Assembly (NCBI GenBank): GCA_964019335.1
Contig: OZ025750.1
Span: 62,001-126,000 of the forward strand
From: Diplonema japonicum
Taxonomy: Eukaryota > Protista > Euglenozoa: Diplonemea
Length of the DNA stretch: 64,000 bases
Direction: 5' to 3'
Shown: positions 1-64,000 of the stretch, one piece after another
Numbering within the stretch: the first letter of the stretch is position 1
Layout of the letters: every line of letters begins with the position of its first letter
Notes under the pieces: model-generated
The model's database searches: none
What the model was told of the DNA's origin: nothing
Seen by the model: the letters and a program-made list of their open reading frames with translations, nothing else
Program-made: the position numbers and the translations under genes

Positions 1-42
1 CCTGGGCTGCAAACGGCAACCGCGCGAAGAAACCCCCAGGGT

Positions 43-640
43 TCACTTTCTGCATCTTTGTCCTCCCTTGCTGCCCCTGAGGCAATCAGCTTGTCGAGCC
101 TTCGTGTGGCCTACTACCTTTCTTAATAGATGCTTTACAGCTGCGTTCAACCCAATATCCATCGGTTGAACCATGTAGGTGAGCCCAGGGGGACAAAAGC
201 AATGTGCACGTTTGCGCCTGCGAACCACTCTACGAACCCATAGGCATAGGTCGTGTGAGAGTTGTGGTCGCCGACAAGCAGCAGAACCGGCCCGTTCGGC
301 AAAACCATGGGAATCAATGATTTATAGCAAAAAGGAAGAAACAGCTCCGTAACCCAGATACCGAGTATCATAATTAGCCCAATGATTGGGCGATGCCGTT
401 AGGCTCCATTCGATGGGCAGGTGCTTGACCTGGACACGGATAATCCCTGCCGGTTGCATTCCCGCTTTGCCTTTGTATTTAAGTTGCGGATGCAACTCAT
501 CCAGCCAACCAATTCCGGCCTTACTTCGGTGTCGATTATGGACCTGAATTCCATGGTGAAACAGCGTGCCCTCTCGTTGTCCTTCTCGTTTCCGAGCTTT
601 CCGGAGGTGGCTTGCGGCTTTTGTCTTTCTTGCTGCAAAG
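43..640 (-). mobile_element. Degenerate pogo/Tigger-like (DDE_1 family, Tc1/mariner superfamily) transposase remnant, frameshifted
   Basis: Overlapping minus-strand ORF pieces carry DDE_1 motifs in the correct order: PELVGW(L)DE-like first Asp, then VLLLVGDHNSH (cf. LLxxDxHxSH), then PPGLTYMVQPMDIGLNAAVKHLLRK (cf. PPxxTxxxQPxDxGxNxxxK). The motifs are split across frames. Confidence 0.8.
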
Positions 641-1256
641 TTTTGTCAGTCTACCAGGTCTGTCTTTCGGGCTGGATTGGCGCGCAGCAGCCCTTCTGTA
701 TAGGTGCATATTTGTTGTGCTGGGATAGGCTCGCCAAGCCCGTTTTACCTATCGACTCAAGCAAAAACCTTTCAGCCCCCGAAGGATGCTAAATCCCGTA
801 TTGGCGATAGGGTCTCGATCAATAAGGTGATTCTTCAGCCTTAACAGCACTCAGAAGTCTCTCCTTTCAGGCCCGTCTTGCCTCTGTCCTTGCACATCTG
901 ATCTAAAAACAAAGATCTTTAAAGTCTGCGTTCATTCCACCAAATGTTTAATGTTTTCGAGCCATGGAGGTGCATTGATCGGATGTGCACAGAGGCGGTG
1001 AATTCCCACGCCCTTCAACTCGAGCTGAACACCACTATACCAATTGTCAACCGTGCTTTCCCCATTCCACCCCCCACGCAAATTTATAAGAAATCACTCT
1101 AGACCAGATCTTATGTTTTGAGAGAAAGAAAAAAAAAAGCACATTTCACAGTACCCCCTCCTTTTTTTCCCCATTCCACCCCCCCGCAAATATATAGCAA
1201 AAGAAATCACTCATAAAAAAAAAACAGGCTAGGGAGAAAAAAAAAACCGAAAGGAG

Positions 1257-4200
1257 ATGGAGGAGGAGGGGAGGATTGTACCAGCAGGGCGCACAGCTGA
1301 AGGAAAGGCAGTTGGGGTGAGGCAGACAGGCCCGCCATGGCGGTTCTGGTACGAAGGGCGGGAGATCGCTGGTCCGGAGGGTGGGGCAGTGGAGAAGGGA
1401 AGGTACGTGGTGAAGCAGAAGGGAGGAAACCTGGAACTACTCCGGAGGGAGGTGGTGAAAGGGGAGGGATGGGCAGTGTGGATAGACGATGAGGCCCTGG
1501 GGGAGTACGAAAGGGCCCGGGTAGTGGTGCACCCCCCCTCACTCACACGCGGTGTCCCGCACCCCACTCACACCAACGGCGCTCCCCTCAACACCATCGC
1601 CGCCTTCTTCTCCTCCGGAAGACACCTCCTTGGTGGGGGTTCTTGCTGTTCTAAAACCGACCTCCCCAAACGACACCGGGGGCCGACTGTACCAGCGAAG
1701 TTCATATCGGACCATATTACTGGAGTGGTGCAAAGTGTGAAACCATCTGATAGAAAGGCCAAGGAGACCCGTCTCGTTCAGTGGTTCAAGGAGCACGAGA
1801 TGCAACTCATGTTGCAGGGCATATCACTCGGCGCGGGGTCTTTGTACAACAATTGCATCGACATGCTGCATCTCGTGGAAGAGTCGATGGTGAAGGAAGA
1901 CGAGCTCTTCTTCAGCGTTTACATCTCACAGGCGGTGGCGAAGGTCGGGCTCGCGCTTCTTCTCAACTCCGCAACTCGGTCAAAGATCGACACAAGGCTG
2001 AAAAAACTGATCAACGGTCTGCTGAAGAAGAAACCCCCAAACATGGTGTTTTACGAGCTGGAGTGGCTTCGCAAGGGCCTGGAAATCGTCAAGGAGATCG
2101 AGGATTTCGAGTGGGACACCGTGGACATCCTTATCAAATGCGTCACAAGCATCACGTCCATGAGCTTTTCAGTTGTTCTAACCGACTTGCTAAATCTAAG
2201 CAGGAAGGCCTACAGCATGGCGAAGGGCATCTCCGAGCACAACCACTACTTCGGTATCGCGGCAATCGAGCGCACGGCAGCCGTAGTGAAGAACCGATTG
2301 CTATGGTATCACCTCTTACAAGCGGATGAAAAAGCGGCGGCGAAAGCAGAGCTAAAAACGTACCTGCTAGAAGTACAAAGCGAACGTGGCAGGCTGGAGA
2401 CATGGGAGGTCGCCTTCGCGTGGGTCAAGCTCATTGCGGACATCCTCATCTTCAACCCTGCCGTCGTCACGCAAGCCAGCATCAACAAACTTCTGAAAGA
2501 TGAGAACATGGACGGGCATGACGTCACGTTAGAAGGCTTAAGGGCAAAAGGTTGGCTTGTGGAACACACCTCCGACGGTGGGAAGCACAACGTCTCAGTA
2601 CTTACAAGCTCCTTTTCAGGCCACTGGAGATCGGGTTCGACTGATGATATCACAAATATGTTGGACAAGCACCCAAGACAGCCAATCCCGAACGATTTGC
2701 AGGAGCTTCTCGTGACGGGGTCAGAAGGGTTCCACGGGCTGGCACACTTCGCGAAGATGGGGATATCGACGCCTCGGAGTCTTGTGGTCGTCCTCGAGGA
2801 AGCGAACACCCTGCTCAAGGGGAAGAAACCTGTCAATGAGATGCAACAGGGTCTGAAAGGGCTGCTCAACAACACGCTGAACGGTGCGGCGAACTTCGCA
2901 GGTCTATTCGTTGAGAATAAAGCGAACATCTGGCGTGTCCGGGACAGGGCGGTGGTGGCCTGCATCGACGTCCTCTCCAGGAACAACGTGAGCGCCCCGT
3001 GTGCAAGAGAGCTGCAGGCGACCTTGACGAACTGCGAGGTGTTCGAGCAGAACAGCGACGTTCGTCGAACCCTCAAGAACCCCGGTGTGTACAAGGAAAC
3101 AGCAGCATTTTTAAAGAAATCCTGGAAGACCCAGGAGGAGGAGGTCCAAGAGAGCATCAAGACCACGATGGACAGACTCGAGGAGCTGCAGCATTCGATG
3201 CTCAACTGCACCTTACCCAACATAACCAAAGAGCTGCGTGCAGTTATGAACGAGGTCAACAACGAGCTCGACCATCAGGTGAAGAGCCTCCAAGGAATGC
3301 AAGAAAAGCTCGGGGTGACACTTGACTTCCTAATGGGGATACAACGCAGGCAGCTCTCGATGGAGAAGAACCTAAACGACTTGTTGCGACACCTCGGCGC
3401 GGATGAGTCGATCCCCGACATCTGCAAGGAGCGAATGAAGGAAGTAAGGTTACAGAAGCAGCCCGCCGTCTACTTAACACCTTATGGCGATGCAGTCGAA
3501 GAAACACTGACAGCTGCTTCAACCGAATCCCCACCCCGAACACCTGTTCCTTGCGATAACGTAGAGCTCGAGCTTCTGGAACACGCTTGGGACATGATAG
3601 ACGACCCAACCAAGAACACCCTCCTCATCACAGGACGATCGGGAGGCGGGAAGTCAACATTCATGAAGAAGCTCCACACCGATCTGTGGAAGCACTACTG
3701 GGGGTCTCAAGAGAAAAGCAGCGTCTTCACGATACCACTCTTCTGCTCGCTCCCGGAGTTGCGCGATCCACGCTCTGGCCTCGTTGAAGAAGCCTTCGCA
3801 AAGTGCGGTGTTCAAGGACCTCTCCTCCTGCAACGCATAAAAACAGAATGCCGTGCAGGGAAGTGCCGCCTGATCTTCATCCTCGACTCGTACAACGAGA
3901 TGTGCGCCGACTACCGCTACACCAACCTGTACCAGTCCAACAACCTTAGAAAGTGGGGAGAGAAGCAATTGGAAGACGCGCCAGTAAACGCTCCTTACCC
4001 CAAGATCGTCATCACCTGTCGCCAAGAGTTCGTGGACTCCAACAGAAACTACAGGAAGTATTTCCACCCGATTCAAGAAGGGCTGAACTTCAAGGAGGCT
4101 CTCTCCGTGGTAAGGATACGCGACTTCAGAAAGCGGACGTGCGAGTACCTGAACAGGGACTATGAGGACCAGATAAAAAGGCTCAGCAGGGAGTGCGACG

Positions 4201-7200
4201 TGTCAGAAGAGTACGTAGACAGCATGACAATGAAGGCAGAGACGGTTGTTGGGGTACAAGCGGAAGGGCAGACTGAGCAGCCGTACTCATCGCTCATCGA
4301 GCAACTGAAGAAGGATCATGACCATGTCGGTGAGTTGACTACCGATGACATAAACGAGCTGACATCAGTCCCAAGCGAGAGGAAATTCCTGTCAGAACTG
4401 CAGAACATATGGTCACCCCTGAAACTGTTCCGCGCAGCGGCGAACAGTGTTGGGCAGCTTCTATCAACACCCTTCATGCTGTCCATCTTGGTGAAGGTGA
4501 TCCCTGTCATGTTCTCTGATGAAACGAACCCGTCCAGGTCCAAGGCACTCCTGAAGTACGACACGTACCACACATTCGTGAACCTGCTGTTGGACAAGAG
4601 CCTTCCAAATCTCGTCGCAAAGCACACCACAGTCCCGGAGGGCAGATTGAGGTTGGACTTCGAGAACTACTGCAAAGGCTTGGCAAGGCTGATGACCCTT
4701 GAAAACCAAGTCCGTGTTCATTACGAGAGCTCCGGGGAGCTGTTTCAGCAACCGGCTACAAAATACACCGAGTACTTCTCATCTGACAACACGCTTCTGA
4801 AGGACATCAGAGAAGGGGCGCCACTGCAGACGGAGCAAGCAGGGGTAGGCGGGAGGTACTACGTTTTCATACACCAATCGATACAAGAGTTCTTCGTGGC
4901 GCAGCTAGTCTACGACGCTGTGATGCGGTTCCCGATGCTGGAGAACCTCTCTCTAGTAAAAGGCTTTGTGTCGTACTTCTTAGGCTGCGATTCGGTCACA
5001 ACACATGACCAGCTGAAGGCTATCCTTCCAAAGAGGAAGACGCACTTCTTCAACACATTCGAAAGCATCGATGGGGTACCAGAAACACAATCGCAAATCA
5101 TGGCAGCGCTCGAGGCGGACTGGTCGTACGTGAACACAGCACTGGTCGTCAACGACACTGCGGTGATGTCGCAGTTCCTCACGCCAAAGGTCCGAGCTGA
5201 CAAGAAATTTCAACGAGCACTCCTGTCACTGGTGGAACTCTCGAAGCTCCCTTACGCACAGGTCCCCGCCTCAATGGCAATCAGCATTCTAAACTCAGCG
5301 GTTAGCTTCTCAGGTATGGATCTGAGCGGTATCAGGGTTCCTAAGGCGGAACTGTCCAGTGCTGTGTTCCACGAGACGGACCTCTCCGGGGCGGATCTGT
5401 GCGGTTCGGATCTTTCCGGCTCGTACTTTCACAAAACGCGTTTGGACGGTGCTGACATGAAGGACGTGGACTTCAAACAAGAACCCGACATCATGCACAG
5501 GGGGGTCCACGCCATCGCGACGAAGCCCAAGGCCAACCTGTGGGCTACAGTGTCTCACAACACCATCAAGGTGGGCAAGCACTCAATCCCGTTCCTCGAG
5601 GGAAAGCCGCCTGACTTCCGCGTGGCATTCGAATGCAAATTCCACGGCGACACCTTACGCGTCGCCTGCAGAGATGGCATCTATGACGTGACGATGGAAG
5701 ACGGGAAACTGAGAAAAGAGAAAACCGCCAACCAACTCAACTTCTGCACGAACAAAGGCCGCATCACCGCTTTAAAATTCTCGAACGACGGCAGCACGCT
5801 AATCGCAGGCAGTAGTAAAGACGGTATCCAGATAATCGACGCAAATGGTGTTCAAAAATTGTTGGACGCGCCTCTTAATGGGGATAATGCGTCTGCCCTT
5901 GCAGTACGGAGTACCCATGGGGTTGCTACACATGTTGCCATGATGCTGGGCAGTAACGGTGAGAGGAAGACGTCCTTCGGAAAATGCGGCGTGGCAAATG
6001 GTAAACTACTGTACACCGAATCTCACTCGACAAAGCCTCACCAAGCCCTCGAATACAGCCCCAACGGGAGGTACCTCGCAATGGGCGGGGACCATCCGAA
6101 GCTTATCGACCTCGACACCAATTCGGAGAAATGGATGTCAGATGTGTTCAAAGAAAAGGTCCATATAACAGATGTGGACTTCTCTCCAAACGGCCAGGTC
6201 CTCGCAATGGGCAGCAGAACCGACGTATGCACGTGGTCCGTTCAAACTGGAATGCAACTACGCCAGTTCAACGTGTTGCTCCGCCTTTACAGCATGGGCC
6301 TTTCCGATTCACAACTGTGCATTTCTTCCGGATCGCACACAAACGAAACGGTAAAAATGTGGGATATCAAAGAGGAGGATAACGCGGCTAAGCTTGCAAA
6401 GCACGCTGAAAACCCTAAAGCGTGTCTCATAACACCTGGTGAGAGGCACTTGCTGACGTCCGTCGGCACCGACAAAGTCATTCGATGGGATTTGGAAACA
6501 GGCGAGATGCTAGACTCAACACATAATCACGTCGATGATTACTTCTCGGGGAAGAAGGTTCACTTGCTCCGCGATATTCTCAAGGGCGTTCAGGCCGCCG
6601 AGCGAGGACAAGCCCTCGCTTTACAAGACAGACCAGCCGACTTAATCTCTCCGGATCTACGCCACGCCTTCATCGGGGTCTCGACAACCGAAAAACCAAC
6701 GATCGTCCGCCTCACCGGACATGAGGATCCTGGGATCAACCGCCGCGTCTCATGCAACATCAGAAACAGATGCTTCTCAGAAGATGGTGTTAAATACGCG
6801 TACAGATTTAGAAACAGTATATTTGTTGGTGATGTCGGTGAACTTATTGAACGTGGTGATGCGTTACGCTCTTTCGGGGAAAGCGGCGAGGTGACAGAAC
6901 GACAGGTGGAGGGAATTGTAGTGCACAACCCGGACAATGAACGCGAGATTGAAACCGGGATGACTGGGATCAAGCATTTCTGTTTTTCGAAAGACGGTTC
7001 ACGGATCGCCGTTGGCTCCACGGATTCTATGCTGCGGACCAGTATTCTCATTTACGATTCATCGACAGCCGGTCTCGTGGCGCAATTGACAGTTAACGAT
7101 GTCATGAAGGAGAGGATGTCGTTCACAAAAAGCTTTCTTCTTGTGCATTGCAAGAGTAATACTTTTTTGTGGAAGTGGAGCGGGGTGAAATGGCTGCTCC

Positions 7201-7580
7201 ATAGAAGGATCTCAGCGTCTCCCTTGGATTTTAATGCTGACATCGAAGGCGTCAAGAACCTCTCACAGCATAACCTAGACATCCTTCAACAAAAGAACGA
7301 TGTTGGCAGCATGATTCAAAAGATTGTCGTGGGCAAGACGGGCGATACCTTTTGCGACGTCACCATCGATGCACGGAGAACTGGTACTGCATGCTGGAGG
7401 GTGATCACCGCCACAACCGATTTAAATGATAATCTTGCAGCGGGAAGCGTCGACGTTTCAGGAGGTGCATCAACAAGCTTCACTGCACAATGGGACGAGA
7501 AGCACGAGGAGAGCTTGTTGGTCATCAAGGTGAAGGATGAGACCGGTTTCTGTGAAGAGCATGAGATTTCACTTAAATAA
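1257..7580 (+). CDS. NLR-like STAND protein (2107 aa): LLGG-ending leader, helical/ARM-like region, coiled coil, NACHT NTPase, pentapeptide repeats, WD40 propeller, C-terminal beta-rich extension
   Basis: Intact long ORF. Walker A GRSGGGKST (3633-3659), Walker B-like LIFILDSYNE (3870-3899), sensor VITCR, TPFML, FIHQSIQEFF winged-helix motif, pentapeptide repeats DLSGADLCGSDLSGS (~5310-5475), WD-type repeats (FSPNGQVLA..., VKMWD, VIRWD), and the closing motif NLSQHNLDILQQK. Confidence 0.92.
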   Translation: MEEEGRIVPAGRTAEGKAVGVRQTGPPWRFWYEGREIAGPEGGAVEKGRYVVKQKGGNLELLRREVVKGEGWAVWIDDEALGEYERARVVVHPPSLTRGVPHPTHTNGAPLNTIAAFFSSGRHLLGGGSCCSKTDLPKRHRGPTVPAKFISDHITGVVQSVKPSDRKAKETRLVQWFKEHEMQLMLQGISLGAGSLYNNCIDMLHLVEESMVKEDELFFSVYISQAVAKVGLALLLNSATRSKIDTRLKKLINGLLKKKPPNMVFYELEWLRKGLEIVKEIEDFEWDTVDILIKCVTSITSMSFSVVLTDLLNLSRKAYSMAKGISEHNHYFGIAAIERTAAVVKNRLLWYHLLQADEKAAAKAELKTYLLEVQSERGRLETWEVAFAWVKLIADILIFNPAVVTQASINKLLKDENMDGHDVTLEGLRAKGWLVEHTSDGGKHNVSVLTSSFSGHWRSGSTDDITNMLDKHPRQPIPNDLQELLVTGSEGFHGLAHFAKMGISTPRSLVVVLEEANTLLKGKKPVNEMQQGLKGLLNNTLNGAANFAGLFVENKANIWRVRDRAVVACIDVLSRNNVSAPCARELQATLTNCEVFEQNSDVRRTLKNPGVYKETAAFLKKSWKTQEEEVQESIKTTMDRLEELQHSMLNCTLPNITKELRAVMNEVNNELDHQVKSLQGMQEKLGVTLDFLMGIQRRQLSMEKNLNDLLRHLGADESIPDICKERMKEVRLQKQPAVYLTPYGDAVEETLTAASTESPPRTPVPCDNVELELLEHAWDMIDDPTKNTLLITGRSGGGKSTFMKKLHTDLWKHYWGSQEKSSVFTIPLFCSLPELRDPRSGLVEEAFAKCGVQGPLLLQRIKTECRAGKCRLIFILDSYNEMCADYRYTNLYQSNNLRKWGEKQLEDAPVNAPYPKIVITCRQEFVDSNRNYRKYFHPIQEGLNFKEALSVVRIRDFRKRTCEYLNRDYEDQIKRLSRECDVSEEYVDSMTMKAETVVGVQAEGQTEQPYSSLIEQLKKDHDHVGELTTDDINELTSVPSERKFLSELQNIWSPLKLFRAAANSVGQLLSTPFMLSILVKVIPVMFSDETNPSRSKALLKYDTYHTFVNLLLDKSLPNLVAKHTTVPEGRLRLDFENYCKGLARLMTLENQVRVHYESSGELFQQPATKYTEYFSSDNTLLKDIREGAPLQTEQAGVGGRYYVFIHQSIQEFFVAQLVYDAVMRFPMLENLSLVKGFVSYFLGCDSVTTHDQLKAILPKRKTHFFNTFESIDGVPETQSQIMAALEADWSYVNTALVVNDTAVMSQFLTPKVRADKKFQRALLSLVELSKLPYAQVPASMAISILNSAVSFSGMDLSGIRVPKAELSSAVFHETDLSGADLCGSDLSGSYFHKTRLDGADMKDVDFKQEPDIMHRGVHAIATKPKANLWATVSHNTIKVGKHSIPFLEGKPPDFRVAFECKFHGDTLRVACRDGIYDVTMEDGKLRKEKTANQLNFCTNKGRITALKFSNDGSTLIAGSSKDGIQIIDANGVQKLLDAPLNGDNASALAVRSTHGVATHVAMMLGSNGERKTSFGKCGVANGKLLYTESHSTKPHQALEYSPNGRYLAMGGDHPKLIDLDTNSEKWMSDVFKEKVHITDVDFSPNGQVLAMGSRTDVCTWSVQTGMQLRQFNVLLRLYSMGLSDSQLCISSGSHTNETVKMWDIKEEDNAAKLAKHAENPKACLITPGERHLLTSVGTDKVIRWDLETGEMLDSTHNHVDDYFSGKKVHLLRDILKGVQAAERGQALALQDRPADLISPDLRHAFIGVSTTEKPTIVRLTGHEDPGINRRVSCNIRNRCFSEDGVKYAYRFRNSIFVGDVGELIERGDALRSFGESGEVTERQVEGIVVHNPDNEREIETGMTGIKHFCFSKDGSRIAVGSTDSMLRTSILIYDSSTAGLVAQLTVNDVMKERMSFTKSFLLVHCKSNTFLWKWSGVKWLLHRRISASPLDFNADIEGVKNLSQHNLDILQQKNDVGSMIQKIVVGKTGDTFCDVTIDARRTGTACWRVITATTDLNDNLAAGSVDVSGGASTSFTAQWDEKHEESLLVIKVKDETGFCEEHEISLK

Positions 7581-7677
7581 TGAAGAGTGGGGGGGGGGGG
7601 GGGGGGGGGGAAGGGGACAATCTTTCCCAGCATTTTCCTGCTCCCCCTTTCCCCCTTCCTTCAGCAAAAGAATTCTC

Positions 7678-7709
<32 letters not shown>

Positions 7710-7711
<2 letters not shown>

Positions 7712-7845
7712 TTACAAATATTTATTTCAAAAAATGATTTTATAACTATATGCAACTTGTGCCGAGCAAAAAACTTTCGCAGCTTTTTAAAAATCTTTTT
7801 TGCTCGTGCGAACAACAAAGACATATAGTCATAAAGAATTATTTA
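7710..7845. repeat. ~140 bp repeat downstream of both NLR-like genes (second copy ~17423-17575)
   Basis: Shared GTTACAAATATTTAT...TTATAACTATATGCAACTTGTG...GCTCGTGCGAACAACAAAG.CATATAGTCATAAAGAAT, each preceded by a T-run. Confidence 0.8.
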
Positions 7846-7947
7846 TTTTTTTTTCGATCGTGTAAAAAAAAAATTGAGCTCATCGCGCGAAGATTTTATG
7901 TTCTTCAACCCCCCTGAGCTTTTTTTTTTTTTTTTTTTTTTTTTGTT

Positions 7948-8053
7948 TTAACGATATTATTGTCGAGACTAAAAACTAGTTGATGGCAGCGTAATGAGCT
8001 ATTTTATTTGGCAAAATTCCGCTCGTGCGCACAAACAAATGGAGCGCCAAACT

Positions 8054-8056
<3 letters not shown>
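7948..8056 (+). repeat. Dispersed ~110 bp element with two AAACTAGTT motifs (copies at 60261-60372 on +, 56198-56304 on -, partial ~40505-40545)
   Basis: Near-identical TATTATTGTCGAGACTAAAAACTAGTTGATGGCAGCGTAATGAGCTA...CCGCTCGTGCG...CAAACTAGT in three places and both orientations. Confidence 0.85.
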
Positions 8057-8093
<37 letters not shown>

Positions 8094-8990
8094 GAAAACG
8101 CAAATATTCAATTCTTTTTTGTTGTTGTTTTTTTTTTTTTTTTTTTTTTTTTTTTGTAGTCTAGAGAGAGAAAAAAAAAAGAAATAGCTTCTAGCAACGT
8201 TGTTGCGCCGACAAATATTCTCTTTTTATAATTATGATGGGAGTGGGGGGGGGGGGGGGAATAGAAATAATAAAGATTTGTAACCTTTAGTTGCGAATCA
8301 ACAATGAAATATTCTTGCCTACCTATTCTTTTCTTCTTCGTGAGTTCTATTCTGCACTTTTCTTTCTTTTTTTTTTTAAAGGCAATCCTGTCACATCCTT
8401 TTTTTTTTTTTTTACTGATCTAAGTATCAACGAACGTCCTTAGATCCTGTGAACGAGAGCACCGTTCACCGGGAACAAATATTTGTAACCATTTTTTTTG
8501 CACCCCCCCCTCCCTTGTTCTACCGTCCCTTCCTCGTACCCCAATAACGTCTCTGTTTCATTTTTCTTTTTTTTAACGCTTCAGATTCCGTAAAAGCGTC
8601 CGATTACCGCCCGCAAAATGACATCTTAACAAAATTTCTAATTGCTTTTTTCTGTCAGCCGTATGGATTTTCTGGAAAGATATCTTTTGGACATCTTTTT
8701 GATTTTTCGGATCTGAGGGGTAAACCTTTACCGTCGCTTTGTGAGTATGTGGAATATGAGGAAGGTTGCTTTTTTTTTTAAAGCCCCCTTAGTTTGTCTA
8801 TGTATCCCAAAAATCTGCCTATTCTTTCCCTTTTTTTAGTAGGTGTGCCTTTTTCTTCTTTCCCCCCCCCCCCTTTCTTTTCGCACCCCCAACAGACCGA
8901 TAGTTTGAGTTGTATCGATGCCTGTTGTGGAAAATTTCGAGTATCCGAGAAAGGTTTTTATAAAGAAGACATTCTTTACTCACATTTCCT

Positions 8991-9022
<32 letters not shown>

Positions 9023-9118
9023 CGCGCAACAAAAGAGAAAATCGCTCACACAAAAAAAAAACAGGCTGGGAAAAAAAGAAAAAAGAAAAAAAAAAACTGA
9101 AAAGAAAAACGAAAGGAG

Positions 9119-12100
9119 ATGGAGGAGGAGGGGAGGATTGTACCAGCAGGGCGCACAGCTGAAGGAAAGGCAGTTGGGGTGAGGCAGACAGGCCCGCCAT
9201 GGCGGTTCTGGTACGAAGGGCGGGAGATCGCTGGTCCGGAGGGTGGGGCAGTGGAGAAGGGAAGGTACGTGGTGAAGCAGAAGGGAGGAAACCTGGAACT
9301 ACTCCGGAGGGAGGTGGTGAAAGGGGAGGGATGGGCAGTGTGGATAGACGATGAGGCCCTGGGGGAGTACGAAAGGGCCCGGGTAGTGGTGCACCCCCCC
9401 TCACTCACACGCGGTGTCCCGCACCCCACTCACACCAACGGCGCTCCCCTCAACACCATCGCCGCCTTCTTCTCCTCCGGAAGACACCTCCTTGGTGGGG
9501 GCAACCTCCTTTCTTGTCCCTGTTCCACGAAGATCGACCCCACCACCTCAACCACTGATGCTACCGATGTGAACTTTAACGCCTTCCTCCCCTCGGCCTC
9601 CTTGCACAGAAAGGTCATTACCATCATCGAAGCAGATGAGGACCACGAAGACACGGATGCCAAGAAGGTACAGCTCGTTCAGTGGTTCAAGGAAAACGAA
9701 GCCAGGTTCGCACTGGGGACAAGGCTCTCCGACGACAGCGCGAAGCAGCTGTGCGAGAGCATCAAGATGATGCTGCAGCTGCTTGCAGAGGCCGTTGAGA
9801 GGGAAGACGAGCTCTTCTTCAGCATTTACATTTCGCAGGCGGTGGCGAAGGTCGGGCTCGTGCTCCTCTTGTACAAGCGTAAGGCAGCTGGGTCCGACAA
9901 AGAGCTGAAGCGCGCTTGCAACGATCTGGCGAACGAGCTGCGAGGGGACAGCACCAAGAACATGGTGTTCTACGAGCTGGAGTGGCTTCGCAAAGGGCTG
10001 GCCGTAACAGAGGAACAGTTCACCATGTCACGAGCCGACATCCTCGTCACGTGCGTCAAAAGCATTGCGAGTGCCTCTCCCGCACCTGTCATCGAAGAGT
10101 TACTGGGCCTAGGCCGGCAGGCTTTCACAGTTCAAAAATCCATTTCAGAGCACAACCACTACTTTGGGATTGCGGCGATCGAGCGCACGACGGCAGTTGT
10201 GAAGACCTGGCTGCTAGGAAGGTACCACCTGGCAGGGGAAGCAGAAAAGAAAGAAGCAGTGGCGAAACTGAGGGAGCAGCTGTTCGAGATGCAGAGCGAG
10301 CGGGCCAACCTGAGGAAATGGGAGGTCGCCTTCGCGTGGGTGAAACTCATGGCGGACATCCTCACCTTCCGCCCCGCCATCGTGACAGAGGACAGCATCA
10401 AAAGTCTTGCAGCCCGCGACAAAAGCAAAGCACTGGACAGAAGCGGGCTCACATTGGACAGGCTGAGGGAACAAGGGTGGGTGGCGGCGCTTACCTTTGA
10501 AACAGGGGTGACTGTGTACGTGCTATCGGAGTCCCTTCCCGGTGTTTGGAGAGCAGACCCGTGCTTGACAGGTCACGTCACGAAGCAGCTTCGCACGCTC
10601 CCAAGGCTTGCTGTCCCCCAGCACCTTCAGGAGCTTCTCGTGAAGGAAGAATCGGCGTTCGGTGAGGACGAGGGACAGAAGAAGAAGTTCCACGGTCTGG
10701 TTCACTTTGCAAAGATGGGGATGTCGACACCGCAGGGTCTGATGAGGGTGCTCGAGGAGGCGGGGAAATGGCTTGAGGAACGAAGGCCTGTCGGCGAATC
10801 TGAGGAGGGTCTGCAAGGCTTGTACAACAAGGGATTGAACGGTGCAGCGGACTATGCACAGCTGTTCCTCGAGAACGAGAAGGACATCTGGCGACTTCGG
10901 GACAGGGCGGTGGTGGCCTGCTGTGAGGTTATTGGCAGTGTTGGGAAGGAACAATGCAAAGGGCAGTGGACACAAGAACTGCAAGCAACACTGACAACAT
11001 GCAAGGTGTTCGAGCAGAACAGCAACGTACGCAGAAGCCTCGGAAGCCCCGATGTGTACAAACGAACAGCAGCCTTCTTAAAAACATCCTGGAAGACCCA
11101 AGAGGAGGAGGTCCTGGAGAGCATCAGAACCACGATGGACAGACTCGAGGAGCTGCAGCAAAAGCTTCTGTACTGCGAGCCAACAACGAGGGGGAAACTG
11201 GAGGATGTGATGAAGAGTGTTCACAGAGACCTGGGCTTCCAGGTGAGAAGCCTCGTGGGGAAGGCGGAGAAGCTCGATATAGGGCTTGAGTTCCTGTTGG
11301 ACATGCAGCAGAGGCAGTACGCGATGGAGAGAGACCTGAAAGAGCTGAAGGGCGACATGAAGAAGCTGATGATTCACTTCGAGATGGACGCCTCAATCCC
11401 CGACATCTGCAAGGAGCGCATGACAGAGGTGGTGACGCATATGAAGTGCGGTGAAAGTGTGTACATAGCACTGTACGGCGATGAGGTGGAAGTTGACCAG
11501 GTTATCGAGAACAAGTTGTCGTCCGACTATTTAGAACACGAGGGGTCCATCAGCCCTGTGACGGCGTTCATCGGGCCTCCACCCATGACGCTCATACCTG
11601 TGTACAATAACGCAAACAGCCAGTTCGCAGCTGTTGGGGTTGGCCTTGGTCTCGATGCCGCCGCGCTGCGCAAGCGGGTTGTAGACCAGATGGTCGAGAG
11701 GTTATGCTACAAGGAAGCCTTTTGGAAGGACGAAACTAAAGAAGCGACCAATGAAGCTTGGGAGGAATACGTCGAAAACATGCGGAAGGAGACTACCCGC
11801 GGCGATACCCTGACCCTCAGGGCGTGCGCTGAGGTGCTCCGCACAATCATCTGGGTACTTGACGCTGCGAACCAGACCTTCACAAGGGCATGGGCTCCTG
11901 AGGGAGTGCACCATGTCACAGTCGTCGCATTCAGCCCTCCGAAGTACAACGGTGTGTCCGCCACAGAGAGCCTGCTCTCGTTGCTGCGAACTAGCAAGTA
12001 CGCGTCGATACAACGAAGCGAGAATGTCGGAGAAGGGGACAACGACACCTTCCTCCCCTCCAGCCCCTGTCTTTCTTCTCCCGGTCAGACCCCCGAGCTG

Positions 12101-15100
12101 ATGTGCCACGTGCAGACCATGCTCGCTGACGCCACCAAAAACACCCTCCTTATCACAGGAAAGTCCGGAAGTGGCAAATCCACATTCATGAAGAGACTCC
12201 ATGTCGCCTTGTGGGAAGAGTACTGGGGAGTCCTTCGAGGCGGCGAAGGTGTATTTACAATCCCTGTGTTCTGCTCGCTCCCTGAGCTGCGTGACCCATG
12301 CTCGAGCCTTGTTGAGGAAGCCTTCGCAAAGTGGGGTGTTCAAGGACCTCTCCTCCGCCGGATACGGAAAGACTGCCGTGCAGGGAAGTGCCGCCTGATC
12401 TTCATCCTCGACTCGTACAACGAGATGAGCGCCGACCACCAGTACACCAACCTGTACCAGTCCAACAACCTTAGAAAGTGGGGAGAGAAGCAATTGGATG
12501 ACAAACCTGGCAACGCCCCCTTCCCCAAGGTCATCGTCACCTCGCGTTATGAGCACCTCGGGTCTCACAGCCACTACCGGAGCTTCTTTTATCCCGTGCA
12601 GGAGCACACAAGGGTGGATTTCAAGGACGCTTTCTGTGAAGTGAGGATACGGGACTTCAGAAAGCGGACGTGCGAGTACCTGAACAGGGACTATGAGGAC
12701 CAGATGGAGAAGCTTCGCTTGAAACATGGGGTGTCGGTGGAGTACGTGAATGAGCTGGTGAAGATGTCCAAGGAAACAGCCGTCGTTGTTCAGACAGAAG
12801 AGCAGACTGAGAAGCCCTATACATCGCCCGTCGAGGAACTGAAGAAGAAGCTTGTTGCGTCCTCACCTACGTACGACAGCCACGACCACGAAAACAAGTG
12901 TACAATTGACGATATAAACAAGTTGACATCGGTCTCTGGTGAGAGGAGGTTCCTGTCAGAACTGCAGAACATATGGTCGCCCCTGAAACTGTTCCGAGCA
13001 GCGGCGAACAGTGTTGGGCAGCTTCGATCGACACCGTTCATGCTGTCCATCTTGGTGAAGGTGATCCCCATCATGTTCTCTGAGGACAACGACGAGGGGT
13101 ACATGTGTGAGAAGTTCCTTCGAATGATGCCAGAGGGTGTTGGCGAGCAGCTCCTTCCCCTTGCGAAACACTATGAGTTCGACCCATCGCACGCCGCCAA
13201 GCTCCTCGTAGGTCTCGACGACAAAACCAAGCACACCCTATCCCTCGAGGAGACGACACGCCTTGCGCTTCATACCTGCAAGCTCCCCAAAGCTATCCTG
13301 AAGTACGACACGTACCACACATTCGTGAACCAGTTGTTCGACAAGAGCCTTCCAAAGCTCAGCGCAAAGCACAGCTCCATTCACGTCGAAGACCTCAGGT
13401 CGGACCTCCAGAACTTCTGTAAAACCTTCGCAAGGCAGATGACGTTAAACAACAAGGTGCGTGTTCACTACGCCAGCTCAGGTAGGGAGTTCCGATCACG
13501 GTCGTGTTGGGATGAGCACTTTTCATCAGACAGCACGCTTCTGAAGGACATCAGAGATGGAGCACCACTGCAGACGGAGCAGGCAGGAGTAGGCGGGAGG
13601 TACTACGCCTTTATTCATAAGTCTATACAAGAGTCGTTCGTAGCGCAGCTTATCTACGACTCTATAATGCGGTTCCCGATGCTGGAAAACCTCCCTGTGG
13701 TGAAAGGGTTTGTGTCTTACTTTCTGAACTGCCGTTCGGTTGCTGACTGGAACCAGCTGAAGACGGTGCTACCCGGCATGCGAATGCACTTCGTGAACAC
13801 ATGTGCCAGCAAGTTCCACATTGATAGGAACGTCGTCCCCGCCACATTGACGCAGATCGTCGATGTAGTGGAGGCGGACTGGTCACGTTTGAACACAGCA
13901 CTCGTCATCAACGATAAGGCGGTGATGTCGCAGTTCCTCACGCCAAAGGTCCGAGCTGACAAGAAATTTCAACGAGCACTCCTGTCACTGGTGGAACTCT
14001 CGAAGCTCCCTTACGCACAGGTCCCCGCCTCAATGGCAATCAGCATTCTAAACTCAGCGGTTAGCTTCTCAGGTATGGATCTGAGCGGTATCAGGGTTCC
14101 TAAGGCGGAACTGTCCAGTGCTGTGTTCCACGAGACGGACCTCTCCGGGGCGGATCTGTGCGGTGCAAACTTGTCAAAGGCGTACTTTCACAAAACGCGT
14201 TTGGACGGTGCTGACATGAAGGACGTGGACTTCAAACAGGAGCCCGACATCACGCACAGGGGGGTGAGGAGCATCGCGACCACCACTAAACAGGGAGAAG
14301 AACTGTGGGCCACGGTGTCTTGGGACGCAATCAGAGTAGGAAGGTACGCTGCTCTGAACTTCGATGGCGGCACAACACTGTGGGACCCTATCGGCTGCAA
14401 GTTCCATGGTGACATACTGCGAGTGGCAGCCACAACAGGCATTTACGACGTGGAGATGAACAACGAAACGCTGAACATCAAGAAGTCGTCCCACCAGCTG
14501 AAGTTCAACTCGAATGAGACCATCAAAATGCTGACGTTTTCAAACGACGGCAGCACGCTGATCGCCGGGACGAACAAGGGCAACATCCAGGTCATCGATG
14601 CCAACGGTGTCCACCCTCTGTACAACGCCCCTTTGAGAGAAAGGATATGGAGCCTCGCGATCCTCAGCGAACAAGAGTCGGGCAATTCAATCCAAACTGC
14701 CATTGGATACAAGGAAGAGGCGTACCACGCTCCGTGCGATTCAGATGAAACTGGGCTCCAGTACACACATGGGAGACCCGACGGAAATCCAATTCCAATC
14801 ACAGAATCTTGTTTGCAATACGACCCGCATGGAAGGTACCTTGCAGTGGTCGGTGGGAACAGGAGCGGGCACAAGAACATGCTGCTGGAGTGCAGGATAA
14901 TCGACATAAGAAAAGGAGGGGTAAAGACGGTGATACGGGGGCAGGAAAAGATGTCACAAACAGTACAGTTTTCACCAGACGGACAGGTCCTCGCAATCGG
15001 CGTTTATTCCGGAATCCAAACATGGTCTGTAAGCACCGGTATTGAGCTTAGAACATTCGAGCTCCCCATGGCGGTAACAGTTTGCTTCTCTGATGCGAGA

Positions 15101-16564
15101 ATGGCAGCGGCTTCCGTTTCAGATAACGCGGTGAAAATGTGGAACATACAAGACTCGGAGAAGATCAGAGGATTAGCCGGGCATACCGGTGGGATCGGCG
15201 AGGCGATCATCACACCAGACGGTCAGTACATCGTGACCTCCGGCCTTGTCGATCAAAAGATAAAAAAATGGGATTTAGAAACCGGCGAGCTGCTTGTGTC
15301 ATCAACTCCTTGCAACTCCGCTTTAACATGCGTGTCGCTATCGGGAGCTGCGAACGTACATTGGCAAGCTGAAGGGGTGGCGTGGTGTGCGGATTTAATA
15401 TGCCCAGATTTTCATTACAAGAGGTACCACACGCTGGTGGCGAGAGAAGGCGATGTTTTGCTGTCTGGGAAGAAACAAATGCATGTTTTGACGGTCCGGT
15501 CGCGGAGCTCTAAAATGCCTCCTGCGATCACACTGTCGCCGGACTGCCGGCACGCAATTGTTTACGATGTCAAAACAAACCTGCAGACAATATTGAAACT
15601 CGCTGACATCGACGAAAGCGTCGGCCGCCCGACATCCTCCTGCTCCGGGCATGGATTAGCTTGCTTCTCCAGCGACGGTTCTCAATTCGCGTTTATAGGA
15701 AAACGGCAGCAACCAAACGTCATCAAAATCGGCTCCGTGTCCGATCTTGTTTCGAAGGATATGAAACAAACCCACGGAATGTGGAGCCTTGTCTTGAGAA
15801 CATCAGACCGACGAGGGAGAGTGTCTGAATGTTCCATCGACTACGAGGAGGTTGTTCTGAAGGTGAAGCCTCTCGAGATTCACGGCGCACCGCCAATGTG
15901 TTTTTCTCAAGACGGCCGTTACATCGCGTACAGCCCGAAGACATCGGGTACCGGGTGCAGGCAGAGCCAGATTTTTATCGACGTTGCTGGTAAGGTGTCT
16001 AAAAAGGTTCGAAAAGGTGTGCCTTTGCACACCATAAATGTGTACCGCGGAACTGTCAGCCAGATATCTTTCAAAGGCGATTATCTTCTCGCGGTCTGCC
16101 GGCAAAGTTCTATGTTGTGGAAACGAAGCATACTTGGCGAAAGCGCTCGCTTGCGACGCGACACGCACGACCTAGCGCTTGTTCATCAGAACGGAAAGAG
16201 AGTTTGCACGTGGTTGGTTCATAGAGAGTTTTCCAAGGTTGAGACACCGTTAGAGTGTATTGATTGCGGTGTTGACACTACTCTGAATCTGTCTGGGAAC
16301 AACAGGGAGATACTCAGGCAGCGGCAGGGCGGGGCGAGCATACCGGGACTGTCTATCGTCCCGCCAGAAATCGGGCTTGCAGCCACGATGCCGAGGGTGA
16401 GCCGGGGGCGGAGTGCCATGAGGGATAAAAAAAAGAAGAAGAATGGGATTTTCCGTGATGAGATTATACAGCAGAAGCGTGCGATGTCGTGCAACCGTTC
16501 AGAAGAGAGCCTCGCGAAGGTTACCAAGGCAACGGGCAACAAGCCGGTTTTACTCGAGGCGTGA
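9119..16564 (+). CDS. NLR-like STAND protein paralog (2481 aa): same architecture plus an inserted pseudo-OTU domain before the NACHT
   Basis: Intact ORF. First 128 aa identical to the upstream paralog. Walker A GKSGSGKST (from 12158), LIFILDSYNE, FIHKSIQESF, pentapeptide repeats, WD40 repeats (GHTGGIGEAIITPDGQYIVTSG...IKKWD), NLSGNNREILRQR. An insertion of about 200 aa lies at ~11490-12090. Confidence 0.92.
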   Translation: MEEEGRIVPAGRTAEGKAVGVRQTGPPWRFWYEGREIAGPEGGAVEKGRYVVKQKGGNLELLRREVVKGEGWAVWIDDEALGEYERARVVVHPPSLTRGVPHPTHTNGAPLNTIAAFFSSGRHLLGGGNLLSCPCSTKIDPTTSTTDATDVNFNAFLPSASLHRKVITIIEADEDHEDTDAKKVQLVQWFKENEARFALGTRLSDDSAKQLCESIKMMLQLLAEAVEREDELFFSIYISQAVAKVGLVLLLYKRKAAGSDKELKRACNDLANELRGDSTKNMVFYELEWLRKGLAVTEEQFTMSRADILVTCVKSIASASPAPVIEELLGLGRQAFTVQKSISEHNHYFGIAAIERTTAVVKTWLLGRYHLAGEAEKKEAVAKLREQLFEMQSERANLRKWEVAFAWVKLMADILTFRPAIVTEDSIKSLAARDKSKALDRSGLTLDRLREQGWVAALTFETGVTVYVLSESLPGVWRADPCLTGHVTKQLRTLPRLAVPQHLQELLVKEESAFGEDEGQKKKFHGLVHFAKMGMSTPQGLMRVLEEAGKWLEERRPVGESEEGLQGLYNKGLNGAADYAQLFLENEKDIWRLRDRAVVACCEVIGSVGKEQCKGQWTQELQATLTTCKVFEQNSNVRRSLGSPDVYKRTAAFLKTSWKTQEEEVLESIRTTMDRLEELQQKLLYCEPTTRGKLEDVMKSVHRDLGFQVRSLVGKAEKLDIGLEFLLDMQQRQYAMERDLKELKGDMKKLMIHFEMDASIPDICKERMTEVVTHMKCGESVYIALYGDEVEVDQVIENKLSSDYLEHEGSISPVTAFIGPPPMTLIPVYNNANSQFAAVGVGLGLDAAALRKRVVDQMVERLCYKEAFWKDETKEATNEAWEEYVENMRKETTRGDTLTLRACAEVLRTIIWVLDAANQTFTRAWAPEGVHHVTVVAFSPPKYNGVSATESLLSLLRTSKYASIQRSENVGEGDNDTFLPSSPCLSSPGQTPELMCHVQTMLADATKNTLLITGKSGSGKSTFMKRLHVALWEEYWGVLRGGEGVFTIPVFCSLPELRDPCSSLVEEAFAKWGVQGPLLRRIRKDCRAGKCRLIFILDSYNEMSADHQYTNLYQSNNLRKWGEKQLDDKPGNAPFPKVIVTSRYEHLGSHSHYRSFFYPVQEHTRVDFKDAFCEVRIRDFRKRTCEYLNRDYEDQMEKLRLKHGVSVEYVNELVKMSKETAVVVQTEEQTEKPYTSPVEELKKKLVASSPTYDSHDHENKCTIDDINKLTSVSGERRFLSELQNIWSPLKLFRAAANSVGQLRSTPFMLSILVKVIPIMFSEDNDEGYMCEKFLRMMPEGVGEQLLPLAKHYEFDPSHAAKLLVGLDDKTKHTLSLEETTRLALHTCKLPKAILKYDTYHTFVNQLFDKSLPKLSAKHSSIHVEDLRSDLQNFCKTFARQMTLNNKVRVHYASSGREFRSRSCWDEHFSSDSTLLKDIRDGAPLQTEQAGVGGRYYAFIHKSIQESFVAQLIYDSIMRFPMLENLPVVKGFVSYFLNCRSVADWNQLKTVLPGMRMHFVNTCASKFHIDRNVVPATLTQIVDVVEADWSRLNTALVINDKAVMSQFLTPKVRADKKFQRALLSLVELSKLPYAQVPASMAISILNSAVSFSGMDLSGIRVPKAELSSAVFHETDLSGADLCGANLSKAYFHKTRLDGADMKDVDFKQEPDITHRGVRSIATTTKQGEELWATVSWDAIRVGRYAALNFDGGTTLWDPIGCKFHGDILRVAATTGIYDVEMNNETLNIKKSSHQLKFNSNETIKMLTFSNDGSTLIAGTNKGNIQVIDANGVHPLYNAPLRERIWSLAILSEQESGNSIQTAIGYKEEAYHAPCDSDETGLQYTHGRPDGNPIPITESCLQYDPHGRYLAVVGGNRSGHKNMLLECRIIDIRKGGVKTVIRGQEKMSQTVQFSPDGQVLAIGVYSGIQTWSVSTGIELRTFELPMAVTVCFSDARMAAASVSDNAVKMWNIQDSEKIRGLAGHTGGIGEAIITPDGQYIVTSGLVDQKIKKWDLETGELLVSSTPCNSALTCVSLSGAANVHWQAEGVAWCADLICPDFHYKRYHTLVAREGDVLLSGKKQMHVLTVRSRSSKMPPAITLSPDCRHAIVYDVKTNLQTILKLADIDESVGRPTSSCSGHGLACFSSDGSQFAFIGKRQQPNVIKIGSVSDLVSKDMKQTHGMWSLVLRTSDRRGRVSECSIDYEEVVLKVKPLEIHGAPPMCFSQDGRYIAYSPKTSGTGCRQSQIFIDVAGKVSKKVRKGVPLHTINVYRGTVSQISFKGDYLLAVCRQSSMLWKRSILGESARLRRDTHDLALVHQNGKRVCTWLVHREFSKVETPLECIDCGVDTTLNLSGNNREILRQRQGGASIPGLSIVPPEIGLAATMPRVSRGRSAMRDKKKKKNGIFRDEIIQQKRAMSCNRSEESLAKVTKATGNKPVLLEA
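11585..11956 (+). other. OTU deubiquitinase-like domain with substituted catalytic residues, embedded in CDS 9119-16564
   Basis: IPVYNNANSQFAAV aligns to the OTU Cys loop xxVxGDGNCQFRAx, followed by LRKRVVDQM. WEEYVENMRKETTRGDTLTLRACAEVL aligns to YxxxMxxxGxWGDxxTLxAxA. PPKYNGV aligns to xHYNSx. The domain is absent from the paralog. Confidence 0.78.
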
Positions 16565-18161
16565 GGGGGAGGAGGGAGAAAAAAAAAAAAAAAAAAAGAC
16601 GCAATTCATTTCAATCAATTTTTGCTTTTTTTTTTTTTTTTTTTGTGGCGGGGGAAAAGAAAAAAAAGAAAAACTCGATGATTTAAGGTAAGCCGGTGGG
16701 AGCGCCCTGCACAAGCACCATCTAGGAGGTCAACAGCGAACAACACATCTGATGTACTTCTTTATCATATTATCCCCCACCACCAAGGAAAAAAAAAAAA
16801 AAAAAAAAAAGAAGCTCTGCCTAATGAAAAATAATGAAGAGAACAAAAAAAGCAATGTCCCCCCCCCCCTTTCTCGCTCTCCCCTTGTATGTATCTATTT
16901 TTTTCTTTTTTCACTCACAACTTTTTTTTTTGCTGGAACAAAACAAGTAGACAAAGCTTTTTTTTGAAAAGAATTGTTTTTATTGCAAAGTAAGGGAATA
17001 GAAGCAGAGCTTCGCCCCGTTTCATCCCTCAACTGTACTGCAAGGTCCCCACCAAACTTCAGCACACGTTGGCACCGTCGATGCCTTGGATATGTGGCGC
17101 CATTAAATTAGCACTGTGCCACCCGCTTCCCCCCCCCCTTTTTTTTCCTTCTTCTTTCCCCTCCTGTCAATTCCTTTAACGTACTAAATTCAAACTAATA
17201 TGAAAATGGAGTCCGAGTTGAAATTTCCTCTTTCTCTCTCACAATTTCTTTTTTTCTTCTTCTTTTTCTTTTTTTTTGTTTCATAAAGAGCCCATCCAAA
17301 GAAATGCTTGCCATAGCAGTTGCAAAAAAGCAAGGTCACTTGGCTGAGATCACAAAAGGCCCAACAGATAGCCTTTTATTTTTAGGCGCTTTTCTCTCTT
17401 TTTTTTTTTTTTTTTTTTTTTTGTTACAAATATTTATCTTCCAAAAAAGAAAATGATTTTTATAACTATATGCAACTTGTGGCCCGAGTAAAAAAAACAA
17501 CACTCTTGCAGCATTTTAAAAACCTTTTTTTTTGCTCGTGCGAACAACAAAGGCATATAGTCATAAAGAATAATTTCTAATTCTTTTTTTAAAAAAGCAC
17601 AATTGTCAACATAAGTCATAAAAGAAACCCTCTATAAGAAATCTGAGATCGAGGAATTTCTTTGTTTATGAGCACCCCCCTCCCTATCTACATTACTGAA
17701 CAGAAGCTCCCTGAAAGGGGGAAAAAAAAAAAAAAGATGGACTCGAATACTTTGCTCCCATATGTGCCTTTCTTTTCTTATTTTTAATCGCCGAATTTAT
17801 CCCCCCCCCCCCACGCATACTGTACTTTTTTTTTTGTTTCTCGTCATTTCCCCCATTTTTTCTTGTGTTCCAAACGTCACATTCTTTTTTTCTTTTTTGC
17901 TTCAGTTACGTCAGTTGCTCGTCTTTCCGAGTCGATCCTTTGATCGTTCCCCGGTAGTCTGGTAGTAGTCAAAAAGCGCTTCTGCAACTAGTAGTGCGTC
18001 GCATTCTAGTCCCTTAAGTTGTTTAAGGCATCCTAAAATCGCTTTTTTTCAACGCTTCGCCGGGCAGCATCGCCTGGTCTTCAACTCCACGTTCCCCCCC
18101 CCACCCCCCCCGTAAAATTCTTTTTTCTAGTTGTGTGGGAAAATAATAAAAAGAAAATTAT

Positions 18162-21100
18162 ATGCGAGGTACATCCCGCCTAGTAGCCATCGTGGCCAGC
18201 TGCCTTGGGGTTGCTGCAGGCACTGATACAAACATCATACATTGCAGCAGTGGGAGGTCTGTTCCCGTGGAAGAGTGGGACCGTTGCCTGAAGACGGAAG
18301 ACGGTGGGCACGCCATGCTCGTCTCGAAAGACGATCCTGATGAAGCTGACTGGCTTGTTTACGGTGATGAAGACTCCGCTTGTGAAGGAAGCCACACAAC
18401 ACACCCAGTGGACGGCAGGTGCCACGGGGACACCGAATCCGACTTCTCGTTGACGACCAGCGTTGCAGGCTACGCCACCCTGTTGAGCTGCGACAGCAAC
18501 AGTTCGCTCCTTTTCCCTTGGGACCACTGCAATCGTTATTCTGGCTATTATTTCAAGCTGGTCCTTGTGCGTGGAACACTCGCTGACCGAACAGCTGTGG
18601 CGTACCTTTATTTCTACGGCAGTGATGCCACATGTTCTAAACAACTGCAGGCAAACCAGTATACCTGCTCATGCAACTCTGGCAACTCACAAAGATTGAT
18701 GTGCGAGGATCTAACCCCAATACCTGCGACACCTGCGAGTGATGTTGATGTTACGTTTTGCCCAACTGGCGAAACACTACACTTCGGAGATGGAGACAGG
18801 TGTGCCGTTCACACGGAAGGCGTCCGTCAGAGCTTCATGCTCAATGACCTGAGGGGCTCTGTTGAGGATGGGACTGCTGTCGGGAGTCTTGTAGGGTTCA
18901 GTGATGGGAACTGCATCTCAGAAGCTGATGTGGAGGAGATCAGCTGCAGCTGCACGCCATCGGCAACCGCGAGGATCGTGTGCGTAAACTCCGACGAAAC
19001 ACTGGTACCTCTGACACCGGCACCTGTACCAGAACCTTTGGGCGTCCACATAGTAAACTGCAATATCGTCCAAAAGAAAACATTTTTCGTTGAAGAATGG
19101 GACACGTGTACCGCGCAGGGAGGCTTCTTATACAAACTTATAAATGAGGGCGGCTCCCTCATCGATGGCACCGCCCGTGGGGTCTTTAATTACTATCACA
19201 CTGCGAATTGTAGTGACACCCCGTATGAGTCCATACCCCTCACCTGCTACTGTAGGGGCAACCTGGCACGGTTCGTTTGCGGGGTACCCACCACGGCTCC
19301 AACACAGGCACCAGCCACGCTTGTTCCTCCTGGTGCGGAAACCTCAGCACCTTCGATACCGAGCATTGGCATGGAGAACTGTGGTACCAACAGCACTCCT
19401 TATTATGCTAAAGACTGGGACACATGCGGGATGGAAACCTACCCTTACAAAATTGAAAAGGTAAGCGGCTCCCTCGTCGATGGCACCGCCCACGGGGTCT
19501 TGTCTGTATTCGAGGTTAGTGATACAAACTGTGATGGCACAACAATTGCATCGTTTAACCTCAGCTGTGTCTGTCCTGAAAACAAAAACACCTTCTTACG
19601 GTTCATTTGCGGGGCCACATCCGCACCCGACACGCTTGTTCCAACGCAGGCACCTGCCACACTTGTTCCTTCAGGTACGAGAACCCCAACGCAAGCACCT
19701 GCCACACCTGTTCCTTCAGGTACGATAACTCCAACACAAGCACCTGCCACACCTGTTCCTCCAGGTACGAGAACCCCAACGCAAGCTCCTGCCACACCTG
19801 TTCCTTCAGGTACGATAACTCCAACACAAGCACCTGCCACACCTGTTCCTTCAGGTACGAGAACCCCAACACAAGCACCTGCCACACTTCCTCCTACACC
19901 ACCAGCTGCGAGCATTGGCATGGAGAACTGTGTTAACAACAGCACTCTTTATTTTGAAGACTGGGACACATGCGGGATGGAAACCTACCCTTACAAAGTT
20001 GAAAAGGTAAGCGGCTCCCTCCTCGATGGCACCGCCCACGGGGTCTTGTCTGTATTCGAGGTTAGTGATACGAACTGTGATGGCACAACAATTGCATCGT
20101 TTGACCTCAGCTGTGTCTGTCCTGATAAAATCAACAATACCACCTCCTTACGGTTCATTTGCGGGGCCACATCCGCACCCGACACGCTTGTTCCAACGCA
20201 GGCACCTGCCACACCTGTTCCTTCTAATACGATAACCCCAACACAAGCACCTGCCACACCTGTTCCTCCTCCACCAGCTGCAAGCATTGGCATGGAGAAC
20301 TGTGGTACCAACGGGATCAGTTATGCTAAAGACTGGGACACATGCGGGATGGGGGCCTACCCTTACAAGGTTGAAAAGGTAAACGGCTCCCTCCTCGATG
20401 GCACCGCCCACGGGGTCTTGTCTGTATTCGAGGTTAGTGATACAAACTGTGATGGCACAATAATTGCATCGTTTAACCTCAGCTGTGTCTGTCCTGAAAA
20501 CAAGAACACCACCTTACGGTTCGTTTGCTGGGACACAGCCGCACCCGACACGCTTGTTCCAACACTGGCACCTACCGGGCTTCCCACACTTGTTCCTCCT
20601 GGTACGGAAACCTCAGCACCGGAACCTCCAGTAAGGACCCCGGCACCAATAGGTGCGGGTATCGCCGTGGAAAACTGTGGTACCAACGCAACTTTTTATG
20701 CCGAAGACTGGGACACGTGCGGGATTGACACCTACCCTTACAGAGTTGTGAGGGTAAATGGTTCCCTCCTCGATGGCACCGCCCACGGGGTCTTGTCTGT
20801 ATTCAAGGTTGGTGATACAAACTGTAGCGGCATCCCAGTTAGATTGGTGGACATCAGCTGTAACTGTAGAGACAACAAAAACAACACAATGCGTTTCATT
20901 TGCGGGGCCACAGCCGCACCCACACTTGTTCCATCACCACAACGGACACCAGCACCTTGGACGGCTGCACCCTCACCTTCGAGCTTTATCATATTCAAGT
21001 GCACTGGCAATGAACTTTATCGTGTTCAGGACTGGGACACGTGCAATGAGATGGGAGACCACACCTACAAAGTTGTGAATGCAAACAGCTCCTTCATCGA

Positions 21101-21536
21101 CAGTGGCATCCGCGGGGTCCTTTATTTCTTCCGGACGGCAGGCTGCAAGGGTGCTCCGTATGAGATCGTTTTCGTCGGCTGCCATTGTTCTGACAACGTA
21201 ACAGCAGAGTTCATTTGCGCGGCCCCCGCCCCGGTGCCATCTGCATCAGGTTCGAGTGACAACAGCGAAGGCAGCATCACCGAAAGCAGCAGCGGAGGGG
21301 GCAGCACCGAGGGGGACAACAACAACTTGCTTTTTATACTACTAGCGGCGGCGGGTGGGCTGACGGTTGGCTCTCTGGCAGTTGGTCTCGCTTGTTGGAC
21401 AAAAAGGAGAAGGGAAGACCGACAAGCTGTCGATGGCATGATGGTTTGCTTAAAAAAAGAAGAAAAAAAAAGGGAGGGGAAACGCATACAGGAGTATATC
21501 TGCGAGCAAGGCGATGAAGTTGAAATGGCACACTAG
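18162..21536 (+). CDS. Type I membrane/surface glycoprotein (1124 aa) with ~9 Cys-rich ~80-aa repeats and Thr/Pro-rich linkers
   Basis: N-terminal signal peptide (MRGTSRLVAIVASCLGVAAG). Repeated C...WDTC...GSLxDGTAxG...C...CxC...FxC units with many NxS/T sites. A single C-terminal TM segment (LLFILLAAAGGLTVGSLAVGLACW) followed by basic stop-transfer KRRR and a short tail. Confidence 0.88.
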   Translation: MRGTSRLVAIVASCLGVAAGTDTNIIHCSSGRSVPVEEWDRCLKTEDGGHAMLVSKDDPDEADWLVYGDEDSACEGSHTTHPVDGRCHGDTESDFSLTTSVAGYATLLSCDSNSSLLFPWDHCNRYSGYYFKLVLVRGTLADRTAVAYLYFYGSDATCSKQLQANQYTCSCNSGNSQRLMCEDLTPIPATPASDVDVTFCPTGETLHFGDGDRCAVHTEGVRQSFMLNDLRGSVEDGTAVGSLVGFSDGNCISEADVEEISCSCTPSATARIVCVNSDETLVPLTPAPVPEPLGVHIVNCNIVQKKTFFVEEWDTCTAQGGFLYKLINEGGSLIDGTARGVFNYYHTANCSDTPYESIPLTCYCRGNLARFVCGVPTTAPTQAPATLVPPGAETSAPSIPSIGMENCGTNSTPYYAKDWDTCGMETYPYKIEKVSGSLVDGTAHGVLSVFEVSDTNCDGTTIASFNLSCVCPENKNTFLRFICGATSAPDTLVPTQAPATLVPSGTRTPTQAPATPVPSGTITPTQAPATPVPPGTRTPTQAPATPVPSGTITPTQAPATPVPSGTRTPTQAPATLPPTPPAASIGMENCVNNSTLYFEDWDTCGMETYPYKVEKVSGSLLDGTAHGVLSVFEVSDTNCDGTTIASFDLSCVCPDKINNTTSLRFICGATSAPDTLVPTQAPATPVPSNTITPTQAPATPVPPPPAASIGMENCGTNGISYAKDWDTCGMGAYPYKVEKVNGSLLDGTAHGVLSVFEVSDTNCDGTIIASFNLSCVCPENKNTTLRFVCWDTAAPDTLVPTLAPTGLPTLVPPGTETSAPEPPVRTPAPIGAGIAVENCGTNATFYAEDWDTCGIDTYPYRVVRVNGSLLDGTAHGVLSVFKVGDTNCSGIPVRLVDISCNCRDNKNNTMRFICGATAAPTLVPSPQRTPAPWTAAPSPSSFIIFKCTGNELYRVQDWDTCNEMGDHTYKVVNANSSFIDSGIRGVLYFFRTAGCKGAPYEIVFVGCHCSDNVTAEFICAAPAPVPSASGSSDNSEGSITESSSGGGSTEGDNNNLLFILLAAAGGLTVGSLAVGLACWTKRRREDRQAVDGMMVCLKKEEKKREGKRIQEYICEQGDEVEMAH
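19640..19890 (+). repeat. Coding 45-nt minisatellite (TPTQAPATPVPSGT[R/I]) x ~5
   Basis: Direct repeats of CCAACACAAGCACCTGCCACACCTGTTCCTTCAGGTACGA-type units inside the CDS. Confidence 0.9.
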
Positions 21537-21890
21537 TTGGGTTCTCCTGAAGATCCTTCTGTCACTTAAGTGTTCAACTGGTCTTCAGGGGAGCAAAAAA
21601 GAAAAAGAAAAGTCACAAGAATTGGTTTTAGGTGGGGGAGGGAAGCGTTTTTGGCTAACGTTTAAAGGGGGGGAGAGAAAAATGAAAAAGAAAGTTGTAC
21701 TTTTAGAACCTTTTTTTTTTTCCCGTGGTGAATCAACGCCAAGAGGGAGGGGGTAGTTGAGCTAAACCACACGAGGAAAAAAAAAGAAAAAAAGCTTTTT
21801 TTAAAGCCTGTTTTCTTCTTGAGTTTTTGCAGCATCTGTGAAACTCGCAAAACTAAAGCAGAGCGATCTTTTGCCGAGATCCAAAAGAAA

Positions 21891-24240
21891 AATGGGGCTT
21901 TGGTTGCAACACTATTTGGCGTTAAGTGTGCAGCGTGGTGGTGGGTCTATCTTGTGTTGTTTCCCTTCTGCGTCGCTGCATTCTTATCGGCAGATGGGGT
22001 GGGAATTCTTCGGGTTGGTTCGAGGTAGGTCGGCACGAATTTATTGTTCCAGTCGTCTCTCCCCGGTGAGCCGGTTGCGAGTCGCTGTTCGAGGATGAAG
22101 CGCACCTTGTCGTATGATGCGAAAGTGGGTCCGCAGGTATACCCTCGGATCCGTTTGTTTGCACCAATGGATCGGAGGGAGGATGTCAAGAAGGGTTTCC
22201 CGGGGATAGGAGGGGATCGTGCTTTCTTTTCGGCCACCTCTGACAGTTTTGTCAAGACTCTAGCTAGCCGGTTTGCACGCTTGCACGTACGTCAGCTGTT
22301 TTTTCCATGATTAGCTGTTTGGTCGTGGCCTCAAAGTCGAATGCGAGCTCTATCCTTGAGACTGAACCATGAGGGCTCCACTGCAGCATGCGAAGCCATT
22401 TGAGCACTTCTGGGACAATCGTATCCCCATGGAAGTGTTTTAATCCGTTGCATTTGTACCAGTCCAGGCTTGGCACCGAGCACACCTTTCCCACCAGTGG
22501 TCTGTTCCAGGGAAACCTTTCCACTGCGGTCTTCTTCGATTCTTGCTTTGCGCTCACCCTTCTGATTATCGCGAGCAGCATTTGCTGAATTATCTCCGGC
22601 TTTTCCGTCTTACATTCCAGAGGGATGATGCCGTGTAGTGCAAGGCAGCGAGTGATCCCCTCTGCGGATTTCGTCAATTGCACGGCCGACACCAATAAAG
22701 GAGGGTCTGCCTTTGGCAACTGCGTTCCTTCTGATCGCTTTTGTCACCCGCCGTATTTCATGACCTCTGGCAGCTTTATGCATGCCCAAGAGGGTCCTGG
22801 CCCAAGGCCAACCTAGCTTGGCTGGCTCCAGAAGACGTAGGAATGTTCCTATGGGATAAGCTGATCTCATATTCTTCTTGTACTTCTTCCGGATTTCTCT
22901 CGCACGCTTCCTTAGTCTCCGATCTTCAGCTAGCCTCAGGACGGTGCCCGCCGTCCTGTAGGCAAAGGCAGCAAGAGGGTCGTGTGTATGGCCAGGTAGT
23001 GCAATGTTCAGGAGCGCACCCGATGAGCGTGTGGTGTTGTACGGACCCCACAGACAATCTGTTACAGCGATCCTAAGGGCGTCGATCTTCGCGTTTGACG
23101 GTGGGGCATATGGCGCACCGTATAAGGCAGCGGGTAGTATGGACTGGCCTACGATGAGGGCTTTCCTTGCAAATGGGAGCTGTAGTGCGGCTAGCCTCTT
23201 GGCCGTCTCAATTGCCTTCTCCACCCTCTTGTTGTCAGCCCTACCTTTCCTCTCCATCGACAGAGTGACTCCAAGGATCTTCACCTTCTTCCTCGCAGCA
23301 AATGTAAAGCCACCCTGTTGCAGTGTGGACGTATATTTCTTCTTTGTGCTGAAGGCAAGCGTCTTCTCGTGGTTCAGAGCCATCCCCGTGATATCACAGA
23401 ACTCAGATACTCTATCTACAGCTCGCTGTACGTGTCGTTCTGATTTTCTGCTGTACAACGTCACATCATCGGCGTAAGAGGTTGATTTCGCCTTCGTCGA
23501 GTGTCCGATTTCCTTGACCATGACTGAGAGCAGCGCGTTGATCAGAACGGCAGACAACGGGCATCCCTGGAGGACTCCATTGCCCACGTGCAGCACCTCT
23601 CCTACCCCAAGCGGTAGTTTCAGACGGTTCTCATACACGTATCGCATTGGACGGGTGATGGATACACTCAGACCAAGGTCTTGACGGTGCGGAAATTTCC
23701 CGGAGTATCGGCTGTCGCAAGTCCCCTCGTCCCCGCTGCGTGGGATCAGCTCCTAGGAGGTCCTCAACAACGGTGGCCAGGTACCGAATGGCTGAATTCA
23801 CATCGGTCAGGAGGGCCGTGTTGAAGATCCCGCGGTCGAACGGGCTATGCGCTCCTGTGATGACGGTGCTTGGGCATTTGAGCTGCCTGGGTACCTTGTA
23901 CATGGGTACGAGTTGTCGCATGGCTGTAGCTTCAGTGTCACAGTTAGCGCCCGGTGTGATGGTACGCCTATGTCTTCAGTGACACACGACACGAGCGCTG
24001 CAGCAGCTACGGAGTCGTCAGGATGTAGTCGGGTCTCGTGGCCGCAACGGCAGTAACGTAGGGTGCCTTGCAAACATCAACTGTCCTCCCTGGTTTCCGC
24101 ATGAACGCAGGCGGAAGCCAAAGCTCCTCACCTGCCCGTCGTACCACCTGCGCACTTGAAGTGCCCACCCCTTCTCGCTCGTCTCTTCGCGGCCGAAGCC
24201 CCCGGGCGGCGCCTCCGTGGAGGCGGACGAGCCGGGTTTT
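21891..24240 (-). mobile_element. Decayed non-LTR retrotransposon (APE endonuclease end, internally deleted RT, C-terminal region, 3' end)
   Basis: ORF 22610-23647 has RT motifs GVLQGCPLS and SYADDVTL plus KILGV. Upstream DIGVPSHRALTVTL resembles the APE SDH motif. Downstream ORF has VLKWLRMLQW...VSRIELAFDFE. Frameshifted, and the N-terminal RT subdomains are missing. Confidence 0.88.
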
Positions 24241-24380
24241 GTCATTTTTTTGAATGACTGATTAGTTTACCCAGTAACCCCCTTTTGAAAAAGAAAGAGA
24301 AAAAAGAAAAACCTGTCTGTATTCTTGTTGTCAGTGCACCAAAGCACACCGAAGTTTTATCAAGTTTTATTTTATTAAAA

Positions 24381-24851
24381 AGTGTCGACGGTGGAGCTGG
24401 CACTGGATTTCGAGAACGTGACCGGGAAGACCCTTGGAGGGAAGCTGGGGGATCTCGCAGAAGTACAGCAGAAAGCGAGGAGATTGCATGGACTGATGAA
24501 GAAGATCTGGCACACATGGGAGCTAGGGAGGGTACTGAAGAAGGTGAAAGGAAGGAGGGCCTTCCCAGCTGAGCCGAGCACAAGGGTGCACACACTACGA
24601 TCCATCGGGAGGACAAAGGCGGTGATCGGATGGAACAGGAGGGCGATATTTGCATCACCGAAGACCAAGCATGACCTAGAGGCGTTGAAAGGACAATGGG
24701 CGAGAGAACGAAGAGAAAGAGCGGCCAGGCTGGGGAGAAGGCCGGCAAGACCACCAAAGGAGGAGAAACCGCTGCTGAAAGGGGATAGGTGCAGGTAGAA
24801 GATGAGAACAAGGGGGCGTCTCACAAAGACTTCCTTTAACTCATATATTTA
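24381..24851 (+). mobile_element. 5'-truncated 3' fragment of a second non-LTR family
   Basis: Encodes STVELALDFENVTG, related to the ELAFDFE motif of the adjacent LINE. Near-identical to 54385-54690. Ends GGGGCGTCTCACAAAGACTTCCTTTAACTCATATATTT. Confidence 0.72.
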
Positions 24852-25167
24852 TTTTTGACATTTGCTGCTATTTCTTGGTTAGTCAGTTGAAAAAAATGAT
24901 GATTATGACTGCCCGTGACTCTGAAAAAAAAAAAGATTTAATCGGAGTTCGAGCTTATCAACAAGTTCTGGCAACTCATTTTTATTTTTCCTTTCTTTTT
25001 TTGTTTCTCTTTTTTGTTTGTGTGCGAGTTTATCCCATTTTTTTGGCACGTTGTGTTAGAATAGTTTTTTTTCTTTTTTTTTTTTGAGGTTTTGAAAAAT
25101 TTCCCCCGTCCGTTCATTTTTTTTCAGGAAGGGGGGGGGGGAGGAGGGGAGGGGAGAAAAGAGAGAA

Positions 25168-28100
25168 ATGCCCCAAGTGCCCCTACAACTGACAGCACTC
25201 ATCATCGTTGCAATAATGTTACAACTGAGCACGGCACAGACGATCGTAGGGAGGTATGCAGGGGGCTTCGCCACCCAGTACGCCCTCCACCCCGATGGCG
25301 ACATCGTGTACATAGCAGACGGCCCCAACGGTGTAGTAGTGGTGGATGTGACTAAAGTTCCGAACGCTGGAAATCCAGGAGCAGCGATCATCCTCAAGGG
25401 AAACATTTTAAGCATTTCTGCAAATGCAGTCCACATAGATGGTAACTCCTTGTTCGTCGGTGGCACCGCTGGAACGCTGTACAAGTACGACATCACCGCG
25501 AAGACATCGCCGAGCAAAGTTGGTGAGGCAATTAGTTCCAAAGGTGCGATGACCGCTGTGACATCGTTTCCGGGTGGAAAGCGAGCGTACACATGCCACG
25601 CGAATGGTATTGAGGAGTTCGACATCACCGGCCTCATTCCAGTCCGTGTTGCCACAAACGTACTTCTCCAGAGGTGCTACGACATGAAGTTACACACGGC
25701 AAAGAGGTTTCTGAACGTAGTGGGTTTTTTTAATGTTGAGAGTATTGACGTATACTACACAGTTGCTGGGACCGATGCCTTAACCCTGACCTCATCGTTG
25801 TCCAGTGTCATCACTTACCCCGGTTATTCTGTTGACATTTCTGTCGACGGGACCACCTCATACTACACTAATAGCATCTCTGAGCTCGCGATGGTAAACG
25901 ACAAATACCATTATCATGAACCCACCGGCCGCCCCGGCCTTGCCGGTATCGCCCGCTACGACCCAGCCGACCGTGTCTTCGCCACCACGACTGACGGGAA
26001 GCTCATCTGGTACAAAATGCAGCTCCCCATGACCGCTGTCTTCGAAAGCTTTTTGGGGATTGGTTCCAAGTCTGGGCAGAGAGGCCTTGGCCTGCACCAA
26101 AACAAATACATCTACGCGTGCATGTCAAACACGGGGTTTGTCATTATCGATGTCAGTTTGCTCTTGGAGAGCACGCCTGCTCCTGACACTCCGGCTCCTG
26201 ATACCCCAGCACCCAAGACACCCGCTCCTGATACTCCAGCACCTAAGACACCTGCTCCTGATACCCCGGCTCCGAAGACACCTGCTCCTGATACCCCAGC
26301 TCCTAAAACTCCGGCTCCTGATACTCCTGCACCTAAGACACCTGCTCCTGATACACCCGCACCTAAAACTCCAGCTCCTGATACCCCAGCTCCGAAGACA
26401 CCTGCTCCTGATACTCCAGCTCCTAAAACTCCAGCTCCTGATACACCTGCACCTAAGACTCCAGCTCCTGATACCCCAGCACCCAAGACTCCGGCTCCTG
26501 ATACGCCGGCACCTAAGACACCTGCTCCTGATACACCCGCACCTAAGACTCCAGCTCCTGATACCCCAGCTCCGAAGACACCTGCTCCTGATACTCCAGC
26601 TCCTGATACCCCGGCTCCGAAGACACCTGCTCCTGATACTCCAGCTCCTAAAACTCCGGCTCCTGATACCCCAGCTCCGAAGACACCTGCTCCTGATACT
26701 CCAGCTCCTAAAACTCCAGCTCCTGATACACCTGCACCTAAGACGCCAGCTCCTGATACCCCAGCACCCAAGACTCCGGCTCCTGATACGCCGGTACCTG
26801 GGACACCTGCTCCTGATACTCCGGCTCCTAAAACACCAATCCCTGATACACCTGCACCTAAGACTCCAGCCCCTGATACTCCAGCACCTAAGACACCTGC
26901 TCCTGATACCCCCGCACCTAAAACTCCGGTTCCTGATACACCGGCACCCAAAACCCCATTTCCCGAAACCCCAACTCCTCAAACACCTGCTCCTGATACC
27001 CCTGCACCCAAAACAGCGGTTCCCACACTTGCACCTCTGACCACTACTCCCACAACTCTTGCCCCGAAGACAGCAACACCGACAGCAGTTCCCGAGACAG
27101 AAGCCCCAGCAGTGGTGAAGGAGGAGCAGATCAACACAGCAGGGTCGGTGGCAGCAGTCACATCTGTTGCAGCGGCCGGTGCAGCGGCAGGGGCAGCAAC
27201 AAGACTCGTCATCGTGAGCCAAGGGTGTCTCTTGAACGGGAAGCAGAAGCTCCCTCGTGCACTGCACCCAACACAGATGGAGATCGCAGGGTCTGAGGCA
27301 GTGGGGCTGGTGATCGGGAACTTCGCCATCATCGCCGGGTTCACTGCCCTGTGCTTTGTGGTGCTGCAGGCGGTCTCCCGATGGGGCCCTGCGGTGATGC
27401 CGAAGTTATTAGAGGGCCTCGACACCCAAGGCTTGCTGCGGTTCCCTTCTGTTCCTCTGTTCGTGTTCCAGCTTCTGTACCAAGGGACCACACTCGGGTC
27501 GATCCACCTCCTCGCGCAGCCACCTCATGTAGGGGGCTTCCTTGTTGGGGCAGTGTCGATGTGTGTGTGTGTCATTGTCCCGCTGCTTGTGTTCCGTGTG
27601 ATGACACGCGACGTCCCTTGGGCAGGGGTGTACATGCCGGAGACAGACTGTGGGCAGGTTCGGGCCCTGTTCCTTGGCCCCGGTGAGTGGGTCTCCACAT
27701 CCCCCATGAACCACTGGATAAACAGGTACGGGTCGGTGGTGCGGACCTACAGGCAGGAGGCGGCATGGTTCTCCATCATCGAGTTCTCGGCGAGTCTTGC
27801 GATATCGGGGATACAGGCGGCGGAGACAGACACGTACACAGGGTGCGGGCACAAGAAGGTCTTCACGGCTATCATCTTCTTCATAATACTATTATTGGAG
27901 GCGGTGGTGTGGCCCCATGCAAGGCCAAGGGATAATGTTCTTGACTTCACGATGCTCGGGGTGCAAGGGGCAGCGATGCTCCTGATGTCAGTGGGGTACT
28001 ATGAGGGGACGACTGTTCATTGGACTTTCGATGTGGCGTCAGAGCTTCTGATGGCGTCTGTGGTGGTGCTTCTTGTGAAGGTTGCGATGGATCTGTGCAG

Positions 28101-28374
28101 CGAAGGGTACATCTTCTTCTCGGGGAGGCGGCGGTTCTTGCAGGATGCGATGTTCACTGACCAGGAGCTGGTGCTACCTGAAAAAACTGGTGATTCCACA
28201 GAGCCAGCTCCTTTTATACTGCCACCTACCCAGAGAAAGGGATCCCCTTTCGGTATCTCTGGAGAAGTAAATCTAATGGAACTAGATATGTCTGCGAGCT
28301 CTTACAACAGAGTAGGATCCGAGATGACCTCAAAGCGTAGTAGTCCTCCAGCAAGGGTGTTCACGTCGGTATAG
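25168..28374 (+). CDS. Surface receptor family copy 1: signal peptide, LVIVD-like beta-propeller, (TPAPD/K)n stalk, multipass TM module
   Basis: Signal peptide ending STAQ. YIADGPNGVVVVDVT and YACMSNTGFVIIDVS LVIVD-like blades. Mucin-like stalk. About 7-8 hydrophobic segments in the conserved C-terminal module. Confidence 0.9.
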   Translation: MPQVPLQLTALIIVAIMLQLSTAQTIVGRYAGGFATQYALHPDGDIVYIADGPNGVVVVDVTKVPNAGNPGAAIILKGNILSISANAVHIDGNSLFVGGTAGTLYKYDITAKTSPSKVGEAISSKGAMTAVTSFPGGKRAYTCHANGIEEFDITGLIPVRVATNVLLQRCYDMKLHTAKRFLNVVGFFNVESIDVYYTVAGTDALTLTSSLSSVITYPGYSVDISVDGTTSYYTNSISELAMVNDKYHYHEPTGRPGLAGIARYDPADRVFATTTDGKLIWYKMQLPMTAVFESFLGIGSKSGQRGLGLHQNKYIYACMSNTGFVIIDVSLLLESTPAPDTPAPDTPAPKTPAPDTPAPKTPAPDTPAPKTPAPDTPAPKTPAPDTPAPKTPAPDTPAPKTPAPDTPAPKTPAPDTPAPKTPAPDTPAPKTPAPDTPAPKTPAPDTPAPKTPAPDTPAPKTPAPDTPAPKTPAPDTPAPDTPAPKTPAPDTPAPKTPAPDTPAPKTPAPDTPAPKTPAPDTPAPKTPAPDTPAPKTPAPDTPVPGTPAPDTPAPKTPIPDTPAPKTPAPDTPAPKTPAPDTPAPKTPVPDTPAPKTPFPETPTPQTPAPDTPAPKTAVPTLAPLTTTPTTLAPKTATPTAVPETEAPAVVKEEQINTAGSVAAVTSVAAAGAAAGAATRLVIVSQGCLLNGKQKLPRALHPTQMEIAGSEAVGLVIGNFAIIAGFTALCFVVLQAVSRWGPAVMPKLLEGLDTQGLLRFPSVPLFVFQLLYQGTTLGSIHLLAQPPHVGGFLVGAVSMCVCVIVPLLVFRVMTRDVPWAGVYMPETDCGQVRALFLGPGEWVSTSPMNHWINRYGSVVRTYRQEAAWFSIIEFSASLAISGIQAAETDTYTGCGHKKVFTAIIFFIILLLEAVVWPHARPRDNVLDFTMLGVQGAAMLLMSVGYYEGTTVHWTFDVASELLMASVVVLLVKVAMDLCSEGYIFFSGRRRFLQDAMFTDQELVLPEKTGDSTEPAPFILPPTQRKGSPFGISGEVNLMELDMSASSYNRVGSEMTSKRSSPPARVFTSV
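26173..27010 (+). repeat. Coding 15/30-nt minisatellite encoding alternating TPAPD/TPAPK pentapeptides (~55 units)
   Basis: Direct tandem repeats with synonymous third-position variation. Confidence 0.95.
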
Positions 28375-28463
28375 AAAAAAAAAGGAATAAGGAAGAAAAA
28401 AGAATCAAGAACAGTTTTTTTAAAGGTGGTGGGGATAACATGAAAATATAAGAAGTACATCAG

Positions 28464-28752
28464 ATGTGTTGTTCGCTGTTGACCTCCTCGTCGGTCATCA
28501 CCGGTAGCGCCCGAGTGGAAGAACGTAACGCAGATGCTCAGGGTGACGAACAGGCAGCAAACTGCACGAGCGCAGAATCTTGGTTACCCGGGACGCCCCG
28601 GCTAGGGTTGAGCACACCGCACGCATTAAGGACACGACGCGGAACGCAGAAGAAGCTACTGCTCGGCCGAGGAGCGCCCCCTGTAATCAAGTAGGTAGTT
28701 CGTGCTTCATTGCACGCTTAACGCCACCTAGTGTTGCAATCAAAGCCCCATT
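28464..28752 (+). mobile_element. Short retroelement relic sharing the 3' terminus of the LINE at 21891
   Basis: Ends TGCACGCTTAACGCCACCTAGTGTTGCAATCAAAGCCCCATTT, matching the reverse complement of 21891-21935 (TGCACACTTAACGCCAAATAGTGTTGCAACCAAAGCCCCATT). The 5' boundary is approximate. Confidence 0.62.
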
Positions 28753-29459
28753 TTTTTTTTTAAAAAAGAAATGGATTCAATTCCAATTTCGATCCCCCCC
28801 CCCCCTTTTTACGCTTATCCGCTAAGTGACCCATCACAGCCCGCGTTTTGAGGGGCTAAAAGAATTTCCAATTGCTTTTTCTAGGGCTGGAATGGATTTC
28901 GGGCCCAATGTACGACTCTGCAGAATGAAGCAGCCCCGGTGGAAAAAAAAACACAACAAAGGCGGTTCGATGATGGAATCGAACCAGTTTTTCAAAGGTT
29001 AAGGTTTGCAAAAATGGCCAAAAACCCAAAATGGCGACTTCTGAGGTCATTTTGGTTAGCCCCCAAGATTTTCTTTTTGGAAAATCTTTTTTTTGGAACT
29101 TCCTTGGAACTCACCGTTCTTCCATCCTAGAAAGAGTTGAAAAATGAAAGGAAAAAAAAAAAGAAAATTTAAAAAAAGAATAAGAGAAGGGGAGAGGGGG
29201 GGGTTTTTACGCCCATCATATTTCTAAGGTGGTTCATGGCGCCCCCATTCTTCTTAGTTTCTTGCAGAGAAAGAAAGAAAAGCGGCCCCAGAAACCCGGC
29301 TTAGAGATATGAACCCGCAAACCCGCGGTGGGTAGAGCTGCTGTCACGGAAGGCGGAATATACCCTACTCTGAAGGGTGCCGGAGTGTGCCCCCCCCCCC
29401 CCCCCCCCCCCCTCACCCCTTTTTGTTTCGTTTTGTTCCTTAATTTTTTTTTGGGGGCC

Positions 29460-30188
29460 AATGTTTCCAACCTCCCTGTGGTGGTTCCTGGTAATTGTGG
29501 TTTGGAGAAACACAAGCGAAAGGGAAACTCTCGTTCTAAAGCCGTACACGTGGGGAAACCTGGACGGGGGTGGAGAGCCCACCCTACGCGTGGCGCCAGT
29601 TAGCATCGCCCTCAACGGAGAGTCCCTTATCCCATTACATCGAACAAGGAGGTGGCTTCACCAGGTCAGGCAAGTAGCCTCCCCGCGGCATCGTGCCAGT
29701 GAAGCAAGCCTCCCACAACTCTCTAGTTGGTGTTTAATTGCTTCTGTGGCCCCTCTCCCTATTTCAATTTCCAAGCTTTCTTTACCTCTCCACTTTTACT
29801 TTCTACGGGACCACAGGGGACTTGGGAGGCTTCGGGGCGAAGTTTCACAAGGGTGGCCGCTGTGTCACATACTGCATGGCACACTAAAATCGAGACAACT
29901 TTTTTTTTTGGTTGGGGTGCTGTCACCCCTTTTTGTTTTTTTGCAAAACGCTTTTTCTCTCTTTTTTTTTTTTTTTAACTGTTTCTCCTCCACGTTGAGG
30001 CAGCTTGTTTCACTGGCACAAGGCCGCGGTGAGGCTTACTTGCCAGTCCTCCTTGTTCGAGACTCTCCGTTGAGGGCGATGCTAACTCGCCACGCGTAGG
30101 GTGGGCTCTCTACCCCCATTCCCTTTCGCTAGTGTCTCCCCTCAAAACAACAATTACCAGAAACCACCACTGGGAGGTCGGAAACACC
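29460..30188. repeat. Foldback structure: imperfect inverted repeat arms (~29460-29712 and ~29997-30188) around a ~280 bp spacer
   Basis: For example GAGAGCCCACCCTACGCGTGGCG...TTAGCATCGCCCTCAACGGAGAGTC pairs with GACTCTCCGTTGAGGGCGATGCTAA...CGCCACGCGTAGGGTGGGCTCTC. The spacer resembles a dispersed repeat at ~54008-54091. Confidence 0.85.
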
Positions 30189-31235
30189 CCCCCAAAAAAG
30201 AAAACCGCCCTTTTGAAAAAAGGAATGTGTTTGCTGCCAAAAAAAAAAAAAAAAAAGAAAAAAGATTGGGGCAGCGTCTGTTTTTTTGCGCCCCCACTTG
30301 TCAGGCAATAATTTAAAACAATTTTTTTTTCTTTTTCGCAAAAACTTGTTTCCATCCGTTAGCAATTCCATCCGTTGGCAATTTTTTTTTTCTTTTCATC
30401 AATGACCTTTTTTCGGTGGGTAGCAGGGAACGACCCCAAAAGGGGAGCATCATAAGGTAGGCACGCCACCGCGGCGGGCCGTTGCTAACCACTTCGTTCC
30501 TATCATAGTGAATTTTTTTTCCCCACCTCTTTTCTCTCTCCTCTTGTTTTCAATCTTGATGCGCTGAGATTCTTGTAAACAGTATTTAAAAAAAAAAAAG
30601 AAAAAAAAAAAAAAAAAAACGTTCTTTCTAAATACCCTGAGGCGGTTTTTAGAAAAAACTCGGCCTGACGGGGGACGCGGTTTACGGGTTCTCCAGATTT
30701 CTACCCTTCTGACTCCAGAACAAACAAAAGTAAAACGAAGACCAGCTTTACCCTCTCTAATAAATCTGGCTATATGAACCACAAACCCACTTAGAAAAAG
30801 AAAAGAAGAAGAAGAAGATGCTTTCACTTTCGCCAATCTCATGCAACAAAAAACAAAAAAGAGCAGGAGGAGAAAGCAGTACGAAGAAGAACAAGGAGAA
30901 AGAAAAACAAAACAAAACAAAAAAAAAAAAAGAAAAAAAAAAGAGGAAAGAACCGAAAACAAAGAATCTATGTCCTGAGCTGCGGTTGCTTTGCAACCAG
31001 TTTTACAATTAGACGAAGACGGGTGTATTCTGATCAGAAGGGTGGTAGCTTCCTATACATAGCAGGCCTTTAAGATTCTTTCCCCCCCCCCCCATATTAT
31101 TTCCTTCTTTATACTTGGCTCTCTATTTTTTTTCTTCTTTTTTTAAAAAGATTTAAAAAAGACCCTGTTTACTTTTCGAAAACTCATAAAAAAAAAAGGT
31201 GGGCGCCACGGGGCAGAGAGGGTGGGGTAAAGAAA

Positions 31236-34200
31236 ATGTCCCCACTACCCTTGCTATCAAAGACCGTTGCCATCGCAATAATGCTGCAAGGAAGCATGGC
31301 GCAGACTGTTGTAGGGAGGTATGCCTCCTCCGACGCCACTCAGTACGCCCTCCACCCCGATGGCGACATCGTGTACATAGCAGACGGCCCCAACGGAGTA
31401 GCAGTGGTGGATGTAACCAATGTCCCGTACGCAGCCAACCCAACCGCAGCAACAAACCTACTCACTACCTTAACAGGGATCAATGCTAAGGCCATGACGA
31501 TGGATAATAACTGGCTCTACATCATCGGAAGTGCTGGAATTCTGTACAAGTATGACACTAGCACGAAAAGGTCACCAGTCAGAGTTGGAGAGTCGGCTGC
31601 AAGCTCCAAGGGAGCGGCTACTGCAGTAGCCATGCTCCCAGGCGGGAAGCGAGCGTATACTTGCCACGCTGATGGTGTTGCCGAATTTAGCATCAGCGGT
31701 GCAAACCCAACACTACAGAACTCTCAAGCCAGTCTCACGAAATGCCAGGACATTGCGGTCGACGCGCCGCGCAGGCATATCTTCGTCCTCGGGGTCCTTT
31801 CTGGTTACGAGTTCATCGATATGTACACCCTCACCCCTACTACAGATGCTATCACCACGACCAACTCAGTGTTCAACTCCCTCCCTTCGTCGGGGCACTC
31901 CATCGATGTTTCAAGGGACGGGCAGTATTGCTACCTCACGTCCTCTGCACGGTCCTTCTTCATGGTGGCCTGCCGAAACAGCAGGGGAAGCAAGCCCGAG
32001 GAGACCACCACCTACCCCGGCCTTGCCGGGATCTTGCGGTATGGCCCCGGCGATCGCGTCTTCGCCTCGACCACAGACGGGGAGCTGATCTGGTACAAGA
32101 TGGAGCCGCCCAATGTGTTTGCCTCTGAAGGGAACCTTGCCATAGGCGGGGTCGGGCAAAGAGGTCTTGGTCTTGAATCCATGTACCTTTACATGTGCAT
32201 GGGGAGCTATGGGCTTGTCATCGTTGATGTGAGCTTGCTCACGAGGGAGACGTGGGCCCCTGATACGCCAGTTCCTGACACATCAGCGCCTGACACCCTT
32301 TCTCCGGACACACCTGTTCCAGCCACACGAGCCCCTGACACATCTGCACCTGATACATCACCTCCTGACACACCTTCCCCTGACACATCTGCCCCTGATA
32401 CGGCAGCCCCAATGACACCTGCCCCTGACACAGCTGCACCGGCGACACCTGCTCCCGATACACCTTCTCCCGATACACCTTCTCCCGATACACCTTCTCC
32501 CGATACACCTTCTCCCGATACACCTGCTCCCGATACACCTTCTCCCGATACACCTGCTCCCGATACACCTTCTCCCGATACACCTTCTCCCGATACACCT
32601 GCTCCCGATACCGAGGCACCTCCTACCCGGCCACCTATGACACTGGCACCTCCGAGTCCAGCACCGCCAACACTACCTCCCGAAACCCCTGCTCCCAATA
32701 CCCAGCCTCCTGATACACAACCGCCCCAGACACCTTTTCCTAGTACTTCAGCCCCTGACACTATGCCACCTGATACATCAGCCCCGCCGACACAGCCTCC
32801 TGCGACTTCTGTACCCCCTACACCGGCTCCTGACACGCAGCCGCCTTCAACAGCTGCTCCGAAAACAAATGCCCCTGCAACGACTTCGCCAGATACGCCA
32901 GCACCCTCGACACCTTTCCCTGACACCTCCCCTCCAGATACTGCAGCGCCTGTCACCCCTGCACCAGAAACAAACGCCCCAGCGACCGACACACCCAGCA
33001 CATCGGCCCCTCAAACTTCGGCACCAGCAACCCATGCCCCTGCTACGTTGCCTCCAAATACGGTAGCACCATACACAATAGCACCTTCCACAGCTGTGCC
33101 TGCGACACAAGCACCGGCCACACAGAGCCCTCGCACTTCTGCACCCGACACCCTTTCTCTACAAACAGCAGCACCCTCACTTGCACCACGGACGACGGCC
33201 CCCCACACTGCTTCCCCCACACAGCTACTTTCCACGCCTCCGCCTGACACGCCTGCACCGCGTACTTCCTCTCCGGACACATTCGCACCGAAGACAGCAA
33301 CACCGACAGCAGCTCCTGGGACAGAAGCCCCAGCAGTGGTGAAGGAGGAGCAGATCAACACAGCAGGGTCGGTGGCAGCAGTCACATCTGTTGCAGCGGC
33401 CGGTGCAGCGGCAGGGGCAGCAACAAGACTCGTCATCGTGAGCCAAGGGTGTCTCTTGAACGGGAAGCAGAAGCTCCCTCGTGCACTGCACCCGACACAG
33501 ATGGAGATCGCAGGGTCTGAGGCAGTGGGGCTGGTGATCGGGAACTTTTTAATAACCTTCGGGTTCACTGCTCTGTGCTTTGTGGTGCTGCAGGCGGTCT
33601 CCCGATGGGGCCCTGCGGTGATGCCGAGGTTATTAGAGGGCCTCGACACCCAAGGCTTGCTGCGGTTCCCTTCTGTTCCTCTGTTCGTGTTCCAGCTTCT
33701 GTATCAAGGGACCACACTCGGGTCACTGAACCTTGTCGTGCACCCACCTCATGCAGGGGGCTTCCTTGTGGGAGTGCTGTCGATGTGTGTGTGTGTCATT
33801 GTCCCGCTGCTTGTGTTCCGTGTGATGGCACGCGACGTCCCTTGGGCAGGGGTGTACATGCCGGAGACAGACTGTGGGCAGGTTCGGGCCCTGTTCCTTG
33901 GCCCCGGTGAGTGGGTCTCCACATCCTCCATGAACCACTGGATAAACAGGTACGGGTCGGTGGTGCGGACCTACAGGCAGGAGGTGGTATGGTTCTCGTT
34001 CATCGAGTTCTCGGCGAGTCTTGCGATATCGGGGATACAGGCGGCGGAGACAGACACGTACACAGGGTGCGGGCACAAGAAGGTCTTCACGGCTATCATC
34101 TTCTTCATAATGTTGGCTGTGGAGGCGGTGGTGTGGCCTCATGCAAGGCCAAGGGATAATGTGCTGGACTTTGTAGTTTTGGGCGTGCAAGGGGCAGCGA

Positions 34201-34598
34201 TGCTCCTGATGTCAGTGGGGTACTATGAGGGGACGACTGTTCATTGGACTTTCGATGTGGCTTCGGACCTTCTGATGGCGTCTGTGGTGGTGCTTCTTGT
34301 GAAGGTTGCGATGGATCTGTGCAGCGAAGGGTACATCTTCTTCTCGGGGAGGCGGCGGTTCTTGCAGGATGCGATGTTCACTGACCTTGTTCTGCCTGAA
34401 GAAGAGGTTGTGCCTGAGCCGGTGCCTTTCATGCTCCCTCCTACACAGGGGAAATATCAACCAGGAGAGCACAGGCGTGCGAGTCTGCCTATACGGCTCT
34501 CTGGTGTGGATTTTATTTCTGATTTGTCTTACTCACTGGCAGGTTCCGAGATGACCCTCAAGCGCAACAGTGCGCGCATTGAGGCAACAACGATTTGA
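31236..34598 (+). CDS. Surface receptor family copy 2 (1120 aa)
   Basis: Same architecture as copy 1. TPSPD-rich stalk; tail contains RRASLP. Confidence 0.9.
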   Translation: MSPLPLLSKTVAIAIMLQGSMAQTVVGRYASSDATQYALHPDGDIVYIADGPNGVAVVDVTNVPYAANPTAATNLLTTLTGINAKAMTMDNNWLYIIGSAGILYKYDTSTKRSPVRVGESAASSKGAATAVAMLPGGKRAYTCHADGVAEFSISGANPTLQNSQASLTKCQDIAVDAPRRHIFVLGVLSGYEFIDMYTLTPTTDAITTTNSVFNSLPSSGHSIDVSRDGQYCYLTSSARSFFMVACRNSRGSKPEETTTYPGLAGILRYGPGDRVFASTTDGELIWYKMEPPNVFASEGNLAIGGVGQRGLGLESMYLYMCMGSYGLVIVDVSLLTRETWAPDTPVPDTSAPDTLSPDTPVPATRAPDTSAPDTSPPDTPSPDTSAPDTAAPMTPAPDTAAPATPAPDTPSPDTPSPDTPSPDTPSPDTPAPDTPSPDTPAPDTPSPDTPSPDTPAPDTEAPPTRPPMTLAPPSPAPPTLPPETPAPNTQPPDTQPPQTPFPSTSAPDTMPPDTSAPPTQPPATSVPPTPAPDTQPPSTAAPKTNAPATTSPDTPAPSTPFPDTSPPDTAAPVTPAPETNAPATDTPSTSAPQTSAPATHAPATLPPNTVAPYTIAPSTAVPATQAPATQSPRTSAPDTLSLQTAAPSLAPRTTAPHTASPTQLLSTPPPDTPAPRTSSPDTFAPKTATPTAAPGTEAPAVVKEEQINTAGSVAAVTSVAAAGAAAGAATRLVIVSQGCLLNGKQKLPRALHPTQMEIAGSEAVGLVIGNFLITFGFTALCFVVLQAVSRWGPAVMPRLLEGLDTQGLLRFPSVPLFVFQLLYQGTTLGSLNLVVHPPHAGGFLVGVLSMCVCVIVPLLVFRVMARDVPWAGVYMPETDCGQVRALFLGPGEWVSTSSMNHWINRYGSVVRTYRQEVVWFSFIEFSASLAISGIQAAETDTYTGCGHKKVFTAIIFFIMLAVEAVVWPHARPRDNVLDFVVLGVQGAAMLLMSVGYYEGTTVHWTFDVASDLLMASVVVLLVKVAMDLCSEGYIFFSGRRRFLQDAMFTDLVLPEEEVVPEPVPFMLPPTQGKYQPGEHRRASLPIRLSGVDFISDLSYSLAGSEMTLKRNSARIEATTI

Positions 34599-34756
34599 CT
34601 TTCCCCTCTATTTTCTTTCTTCTTTCAACTTATCAACTTGTAGAACCAGAACACGTGAGTTTAGTTCTCTGATTGAACGGGAAATTAGCTTTATTTAAAT
34701 GCCAACAAAAGTAATGACTTTAACTCCAAAGCTTTACTTGGAGGCATGTAAAGTTA

Positions 34757-34795
<39 letters not shown>

Positions 34796-34849
34796 TTTTT
34801 ATTGTGTTGATGTTAGTCAGTGTGTTTTTTTTTTTTTTTTTTTTTTTTA

Positions 34850-35115
34850 ATTGAGAGGGACCGACAAGTAGTTACAGTTCGTGACGCCAGAGCAGCGGAA
34901 AAAAAGCAAGAGAGTGCTCACCTCCAGCCCTTGACGACGATGTATTAGCAATGGAGTTACCATTGTTATCCAACTGAGTGCCGAAAGGCGCTTTCCCCGC
35001 GTTGTTGCCGATTTAATGAGCCGTCTGCAGATCCACTGTTAATCCATTTACTCTGAGACTTGCATGGCTTAATCCTTGAAACAAGCATATGACTACTGGC
35101 AGGATCAACCAGGTT
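34850..35115 (-). pseudogene. Orphan 5' fragment of eukaryotic 18S (SSU) rRNA, ~265 nt
   Basis: Reverse complement reads AACCTGGTTGATCCTGCCAGTAGTCATATGCTTGTTTCAAGGATTAAGCCATGCA...GGCTCATTAAATC...TTGGATAAC...GCTAATACAT. No further rDNA follows. The 3' limit beyond ~34940 is approximate. Confidence 0.93.
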
Positions 35116-35465
35116 TGGTAAGAAGAAAACTTCTGTCACAACTCGAATACAGAAATGCTAGCACGACGTGGGAAGGTCAGCCTTCGGAGCCCGCGGTGCA
35201 TGCCTTTCGACATCTTGGGGCCCCGACGGAACCGCAGAACGGTGACCGATTAGTGTGAGTTTCTTCTGATCAGTGAGCACTCCCATGCACACTGAGATTT
35301 TATCGAATTTTTTTTCTTCTTTCTTGTTATCTTTTTTTTTAAATAAAAATTTAAAAAAGAAACTAAAGAAGCTCTCTCCAGAGGAACTTTTGAACAACGA
35401 ATTTCGATATTACGTTGGGAAGGAGAAAAAGGAACAAAAAAAAAAAAAAGAAAATTTGTTCGTGG

Positions 35466-35496
<31 letters not shown>

Positions 35497-36438
35497 TTAC
35501 TTCGATATCTAGAAACTTGGCGGTCTTTCTTTCTGTGCCGGGAAAAGGGGGATTCCTTTTTTTTTTTTTTTTTCCCCCTGCCTCTCTCGAGCAAAAAAAA
35601 CGATAAAGGAAAAAAAGAAAAAGCTATTTTTTTAATTAAAAAGGTCAAGTTTTCGAAAACGATCAAATTATCCCTCCCTATTCCTTGAGATGCACCTCCC
35701 CAAGGGGGCGCCGAAAAGAAAATATACTCGGCGGCGTACCCCCACCTCTTCGTTGTTGAGGTAACTTGAAGGCCTTAACAAGGTTTACTGCTTTATTTCT
35801 TTCTAACAGGGTGCCACTTCCCTCTCGTCCCTTTCTCTTCCCCGCCTTTCTCTTTTGCCCTCAAAGAACCATGAGAAAAGAAGAATAAAGGTTCTGATGT
35901 TCTTTTTTTTTTTTTTTTTTCTTTTAAGGGTTTCCCTAAAAGTGAAATCTTTTTATTCTTTTTTATTTTCTTCCCCCCCGGGGCAGCAGGACTAAGGTCG
36001 TCGAGCCCTAAGTCCCAGGTGTGTGACAGCACCTCCCCCTTAAGCGAGTCAAAAAAGAAAAAGTGAGAATACATATTACAGAGAACCGCAAAAGGTTTTC
36101 TGCCCCCCCGACCCGAGCAAAGTGACGGGTGGGGTGCTAGAAACAACCTTTTTGTTACCTCTCATCTCGCCTTAACATTCGTTAACCTATACTTTTCAAT
36201 TTCCCCCCACCTCATTTTTTTTCTCCCCCATTTCTTTTTTTTGCATGGTTTTTTTTTTTTTCCATCCAAGTCTGTAAGCAGAATTTCCACGTGTTTACGG
36301 TAACCCACAACCTTGTTTTTTTCCACTCTACAACTTTTTTTCGGTAACCCCAAAGATTTGTGTGTGGAAAGAAAAGTTGGAGGTTTGAAAGGCGACGGTG
36401 GAAAAAAAGTTATTTGGTTACCTTGTACGTTGTTTCCC

Positions 36439-36473
<35 letters not shown>

Positions 36474-36548
36474 TGGGTCGCCAAACAATATCTCCCGCAG
36501 GAAACAGGGGAGGGAAAAAGAATATAAAAAAAAAAAAAAAAGAATAAA

Positions 36549-37340
36549 ATGTCGGATTACAACTATGCCCTGCACGTTGCTGCTGAGGACAACAGAACAG
36601 AAGATATAACACACCTTATAGAAAACTGCGGGCTAGACCCGAGCGGGAGCGGGTGGGGCGATGCCCCTCTTCACTGCGCCGCAAGGTTCGGAAGCATCGA
36701 TGCTCTCATGCTACTTATCAACAAATACGGGCAGCCAGCAGCTCTACGCAATGAAGACGGATTATCCCCGCTTCATATCGCCTCTGAAATGGGCCAGACA
36801 AACACAATGCGGGTTCTGATCGATACTTATGGACAGAACGCTGGTGCGACAGATGGAGATGAGTGGGCCCCTCTACACTTCGCTGCTGAATCCGGTCGAG
36901 TGGAGGCCATCGAACTACTTCTCAGTAAATACGACCAGCCGGCAGGGGTTCGCACAACCGATGGTGAGACTGCCTTTCACTTTGCCGCGCTGCGAGGCCA
37001 CGATAAAATATTGCAGGTGTTGCTCGACACCCACAAGCAGGGAGCCGACACAAGGGACAGCGACGGGAACACCCCACTGCACTATGCGGCAATGAACAAT
37101 CACCTGCACGCGATGGCGCTGCTGCTCAAAGCGTCCGGGACCTCCCCTGTTTTGAACAACGCTGGGGAATCGCCTTTTCACACCTCTGCCAGGTACAACA
37201 GCCTCGAGGCTTTGAAGCTGCTGCTCAGCGTTGGGCTGCAAGGAGCACACAACACCGACTTCCAAGGAAACACACCGATCTTCATCGCGACACAGAGGAA
37301 ACACGCCCGCGCAGTCAGGCTGCTGCTTGACTCTTTTTAG
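36549..37340 (+). CDS. Ankyrin repeat protein (263 aa, ~8 repeats)
   Basis: Repeated G.[TS]PLH.AA..G motifs (DAPLHCAARFG, LSPLHIASEMG, WAPLHFAAESG, NTPLHYAAMNN). Confidence 0.93.
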   Translation: MSDYNYALHVAAEDNRTEDITHLIENCGLDPSGSGWGDAPLHCAARFGSIDALMLLINKYGQPAALRNEDGLSPLHIASEMGQTNTMRVLIDTYGQNAGATDGDEWAPLHFAAESGRVEAIELLLSKYDQPAGVRTTDGETAFHFAALRGHDKILQVLLDTHKQGADTRDSDGNTPLHYAAMNNHLHAMALLLKASGTSPVLNNAGESPFHTSARYNSLEALKLLLSVGLQGAHNTDFQGNTPIFIATQRKHARAVRLLLDSF

Positions 37341-37437
37341 AATATTTTCTGTAGTATATAATATAAAAAAGAAAAAAAATCGAAATATTATAAGAAAAAC
37401 CACCAAGGAGGGAGAGGGTGGCTGGGGGAAGATAAAC

Positions 37438-40260
37438 ATGCCCCGACTGCTAACCCTCCTTGCCATGACAGCAGCACTGCAAGGCAGCATGGCGCAGACT
37501 GTTGTAGGGAGGTATGCCTCCTCCGATGCCATTCAGTACGTCCTCCACCCCGATGGCGACATCGTGTACATAGCAGACGGCGCCAACGGTGTGAAAGTGG
37601 TGGAAATCAGCAACGTACCTAACTTTGTAGACCCTCCGGCAGCCACGGTGCTGCTCAAAACGCTTGTGGAAGTCAACGATGCACGTGCCCTTGCTATCGA
37701 GCCAAACGATGAATGGCTGTACGTGATAGGCAACGAAGGTATATTGTATGAATACGATCTGCGGCCCAAAACAGATCCCAAATACAAGACCCAGTCACTA
37801 CCCGATTCCTTTGGGGGAGCCACTGCTGTAACTATCCTGCCAGGTGGAAAAAAGGCATACACCTGCCATACAGGGGGCATAAGGGAATTCGACATCAGCA
37901 CCGCGAACGCACCTAGCACAACAACCTCGCAGGTCGCAGTAACCGCGTGTCACGACATGTATTTGGACACAGTGAAGGGTCGGCTGTATGCATTGGTCGA
38001 GACGGGAGCAACCCCATTGGAGTACATTGACATGTATGATATATTAGTCACGAGCTCTTCCCTTACGGCAACGGCATTCAGCCTACTGCCCGTTGCTGGT
38101 GTCTCCATGGCGGTGTCGCCAGATGGAGTGAACTGTTTCATCACTGCGACAGATAACTCGCTCGTTATTGTGGAGTGCCAGACAACTGGATCCCCAGTCT
38201 ACTCTGTGGGAACTATGTACCCCGGCCTCGCTGGCATCGCACGGCACCCTACGACTGACCGGACCTACGCCACCACCACAGATGGGCAGCTCGTCTGGTA
38301 CGATATGACACCTCCGGGTACCTTTGCTTTCGTGGGCTCTTCTATGTTCGGCGGAGTCGGGCAGAGGGGACTCGGCATCCACGGCCATTACCTCTACATG
38401 TGTATGGGGAGCTACGGGCTCGTCATCGTTGATACCGTTATGACACAGGCCCCAGACACTCCTTTCCCCGACACTCCGTTCCCTGACACTTCTGCCCCGT
38501 TAACTCCGTTCCCCGACACCTCTGCCCCATTGACTCCTTTCCCCGACACTCCTTTCCCTGACACTTCTGCCCCGTTGACTCCGTTCCCCGACACCTCGTC
38601 GCCCATGACACCTGCGCCCGACACTCCGTTTCCTGATACCTCCGCGCCAATGACTCCTTTTCCTGATACGCAAGCACCGGACACTCCGTTTCCTGATACT
38701 GATGCGCCGATGACACCGTTTCCTGATACGCAAGCGCCAGCAACACCATTCCCTGACACCCGGGCACCCATGACACCTGCTCCCGATACGCCCTTTCCTG
38801 ATACGCTTCCCCCTGACACACTTGTTCCAGATACGGATCCTCCCCTGACGGCTGCTCCTGACACACCAGCCCCCATTACGGCAGCTCCCGACACTATGGA
38901 ACCAACCCCTGCACCACGTACTTCTGCACCCGATACAACTTCTCCGAGAACAGCACCGCCTTCTACACCTCCGCCTGACACGCTAGCTCCGCAGACGGAA
39001 TCCCCAGCAGTGGTGAAGGAGGAACGGATCAACACAGCAGGGTCGGTGGCAGCAGTCACATCTGTTGCAGCGGCCGGTGCAGCGGCAGGGGCAGCAACAC
39101 GTCTCGTTGTCGTGAGCCAAGGGTGTCTCTTGAATGGGAAGCAGAAGCTTCCTCTCCCACTGCACCCGACACAGATGGAGGTGTGGGGGTCTGAGGCAGT
39201 GGGGCTGGTGATCGGGAACTTTTTAATAACCTTCGGGTTCACTGCCCTGTGCTTTGTGGTGCTGCAGGTGGCCACTCGTTGGGGCCCTGCGGTGATGCCG
39301 AGGTTATTAGAGGGCCTCGACACCCAAGGCTTGCTGCGGTTCCCTTCTGTTCCTCTGTTCGTGTTCCAGTTTCTGTACCAAGGGACCACACTCGGGTCAC
39401 TAAGCCTACTCGTGCAACCACCACACACAGGGGGCTTCCTTGTTGGGGCAGTGTCGATGTGTGTGTGCATCGCTGTTCCACTTTATGTGTTCCGTGTGAT
39501 GACACGCGACGTCCCTTGGGCAGGGGTGTACATGCCGGAGACAGACTGTGGGCAGGTTCGGGCCCTGTTCCTTGGCCCCGGTGAGTGGGTCTCCACATCC
39601 CCCATGAACCACTGGATAAACAGGTACGGGTCGGTGGTGCGGACCTACAGGCAGGAGGTGGTATGGTTCTCCATCATCGAGTTCTCGGCGAGTCTTGCGA
39701 TATCGGGGATACAGGCGGCGGAGACAGACACGTACACAGGGTGCGGGCACAAGAAGGTCTTCACAGCTATCATCTTCTTCATGGTATTTGCTGTGGAGGC
39801 GGTGGTGTGGCCCCATGCAAGGCCGAGAGACAATGTTCTCGACTTCACGATGATTGGCATGCAAGGGACAGCGATGCTCCTGATGTCAGTGGGGTACTAT
39901 GAGGGGACGACTGTTCATTGGACTTTCGATGTGGCTTCGGAGCTGCTCTTCTTGTCTGTGGTGGTGCTTCTTGTGAAGGTTGTGATGGATCTGTGCAGCG
40001 AAGGGTACATCTTCTTCTCGGGGAGGCGGCGGTTCTTGCAGGATGCGATGTTCACCGACCAACCCATCAGGACTACGATAAAACGGGATCCTACTTTTGC
40101 AAAACTACCCCCAACTCATAAGACTGTTGCGAGGGGAAAACGAGCGAGCCTGCCAATGTGGTGTTCTGACACCGAGTTCATGTCTGGTTCCCATATGTAT
40201 TCTAGAGGAGAGACCGAAAGCCCCGAAATGTTCTTGCCTAGTAACATCAGTAAGGTGTAA
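37438..40260 (+). CDS. Surface receptor family copy 3 (true start ATG 37438, MPRLLTLLAM...)
   Basis: The signal peptide starts at 37438 by comparison with paralogs. TPFPD-rich stalk, conserved TM module, tail KRASLP. Confidence 0.88.
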   Translation: MPRLLTLLAMTAALQGSMAQTVVGRYASSDAIQYVLHPDGDIVYIADGANGVKVVEISNVPNFVDPPAATVLLKTLVEVNDARALAIEPNDEWLYVIGNEGILYEYDLRPKTDPKYKTQSLPDSFGGATAVTILPGGKKAYTCHTGGIREFDISTANAPSTTTSQVAVTACHDMYLDTVKGRLYALVETGATPLEYIDMYDILVTSSSLTATAFSLLPVAGVSMAVSPDGVNCFITATDNSLVIVECQTTGSPVYSVGTMYPGLAGIARHPTTDRTYATTTDGQLVWYDMTPPGTFAFVGSSMFGGVGQRGLGIHGHYLYMCMGSYGLVIVDTVMTQAPDTPFPDTPFPDTSAPLTPFPDTSAPLTPFPDTPFPDTSAPLTPFPDTSSPMTPAPDTPFPDTSAPMTPFPDTQAPDTPFPDTDAPMTPFPDTQAPATPFPDTRAPMTPAPDTPFPDTLPPDTLVPDTDPPLTAAPDTPAPITAAPDTMEPTPAPRTSAPDTTSPRTAPPSTPPPDTLAPQTESPAVVKEERINTAGSVAAVTSVAAAGAAAGAATRLVVVSQGCLLNGKQKLPLPLHPTQMEVWGSEAVGLVIGNFLITFGFTALCFVVLQVATRWGPAVMPRLLEGLDTQGLLRFPSVPLFVFQFLYQGTTLGSLSLLVQPPHTGGFLVGAVSMCVCIAVPLYVFRVMTRDVPWAGVYMPETDCGQVRALFLGPGEWVSTSPMNHWINRYGSVVRTYRQEVVWFSIIEFSASLAISGIQAAETDTYTGCGHKKVFTAIIFFMVFAVEAVVWPHARPRDNVLDFTMIGMQGTAMLLMSVGYYEGTTVHWTFDVASELLFLSVVVLLVKVVMDLCSEGYIFFSGRRRFLQDAMFTDQPIRTTIKRDPTFAKLPPTHKTVARGKRASLPMWCSDTEFMSGSHMYSRGETESPEMFLPSNISKV

Positions 40261-40638
40261 AAGTTCTTCTTCAGCTACAGATTTCTGGACCGCACCGCCG
40301 AGAAGGCGCACGGCTGCGGCAGGACACACCGTTCCCTTTCAACGATTCAGTGTAATGCATCCTCGCTCAGATGCCGTTCATGTAGCTCGCGGCAGATAGC
40401 CCCCCCGCAGAGTGTGAGTTTTCTTTATGAACTTCGAGCTCCCTCCCTCTCCCCACTGGGAAATTTTTATCAGGTTGTTTTTTTTTTTTTTTTTTTTTAA
40501 AGGTGTAACGAGTAATTTTACTAGGTAAAATACCGCTCGTGCGTATAAAAAAAAAAAAAAAAAAGAGTAGTGGTAGCATGTAGTACCTATCTAAGGATTC
40601 GATACCGTGTTCGCAAAACAAATGCTAAGCACCTCTCT

Positions 40639-40676
<38 letters not shown>

Positions 40677-41190
40677 TTTGTGCAATGAAGCGGGGAAAGA
40701 AGAAAAAAAAAAGATCTTTTTTTTTTTTTTTAACCCTGCTTTCTTTTTTTTTTATTATTCTTCATTTGCGACGCTACGCTATTTTCCCTTTTCTTTTTTT
40801 TAGACGCGGGAGACCGTTTCAAAAAAACAGGAACCTCCTTTATCTCTTTTTTGTGACACACCAAAATGTGAATGTCTGTATTTTTGTTCATTCTCTCTCC
40901 TTGTTTTCTTTTTTTTTTCTTTAGGAAGAAGAAGAGTTGGTTTTTCTCCCCTCCCCCCCACCCTCCCTCTTCTTTCCATACCTTCATTCTTACATAACAA
41001 ATACACCTATTAACTGCTTCTGCAGAAGCAGTTGGGTGTATAAGGGTTAAAAGAAGGGGGAAAAAAGTTTCCTTTCAGTTGTTTTTCTTTCTTTTTTCTT
41101 TTTTTTTTTTTTTTTTTTAATTTACCCTTCTCATTTTCTTTCCTTTCTCTCTCCAGTGATTTCATATTTTAAAAAAGAAGAAGAAAAAAA

Positions 41191-41910
41191 AAATAGCTAT
41201 TTACTGCCAACAAGTAATGACTTTACCGTTACCTCGAGGTTCCGCATTTTACCGTCGAGGGCCCGCAGGGCCCGAGATGGTAAAATGCGGAACCGAGAGG
41301 TCGGTAAAGCATTACTTGGCGGTAGGTAAGTGGTTTTATTTCACGACACTCTGAAATTACTTCACCACGAGGGGCACAACAGGGTGACAAGGGGTACAAC
41401 AAGAGAGGGGTTACAAAGGTTACAATACAAGTTGTTTTTCCTCCTTTTGTTGACTAAGAGCTGCCGCTGTCGCTGGCATTGCCACTGTCACCATCTCTAA
41501 TCAGGCCTTCATACCTAGCGCGGCCGCTGGCTCCTTTTTTTCTGCTGCTTCGGTATTTTTGAAGTCTTTTGGGGTGCTTGGGTAAGCTGACTAAGTTACC
41601 CTTACCCACAGAAGAGTTACCCACAGAAACTGGGAACAAGGCCTAGCGGCAAAAGTAGCAACTTGGAACTGAGCCGAGGCAAAAGTTGGCCAATTGAGCT
41701 GAACCTGGGGGGAAATAGCAAACTGAGAGGAAAAAGTAGCCCCACTGGGAACCGAACCGAGGCAAAAATTGGCCTACCGAGCATATTATTTAACGGAAAC
41801 CCCCTATTACTTCACGGAAAACAGGCCATTATTTCACCGTGAAGTAATGAGATTTAGCGTGAAGTAATGGGCCCCCCAGTGCGTGAAGTAATTTCTGAAG
41901 AGTGAAATAA
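41191..41910 (+). mobile_element. Bipartite non-autonomous DNA element: ~150 bp hairpin joined at TTTATTTCAC to a TIR-bounded unit
   Basis: 41191-41340 is a long imperfect palindrome centred on GGGCCC-GCA-GGGCCC. 41336-41910 is bounded by TTTATTTCAC...GTGAAATAAA, and its last ~105 bp match 61662-61770. Confidence 0.72.
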
Positions 41911-42671
41911 AAAAAAAAAAACAAATGAGTGAATAAAGGGAGGGGGGAAAAGAAGAATCTCTTTTTGTTGTGCGCTCTGTAGGTGTTCACCCACCCCCAC
42001 TCCCCAAGCCTTATGCAACAAGATGTTGATGGGGCTAAACAAATCTGTGGCTTTTTCCCTATCTTTTTTACCACCGCTTTTTCGTAGGCGGTGATAGTAG
42101 TGGTTACATCAGATGAACGTGTGTCTTTGTGTCTATTTTTTAGGCGTCCTGCGCATAACGCCACAGGTACCCTTAAATGTCTCTCTCTTTTTCTTTTTTT
42201 TTTCTTTTGTAAAGCTTGTGCACTCTCATAACCAAGTACAACGGTGCACGGACCACAGGCCCAGGGCAAGTACATCTGGTGTACCAGCTCTAGAATCCAG
42301 TTATTTTCCATTTTTTCAATAGTGTGTGTGTGGGCTTGTCGTTACGGGCCCTCCACTGCATCGTCACAATCTACCATGCTACGATGTTTTTTGAAGCATC
42401 TTTTTTTTTTCAAATGAAACAACGGTCGTTCTTTCTGTTTTTTTTTTTTTTTTTTCTCCTTTTTTTTTTTTCTTCTTCCTATTTCACTAGTACCCGCAAA
42501 CCCGTCGTGTGTGTGGTCTCCGATGCTGTCATCGTTGCCGTTGCCTTCTTGTTTTCTTGTGCAAGCCGCTCGACTTCTCTTTGTGCTTGCTGTTGATATA
42601 CCGTGCCTGGCAACAAAACCGTCTATAACCCCTTTGGTAACAAACAAACATAAAAGAAGGAAAAAAACACC

Positions 42672-43526
42672 ATGTCTGTCAGCCTATGTGTCAGGCTGCC
42701 CTCACAAGAGGCCATCGCGGTCGAAGCAGGTGGGGGAGACAGCATCGAGGTGCTGAAGGCACGTATTGCTGAATTGAAAGGCTACGACATTGGTAGCATT
42801 TCACTAACATTCGAAGATGAGAAGCTGAAGGAAGGCAACAAGGTGTGCGACTACCCCTTTGAGGATCAGAGCGAGGTGGTGGTGGTCCTGGGCAGGAAAC
42901 AAGCCGCCCTCTTGGCACTGGACACAATGAAGTGGACAACAAGAACAAGGCGCGTAGCACAGGCAACAATGAATCTGGAAGACGAGGAGCGGTTCGTGGC
43001 AGCGTTGGAGCTGATGCACGATGCCGACCTCCTTGATGCAGAGGTGGACAAGCTGCTGTGGTGTGCAGTTACTTCGCATAAGTTGAAGGTAGTTGAGGCT
43101 ATCTTGTCCCGCGGCATGGTCGACACAGAGAAGACGTTGTTCATGAACCCTGTTCACGAAGCGGCAAGTATGGGGCTTGAGGATGCTCTTCGCATTCTGC
43201 TGCGGTACATGAAGACCGTCCCTTTGAACCACCACAGAGCGACCCCTCTTCATGTGGCTGCAAGTAGAGGCAATAAGCGTATCACAGAGATTCTGATCGA
43301 TGCTTGGCCAGCTCAGGTGAACATGCGTGACCTCGACAATGAAACGGCTCTTCATTGTGCTGCGGGGCTCGGGCACAAACGCGTCGTTCGGGTCCTCTTG
43401 GACAGGGGCGCCGACCCGTCAGCGAAGGCGAAGGACGGTTCCACCCCCGCCTCCGTGGCGTGCAATAAGAACAGGAACTTCTGTCCTTCCTTCGCAAGGT
43501 TTATTGAATCGTACTCATCGCTGTGA
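42672..43526 (+). CDS. Ubiquitin-like domain + ankyrin repeat protein (284 aa)
   Basis: The N-terminal ~75 aa fit the beta-grasp pattern (DSIEVLKARIAELKG...LTFEDEKLKEGNKVCDY...SEVVVV) with no diglycine. C-terminal ankyrins (ATPLHVAASRGN, ETALHCAAGLGH, LLDRGADPS). Confidence 0.88.
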   Translation: MSVSLCVRLPSQEAIAVEAGGGDSIEVLKARIAELKGYDIGSISLTFEDEKLKEGNKVCDYPFEDQSEVVVVLGRKQAALLALDTMKWTTRTRRVAQATMNLEDEERFVAALELMHDADLLDAEVDKLLWCAVTSHKLKVVEAILSRGMVDTEKTLFMNPVHEAASMGLEDALRILLRYMKTVPLNHHRATPLHVAASRGNKRITEILIDAWPAQVNMRDLDNETALHCAAGLGHKRVVRVLLDRGADPSAKAKDGSTPASVACNKNRNFCPSFARFIESYSSL

Positions 43527-43815
43527 GCATGCTGATGAAAGGGGGGCGGGGGGGGCTATATGCTTGGTTTCTTCCACCTTTCTTAGGGGTGGCTTTTCTT
43601 TGTTGGGAACAGAACAAAAAGAAAAAACTGCCCTCTTTTTTTCTAACAAGGTAATTGCAAAAACTATCCGCCGGCTCTGTTTTTTTTTTTTTTTTTTTTT
43701 TCAATCCTCGTCCCCCCGCCCCCCCTCTCTCTTTCACTAACCATGGTCATGCCGGTTTCTCTTCGGTGACGTTTTTTATTTCATTTACAAAGCACAGCAA
43801 CCTACCACCGCGCGG

Positions 43816-43853
<38 letters not shown>

Positions 43854-43927
43854 CAACATAGCTTTAAAAAAAAAAAAAGAAATTTCATCTCAGGGGCGCA
43901 GTGGAAGGGGAAACCGGGGTGTGGAAA

Positions 43928-46900
43928 ATGCCCCGACTGCTAACCCTCCTTGCCATGACAGCAGCACTGCAAGGCAGCATGGCGCAGACTGTTGTAGGGA
44001 GGTATGCCTCCTCCGATGCCATTCAGTACGCCCTCCACCCCGATGGCGACACCGTGTACATAGCAGACGGCGCCGACGGTGTGAGAGTGGTGGACGTAAC
44101 CAACGTCCCAAATGTGGCAGACCCAGGGGCAGCGACGACCTTAAAGAAAACCCTTGCCATAAACGCTCGAGCAGTGGCAATAGACAGCAAAGAGAAAGCC
44201 CTGTACGCCATAGGCATTAAGGGAATTCTGTACAAGTACGACATCAGCACGAAGATGGATCCCAAGCTCACAGGAGAATCAGCAGTGAACCCCCAAGGTG
44301 CTGGCGTTGCAGTGGTACTTATCCCCGGTGAAGTAAGAGTGTTCACCTGCCATGCCACGGGGATATCTGAGTACCACGTCAAGGGCGTGGCAATACCTTC
44401 TCTTGAGTCATCCGCGATCTCCGTTTCGGTCTGCCACGACATGCACATGGACGTCGCTAACAGGAGACTTGCTGTCTTGTCTGAACAGAATTCATATTTC
44501 TGGGTCGAATCATATGGGATCCGTGCTCTTGGCCCGAACGAACTGCTTGCGTACCCCTTGTACTCCCGGCTACCCTCTGAGGGTGTCTCTCTCACGGTGT
44601 CCACAGATGGCCTGCACAGTTTCGTCACAACAGTCGTCAAGTCCTTCGTCGCTGCAGAGATCGACAGTAAGGGCGGTGCTACTGGTGAAGAGTCCACGAC
44701 CTTCCCCGGCCTCGCTGGCATCGCACGGCACCCTACGTCTGACCGGACCTACGCCACCACCACAGATGGGCAGCTCGTCTGGTACGATATGACACCCCTC
44801 AGCACCTTCACCTCTGTGGGCTCCTTTTCGGTAGGCGGGGTCGGGCAGCGAGGGCTGGGCATCCATGGCAACCTCCTCTACATATGCACGGGGAGCTCTG
44901 GGCTCGCTATCGTTGACATGGAAATGACACTTGCGCCGATGACACCAGCACCTCCACCTCCAACAACTGCCCCTGATACCTCCGCACCCAATACTCCAGC
45001 TCCTGCGACCACAGCACCTATGACACCTGCCCCTGATACATCAGCACCCGATACCCCCGCTCCTGACACCCCATCACCGATGACACCTGCTCCTGATACA
45101 CTAGCACCCCTGACATCAGCACCTGATACATCAGCACCCGATACTCTTGCTCCTGACACCCTAGCACCAATGACACTAACTCCTGACACACTGGTACCTG
45201 ATACTCCAGCACCTGATACTCCCGCTCCTGCCACCCCAGCACCAATGACACCTGCTCCTGATACACCTGCACCCGATACCCCCGCTCCTGACACTCCATC
45301 ACCGATGACACCTGCTCCTGACACACCGGTACCTGATACTCCAGCACCCGATACTCCCGCTCCTGCCACCCCAGTACCAATGACACCTGCTCCTGTTACA
45401 TCAGCACCCAATACTCCCGTTCCTGACACCCCAGCACCTCTGTCACCTGCTCCTGATACCCAAGCACCTTTGACGCTGTCTCCTGAGACCCCCGTTCCTG
45501 TAACACCAGCACCGGTGACACCGTTCCCTGTCACCCAGGCACCTAGTAGTTCAGCACCCGAGACGCTTCCACCAATTACAACTTCACCCAGCACATCAGC
45601 ACCTTTAACCGCCGCGCCTAGTACGCTTGCCCCTCCCACTCTGACACCTGGTATCCCTACGACACCAGCTCCTGGTACTGCCACCCCCACGGCAGCACCA
45701 CACACAACCGCACCAAGCACGCAAGCGCCTGAAACACCTGCCCCCGATACTCGTGCCCCGGCAACGATGTCTCCGGCAACAGCCGCGCCTGCTACAGCCG
45801 CCCCTGCAACTCCTGCACCGGCTACCTGGAGTCCTGGCATCCCCACTACCCTTGTGCCCCCAACAGCCGTTCCAACATTGGCCCCCCCCACAGCCACACC
45901 TACAACGGCACCTGCTACAACGGCACCCGCCACAATTGCCCCTGCAACTCTCGCCCCCCCAACAGCTATTCCTGACACACAGGCGCCAGAGACTTCTGCT
46001 CCGCGTACTGCAGCACCTAAAACTGCGGCCCCACCGAGTACTTCTCCAACCACTGAGATTCCTGCAACAACAGCACCTCGCACAAGGACAGAAGCGCCTA
46101 GCACAGCAGCACCAACCACCTTGGTTCCAAGATCCAAGGTGCCTGACACTCCTGTTCCAATGCAAGCCACAATGGCACCAAGTACTGAACAACCTGCAAG
46201 TGCTGCGACCCTTGTACCGCCTCCTACAACACCTCCGCTGACAGCTACGCCAACAGCAGTTCCGGAGACAGAAGCACCGGCAGTGGTGAAGGAGGAGCAG
46301 ATCAACACAGCAGGGTCGGTGGCAGCAGTCACATCTGTTGCAGCGGCCGGTGCAGCGGCAGGGGCAGCAACACGTCTCGTTGTCGTGAGCCAAGGGTGTC
46401 TCTTGAACGGGAAGCAGAAGCTCCCTCGTGCACTGCACCCGACACAGATGGAGATCGCAGGGTCTGAGGCAGTGGGGCTGGTGATCGGGAACTTTTTAAT
46501 AACCTTCGGGTTCACTGCCCTGTGCTTTGTGGTGCTGCAGGCGATGTCCCGATGGGGCCCTGCGGTGATGCCAAGGTTCCTTGCAAGCCTCGACACCCAG
46601 GGCTTTCTTCGCTTCCCCTCCGCACCTCTGTTCGTGTTCCAGCTTCTGTATCAAGGGACCACACTCGGGTCACTGAACCTTGTCGTGCACCCACCTCATG
46701 TAGGGGGCTTCCTTGTGGGAGTGCTGTCGATGTGTGCGTGTGTCGTTGTCCCGCTGCTTGTGTTCCGTGTGATGGCACGCGACGTCCCTTGGGCAGGGGT
46801 GTACATGAATGAAGCCGGGTGCGGGCAGGTACGAGCTGCTGTCCTTGGCCCCGGTGAGTGGGTCTCAACGACCCCCATGAACCACTGGATAAACAGGTAC

Positions 46901-47518
46901 GGGTCGGTGGTGCGGACCTACAGGCAGGAGGCGGCATGGTTCTCCATCATCGAGTTCTCGGCGAGTCTTGCGATATCGGGGATACAGGCGGCGGAGACAG
47001 ACACGTACACAGGGTGCGGGCACAAGAAGGTCTTCACGGCTATCATCTTCTTCATAATATTGGTCTTGGAGGCGGTGGTGTGGCCCCATGCAAGGCCAAG
47101 GGATAATGTAACCGATTTTGTGATGCTTGGCATGCAAGGGGCAGCGATGCTCCTGATGTCAGTGGGGTACTATGAGGGGACGACTGTTCATTGGACTTTC
47201 GATGTGGCTTCGGACCTTCTGATGGCGTCTGTGGTGGTGCTTCTTGTGAAGGTTGCGATGGATCTGTGCAGCGAAGGGTACATCTTCTTCTCGGGGAGGC
47301 GGCGGACCCTACAGAATGTGATGTTTGATAGGGAAAAAGGTGATTTTCTTGAGCAAACAGAGATGAAGCCGCCACCGCCGTTCTCCGTTGCAAAGGGTAG
47401 GCGAGCAAGCCTGCCGATGTGGTGCTCAGACCCCGACTTTTTGAACATGACCCCCACCCGCTATGGCAGGGTGCGCTCATCTGCGTCACTAAAAAGGTCG
47501 AGTAGGGTTCACATCTAG
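43928..47518 (+). CDS. Surface receptor family copy 4 (start ATG 43928; longest stalk)
   Basis: Signal-peptide DNA identical to copy 3. Thr/Pro/Ala stalk of about 450 aa. Tail RRASLP. Confidence 0.9.
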   Translation: MPRLLTLLAMTAALQGSMAQTVVGRYASSDAIQYALHPDGDTVYIADGADGVRVVDVTNVPNVADPGAATTLKKTLAINARAVAIDSKEKALYAIGIKGILYKYDISTKMDPKLTGESAVNPQGAGVAVVLIPGEVRVFTCHATGISEYHVKGVAIPSLESSAISVSVCHDMHMDVANRRLAVLSEQNSYFWVESYGIRALGPNELLAYPLYSRLPSEGVSLTVSTDGLHSFVTTVVKSFVAAEIDSKGGATGEESTTFPGLAGIARHPTSDRTYATTTDGQLVWYDMTPLSTFTSVGSFSVGGVGQRGLGIHGNLLYICTGSSGLAIVDMEMTLAPMTPAPPPPTTAPDTSAPNTPAPATTAPMTPAPDTSAPDTPAPDTPSPMTPAPDTLAPLTSAPDTSAPDTLAPDTLAPMTLTPDTLVPDTPAPDTPAPATPAPMTPAPDTPAPDTPAPDTPSPMTPAPDTPVPDTPAPDTPAPATPVPMTPAPVTSAPNTPVPDTPAPLSPAPDTQAPLTLSPETPVPVTPAPVTPFPVTQAPSSSAPETLPPITTSPSTSAPLTAAPSTLAPPTLTPGIPTTPAPGTATPTAAPHTTAPSTQAPETPAPDTRAPATMSPATAAPATAAPATPAPATWSPGIPTTLVPPTAVPTLAPPTATPTTAPATTAPATIAPATLAPPTAIPDTQAPETSAPRTAAPKTAAPPSTSPTTEIPATTAPRTRTEAPSTAAPTTLVPRSKVPDTPVPMQATMAPSTEQPASAATLVPPPTTPPLTATPTAVPETEAPAVVKEEQINTAGSVAAVTSVAAAGAAAGAATRLVVVSQGCLLNGKQKLPRALHPTQMEIAGSEAVGLVIGNFLITFGFTALCFVVLQAMSRWGPAVMPRFLASLDTQGFLRFPSAPLFVFQLLYQGTTLGSLNLVVHPPHVGGFLVGVLSMCACVVVPLLVFRVMARDVPWAGVYMNEAGCGQVRAAVLGPGEWVSTTPMNHWINRYGSVVRTYRQEAAWFSIIEFSASLAISGIQAAETDTYTGCGHKKVFTAIIFFIILVLEAVVWPHARPRDNVTDFVMLGMQGAAMLLMSVGYYEGTTVHWTFDVASDLLMASVVVLLVKVAMDLCSEGYIFFSGRRRTLQNVMFDREKGDFLEQTEMKPPPPFSVAKGRRASLPMWCSDPDFLNMTPTRYGRVRSSASLKRSSRVHI

Positions 47519-47779
47519 CGTGGGTGAGAGCCTTCCCCACAGCTGTGGGGGTGACAGGTGTAAGAACTAACTTTCCGCCGTTTCCGTTTGCATGTGACAT
47601 TTTGACTTTTTTTTTTGTCTCATGCATTGTCTTTTCTTTTTTCAAACGAATTTTTTTTTTCTTCTTCCCCCTCCCCCTCCACATCCTTCTATGGGACGTT
47701 GAGACACAAGAGGAGCCTTTCTTTAAGAGGGCCCTTTTCTTTCTTTTTTTTTTCTTCTTTTTTTTTTTCTTTTTTTTTT

Positions 47780-47860
47780 CAAAAACGAGTCTTTGACTTG
47801 TCTAAACAAAAGGGGAACGTTGGCAACGTGTTTCTCCAGGTTTTACCCGGCACGTACAAG
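47780..47860 (+). repeat. Dispersed repeat (copies ~48480-48572, ~48860-48927; inverted ~62015-62090)
   Basis: Shared GACTTGTCT.AA.AAAAGGGGAACG...CTTCTCCAGGTTTTACCC core. Confidence 0.7.
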
Positions 47861-49517
47861 CAACGGCCCAAATGGGCGATTGGTGATGATGTTTTATGGT
47901 TATTAACATTCTCTCCAGGGTCCCCATTTCTTTTTTTTTTTTTCTTTTTCTCTCCCTCCGTGTTCTTTAAACCAGAAGCGCAATTAGATGTTTCTCTTTC
48001 TTTGTAGAGCGCTAGTTGCATCGGTTTTATGAGAAGCAAAATCGTCAGTTGTTTTCTATTTTTTTTTCTTTTCTTTTTTTTTTTTTTTCTTTTTCTTCAA
48101 CCACCGCAGGCACCAGACAGCAAACAGCAGTCTGGTGGCTGATTAGAGTGAGGTTCTTCTTGAATAGCAAACGCCCAAAATGCCGGAAAAAAAAAGTTTT
48201 TTTTTTGTTTTTTGTTTTAACCTGATGACGCCCCAAGGTACGCCAATCCCCCGAAAACGCTTCTGCCAGGAGGAAGTTCTTGTTGTTTTCGCAATGAGCT
48301 ATGGTTTTCCCCGGAAATACATCGCGGGTGTGCACCAGGTTATAAAAAGAAAAAGAAGAATACGATCCGCTTTTAACAACCCCTTTGTTCTTCACAATTC
48401 GAGCGCCACATCGTCACTAGTTTGTGAATTGATGACAATTTTTTTTCTTTCTTTCTTTTTTTTTTCTTTTTTCTTTTCAAGAACGAGTTTTTTGACTTGT
48501 CTTTAAAGAAAAGGGGAACGCAAGGTGTTTCGGTTTACAAAAACTTCTCCAGGTTTTACCCCGGCACGTACGAATTTCCTCTCTTTTTTTTCTTTCGCCG
48601 CCTGACTCTCTTTTTTCTTTTTTTTTAAATCAGAAGAAAAGAAAAAGAAAGAAAGAAGAAAAAAAAAAAGAAGTTCCACACTTCTTCATTTCTTTTTTTC
48701 TTTTTCTTTTTTTTCCCCCCCTCCATTGTTTTGTTGTTTGCTTCTCCTCTATTTCCTTTTTTTTTTTTGTTCCTTATGGTCAGTTCTCTAATCGGGACTT
48801 ACCACGCCTTTCCTGTTTCTTCATTTTCTTTTCTTTTTTCTTTTTTTTTCCCGCGTCTTTAACTTGCTTAAACAAAAGGGGAGTGTCAATAAATGTTGTT
48901 TGCTGGATTTAGAACCTTCTCCAGGTAGGTAGTACCCTCTCACGTGAGCGAACAACGACCAGTTTTCCCCTTTTCTCTTTCTTGTTTCATCTCCCCCTCT
49001 CCCCCTCCTCTTCCAGTGTATGCTGTACAAAAACTCGTTTTTGATTTTTTTTTTTTTTTTGTTTTTCTTGTTTCTCCTCTAAAGAACGGGTCTTCGACTT
49101 CGTCTAAAAAAAAAAAAAAAGAATAATTTCTTTGTTTTTTTTTTTTTTTTTTTTTTTTTTTTCCTAGTGGGTCAGTCCCCGAAAGTTGGGATTTTTTTTT
49201 TCATCTTCTTCTTCTTCATTTTTTTTTGCATGAACAAGAAAAACAATATATTGATAATGAATTGTTATTGCTAAAAAGAGTAGTGGTGGCATTGTTGGGC
49301 TTATCCTTCTACAGGTTAATCCCGGCTGTGCACAAACAAAACCTGCTTGTTTTTTTCATCTTCTTCTTCATTTTTTTTTCCCCACCTGTTTCAGTGTTTT
49401 TATTTTCTTCTTTCTTAAAAAAAGCAGGGCGCCGCCAACACCGGCCTCCTTTTAACTCATATATTTCTTCTTTCTTTTCTTCTCCCCCCTCCTCCTCAGG
49501 TTTAAAACAACAACAAT

Positions 49518-52115
49518 ATGCGCCGCAAACCCGTAATGAAAACAACCCACTTTACATGCTTCATCGCAGCGGTATTACAGTGCACACTGGCGCAGACTGT
49601 TGTAGGAAGGTATGCAGGGGGCTTCGCCACCCAGTACGCCCTCCACCCCGATGGCGACATCGTGTACATAGCAAGCGGCAACTTCGGCATCAGCGTTGTG
49701 GATATTACCAACGTGCCGAACAGCGCAGCACCGGGAACAGCGACAGTACTTCGACACACGATCACTGGCATTGACGCGAGGGCAGCAACCATCGACGCCG
49801 ACACACTGTACATAGTGGGCAGCGCTGGGATTCTGTACAAGTATGACATCAGCACCAAGACATCCCCTGTGAAAATTGGAGAATCCGCACCAAATGCGAA
49901 AGGCCCTGCGAACGCTTTAGCAATTCTCCCCGGAGGGATCCGTATCTACACGTGCCATGACGGTGGTATATCGGAGTACGATGTGACTGGATCGACACCT
50001 ACAGCGCAGGGCACCGTTGTCAATATTCAAAGATGCTTTGACATATCCCTCGACAGTGCCAGAACACGTTTGTTCGCATTAGTCCAGGATTCCTCTAGCG
50101 TAGATTACCTAGACATGTACCCTATAGGAACCATGGGGCAGCTCATGTCCGTTGCTTCGTATAATAAACTGTCGGCAAAAACGGTTTCTCTAACCGTTTC
50201 GTCAGACGGTGGGACCTGCTTCATCACGACTTCGTCGAGATCTGTCATTATGATGCGTTGTAATGAGACAAACGGTGCTCAGCAAAGCCTAGTGACAACG
50301 TACCCTGGCATTGTGGGTGTCGGTTATCACGAAGCGGTTGATCGTGTCTTCGCAACCTCCACAGACGGTAAGCTTGCGTGGTATCAAGCCATTCCGTTTA
50401 CATCATTTACACCTGAAGGTGAGGAAGCCATCGGGGGGTCCGGTAGTCTGGGTCTCGGTGTGCATAACGATTATGTGTACGCATGCATGGGGGCATATGG
50501 CTTTGTAATGGTAGATGTCTCGTTGATACGCCCGCCGCCTACGTTGGCTCCGTTGACGCCTGTGCCCGATACCCCCTTTCCTGACACGTTGGCTCCGGAC
50601 ACACCCTTTCCGGACACACCCTTTCCGGACACACCCTTTCCGGACACAGCTGTTCCTGTTACTCCGTCACCGCCCACAGAAGCGCCAGACACTGGGTCAC
50701 CGTCTACAGAAGTACCTGCCACGTCGGTACCGCTAACTGCGTTGCCCGCCACTCTTGTGCCTGAGACTTCGTCGCCTAGTACGCGGTCTCCTGTAGTGCC
50801 GTCTACAGGCGAGCCGACACAAGCTCCCGAGACAGAAGCACCAGTCATGCACGTGGTGAAACAAAGAGATGCGATCAACACAGCAGGGTCGGTGGCAGCA
50901 GTCACATCTGTTGCAGCGGCCGGTGCAGCGGCAGGGGCAGCAACACGTCTCGTTGTCGTGAGCCAAGGGTGTCTCTTGAACGGGAAGCAGAAGCTCCCTC
51001 GTGCACTGCACCCCACACAGATGGAGGTGTGGGGGTCTGAAACCGCGGGAATGGTGATCGGGAACTTCGCCATCATCGCCGGGTTCACTGCCCTGTGCTT
51101 TGTGGTGCTGCAGGTGGCCTCTCGTTGGGGTTTGGCTGTGTTGCCGAAGTTGTTGAAGAACCTCGACACCCAAGGCCTTCTTCGCTTCCCCTCCGCACCT
51201 CTGTTCGTGTTCCAGCTTCTGTACCAAGGGACCACACTCGGGTCGATCCACCTCCTCGCGCAGCCACCACACACAGGGGGCTTCCTTGTTGGGGCAGTGT
51301 CGATGTGTGTGTGCATCGCTGTTCCACTTTATGTGTTCCGTGTGATGACACGCGACGTCCCTTGGACAGGGGTGTACATGCCGGAGACAGACTGTGGGCA
51401 GGTTCGGGCCCTGTTCCTTGGCCCCGGTGAGTGGGTCTCAACGACCCCCATGAACCACTGGATAAACAGGTACGGGTCGGTGGTGCGGACCTACAGGCAG
51501 GAGGCGGCATGGTTCTCGTTCATCGAGTTCTCGGCGAGTCTTGCGATATCGGGGATACAGGCGGCGGAGACAGACACGTACACAGGGTGCGGGCACAAGA
51601 AGGTCTTCACAGCTATCATCTTCTTCATAATGTTGGGTTTGGAGGCGGTGGTGTGGCCCCATGCAAGGCCAAGGGATAATGTGATGGACGCAATGGCCCA
51701 CGGGGTGCAAGGGGCAGCGATGCTCCTGATGTCAGTGGGGTACTATGAGGGGACGACTGTTCATTGGACTTTCGATGTGGCGTCGGAGCTGCTCTTCTTG
51801 TCTGTGGTGGTGCTTCTTGCGAAGGTTGTGGTGGATCTGTGCAGCGAAGGGTACATCTTCTTCTCGGGGAGGCGGCAGTTCCTGCAGGATGCGATGTTCA
51901 TAGGCAAGGAGACATTGCTGGAACCCACCGTGCCAAGGTTCCGCACTTCCCTTATAGAAGACAGTGCTTTGTCAGTGGAGTTAACTATCCTGACGCCACG
52001 AAGAAGGGTGAGTCTTCCTGTGGCTCTCCCACCTCTACCAAGACGACCCACCCCTCTGCGTGCACAGTCGTTGTCGTTCTCTTCGAGCCCTCTCTGTCGG
52101 AATGGACTCTTGTGA
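49518..52115 (+). CDS. Surface receptor family copy 5 (865 aa)
   Basis: Same architecture with a short stalk. Tail RRVSLP. The start may be 49518 or 49536. Confidence 0.9.
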   Translation: MRRKPVMKTTHFTCFIAAVLQCTLAQTVVGRYAGGFATQYALHPDGDIVYIASGNFGISVVDITNVPNSAAPGTATVLRHTITGIDARAATIDADTLYIVGSAGILYKYDISTKTSPVKIGESAPNAKGPANALAILPGGIRIYTCHDGGISEYDVTGSTPTAQGTVVNIQRCFDISLDSARTRLFALVQDSSSVDYLDMYPIGTMGQLMSVASYNKLSAKTVSLTVSSDGGTCFITTSSRSVIMMRCNETNGAQQSLVTTYPGIVGVGYHEAVDRVFATSTDGKLAWYQAIPFTSFTPEGEEAIGGSGSLGLGVHNDYVYACMGAYGFVMVDVSLIRPPPTLAPLTPVPDTPFPDTLAPDTPFPDTPFPDTPFPDTAVPVTPSPPTEAPDTGSPSTEVPATSVPLTALPATLVPETSSPSTRSPVVPSTGEPTQAPETEAPVMHVVKQRDAINTAGSVAAVTSVAAAGAAAGAATRLVVVSQGCLLNGKQKLPRALHPTQMEVWGSETAGMVIGNFAIIAGFTALCFVVLQVASRWGLAVLPKLLKNLDTQGLLRFPSAPLFVFQLLYQGTTLGSIHLLAQPPHTGGFLVGAVSMCVCIAVPLYVFRVMTRDVPWTGVYMPETDCGQVRALFLGPGEWVSTTPMNHWINRYGSVVRTYRQEAAWFSFIEFSASLAISGIQAAETDTYTGCGHKKVFTAIIFFIMLGLEAVVWPHARPRDNVMDAMAHGVQGAAMLLMSVGYYEGTTVHWTFDVASELLFLSVVVLLAKVVVDLCSEGYIFFSGRRQFLQDAMFIGKETLLEPTVPRFRTSLIEDSALSVELTILTPRRRVSLPVALPPLPRRPTPLRAQSLSFSSSPLCRNGLL

Positions 52116-52510
52116 GAAAGAAGAAAAAAAAAAAAAGAATATCAATATTCTGTCTTTCGCTAGACCGACCTTTCCCCTTCCTTTTTAACAAAAGGAAGGG
52201 GTTGTATTTCTTTTTTTTTTTTTTTTTTTTTGTTCGGTTTTAACGTTGTCTACAGAAATAAAACCGACTTTGCACAAGCAACAAAAACCACCAACCCCCC
52301 TTTTTTTTTTGGTGATGAGATACTACGACGGGCCTAAGGCACTACCACGACGGAAGGGATCAAACACTAGATGAGTTGATTGTCGTTAGGCGATCCTGTC
52401 ACATACTGCAGGTTCCCTTCAAAGACACTATTTATTCATGAGACAGCCAAACAAAAAAAAAAGAAATTCTATCCTCTAGGGGGGGGGGGGGGGGGGGGGG
52501 GGGGCACGGC

Positions 52511-52958
52511 AAAATAGCTATTTATTTGCCAACAAAATAATGAGTCATTGTTTAACTCGAGTTCCCGAACTTTTTTGCACGAGGGGGGCAAAAAGAAAAA
52601 AAACGGTAACGAGTGTTAAATAATGGCTCATTTGGCGGCAAGTAAGTAGTTTTTATTTCACTCTTCGTCATTTTGAGTCACTCACTCTTCACTGCTTCAC
52701 TGCTGTTTTTTTTCACGCAGGTCGGCCTTTTTAGGGATATTCCCACTTTTAAGAAGCCAAAATGGCCTCAGATGGCTAAAAATAGTTAAAAAATACCCAC
52801 CCCAAAAAGGTTTTTCAAGGGGTTGAGTGCATTTTTTTTCACGGCGAGACCCATTTTTTCAATCAGTTAAATTCGGCCATAAAGTCAGTTGACAGTAGGC
52901 CATTTCGTTAAATAAAGGCCCCTAGTGAGTAAAGAAAATGACGAAGAGTGAAATAAAA
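52511..52958 (+). mobile_element. Bipartite hairpin + TIR element (TIR TTTATTTCACTCTTCGTCATTTT)
   Basis: 52652 TTTATTTCACTCTTCGTCATTTT ... AAAATGACGAAGAGTGAAATAAA 52957, preceded by an AAATAGCTATTT...GCCAACAA hairpin part. Inverted copy at 60461-60885. Confidence 0.8.
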
Positions 52959-53016
52959 TATTGATCTTTCTGCACGAGGAAGAAAATCACACCCCTCCCC
53001 CCCCCCCCCCCCCCCC

Positions 53017-53195
53017 TAGGGCTATGCTGGCATGGAAACGCGTTTCCATGCATTTTTTGAAAAAAAGGGAAACGGAACGGAAACGTTTCCTTATGTTTCC
53101 TTAAGAAGGAAACGCGTTTCCATAAGAATTTTGAAAAGTATGGAAACGGGAACGGAAACGGAAACGTTTCCACGTTTCCTGCCAGCATAGCCCTA
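53017..53195. mobile_element. MITE with 16-bp perfect TIR TAGGGCTATGCTGGCA and internal GGAAACG repeats
   Basis: TAGGGCTATGCTGGCA ... TGCCAGCATAGCCCTA. The interior is rich in GGAAAC/GTTTCC motifs. Confidence 0.88.
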
Positions 53196-53820
53196 GGGGG
53201 GGTCACATGGGGGTGGTAAAGTGGGTTTTTTCAAATTCGGAAATGCAGAGCACTGGAGCCGCTTAAACCATGTAAAACACCCCTTTCTCAACCAAAAAAT
53301 CGATTTCCGCCCGGTACTTTTCACTTTTGGGCACCTACAAGGCATTATTTTGCATTTTTAAAAAAAGGTGACCACGGTTTGGTACCTGGCCTGTTGTCTC
53401 CCCTGTAGTTTCTGAATTTTCTGAAAATTTTAGAATTTGACCAGGTTTGTTCCACCCTTTGAATGCGGCTCTTTAGGACGCCGCTACCGTTTGAACGGCA
53501 GAGTACAGTCTTACATCGCCCGATTGTGAATTTTTCTGTGTTTTGCGCGGCATTTCTGATGAATATTTATCATTTTCTCGAGGTTAGGAGTAAGTTTGTT
53601 TTTGCAAAGATTTCAGGTACCAAACCGTGGTCACTGTTTTCAAAAATACAGATAAAGTATTAACAAGTGCTCAGAAATGCTCTAATCTGGCGAATTTTGA
53701 TTTTTTTGGTTAATTTGGAGGGTATTGGGCGGTTTTTTTTACCTTTGGGGAAGAAATTTTAAAAAACTTTTTTTTTCACGTTTAACCACGTTTTTTAGGA
53801 CCGTGTGACCCCCCCCCCTA
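53194..53820. mobile_element. MITE with TIR (TA)GGGGGGGTCACAYGG, abutting the previous MITE
   Basis: TAGGGGGGGTCACATGG ... CCGTGTGACCCCCCCCCCTA. Internal inverted pair GTGACCACGGTTTGGTACCTG / CAGGTACCAAACCGTGGTCAC. Confidence 0.78.
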
Positions 53821-54136
53821 CCCCCCCTGTCCCTCTCCAAAAACTTCTAAGTGGCACTTCCTCCTCTTTTGTTTAATTCAAGACTCTCGATGGATAGAAT
53901 TTCCTCATCGTGCCACTTTTTTTTTTTTTTTTTTTTTTAATACTCCTTAACTGTAATGTGTGTCGAAAAAAAAAAAAAAAAAAATGTTTTCTATTTTCTT
54001 TCTCTGCCTCTCCACTTTTACTTTCTACGGCACCACAGGGTTTTTGCAAGGATGACCACTGTGTCACATGCGTGATAAAATCGAGGCAACCGTTTTTTTT
54101 TGGGGGGGGGTCGTAGAGGTATGAGAAAGAAGACAA

Positions 54137-54690
54137 CTTGACAGTCTGACCGCGACTCGAGACGCGCTCTGCCTACGGGTAGTGACAGTACTCAACTTTA
54201 CCTCCCTCCCCTTCTAGAAAGTGATGGTACAGGTCGCCTACCCATGGCGGAAGAACGCTTTTTTTCAAGAACATCCAGTACCGTCGGACAAGGACTTCGG
54301 CAGGGGAGTCCTACGGGAGTACACGAAGGAGGTGCTGAGGTGGATACGGCAACTGCGCTGGTATGCAGGCAGCAGGAACACGTCAGTGTCGACGGTGGAG
54401 CTGGCACTGGATTTCGAGAACGTGACCGGGAAGACCCTGGGAGGGAAGCTGGGGGAACTCGCAGAAGTACAGCAGAAAGCGAGGAGATTGCATGGACTGA
54501 TGAAGAAGATCTGGCACACATGGGAGCTAGGGAGGGTACTGAAGAAGGTGATAGGAAGGAGGGCCTTCCCAGCTGAGCCGTGCACACTACGCACCAAAGG
54601 AGGAGAAACAGCTGCTGAAAGGGGATAGGTGCAGGTAGAGGATGAGAACAAGGGGGCGTCTCACAAAGACTTCCTTTAACTCATATATTT
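54137..54690 (+). mobile_element. 5'-truncated 3' fragment of the second non-LTR family (longer copy)
   Basis: Encodes YPW...EVLRWIRQLRW...VSTVELALDFENVTG. Near-identical to 24381-24851 apart from an internal deletion. Same 3' end. Confidence 0.72.
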
Positions 54691-57298
54691 TTTATTTTTC
54701 TTTTTTTATATTATTACACCTTTATTAGGTTTTCTTTTTTTTTAAAACTCTTGTTTAAAAGCGAGAAAAAGAGAAAACGAAACAAACATACCCCCCCCCT
54801 CCCCCCCAAGAGGAACATGACAAAATGCAAAAAAAAAAAAACGAACTAAAGGGGCCCCCCGAATAATCCCTTTATTTGGGCAGTGGAGGGGGGGTGTTAG
54901 GGCTCCAAAAAAAAAAAAGAATTATTTAGAATACATTTGGGCTGGGGAGCACATGGAAAGCAGGGAGCGGGGCTTAGAGCATTTCGAAAATCTTAACATG
55001 CCAAATCGTGCCAAGATTTTTTTCATGCCCTTTTTTTTTTTCCAAGGGAAATTTTAACAGTTTTTCTCCCAGGCTGTGGAGAACCCACAAACGTTGCAGA
55101 CAAGGTACTGTTGCTGGGAGGTTGCGGGGGTCTGAGAGGCTTGAGAAACTGTCAGAGCTTGAGAAGCTGCAAGGGCTTGGGAGGCTGCTGGAGTCTCGTC
55201 AGGTGTAGTGTCCATTGTGACACCCGCAACAACGTTCTGTGCTGCACTGTCTAAACTTCGCTAGGTGCGCTTAGCTGTGTGGCCTCCTCGGAACTACCTG
55301 GAAGGTAGCCGCGAGATCGCATACAGCTAAAGGTGTCGAGCAGTTGCATGACCTGTGCCTGCCCTACCCACAGTGCCACGTTGATTCGGCACTGCTGCAG
55401 TCATCAACGTCCCGCCTCGGCTGCTTGGGGCATGCCGCAGCCCCCCCTAACCCCTCAAAATGGCGGGAGGTCTGAATTGCCGGTACCACACAGAAGCAGC
55501 TTCACAATACGTACTTTTCCTTTTCAATCGATTGTTATATTTGTACTTATAAAATATAGCGCGCATTCGACGGCACTGGTCAAGCGACTGGCACCTTCCG
55601 AAGAAGGGCCTCCCACGTCCGCCGGGTTGAGCAGAGGATGCCCCGGGGCGGCCGTTCCAGTCTGATCATGTCGCACTATAATATATTTCTCATCTTCTAG
55701 AAGAAAATGGGGTTTTTGCCCTCGTAGCTCGCCGGGCCAGCACTCTTACTTGCGTAAGCAGCCTCACACGCTTTGGGATCTTGCTCAGGAATGGAATATT
55801 GACATTGCGGGCCATGAAAGAAAGCAAACACCGGAAAAGTTGTCAACACATGAATCCACGTGCCCTTCCGGCAACGCAGAAGCACGCGGGCCACCCACAA
55901 AGCGCCTTCGAACTAAGTGGTTCCGTGAAATTTTGAACCGTTCATTACGAACCATCTAGCTTCTTGCGTTAAGAAAAATAGTCGGTAGTAAGTGCCCAAA
56001 AAGTGCCCAAAACCAGGCGGAAATCGACTTTTTGGTCAAAAAAGGGGTGTCATAATGGGTTAGGTAGGCTAGTACCCTGCACAGGCTAACTGAGAAAAGC
56101 CCGTTGCACGACCACCATGTGACCCCCCGACCCCGGTCCCCAAAAAAAAAAAGAAAGGGGGTCGGGAATTATTTGGGAGCGGAAAAATCCCCGAAAAACT
56201 AGTTTGGCGCTTCTTTTGTTTGTGTCGCACGAGCGGAATTCTACCTAATAAAATAGCTCATTACGCTGCCATCAACTAGTTTTTAGTCTCGACAATAATA
56301 TTGTTTTAAAACAAAAAAAAAAAAAAGAATTATTTGGGAAAAAACACATTATTTGGGAAGGAATTATTCGGGCCCCCCCCTTTATTACCTTTTTTTTTTT
56401 TATCGAAGGGAAATATTAATGTGTGATATTAATGTCTAGAACTTTTTTATTCTTTTTTGAGATTAATGGAGAGACAAAGCTGCGGAAACCTCTCAAGCAA
56501 AAAAAAGAAAAGGGAAAGTCTTTTGCTTTTTTTTTTTTTATTAGGGCGCCGCCAACACCGGCCTCCTTTAACTCATATATATATATATATTTTTTTTTTT
56601 TAGATTTCCTCCTTTTTTTTTTTTCTTTTCTCGTTTTTGTTTTTCTTCCCCATATGAGCCAATCCTTTACTGGGTACGTTTGGCTGGATTCTTTTTTTTT
56701 TTTGTTTTTTTAGAACTTATTCCGTAGTGAGTAGTGAGGTTTGTTTCTTTCCCCCCCCCCCCCCCCTTCCCCACTGTAGTTTCTCTAAAAAGGAAAAAAA
56801 GATATGCCCAAAACTCATTCGCATCCTGTTTTATTTTATTTTAACCCTGACGGGCGAAGGAAAAAAAAAAGAAAAAAGGCCCTCACAGTTTCTCTTCTTC
56901 CTCTTTCTCCTATTCCCTCTCTTGTTGTTTTTTTTTTCTCTTTTAATAGCTACCAATGTATCCGAGAGACTCTAAAGAAAAAAAGGAAAAAAAGAAAAGA
57001 CACTTTCTCTAATGCTAGACTCCCTATGGAACCGATAGTAAAATTCATGTTTAACTCATGATATCGGTGTCGTGCCCCCTCCCATTGGAGTCTCCACGAC
57101 TCATCAAGTCTTTCAATTGTAAGTACATTTTATATTACTTTTTTAAAAGCTTTTTTTTTTTTTTTTTTTTTTTGTCGAGGCCGACCCCCGTCCCCCGCAT
57201 TTTTACTTCTTCCCTCCCCCCCCCCCCCCTTTTACGTCTTGAAAAAAAAAAAAGAAAAAAAAAAGTGGTGGTGGGGGGTCAGAAAAAAAAAAAAAACC

Positions 57299-59686
57299 AT
57301 GTGTTACCCTCGCACCCTTTTCGTAATAATATTCCTGGCGACACAATACCTACAGTGCACAAAGGCGCAAACAGTTGTAGGGAGGTATGCAGGGGGCTTC
57401 GCCACCCAGTACGCCCTCCACCCCGATGGCGACATCGTGTACATAGCTGACGGCCCTCATGGAGTAGCAGTGGTGGATGTCAGCAGAGTCCCAAACGCTT
57501 CCAACCCGGGAAATGCAGCCATCTTGAAGGGAAATATACTGGGCATCGACGCGCAGGCCATTGCCTACGACAGCGATGCCTTGTACATTGTAGGCAGCGC
57601 TGCTGTTCTGTACAAGTATGACGTATCCACAAAGACAGCCCCTGTGAAGATGGGGGAATCCGCACCAGACCAGAAGGGTTTTGCAAGTGCAGTCACACTG
57701 CTCCCCGGGGGTACCCGGGCCTACACGTGCCATGAAGGAGGTATATCTGAGTACGATGTGACAGGGGCTACACCGGTGTACATCGCCAACACCATCACAC
57801 CCCCAAAGTGCTACAACTTAGCTATCAACGCCGCCCACAGGCGGTTGTACGCATTGGTTCAAGACTCTGCTGTGGACTTCATCGACATGTACCCCATAGG
57901 GCCTGTCGACGAGATTGTTGCCGTGGGTGCTTACAACGACCTCCCCGACCCTGGGGTCTCGCTGTCGGTTTCGTCCGACGGGGCAACATGCTTCGTGACA
58001 ACCAGCTCCAATGCCTTCTTCATGCTGCTATGCAACGAAACCGGGACTTCGGTGTGGACGGAGGTCAACACAACGCATCAAGGACTTGCCGGCATCGCAC
58101 GCTTCGACCCTGGCGATCGTACCTTCGCAACTACTGGAGACGGGCAGGTTGTTGTTTACGACATGAAGCCTTCCACCGACTATATTGGGTACTCTAGCGG
58201 GGCGGTCATTGGCGGTGTTGGACAGAAGGGTGTCGGCCTGCACGGCACACACCTCTACATGTGCATGGGGAATTACGGGCTTGTTATTGTTGATGTTTCT
58301 GCCCAGATGACGCCGCCTCAAGCCACTCCTTTCCCCTCGACGCCTGCACCCGACACACATCCACCGGTGACGCTAGCTCCGGATACCTTGCCTCCTGGCA
58401 CATTGCCTCCTTCGACAGGTGCTCCAGACACTCCAGCGCCTTCCACTGCTGTGCCAATTCGATCAGATGCTCCCAGAGCTGTGGCGCTTTCTTCTTCTCC
58501 TGCCACCTTTGCGCCGCTGACAGCAACGCCGACAGCAGCTCCTGGGACAGAGGCCCCAGCAGTGGTGAAGGAGGAGCAGATCAACACAGCAGGGTCGGTG
58601 GCAGCAGTCACATCTGTTGCAGCGGCCGGTGCAGCGGCAGGGGCAGCAACACGTCTCGTTGTCGTGAGCCAAGGGTGTCTCTTGAACGGGAAGCAGAAGC
58701 TCCCTCGTGCACTGCACCCCACACAGATGGAGGTGTGGGGGTCTGAAACCGCGGGAATGGTGATCGGGAACTTCGCCATCATCGCCGGGTTCACTGCCCT
58801 GTGCTTTGTGGTGCTGCAGGTGGCCTCTCGTTGGGGTTTGGCTGTGTTGCCGAAGTTGTTGAAGAACCTCGACACCCAAGGCCTTCTTCGCTTCCCCTCC
58901 GCACCTCTGTTCGTGTTCCAGCTTCTGTACCAAGGGACCACACTCGGGTCGATCCACCTCCTCGCGCAGCCACCACACACAGGGGGCTTCCTTGTTGGGG
59001 CAGTGTCGATGTGTGTGTGCATCGCTGTTCCACTTTATGTGTTCCGTGTGATGACACGCGACGTCCCTTGGACAGGGGTGTACATGCCGGAGACAGACTG
59101 TGGGCAGGTTCGGGCCCTGTTCCTTGGCCCCGGTGAGTGGGTCTCAACGACCCCCATGAACCACTGGATAAACAGGTACGGGTCGGTGGTGCGGACCTAC
59201 AGGCAGGAGGCGGCATGGTTCTCCATCATCGAGTTCTCGGCGAGTCTTGCGATATCGGGGATACAGGCGGCGGAGACAGACACGTACACAGGGTGCGGGC
59301 ACAAGAAGGTCTTCACGGCTATCATCTTCTTCATAATGTTGGCTGTGGAGGCGGTGGTGTGGCCTCATGCAAGGCCAAGGGATAATGCGACAGACTTCAC
59401 GATGCTCGGGGTGCAAGGGACAGCGATGCTCCTGATGTCAGTGGGGTACTATGAGGGGACGACTGTTCATTGGACTTTCGATGTGGCTTCGGACCTTCTA
59501 ATGGCGTCTGTGGTGGTGCTTCTTGTGAAGGTTGCGATGGATCTGTGCAGCGAAGGGTACATCTTCTTCTCGGGGAGGCGGCAGGCTCTACAAGATTCTA
59601 CGTTTTCGTGCAATACGCCTTACTTGTCATCTTTCTCTTTCAGCAACCTTTCAGCCACCTGTGACACCCTTGATATTGAACTTTGA
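57299..59686 (+). CDS. Surface receptor family copy 6 (start ATG 57299; shortest stalk, short tail lacking RRxSLP)
   Basis: Signal peptide MCYPRTLFVIIFLATQYLQCTKAQ, propeller, stalk of about 85 aa. TM-module DNA 58580-59223 matches copy 5 (50874-51517). Confidence 0.9.
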   Translation: MCYPRTLFVIIFLATQYLQCTKAQTVVGRYAGGFATQYALHPDGDIVYIADGPHGVAVVDVSRVPNASNPGNAAILKGNILGIDAQAIAYDSDALYIVGSAAVLYKYDVSTKTAPVKMGESAPDQKGFASAVTLLPGGTRAYTCHEGGISEYDVTGATPVYIANTITPPKCYNLAINAAHRRLYALVQDSAVDFIDMYPIGPVDEIVAVGAYNDLPDPGVSLSVSSDGATCFVTTSSNAFFMLLCNETGTSVWTEVNTTHQGLAGIARFDPGDRTFATTGDGQVVVYDMKPSTDYIGYSSGAVIGGVGQKGVGLHGTHLYMCMGNYGLVIVDVSAQMTPPQATPFPSTPAPDTHPPVTLAPDTLPPGTLPPSTGAPDTPAPSTAVPIRSDAPRAVALSSSPATFAPLTATPTAAPGTEAPAVVKEEQINTAGSVAAVTSVAAAGAAAGAATRLVVVSQGCLLNGKQKLPRALHPTQMEVWGSETAGMVIGNFAIIAGFTALCFVVLQVASRWGLAVLPKLLKNLDTQGLLRFPSAPLFVFQLLYQGTTLGSIHLLAQPPHTGGFLVGAVSMCVCIAVPLYVFRVMTRDVPWTGVYMPETDCGQVRALFLGPGEWVSTTPMNHWINRYGSVVRTYRQEAAWFSIIEFSASLAISGIQAAETDTYTGCGHKKVFTAIIFFIMLAVEAVVWPHARPRDNATDFTMLGVQGTAMLLMSVGYYEGTTVHWTFDVASDLLMASVVVLLVKVAMDLCSEGYIFFSGRRQALQDSTFSCNTPYLSSFSFSNLSATCDTLDIEL

Positions 59687-60460
59687 TGCCTTTCTGTTTC
59701 CCTTTTCTTTTCTTTTTTATTTTTTTCTTTGGCCAGAGGCCGTCCGCTGTGCCAAAGCAAGAAAAGTAGGGTGCAGTATTCTCATTTTTATTATAAGTAT
59801 TTAAATCTTTTTTTTTTTTTTTTTTTTTTTTTTGCGACTAATTAATTTCTTGTTAAAACACTACAATTGTTGAAAGAATAATGAGTAAATTCATATATTA
59901 TATATTAGATAGAATAACGCCCGTCGACATCAACATAGTGTGCCAAACTAGTTTTCTTTTTTTTTTTTTTTTTTTTTTTTTTCATACAGTTCCTACGGTA
60001 CCACACGGATGTGCATTTGGGATCGATGTTTGTGGGACCCACCAGTGTCCATTTGGATTGGACAAAGAAGGGAAATAAAACGGTGACATTAAGGCCAACC
60101 ACAGCCTGCCTCAATGAGACATTTCTATTACTGTTGACACCACCACATCCAAAATCTTTTTCGGTTTTATTTTTTAAAGCCCGGTGGTCTGATAGAATGA
60201 ACTGTATCAACCTATTTCTACACTCTCCCCCCCCCTTTTTTTTGTTTCTTTTTTTTTGTCTTAACAATATTATTGTCGAGACTAAAAACTAGTTTGATGG
60301 CAGCGTAATGAGCTAATTTTATTAGGTAAAACTCCGCTCGTGCGACACAAACAAATGAAGCGTCAAACTAGTTTTTTTTTTTTTTTTTGTTTTGTTTCTT
60401 ATTTCACGATATTGAAAGATATTTGTTTTTTTTTTTTTTTTTTTTTTTTTCTTTCTTTTT

Positions 60461-60885
60461 TTAATTTCACTCTTCGTCATTTTCTTCACTCACTAGTGGC
60501 CTCATAATTTAACGCGAAATGGCCATTATTTAACTAGTTAAGTCGTGGGATTTTGGAGTGGAAAAATAGGTGTCATCGTGGAAGAAGAAATGTCCCAGCC
60601 CCTTGAAGATTCTTTTTGGGGATGGTATTTTGACTATTTTCGGCCCTTAAAAGTGGGAATGCCACGGCGAAATAGGCTGGCCTGCGTGAAAAGAAGAGCA
60701 GTGAAAGCAGTGAATGGTGAGTGACTCAAAATGACGAAGAGTGAAATAAAAACTACTTACTTGCTGCCAAATGAGCCATTATTTAACACTCGTTACTGTT
60801 CCTTTGCACGAGGGCCCGCAGCAAGAAATTCGGCAAACTCGAGTTAAATAATGACTCATTATTTGTTGGCAATAAATAGTTATTA
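60461..60885 (-). mobile_element. Inverted copy of the bipartite hairpin + TIR element
   Basis: Reverse-complement match to 52511-52958, with the same TIRs. Confidence 0.78.
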
Positions 60886-61222
60886 TTATTTTTTTTTTTT
60901 TTAAAGCTGGGACCAAGCCACCCTAGCCAAGTCGAAGGAGTAGTTTCGACACTGTGGCTGTATACAAACAAGCTATGGCCATAGTGGCAAGGGACCTACG
61001 CAGGGTGGGCGTCTCACAAAGATTACTTTCAGATATTTCTTAAATTTAGTTTGTTTCCTTCCTCCGTTCTATATTATTCCCCCCCCCCTTTTTTTTCTTC
61101 TTCTTTTCTTGGGTGTTGTAATGATTACCTACCTTCCCAGATGACCTTTCAAAACAGAACATGTTTAAGTTTTTTTTTTTTTTTTTTTTTTTTCCCATTT
61201 CTTTGATTTCGTTTCCCAAGCT

Positions 61223-61255
<33 letters not shown>

Positions 61256-61334
61256 AAGATGAAGTTTTAAGTCATCACCTCGGGCTGATCGAACCCCAGA
61301 CTATATTTCTTACTGGGGGCCCGCCCCGGGTTTG

Positions 61335-61770
61335 CAAAAAAACGGTAACGAGAGTTAAATAATGGCTCATTTGGCGGCAAGTAAGTAGTTTTTATTTCAC
61401 TCTTCGTCATTTGAGTCACTCACTCTTCACTGCTTTCACTGCTGTTTTTTTTTCACGCAGGTCAGCTTTTTGGGGATTTTCCTAAGGTAATACAGGGTAG
61501 CTATTTCGCCGTGGCATTTAAAGGGGAAGTAAGGCACTTATTCCCACTTTTAAGGGCTGGAATGGCCTCAGATGGCCAAAAATAGTCAAAATACCCCCAC
61601 CCCAAAAAGGTTTTTCAAGGGGTTGGGTGCATTTTTTCCACGGTGAGGCTCGTTTTTCCGCTCTATTACTTCACGGAAAACAGGCCATTATTTCACCGTG
61701 AAGTAATGAGATTTAGCGTGAAGTAATGGGCCCCCCAGTGCGTGAAGTAATTTCTGAAGAGTGAAATAAA
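61335..61770 (+). mobile_element. Chimeric copy of the bipartite element
   Basis: The left part matches ~52600-52850; the right ~105 bp match 41803-41910. Confidence 0.75.
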
Positions 61771-61800
61771 AAAAAAAAACTCGACTCATTTTTTTTTCTC

Positions 61801-61840
<40 letters not shown>

Positions 61841-62122
61841 TGGGCCGTTGCAAACCACTTCGTTTCCTGCAGGTAGTGAAAGAGATACAAAAGGGGGCGT
61901 CTCACCAAGACCTCCTTTAATCTCTTAAGGAAAAGAAAGTAGCGGAAGAATACCACTGTCCGGCTGCCTTTCTTTTTCTTGCTCTTATCTTGGTTTCAAT
62001 TTCTTTCTTTTTTTGGAGAAGGTTTTTGTAAACTCGAAACACGTGGCCAACGTTCCCCTTTTGTTTAGACAAGTCGAAAACTCGTTCTTGCAAAAAAAAA
62101 AAAAAAAAAAACTCTTTTCAAC

Positions 62123-62325
62123 AATGGATAATAACTATTTATTTAGTGAAAATAAGATCGTATGATTTTCACGCGTGGTGGCAGTGGTTTAACGAGTGGG
62201 TAGATGACTTTACGAGCGAAGCGAGTGCAGTCATGAATGTCTACTTCACGAGCGAAGCGAGTGAAGTAACATCAACGAGTTAAACATGCCACCACAAGTG
62301 AAAATCGGATCTATTTTCACTGAAT
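62123..62325. repeat. Palindromic element with two CGAGCGAAGCGAG motifs
   Basis: Arms AGTGAAAATAAGATC..GATTTTCAC..GTGGTGGCA..GTTTAAC and GTTAAAC.TGCCACCAC..GTGAAAATC.GATCTATTTTCACT. Confidence 0.72.
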
Positions 62326-63294
62326 CCGTAGGGTGGTCCTCGAGTGGGATTTGCCCTTAAACATCGCCTTTAACGTCAGTCAGATTTGAAAGGGTGGGGC
62401 ATTACAGGTTACAAGTTACAAGTTAAAATTTTACTGGGGGTGCTTATGGTTGATATTGATTGTCAAGGCATATGTGTGGTGCGGGCTGTGTGTCCATGAG
62501 TGCTGACAGGACCTCGGTCTGGACCTGTGGGGCTGCTGCCTGGGTTGCTGAGGTTGCCCCACTAGCAGCTGTCACCGCTGCTGGCTAGCCCACCTCTCTC
62601 CCCTTCTGTTGAGAGACGTAAAAAGTGAGATTCCCAGATTCGAACCGGGGTTTCCAAAACAAGGGGCCTGTGTGGTAACCACTTAGGTGATTTCTTTTCC
62701 GTGTTTGCGCCCCCAACCCCTGGCTGTGCAGTGAAAATAGGGCAAGCGTGAATATAAAGTACTTTATATTCACTCATAAAGTAATTTTCATTTCTGCCTG
62801 TTTTCTTCCTAAAACAATGTCTGAAATCTGCAATGAAAATAAAGTGAAGCGTGAAATAATGTGAAATATTATATTCACTCCCACCCTTGAAAATCTGACT
62901 GGAGTTAAATAAAAAAAAAAAACAAAAACAAAAACCAATACACATTATTCCTGACTCTCTCTTTATTGAGAATTAAGAAACTTCTTATTTACCCATTTCT
63001 TTTTTTGTGGTCGGGAAAAGTTCTCTCCAACCTGCTGGGACGCTAGTAGGAGCCATTGAAGGGTGCCTCTCGCCTGAAGAGGACAGCACCTGGAGGAGTC
63101 GCTAGATATGTCCGAACTAAGAGATACCTAGTACTGACCATACTTGTTCGCTTTTTTTTTTTTTTTTTCCCCCACTTGCAATATCATTTCAGATACCCCC
63201 TTCCCCTTTTTCTTGCATGTTAATTTGAATTTTTTTTTTTTTTTTTTTTTTTTTGGTGGGCCGTTGCTAACCACTTCGTTCCTATCATAGTGAT

Positions 63295-63326
<32 letters not shown>

Positions 63327-63666
63327 CCTTTGGCTCTCTCGCTTTTTCTCTTTTTTTTTTTTTTATTTACTTTCTTATTGACCTTTGGCTACCCAACCCT
63401 ACTCCCTTTTTTTTTTGGCGACCTGACACTCATAAGGAAAAAGGCAAGACAGCTGCATGGCCTGCTGGTGAGGCTGCAGGAGGGCTGGCAGGATAAGGAG
63501 GAAGGTCAGGGGAGAGCCATACCGGCGGAGCAACGGCGGAACCACGGTCTGAAGACCATAGGGGGGAGAAAGATCTTGGGCTCGGACAGAAGACCGCTGC
63601 ACGTCTCGGCGTTCCTTCCAGCTGGACGATAAGAAAACAAAGGAATCACAACAGAAAAAGAATAAC

Positions 63667-64000
63667 ATGCACCGCAACCCACCCCTCTGTGTGGCCCACA
63701 TAACAATATTCCTGATAGCACAATATCTGCTAGGCAGCACAGCACAAACTGTGATAGGAAAGTACGCCGCCCAAGAGGCCATTCAGTACGCCCTCCACCC
63801 CGATGGCGACACCGTGTACATAGCTGATGGCTACAACGGAGTCAAAATCGTGGATGTGACCAACATCCCGAACTCTGTAAACCCAGACACAGCAACAAAA
63901 CTGCTCAACACAATATCGGGCATCGACGCGCAGGCCATTGCCTACGACAGCGATGCCTTGTACATTGTAGGCAGCGCTGCTGTTCTGTACAAGTATGACG
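63667..64000 (+). CDS. Surface receptor family copy 7, 5' part (runs off the window; not in the ORF track)
   Basis: Manual translation: MHRNPPLCVAHITIFLIAQYLLGSTAQTVIGKYAAQEAIQYALHPDGDTVYIADGYNGVKIVDVTN...GIDAQAIAYDSDALYIVGSAAVLYKYD. Confidence 0.9.
   Translation, partial: MHRNPPLCVAHITIFLIAQYLLGSTAQTVIGKYAAQEAIQYALHPDGDTVYIADGYNGVKIVDVTNIPNSVNPDTATKLLNTISGIDAQAIAYDSDALYIVGSAAVLYKYD

Follow-up and report, generated by a model that had tools for sequence, protein, structure and literature searches.

Tandem NACHT-Type Genes with a Common Leader

The window analyzed here, 64,000 nucleotides of the forward strand of contig OZ025750.1 of the marine protist Diplonema japonicum (assembly GCA_964019335.1, positions 62,001 to 126,000; coordinates below are those of the window), contains two long genes on the + strand that open with the same leader. 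Paralog 1 (par1; 1257–7580, + strand) encodes a STAND protein of 2107 amino acids (aa) in which the leader is followed by a helical region, a NACHT domain (aa 788–888), pentapeptide repeats and WD40 repeats, and paralog 2 (par2; 9119–16564, + strand) encodes a STAND protein of 2481 aa. Both are NACHT-type STAND, or NLR-like, proteins that combine a P-loop NTPase with C-terminal repeats: NACHT (PF05729) scores 28.2 and 33.3 bits in the two proteins vs a Pfam cut-off of 26.7, the Walker A motif reads GRSGGGKST in par1 and GKSGSGKST in par2, and the C-terminal repeat sensor region of both gives Pfam matches to pentapeptide repeats (PF00805, 39–42 bits) and to WD40 beta-propellers. For the helical region after the leader (aa 128–700), AF2 reached a mean pLDDT of 52, which is too low for fold searching. 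par2 also carries a partial OTU-like insert (aa 845–918; 11651–11872, + strand; PF02338, E = 2.9e-6, profile positions 25–91 of 128) that is missing from the three other leader-bearing genes; Ser occupies the position of its catalytic Cys motif, as judged by eye, and phmmer gave no OTU structure match for it.

The D. japonicum genome holds four copies of the 127-aa leader, each with a NACHT-type gene behind it. Three are tandem genes, namely par1, par2 and par0, the last of which lies just upstream of the window (G000:C103:58229; L006:2229-4856) and reads ...LLGG-GNCCAVP across the end of the leader. The fourth is a diverged, intron-bearing gene on a separate contig (contig C95, L017:3253-; hereafter the C95 copy), which reads ...RLVGG-GCALSLF and is 50% identical to the others in the leader and 35–50% in the body. 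A first-pass annotation had stated that an identical leader ending in R-H-L-L-G-G opens both window genes, which the open reading frames (ORFs) at 1257–7580 and 9119–16564 bear out, and that divergence begins right after it, as is indeed the case: nucleotide identity downstream falls to 45–70%. Codon 128 is Gly in both genes, as described there, followed by S-C-C-S-K in par1 (1641–1655) and N-L-L-S-C-P-C-S in par2 (from 9503), and no Met occurs between Met1 and this Gly.

Evidence for a Translated Leader

The evidence supports the leader as a genuine N-terminal module that is both transcribed and translated. par2 is represented in the D. japonicum transcriptome by a full-length ORF (EukProt EP01064, P0001), a Trinity ORF classed as "complete" that matches the genome without gaps over aa 1–620; it begins with that same Met and runs from the leader straight into the body, which places the leader within the transcript, a point the annotation had wished to see checked. 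Moreover, leader and body share one reading frame in all four genes, and the leader's dN/dS against the diverged C95 copy is 0.30 (dS about 1.6–2.5), which shows selection on the protein. Tracts of pyrimidines and AG dinucleotides adjoin the ATG on its upstream side, as expected of a spliced-leader acceptor. The region is purine- and GC-rich with several frames open, and one could therefore suppose that the leader lies outside the protein, as 5' UTR, as spliced-out sequence or as an artefact of open-frame annotation; however, the dN/dS, the frame continuity, the transcript ORF and the acceptor-like sequence 5' of the ATG all speak against this reading, which is largely refuted and to which we give next to no credence. 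A short intron excising the junction is ruled out for par2, the transcript ORF being collinear with the genome. Four sequencing runs, none recorded as RNA, behave like DNA because intergenic repeats are covered at very high depth; the leader unitig has a depth of ~2–3 fold in these DNA-like runs, and one possible RNA run gave a 163-nt leader contig only.

Gene Conversion up to Gly128

The homogenized block in par1 comprises 21 nt of the 5' UTR, leader codons 1–127 and the first two bases of the Gly128 codon (1236–1639, + strand), and it matches the end of the 5' UTR and the leader of par2 (9099–9501, + strand) with 99.5% identity over 404 nt, stopping exactly at Gly128; every one of codons 1–127 is identical between the two genes. 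A second conversion tract covers codons 1302–1383. The sameness of the leader among the tandem copies is due to gene conversion, not to extreme purifying selection. The next segment is hypervariable (par1 aa 128–175; 1638–1781, + strand) and extends from the GGG to the conserved "LVQWFKE" with which the helical body begins. Its dN/dS among the tandem copies is 0.84–0.97, dN after Gly128 is about 1.0–1.2, and dS between par0 and par1 is 0.41, against 0.01 in either flank. If the processing reading proposed below is false, the locus is still a clean case of concerted evolution, in which one module is shared among otherwise diverged tandem paralogs.

Predicted Fold of the Leader

The first 90 residues form a putative beta-domain (par1 aa 1–90; 1257–1526, + strand; dN/dS 0.35 vs the C95 copy). 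On a very shallow alignment, AF2 predicts seven strands followed by a C-terminal helix, a topology that is not beta-grasp, with pLDDT 63–88 across aa 1–70 and a confident all-beta fold ending at ~aa 85; aa 86–147 fall below pLDDT 50 and are predicted to be disordered, apart from which a short helix is drawn at aa 111–119. The GG (aa 126–127) is thus placed by the model ~35 disordered residues beyond the fold, so that the di-Gly tail does not adjoin the last strand. No known fold was matched: the best VIA match to the leader had a Z of 2.9, Foldseek gave none at E ≤ 0.001, a PDB profile search returned nothing significant, the ESM Atlas held no usable match, and Pfam, UBL families included, had no match on aa 1–148. 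The annotation had called the site ubiquitin-style, and these results do not sustain that description. With the GG so far beyond the fold, a DUB or ULP is unlikely to recognize it in the classical way, and because the leader lacks a ubiquitin-like fold, DUBs are unlikely as its processors. The alignment of the four copies shows no conserved Cys, His or Ser in the leader fit for a self-cleaving protease, and no protease domain was found there. A FIIND (ZU5-UPA) domain was absent among the best 25 of 32 and 38 Pfam families, and none was on the leader; the likeness to the NLRP1/CARD8 tripwire is conceptual only.

Relatives of the leader were sought outside the species. A phmmer search with aa 1–160 against 1.84 billion protein representatives returned the gene's own transcriptome entry only, and word-indexed searches with par2 aa 1–620, par1 aa 760–1420 and C95 aa 1–145 found no leader-bearing relative. 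Distant NACHT-WD40 matches (Mortierella, metagenomes) have unrelated N-termini without L-x-G-G-G, and the ciliate NACHT-WD40 proteins with LRGG-G that the annotation had mentioned did not turn up. In a metagenome scan the leader alignment matched a single ORF, which resembles bacterial 3-methyladenine glycosylase and has just RPWRFWY in common with the leader; the match was taken as chance.

A Conserved Linker Motif and the Residues after It

Conservation within the leader is strongest in the linker motif, and the linker together with its motif (aa 91–128) has a dN/dS of 0.18 vs the C95 copy. The invariant columns of the four-copy alignment give T-N-G-A-P-x3-I-A-A-F-F-S-x-G-R-x-L-x-G-G-G (aa 106–128; 1572–1640 in par1, + strand), with the proposed processing site after Gly127, and the C95 copy retains TNGAP..IAAFFS.GR.L.GGG followed by G-C-A-L-S despite 50% identity in the leader. 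Across the genome, FFSxGRxLxGGG occurs in these four genes only, and the reversed control has 0 matches. With a linear motif lying in a linker that is predicted to be disordered and ends at the GG, the layout resembles that of a protease recognition site. A sequence for probing a candidate protease of the leader junction is IAAFFSSGRHLLGG.

The residues that follow resemble an embedded acylation signal, with a candidate N-myristoylation Gly and palmitoylatable Cys in G-S-C-C-S-K of par1 (1638–1655, + strand) and a similar pattern match in G-N-L-L-S-C-P-C-S of par2 (9500–9526, + strand). The NMT consensus used, PS00008 (G-{EDRKHPFYW}-x2-[STAGCN]-{P}), fits at Gly128 in 4/4 copies, and this is the sole register in which all four fit. 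Cys follows Gly128 within 8 residues in every copy, at +2/+3 in par0 and par1, +5/+7 in par2 and +1 in C95. The annotation had asked whether LxGG|GxxxS/C is conserved across paralogs and homologs, and all four copies, including the 50%-identical C95 copy, keep L-x-G-G-G and the G-x-x-x-S/A register with Cys; as the four sequences come from one species and three are homogenized, they amount to two to three independent observations. In these proteins PS00008 fits 19% of all Gly, and PS00008 together with Cys within 8 residues fits ~3%. The junction pattern is more than chance, since this ~3% base rate stands against 4/4 copies in the third-Gly register only and since FFSxGRxLxGGG is limited to the four genes with no match in the reversed control. 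All four copies retain the motif, the Gly, a Ser or Ala at +4 and a Cys close by, amid surroundings that vary. Given that the rest of the segment behind this Gly is hypervariable, a signal surviving only as a leftover would be expected to have been lost. The +4 Ser may be simply inherited.

The codons before Gly128 are GGT/GGG/CTT, and GTC/GGG/GGC in C95. A non-AUG start at Gly128 is ruled out because none of them is near-cognate; with neither a Met nor a near-cognate start before it, only proteolysis could expose Gly128. Autoprocessing at G|C of the Hedgehog or intein type is also ruled out, as Asn follows Gly in two copies.

For the enzymes that would be needed, the genome has 38 matches to DHHC acyltransferase. 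N-myristoyltransferase (NMT) gave 0 candidates with PF01233 and PF02799 and 0 true matches with three motif patterns, in a search of the assembly run without a positive-control genome. The Arf paralogs keep canonical MGxxxS/G N-termini, which implies that N-myristoylation operates in D. japonicum, and these N-termini argue for an existing NMT.

A Possible Processing Site and Alternative Explanations

We consider it quite possible, though short of probable, that the junction is a processing site which exposes a dual-acylation anchor, acting like AvrPphB or caspase-cut BID and not as a ubiquitin fusion. The leader would then be a family-specific pro-region, consisting of a small all-beta domain and a disordered linker, in which IAAFFS-x-GR-x-L-x-GG may serve as an endoprotease recognition site; protease recognition fits because the motif sits in a disordered stretch, as expected for a linear site. 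Cleavage at the L-x-G-G|G junction is plausible. If the chain were cut after Gly127, the beta-domain would come off and Gly128 would become the new N-terminus. This Gly might be myristoylated post-translationally and the nearby Cys residues S-palmitoylated by DHHC enzymes, and the lipids would hold the NACHT-WD40 protein at a membrane. We purely infer the cleavage, the protease, the two kinds of lipidation, any tripwire role and whether processing is constitutive or triggered. D. japonicum hosts two bacterial endosymbionts. It appears quite improbable to us that the full scheme holds, in which this diplonemid family of STAND/NLR-like pro-proteins is a protease-gated lipid switch, such that a specific host, pathogen or endosymbiont protease cuts L-x-G-G|G, sheds the lineage-specific beta-domain, unmasks the myristoyl/palmitoyl anchor and sends the receptor to the membrane.

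A somewhat unlikely alternative is that the leader stays uncut. The GGG would then be a flexible hinge, the Cys cluster would be S-palmitoylated internally or have some other Cys-dependent role, IAAFFS would be an amphipathic helix or a docking motif near the membrane, and the fit to the myristoylation consensus would be inherited or coincidental. The Cys residues are kept at shifting positions, as is typical of S-acylation sites, and the numerous DHHC matches, the short AF2 helix at aa 111–119, the failure of two Pfam domains and three motif patterns to find an NMT gene in the assembly, the lack of a protease or UBL fold in the leader and the 19% of Gly that match PS00008 all agree with an uncut leader. 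It leaves unexplained, however, why Gly128 and the +4 Ser/Ala are fixed in the sole NMT-compatible register amid change-saturated neighbors, and why the strongest conservation stops exactly at the GG. A further reading gives the junction no special function. An ordinary N-terminal domain whose conversion tract happens to end beside a fast-evolving linker, with Gly, Ser and Cys there by chance, would agree with the demonstrable conversion (including the second tract at codons 1302–1383), with a dN/dS near 1 in the linker after GGG among the tandem copies and with the small number of independent sequences. We think this unlikely, because the unconverted C95 copy (dS about 1.6) keeps the motif, the GGG and the G-C-x-x-S start, and a joint pattern expected at ~3% of Gly is found in 4/4 copies and in one register only.

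A ubiquitin-like fusion cut by a deubiquitinase would account for a tail, L-L-G-G, that resembles the L-R-G-G of ubiquitin, and in a cis variant the Pfam OTU match in par2 would supply the enzyme. Against it are the lack of a UBL match on the leader, a predicted topology that is not beta-grasp and has no structural match, and the ~35 disordered residues between the GG and the fold; furthermore, the OTU match is partial, has Ser at the catalytic Cys motif by eye, and has no counterpart in par1, par0 and C95. We therefore hold this explanation to be highly improbable.

Comparison with Known Systems

Natural N-terminal fusions of ubiquitin or UBLs, such as UBA52, RPS27A and FAU, are cut by DUBs after GG, and like the Diplonema proteins they have an N-terminal module that ends in L-x-G-G right before the mature protein; the Diplonema leader, however, is not predicted to be beta-grasp, has no UBL sequence similarity and has a long linker, predicted to be disordered, between its fold and the GG. 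In foot-and-mouth disease virus, at the junction of the leader protease and VP4, a leader of 150–200 aa is cut off at its C-terminal end and the Gly that comes next is myristoylated, but this viral leader is part of a polyprotein and is itself a papain-like protease, whereas the Diplonema leader is without catalytic residues. RPS5, a plant NLR with N-terminal acylation, is likewise an NLR-type receptor with a Gly and Cys dual-acylation signal ahead of an N-terminal helical domain; in plants the signal comes after the initiator Met and is put to use during translation, whereas the candidate signal in Diplonema lies behind the 127-aa leader. N-terminal acylation has been stated more generally for plant NLRs (PMC4972946). 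Caspases expose sites of post-translational myristoylation in BID, PAK2 and huntingtin (e.g. PMC9880554). These too are endogenous eukaryotic proteins in which an endoprotease unmasks a cryptic Gly that is then lipidated, linking proteolysis to membrane relocation, but the site is D|G instead of GG|G, the substrates are not NLR-like and no dedicated conserved pro-domain precedes the site.

Hidden acylation sites exposed by proteolysis are already known from bacterial effectors, from substrates of caspases and from polyproteins of viruses. To our knowledge, the combination of such exposure with the N-terminal acylation known for plant NLRs, in a single NACHT-WD40 protein of a free-living euglenozoan and with a dedicated conserved pro-domain, is undescribed. 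If true, it would offer an easily tested handle, consisting of a single Gly, a single GG and a few Cys, on how STAND proteins are localized or activated in a deep-branching and ecologically dominant group of protists, and the linear processing motif would be a new one. A close likeness is to AvrPphB, ORF4 and NopT, in which self-cleavage exposes embedded myristoylation and palmitoylation sites (PMC2708883). In that family, too, an internal Gly is followed by Cys and Ser (G-C-A-S-S in AvrPphB vs G-C-A-L-S in C95 and G-S-C-C-S in par1), cleavage is the one way for this Gly to become N-terminal, the P-side residues are conserved and a membrane anchor is predicted. The effectors belong to the papain-like proteases of bacteria and self-cleave at a GDK motif, whereas the Diplonema family consists of eukaryotic STAND NTPases in which the part that would be removed has no protease signature and the P-side reads L-x-G-G.

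NLR-like Genes and Copies of the Leader

Two intronless ORFs lie in tandem on the forward strand of the window, par1 (1257-7580, 2107 aa) and par2 (9119-16564, 2481 aa), and because both show NACHT above the Pfam cut-off together with pentapeptide and WD40 repeats, calling these STAND proteins NLR-like, as the first-pass annotation did, is justified by domain content. Residues 1-127 are identical in par1 and par2 and terminate in R-H-L-L-G-G. Each protein has Gly at position 128, without a Met before it, followed on the forward strand by S-C-C-S-K in par1 (1641-1655) and N-L-L-S-C-P-C-S in par2 (from 9503), so that the annotation's coordinates and its reading of this common start are correct.

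Exactly four copies of this leader were found genome-wide. The third, par0, is outside the window, 5 kb upstream of par1 (L006:2229-4856; G000:C103:58229-60856), and its leader has one residue different and continues with G-N-C-C-A-V-P. It is truncated and chimeric: ~700 aa of near-identity to par1 give way to ~8 tandem proline-rich repeats (GGD[IM]PPPGFEEPLAA[PT]T[AT]SA[IV]S) and a stop codon. Repeats similar to these, SSGYEEPLPAGSSEVP, begin a distant paralog on contig C60 (L024:246-7886). The intergenic stretch between par0 and par1 (L006:4850-6850) is made of very high-copy repeats, with unitig depths up to ~1000x that of the flanking genes in DNA runs, which agrees with LINE-like elements. 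The fourth copy, on contig C95 (L017:3253 onward), shares only 50% identity over the leader and 35-50% over the body, and its junction reads ...TTNGAPPHRIAAFFSRGRRLVGG-GCALSLF. It has at least one intron, a 48-nt GT...AG with an A-rich tract (L017:7417-7464; G000:C95:55417-55464), after which the frame resumes in register with par1, and the gene therefore looks intact; a second short intron probably follows ...SFSG near L017:7900. Because the three tandem copies are intronless where the C95 copy has introns, intron loss or a retro-copied origin of the cluster is suggested. More distant paralogs on C91 and C60 have neither the leader nor any Gly/Cys start. No leader homologs were found in 1.84 billion protein representatives, word-indexed searches or JGI metagenomes, and the ciliate LRGG-G proteins mentioned in the annotation were not substantiated by the protein searches.

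Transcription, Constraint and Gene Conversion

par2 aa 1-620 show 100% identity (BLASTP, rounded) with a 2481-aa EukProt EP01064 (Diplonema japonicum) protein, a Trinity/TransDecoder "complete" ORF; leader and body are therefore in one unbroken mRNA ORF with the same Met start. Residue 86 of the transcriptome copy is K, as in par0 and unlike genomic par2, which fits either ongoing conversion or Trinity threading reads of identical leaders. Both the par1 and par2 ATGs are preceded within ~60 nt by pyrimidine tracts and then AG dinucleotides, the stretch in which a spliced-leader acceptor is expected. The assembly (62.5 Mb, 132 contigs) bears the euglenozoan spliced-leader 3' end in more than 200 copies, and agrees with the published genome note on D. 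japonicum YPF1604 (PMC13598402). Public sequencing runs containing the locus behave like DNA.

Comparison with the C95 copy gives a dN/dS of 0.30 for the whole leader, 0.35 for its domain and 0.18 for aa 91-128 (dS 1.3-2.5), a constraint at least as strong as that of the NACHT region; the low ratio over the whole leader indicates that it is coding. The identity between the tandem copies has another source, gene conversion: par1 and par2 have 404 nt in common at 99.5%, a tract that begins 21 nt 5' of the ATG and runs as far as the second base in codon 128, beyond which nucleotide identity is 45-70% and third-position identity ~40-60%. A second conversion tract (window 5160-5405 and ~5424-5477, forward strand; par1 codons 1302-1383 and 1390-1407, 82 and 18 identical codons) lies just before and within the pentapeptide-repeat region, and the two genes are mosaics. 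Moreover, par0 and par1 are 97-100% identical on either side of aa 129-175 and strongly different within, with a dS of 0.41 in this segment versus 0.01 in the flanks. With so high a dS between homogenised flanks, the segment directly behind the GGG is evidently being kept different.

Leader Structure and the Residues after the GG

AlphaFold2 on the four-sequence alignment predicts, at moderate confidence, an all-beta domain of seven strands and then a helix (aa 78-87), with pLDDT 63-88 over aa 1-70 and confident structure absent from aa 86 on; both AlphaFold2 models were built on very shallow alignments. No known fold was recovered in an exhaustive VIA comparison with 48,161 PDB representatives (best Z 2.9) or by Foldseek at E<=0.001, neither of which detected any beta-grasp likeness, and Pfam, a PDB profile search and the ESM Atlas were blank. 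Conservation is strongest in a linear motif within the predicted disordered part, T-N-G-A-P-x3-I-A-A-F-F-S-x-G-R-x-L-x-G-G-G. The folded domain has no Cys, His or Ser conserved in the four-copy alignment, and a self-cleaving leader protease is thus unlikely.

The sequences after the GG are GNCCAVPIS, GSCCSKTDL, GNLLSCPCS and GCALSLFTG. When PROSITE PS00008 was tried in the three Gly registers, only that of the third Gly (residue 128) fitted all four copies, each with Ser or Ala at +4 and a Cys, differently placed, within eight residues, so the GxxxS-type register with Cys that the annotation noted in two paralogs extends to every copy. Positions +2, +3 and +5 to +8 vary freely (dN ~1.0-1.2). 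A fixed Gly, Ser/Ala at +4 and some Cys close by would be the expected trace of a selected myristoylation/palmitoylation signal. Initiation at Gly128 was rejected: the preceding codons are not near-cognate starts, and an N-terminal Gly could therefore arise only via proteolysis.

Lipidation Machinery

The DHHC palmitoyltransferase domain has 38 genome matches over the Pfam cut-off, a few of them with internal stops, which makes a large repertoire. For N-myristoyltransferase (NMT), the weakest link of the lipidation side, searches of the assembly run without a positive-control genome gave no candidates for either Pfam NMT domain, and three degenerate patterns for NMT motifs matched nothing but low-complexity sequence, as false positives. 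Several diverged Arf paralogs (L030, L032, L035, L037), however, begin MGASIGKLF, MGNIASLFK or MGGSISSLFK, keeping MGxxxS/G, the canonical myristoylated Arf start, which argues for NMT activity in D. japonicum; the discrepancy would reflect a search blind spot, an assembly gap or a very divergent NMT. These Arf genes occur in a tandem ~16 kb unit present at least three times, with several paralogs each (G000:C25:642000-677000, L030-L037).

A Proposed Processing Site and Alternatives

Because the linker motif is strongly conserved, conservation ends exactly at the GG, and an NMT-compatible Gly and Cys stand in a hypervariable stretch, the most economical reading, plausible if tentative, is that the motif in the disordered linker may be a processing site, where cleavage after the GG would unmask a dual-acylation anchor. 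The evidence base is sequence from one species, effectively two to three independent sequences. The annotation had proposed a ubiquitin-style site hiding such a signal: its acylation-exposing part is made plausible by the motif, the GG boundary and the Gly/Cys pattern, but the ubiquitin-like mechanism is not supported, as the likeness is limited to L-x-G-G, the predicted fold does not resemble ubiquitin, and the GG lies a long way from that fold.

The main rival, somewhat less probable, is that there is no cleavage and the Cys cluster is an internal S-acylation site beside a hinge. Still less probable is a conversion boundary, here within codon 128, combined with chance; among the 485 Gly in these proteins, PS00008 is matched by 19%, and ~3% combine such a match with a Cys close by, the junction Gly residues making up about half of this ~3%. 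An untranslated leader, which the annotation had named for testing, is essentially excluded by the Met start of the par2 mRNA ORF and the dN/dS against the C95 copy.

An OTU-like insert in par2 (aa 845-918; window 11651-11872, forward strand; PF02338, E 2.9e-6) was considered as a cis-acting processor and is not credible. The match is partial, spanning positions 25-91 in a profile of 128, and none of the other three leader genes (par0, par1 and the C95 paralog) has the insert. By eye it has NNANSQFAA where OTU proteases have DGNCLFRA, with Ser for the catalytic Cys, and it found no OTU structure match with phmmer.

Cleavage that unmasks an acylation anchor, as in the preferred reading, has precedents: self-cleavage of AvrPphB, ORF4 and NopT exposes embedded myristoylation and palmitoylation sites (PMC2708883), and caspase cleavage is reported to have this effect in BID and huntingtin (PMC9880554). 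For the leader genes, the precedent set by these proteins is mechanistic, not homologous.

Follow-up and report, generated by a model that had tools for sequence, protein, structure and literature searches.

The window, that is, the whole 64,000-nucleotide stretch of Diplonema japonicum DNA analysed here, carries two paralogous genes in tandem on its forward strand: paralog 1 (1257..7580), an ORF of 2107 aa, and paralog 2 (9119..16564), an unbroken ORF of 2481 aa. The two proteins are 56% identical, and paralog 2 is one of three neighbouring tandem NACHT-pentapeptide-WD40 genes of this organism. From its N-terminus, paralog 2 comprises a leader, a region without Pfam match, an OTU-like insert, a NACHT domain, pentapeptide repeats and WD40 repeats, and paralog 1 has the same layout minus the OTU insert. 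The 128-aa leader (9119..9502, plus strand), common to both paralogs and ending in LLGGG, differs between them at a single one of 384 bases; it has no Pfam match, and the N-terminal 670 aa of paralog 2 gave no match in Pfam and none in the ESM Atlas. The NACHT P-loop NTPase core (12143..12445, plus strand; aa 1009-1109) is recognised by Pfam NACHT PF05729 with 33.3 bits against a cut-off of 26.7, and contains Walker A as GKSGSGKST (~12158-12184, plus strand; aa 1014-1022) and a Walker B-like FILDSYNE (12401, plus strand; aa 1095). Further downstream on the plus strand are the pentapeptide repeats (14105..14224; aa 1663-1702), with 42.3 bits for PF00805 against a cut-off of 20.2, and a WD40 beta-propeller region (14414..15370; aa ~1766-2084) matched by several WD40 propeller families (PF00400 at 38 bits), probably followed by additional blades beyond aa ~2084. 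Together, pentapeptide repeats and propeller make up a C-terminal repeat sensor region. By architecture paralog 2 may be called NLR-like, with an immune-receptor role suggested by resemblance alone; PADLOC defence-system profiles found nothing in it but the P-loop. Purifying selection acts on the host gene, with a dN/dS between paralogs 2 and 1 of ~0.3 at a dS of ~1 or saturated.

What sets paralog 2 apart is a segment of ~205 aa (11501..12103, plus strand; aa ~795-995) just before Walker A, in the spacer that joins the N-terminal region to the NACHT P-loop. The sequence-only reading of this locus had described an insert of about 200 aa at this place that is missing from paralog 1, and the spacing of motifs bears this out: the distance from YGD to TKNTLLITG, both common to the two paralogs, is 42 aa in paralog 1 against 220 aa in paralog 2, a net difference of +178 aa. 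In alignments, the other copies carry a linker of 12-22 aa in place of the segment, the short linker of paralog 1 lying at ~3483-3635 (plus strand). Only one of the four related copies, paralog 2, has the insert, which is missing from paralog 1, from a third copy on contig C95 and from an upstream truncated copy; the distant NACHT paralogs on contigs C91 and C81 show no inserted domain in Pfam searches at E<=1e-5. Within the segment, an OTU-fold core of ~147 aa (11576..12016, plus strand; aa 820-966; pLDDT 83-97) is flanked by two linkers predicted to be disordered, one N-terminal (11501..11575, plus strand; aa 795-819; pLDDT 37-41) and one C-terminal (12017..12103, plus strand; aa 967-995; pLDDT 44-62). 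The insert contains no APE or RT remnant, and its flanks show no target-site duplication or other insertion scars, only short chance repeats. GC3 is 0.687 in the insert and 0.672 in the remainder of the gene; since its base composition thus matches that of the host gene, the insert is not recent, and its homology is nevertheless clear.

One objection already raised with the sequence-only reading was that the insert might be spliced out of the mRNA. An identical 2481-aa protein is present in EukProt as EP01064_Diplonema_japonicum_P007015, from a Trinity transcript marked 'complete', and because this transcript encodes the exact protein the insert is retained in the mRNA and the objection fails. 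Contigs from four public runs cross the insert together with both flanks and show zero differences within the insert. Differences listed elsewhere in these contigs, and apparent joints at 11423->12269, 13083->13296 and other places, were considered as splice forms and rejected, as they represent cross-mapping of paralog 1; a loose end at 11396 encodes LLRHLGADES of paralog 1. Word-indexed ortholog searches, run once with the insert and once with aa 560-1330 and confined to proteins in the length class of paralog 2, recovered nothing beyond paralog 2 itself and a distantly related NACHT protein of Cymbomonas, and a full phmmer search of 1.84 billion proteins returned nothing above 37% identity. 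The insert is thus known from one gene in one genome.

Judged from sequence profiles and predicted structure, the insert core is a real OTU-fold domain, with homology far beyond chance. Pfam PF02338 matches with 28.3 bits in the whole protein and with 31.9 bits (E 2e-7) when the insert is searched alone, against a cut-off of 23.3. The match covers aa 845-918 and profile positions 24-91 of 128, and is partial because both catalytic ends have diverged. The best phmmer match of the insert is an OTU of D. papillatum (E 7e-9), a profile search of the PDB matches OTUD3 at 1.4e-13, and in a leave-one-out profile the insert scores 94 bits, within the 82-127 range of active members. AlphaFold, when given a 50-sequence alignment, predicts aa 820-966 with pLDDT >90 and the linkers mostly <50; the fold model depends on the alignment, a single-sequence control reaching a pLDDT of only 37.6. 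With the insert model as query, Foldseek gave 42 PDB matches at E<1e-3, all of them OTU domains among the matches listed. The best structural matches are the cellular OTUs OTUD3, OTUD5/DUBA, OTUD1 and yeast Otu1/Otu2 (Z 13-16, rmsd 2.5-3.4 A over ~125-130 residues), and VIA-align of the model with OTUD3 (4bou) gives Z 16.4 and rmsd 2.6 A over 128 residues. Profile matches to these cellular OTUs are found as well, but identity is 10-17% and the insert is without their catalytic Cys/His. The three checks initially proposed for an OTU fold, Pfam, AlphaFold and Foldseek, are in agreement; the domain had been placed at aa ~820-950, of which the start stands, while the end needs correction, as the fold reaches ~aa 966 (12016), some 20 aa further.

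The motifs of the insert align with DGNC, W/YGD and HYD of active OTUs, and the alignment confirms the residues and codons at the catalytic positions as first read. The Cys loop, D-G-N-C in the family, reads N-A-N-S (11609..11620, plus strand; aa 831-834), with Ser834 encoded by AGC at 11618; the W-G-D of the family, Y-G-D in the nearest relatives, reads R-G-D (11798..11806, plus strand; aa 894-896; CGC GGC GAT); and H-Y-D/N reads K-Y-N (11942..11950, plus strand; aa 942-944), with Lys942 encoded by AAG at 11942. In 49 other OTUs the D, G and C of the Cys loop are each 100% conserved, as is the active-site His, and the W of W-G-D is 94% conserved, with D-G-N-C, W-G-D and H all at >=90% across the family. 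The insert has thus lost the nucleophile Cys (to Ser), the general-base His (to Lys), the Cys-loop Asp (to Asn831) and Gly (to Ala832) and the Trp (to Arg894), while the invariant Gly and Asp of W-G-D are both retained; of an active OTU cysteine protease, it lacks both nucleophile and general base. The third triad position is Asn944, and in OTULIN, too, the third triad residue is Asn (Cys129/His339/Asn341) (PMC7862380), so this residue alone would not disable the enzyme. Taken together, the sequence supports a catalytically dead OTU within an NLR-like protein.

The losses are not spread evenly over the domain. Among the 16 columns that are >=90% conserved in the 49 OTUs, 6 belong to the active site and 10 are structural, and the insert has changed 5 of the former and none of the latter (hypergeometric p = 6/4368 = 0.0014), so that all eleven other highly conserved positions are retained. 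The Trp was counted here as an active-site residue, an assumption that follows viral OTU structures; without it in that class, p is ~0.013. A loss of catalysis with the fold kept resembles what is known of OTULINL/FAM105A and other pseudo-deubiquitinases, which likewise have an OTU fold and a broken triad, are expressed, and are presumed to have a non-catalytic scaffold or binding role (PMC7862380). OTULINL, however, is a stand-alone, membrane-anchored paralog of a cellular enzyme and has kept its His, whereas the insert is probably retrotransposon-derived, has neither Cys nor His and sits within a NACHT-WD40 protein.

As judged by sequence similarity, the insert belongs to the lineage of OTUs found at the start of ORF2 in LINE retrotransposons of diplonemids. 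Its best matches in its own genome are the N-terminal OTU domains of OTU-APE-RT ORFs, and of 1.84 billion proteins just 11 were found by phmmer at E<1e-3, the top matches being multi-copy OTUs of D. papillatum, OTU-APE-RT proteins and one OTU+DDE_1 protein; the closest relative is 37% identical. In a maximum-likelihood tree that sampled cellular OTUs from outside the diplonemids, the insert and LINE OTUs of D. papillatum form a clade (support 99/88) to which the D. japonicum LINE OTUs are sister (98/83), and the insert lies outside the sampled cellular OTU group. It thus falls within a group of domains carried by transposable elements, as a domesticated element domain would. The single-copy OTU loci of the genome, as found with the Pfam model, are missing among the matches of the insert, with one weak exception. 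By these comparisons the nearest relatives of the insert worldwide are LINE OTUs and not cellular deubiquitinases, which is a new finding. The insert has a terminal branch of 3.4 changes per site, exceeded by only one other in the tree, and its exact placement is uncertain because of this length. A branch of this kind is compatible with relaxed constraint and with new function alike.

An OTU at the N-terminus of a LINE ORF2 has also been reported in Symbiodinium (PMC13405545). The diplonemid LINE OTUs are the closest known counterparts of the insert, with the same fold, 27-37% identity and QFAA, LR.RVVD, Y.E.M, GD..TL.A and IWVLD in common. They differ in that the elements retain DGNC, W/YGD and HYD and have an endonuclease and then a reverse transcriptase downstream, whereas the copy in the NLR-like gene has lost the Cys, the His, the Trp and the Cys-loop Asp and Gly and is set in a cellular STAND protein. 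Our literature search found no paper in which an OTU domain and a NACHT/NLR architecture are brought together.

The explanation that we favour, at roughly even confidence, is that an OTU domain was captured from a LINE retrotransposon, that selection kept the fold while catalysis was given up, and that the domain is now a non-catalytic binding module, i.e., a pseudo-protease. Most likely it would serve as a sensor or regulatory domain adjoining the NACHT switch, binding either a C-terminal tail of the ubiquitin-like kind or the partner, whichever that may be, of the LINE protease domain, and its occupancy would gate NACHT oligomerisation by analogy to the integrated domains of plant NLRs. Any naming of the ligand is guesswork. 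OTULINL, the one OTU pseudo-enzyme that has been studied well, no longer binds ubiquitin either (PMC7862380), so ubiquitin binding by the insert cannot be assumed. What we describe would in any case be a diplonemid NACHT-WD40 protein with an integrated domain traceable to a LINE donor, its catalytic centre selectively removed and its fold kept. Integrated domains in NLRs are known mainly from plants, and diplonemids are deep-branching protists that are ecologically very abundant; should the domain have a function, the integration of domains into STAND receptors would reach the euglenozoans, transposable elements would count among the sources of sensor modules, and aa 815-970 would provide a handle for asking what LINE-borne OTUs bind.

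Less probably, the insert is instead a neutral passenger, a piece of LINE ORF2 exonised in frame in a permissive linker, functionless, tolerated and slowly decaying, with selection on the NACHT-WD40 part downstream preserving nothing but the reading frame. Such a fate would suit a segment that occurs in one paralog of one species, for which the ortholog searches found no counterpart, and that lies within a disordered spacer, as well as the destroyed catalytic centre and the second-longest branch in the tree; plant NLRs likewise bear retrotransposon domains of unproven use (PMC4759884). A decaying passenger would, however, not be expected to confine its losses to the active site and to retain the 10-11 other conserved positions, nor to score within the profile range of active relatives, and both the loss pattern and the leave-one-out score make this explanation less likely, lending indirect support to purifying selection on the captured domain. 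Against it also stand the confident prediction of the fold when an alignment is given, the host-like base composition, which marks the insert as not recent while homology is still clear, and the 37% identity to the closest relative, which implies long survival. Were the insert a passenger, it would still be a clean case of a large receptor gene in which a retrotransposon domain has been exonised in frame.

The sequence-only reading had offered the domain as a candidate integrated decoy, and we consider two versions of this idea, both improbable. In plants, integrated decoys mimic host proteins that are targeted by effectors. A decoy of this type in paralog 2 would mimic a cellular OTU deubiquitinase that is attacked by the effectors of pathogens or of the Holosporaceae endosymbionts of D. 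japonicum, and effector binding would trigger the NLR. A non-canonical domain does adjoin the NACHT here, catalysis has been lost with the fold kept, as in many decoys, and D. japonicum harbours intracellular bacteria (PMC13598402). Like plant NLR-IDs (RRS1-WRKY, RGA5/Pik-1 HMA), paralog 2 carries a foreign domain in one member of a cluster of STAND/NLR paralogs, so that integration is seen in some but not all paralogs, and in the plant cases the original activity is often lost, with surveys including retrotransposon domains and Peptidase_C48 (PMC4759884). The plant proteins, however, are NB-ARC-LRR receptors arranged head to head, and their donor is a host effector target, whereas paralog 2 is a protist NACHT-WD40 protein in a same-strand tandem, unlike a head-to-head sensor/helper pair, and its donor is a LINE protease. 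Descent from an effector-targeted host protein is not what we find, the nearest relatives being LINE- and transposase-linked OTUs (in a tree whose cellular OTUs come from outside the diplonemids) and the single-copy cellular loci, bar the one weak exception, not being among the matches; moreover, no effector is known.

Given the retrotransposon origin, any bait would copy a retrotransposon protease and not a cellular deubiquitinase. A second version, to which we likewise give little credence, is therefore a dead LINE-derived protease acting as bait, in which the binding surface of the LINE ORF2 OTU survives in the pseudo-OTU and the receptor watches retrotransposon or deubiquitinase activity. 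Candidates for what it might catch would be a LINE-encoded partner, a host factor engaged by the LINE protease, or a ...GG tail, e.g., that of the LLGG leader. A search of the LINE polyproteins for conserved LxGG processing sites, which would tie the specificity of LINE OTUs to the LLGG of the leader, found none, but only scattered RGG motifs a little upstream of some element OTUs. If true, this version would amount to a transposon-sensing or protease-tripwire protist NLR built from a domain of the very element that it watches.

In other protease clans, among them LexA and signal peptidase, catalysis relies on a Ser-Lys dyad, and Cys-to-Ser mutants of OTUs serve as standard inactive controls. 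That the insert is still an enzyme, a serine hydrolase on an OTU scaffold with Ser834 and Lys942 as its dyad, is very improbable: both catalytic positions have become dyad residues of other clans and the pocket frame is kept (Asn833, Gln835, Phe836, Gly895, Asp896), but we know of no papain-fold Ser-Lys enzyme, the Cys-to-Ser change is itself that of the dead controls, and the Asp and Gly of the Cys loop are gone too, as is the Trp next to the oxyanion hole.

The OTU-like insert lies in the second of two tandem NACHT-WD40 genes, both uninterrupted ORFs on the + strand of the window (C103:62001-126000 within the 62.5-Mb Diplonema japonicum assembly): paralog 1 (1257-7580, 2107 aa) and paralog 2 (9119-16564, 2481 aa). 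They have a common layout, namely a leader, an N-terminal region and, as read by Pfam, a NACHT P-loop domain, pentapeptide repeats and a WD40 propeller; the leader is 128 aa long with LLGGG at its end, and the ~650-aa N-terminal region of both proteins has no match in Pfam or Atlas. The paralogs are 56% identical, with dN/dS ~0.3 over most of the gene and dS ~1 or saturated. Because only 1 of 384 bases differs between the leaders (9119-9502 and 1257-1640), as opposed to this divergence elsewhere, and the 400 bases upstream of the two genes are unrelated, the sequences indicate that gene conversion occurred recently and in the leader alone.

Comparison of the paralogs delimits a segment of ~205 aa found only in paralog 2 (11501-12103, + strand, aa 795-995), and the spacing between YGD and TKNTLLITG, motifs common to both, is 220 aa in paralog 2 vs 42 aa in paralog 1. 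The corresponding spacer is even shorter in a full paralog on contig C95 (L037:137-4420 and 4846-6999, or G000:C95:51136-57998), and the insert is likewise absent from a truncated third tandem copy of 888 aa just upstream of the window (L038:191-2854, or G000:C103:58190-60853). As all three copies are without it, the insert is specific to paralog 2, and the most economical account is a gain in this gene; for three copies without a rooted tree, one loss would also be formally compatible. The upstream copy has the same 128-aa leader and is close to paralog 1 until ~aa 700, beyond which comes a proline-rich tandem repeat (with units such as GDIPPPGFEEPLAA...) and then a stop, without a NACHT domain; this paralog may be truncated or decoy-like. 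The C95 copy is divided into a 1428-aa ORF with a leader variant and NACHT and a separate 718-aa ORF with pentapeptide repeats and WD40, a split that could be due to a frameshift or intron, or mark the copy as a pseudogene.

The OTU fold proposed in the sequence-only reading was borne out. Pfam OTU scores 28.3 bits on whole paralog 2 and 31.9 bits on the insert alone (cut-off 23.3), the match being limited to profile positions 24-91 by divergence of both catalytic ends, and a profile made from the insert together with its relatives matches OTUD3, Otu1 and OTUD5 in the PDB. AlphaFold with a 50-sequence alignment gave pLDDT 83-97 for aa 820-966 and <50 for both flanks, so that the insert is predicted to be a compact domain on flexible linkers. 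With this model Foldseek returned 42 matches at E<1e-3, every listed one an OTU domain, and VIA-align superimposed it on OTUD3 with Z 16.4 and an rmsd of 2.6 Å over 128 residues. The model leans on the alignment, since AlphaFold from the single sequence reached a pLDDT of only 38.

Although homologous to members of the OTU superfamily, the insert lacks the catalytic features that define active OTUs. Aligned with such OTUs, it has N-A-N-S (aa 831-834) for the D-G-N-C of the Cys loop, R-G-D (aa 894-896) for W/Y-G-D and K-Y-N (aa 942-944) for H-Y-D; the codons reported earlier for these positions are indeed those in the sequence. Replacing the Cys with Ser inactivates an OTU, and the insert has lost the His too, so it is, judging by these residues, dead as a cysteine protease, as had been claimed. 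An enzyme working instead with the Ser and Lys found at these positions is very improbable.

Whether the domain is simply decaying can be judged from 16 real columns that are ≥90% conserved among 49 other OTUs, six of them active-site columns. Paralog 2 retains 11 (Asn833, Gln835, Phe836, Arg851, Tyr884, Gly895, Asp896, Thr899, Leu900, Ala902, Ile911), and the five that have changed (Asp, Gly, Cys, Trp, His) all fall among the six active-site columns, a split with a chance probability of 6/4368 = 0.0014. The Trp column is one that we take, from viral OTU structures, to belong to the active site; counted as structural, it gives p ~0.013. Against a profile of eight element-borne OTUs from which it was excluded, the insert scores 94 bits, within the 82-127 bits of active members left out one by one. 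It thus does not look like randomly decaying sequence, which argues against a tolerated passenger, an explanation that we consider possible but rather doubtful.

As for origin, the insert has 67 weak matches in the D. japonicum genome (identity ≤29%), the best at the start of ORFs in which Pfam reads an OTU and a reverse transcriptase, with or without an AP endonuclease between them, and which are LINE ORF2 proteins; the OTUs of these best matches all have canonical DGNC, WGD and HYD. The Pfam OTU model has at least 112 genomic matches, mostly multi-copy and many a few kb from contig ends, and the single-copy OTU loci are, with one weak exception, missing from the insert's match list. A phmmer search of 1.84 billion representatives returned only 11 proteins at E<1e-3. 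At the top, with E 7e-9 and 37% identity, stands a multi-copy OTU cluster of D. papillatum, in which one member continues into an endonuclease-like stretch; the others include D. papillatum OTU-APE-RT proteins, a protein with OTU and DDE_1 transposase domains, the D. japonicum LINE transcript itself, two rust-fungus OTU proteins and two unnamed environmental proteins. In a maximum-likelihood tree of 77 OTU domains, which sampled plant, algal and other cellular OTUs but no cellular diplonemid ones, the insert, on a very long branch (3.4), forms one clade with the D. papillatum element OTUs (support 99/88), sister to the D. japonicum LINE OTUs (98/83) and apart from the sampled cellular OTUs. 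Paralog 2 has no endonuclease or RT remnant by Pfam and no insertion scar around the insert, and capture was not recent, since the GC3 of the insert equals that of the host gene.

Near-identical OTU-bearing retrotransposon copies lie 2-14 kb from the ends of >30 contigs (for example G000:C9:6630, C14:2751, C31:6562, C40:6468, C75:6581 and C105:6714 in the Pfam OTU search), and G000:C99:343385-361774 (L017-L019, L044) is a contig-end array in which a LINE-like element is repeated in tandem, with four head-to-tail 6021-bp units each carrying an OTU-RT ORF of ~1800 aa. In several nearest-clade element-borne OTUs, the domain is preceded at a distance of a few dozen residues by an RGG(G) or LGG motif (P0003 aa 2-5; P0009 aa 230-234; P0006 aa 82-85), which might be a self-processing site of the ubiquitin-tail type, not conserved across all members.

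The gene is expressed with its insert: EukProt lists an identical 2481-aa protein, the complete ORF of a D. japonicum Trinity transcript, contrary to the splicing-out considered in the sequence-only reading. In four public runs, which may not be RNA, contigs span both insert borders with zero differences. The only insert-skipping joint in run contigs was rejected as a splice form, being a paralog 1 contig mapping across.

Sequence and predicted structure thus present a folded, catalytically dead, LINE-derived OTU, flexibly tethered directly N-terminal to the NACHT of an expressed and selectively constrained STAND protein, a class assigned by architecture and with a putative role in immunity. 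Paralog 2 combines known kinds, namely an NLR with an integrated domain, a pseudo-deubiquitinase and a domesticated element domain. Plant NLR fusions include retrotransposon-type domains and a Ulp1 protease domain, listed without functional evidence (PMC4759884), and an OTU at the N-terminus of a LINE ORF2 is on record from Symbiodinium (PMC13405545); our literature search found no paper linking an OTU domain with NACHT or NLR architecture, nor any on diplonemid NLR-like genes. The significance of the insert is limited by its presence in just one gene of one genome. The proposal of an integrated decoy stands in part: as in plant NLRs, there is an integrated domain, in paralog 2 only, but it does not look like a copy of a host effector target, its nearest relatives being LINE and transposase-linked OTUs, and a decoy for a host deubiquitinase is therefore improbable.

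The likeliest reading, at about even odds, is that the insert is a functional non-catalytic module. Such a module would bind a ligand, and its occupancy could affect NACHT opening or oligomerisation, by analogy with plant NLR integrated domains. Candidate ligands would be a ubiquitin-like ...GG tail, the ancestral OTU ligand; the LLGG leader of these paralogs themselves; or a partner, encoded by the LINE or by the host, of the OTU in ORF2. Following the OTULINL precedent, a pseudo-OTU may lose ubiquitin binding (PMC7862380). We found no conserved LxGG sites in LINE polyproteins, and a leader-LINE protease link is so far without support for this reason.

Lastly, the pentapeptide region (aa ~1600-1710) is identical at the protein level in paralogs 1 and 2. 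The NACHT-associated region contains a second paralog-2-only insert of ~62-70 aa (~13082-13290, aa ~1322-1390) without a Pfam match; paralog 1 lacks it, and an apparent joint 13083->13296 in public run X6 comes from paralog 1 sequence mapped across this stretch. In run X1, from another organism (organism A), ~5% of sampled words of window 10800-12800 are present, and this organism could be a related species with a conserved part of the gene family and a possible source of an ortholog.
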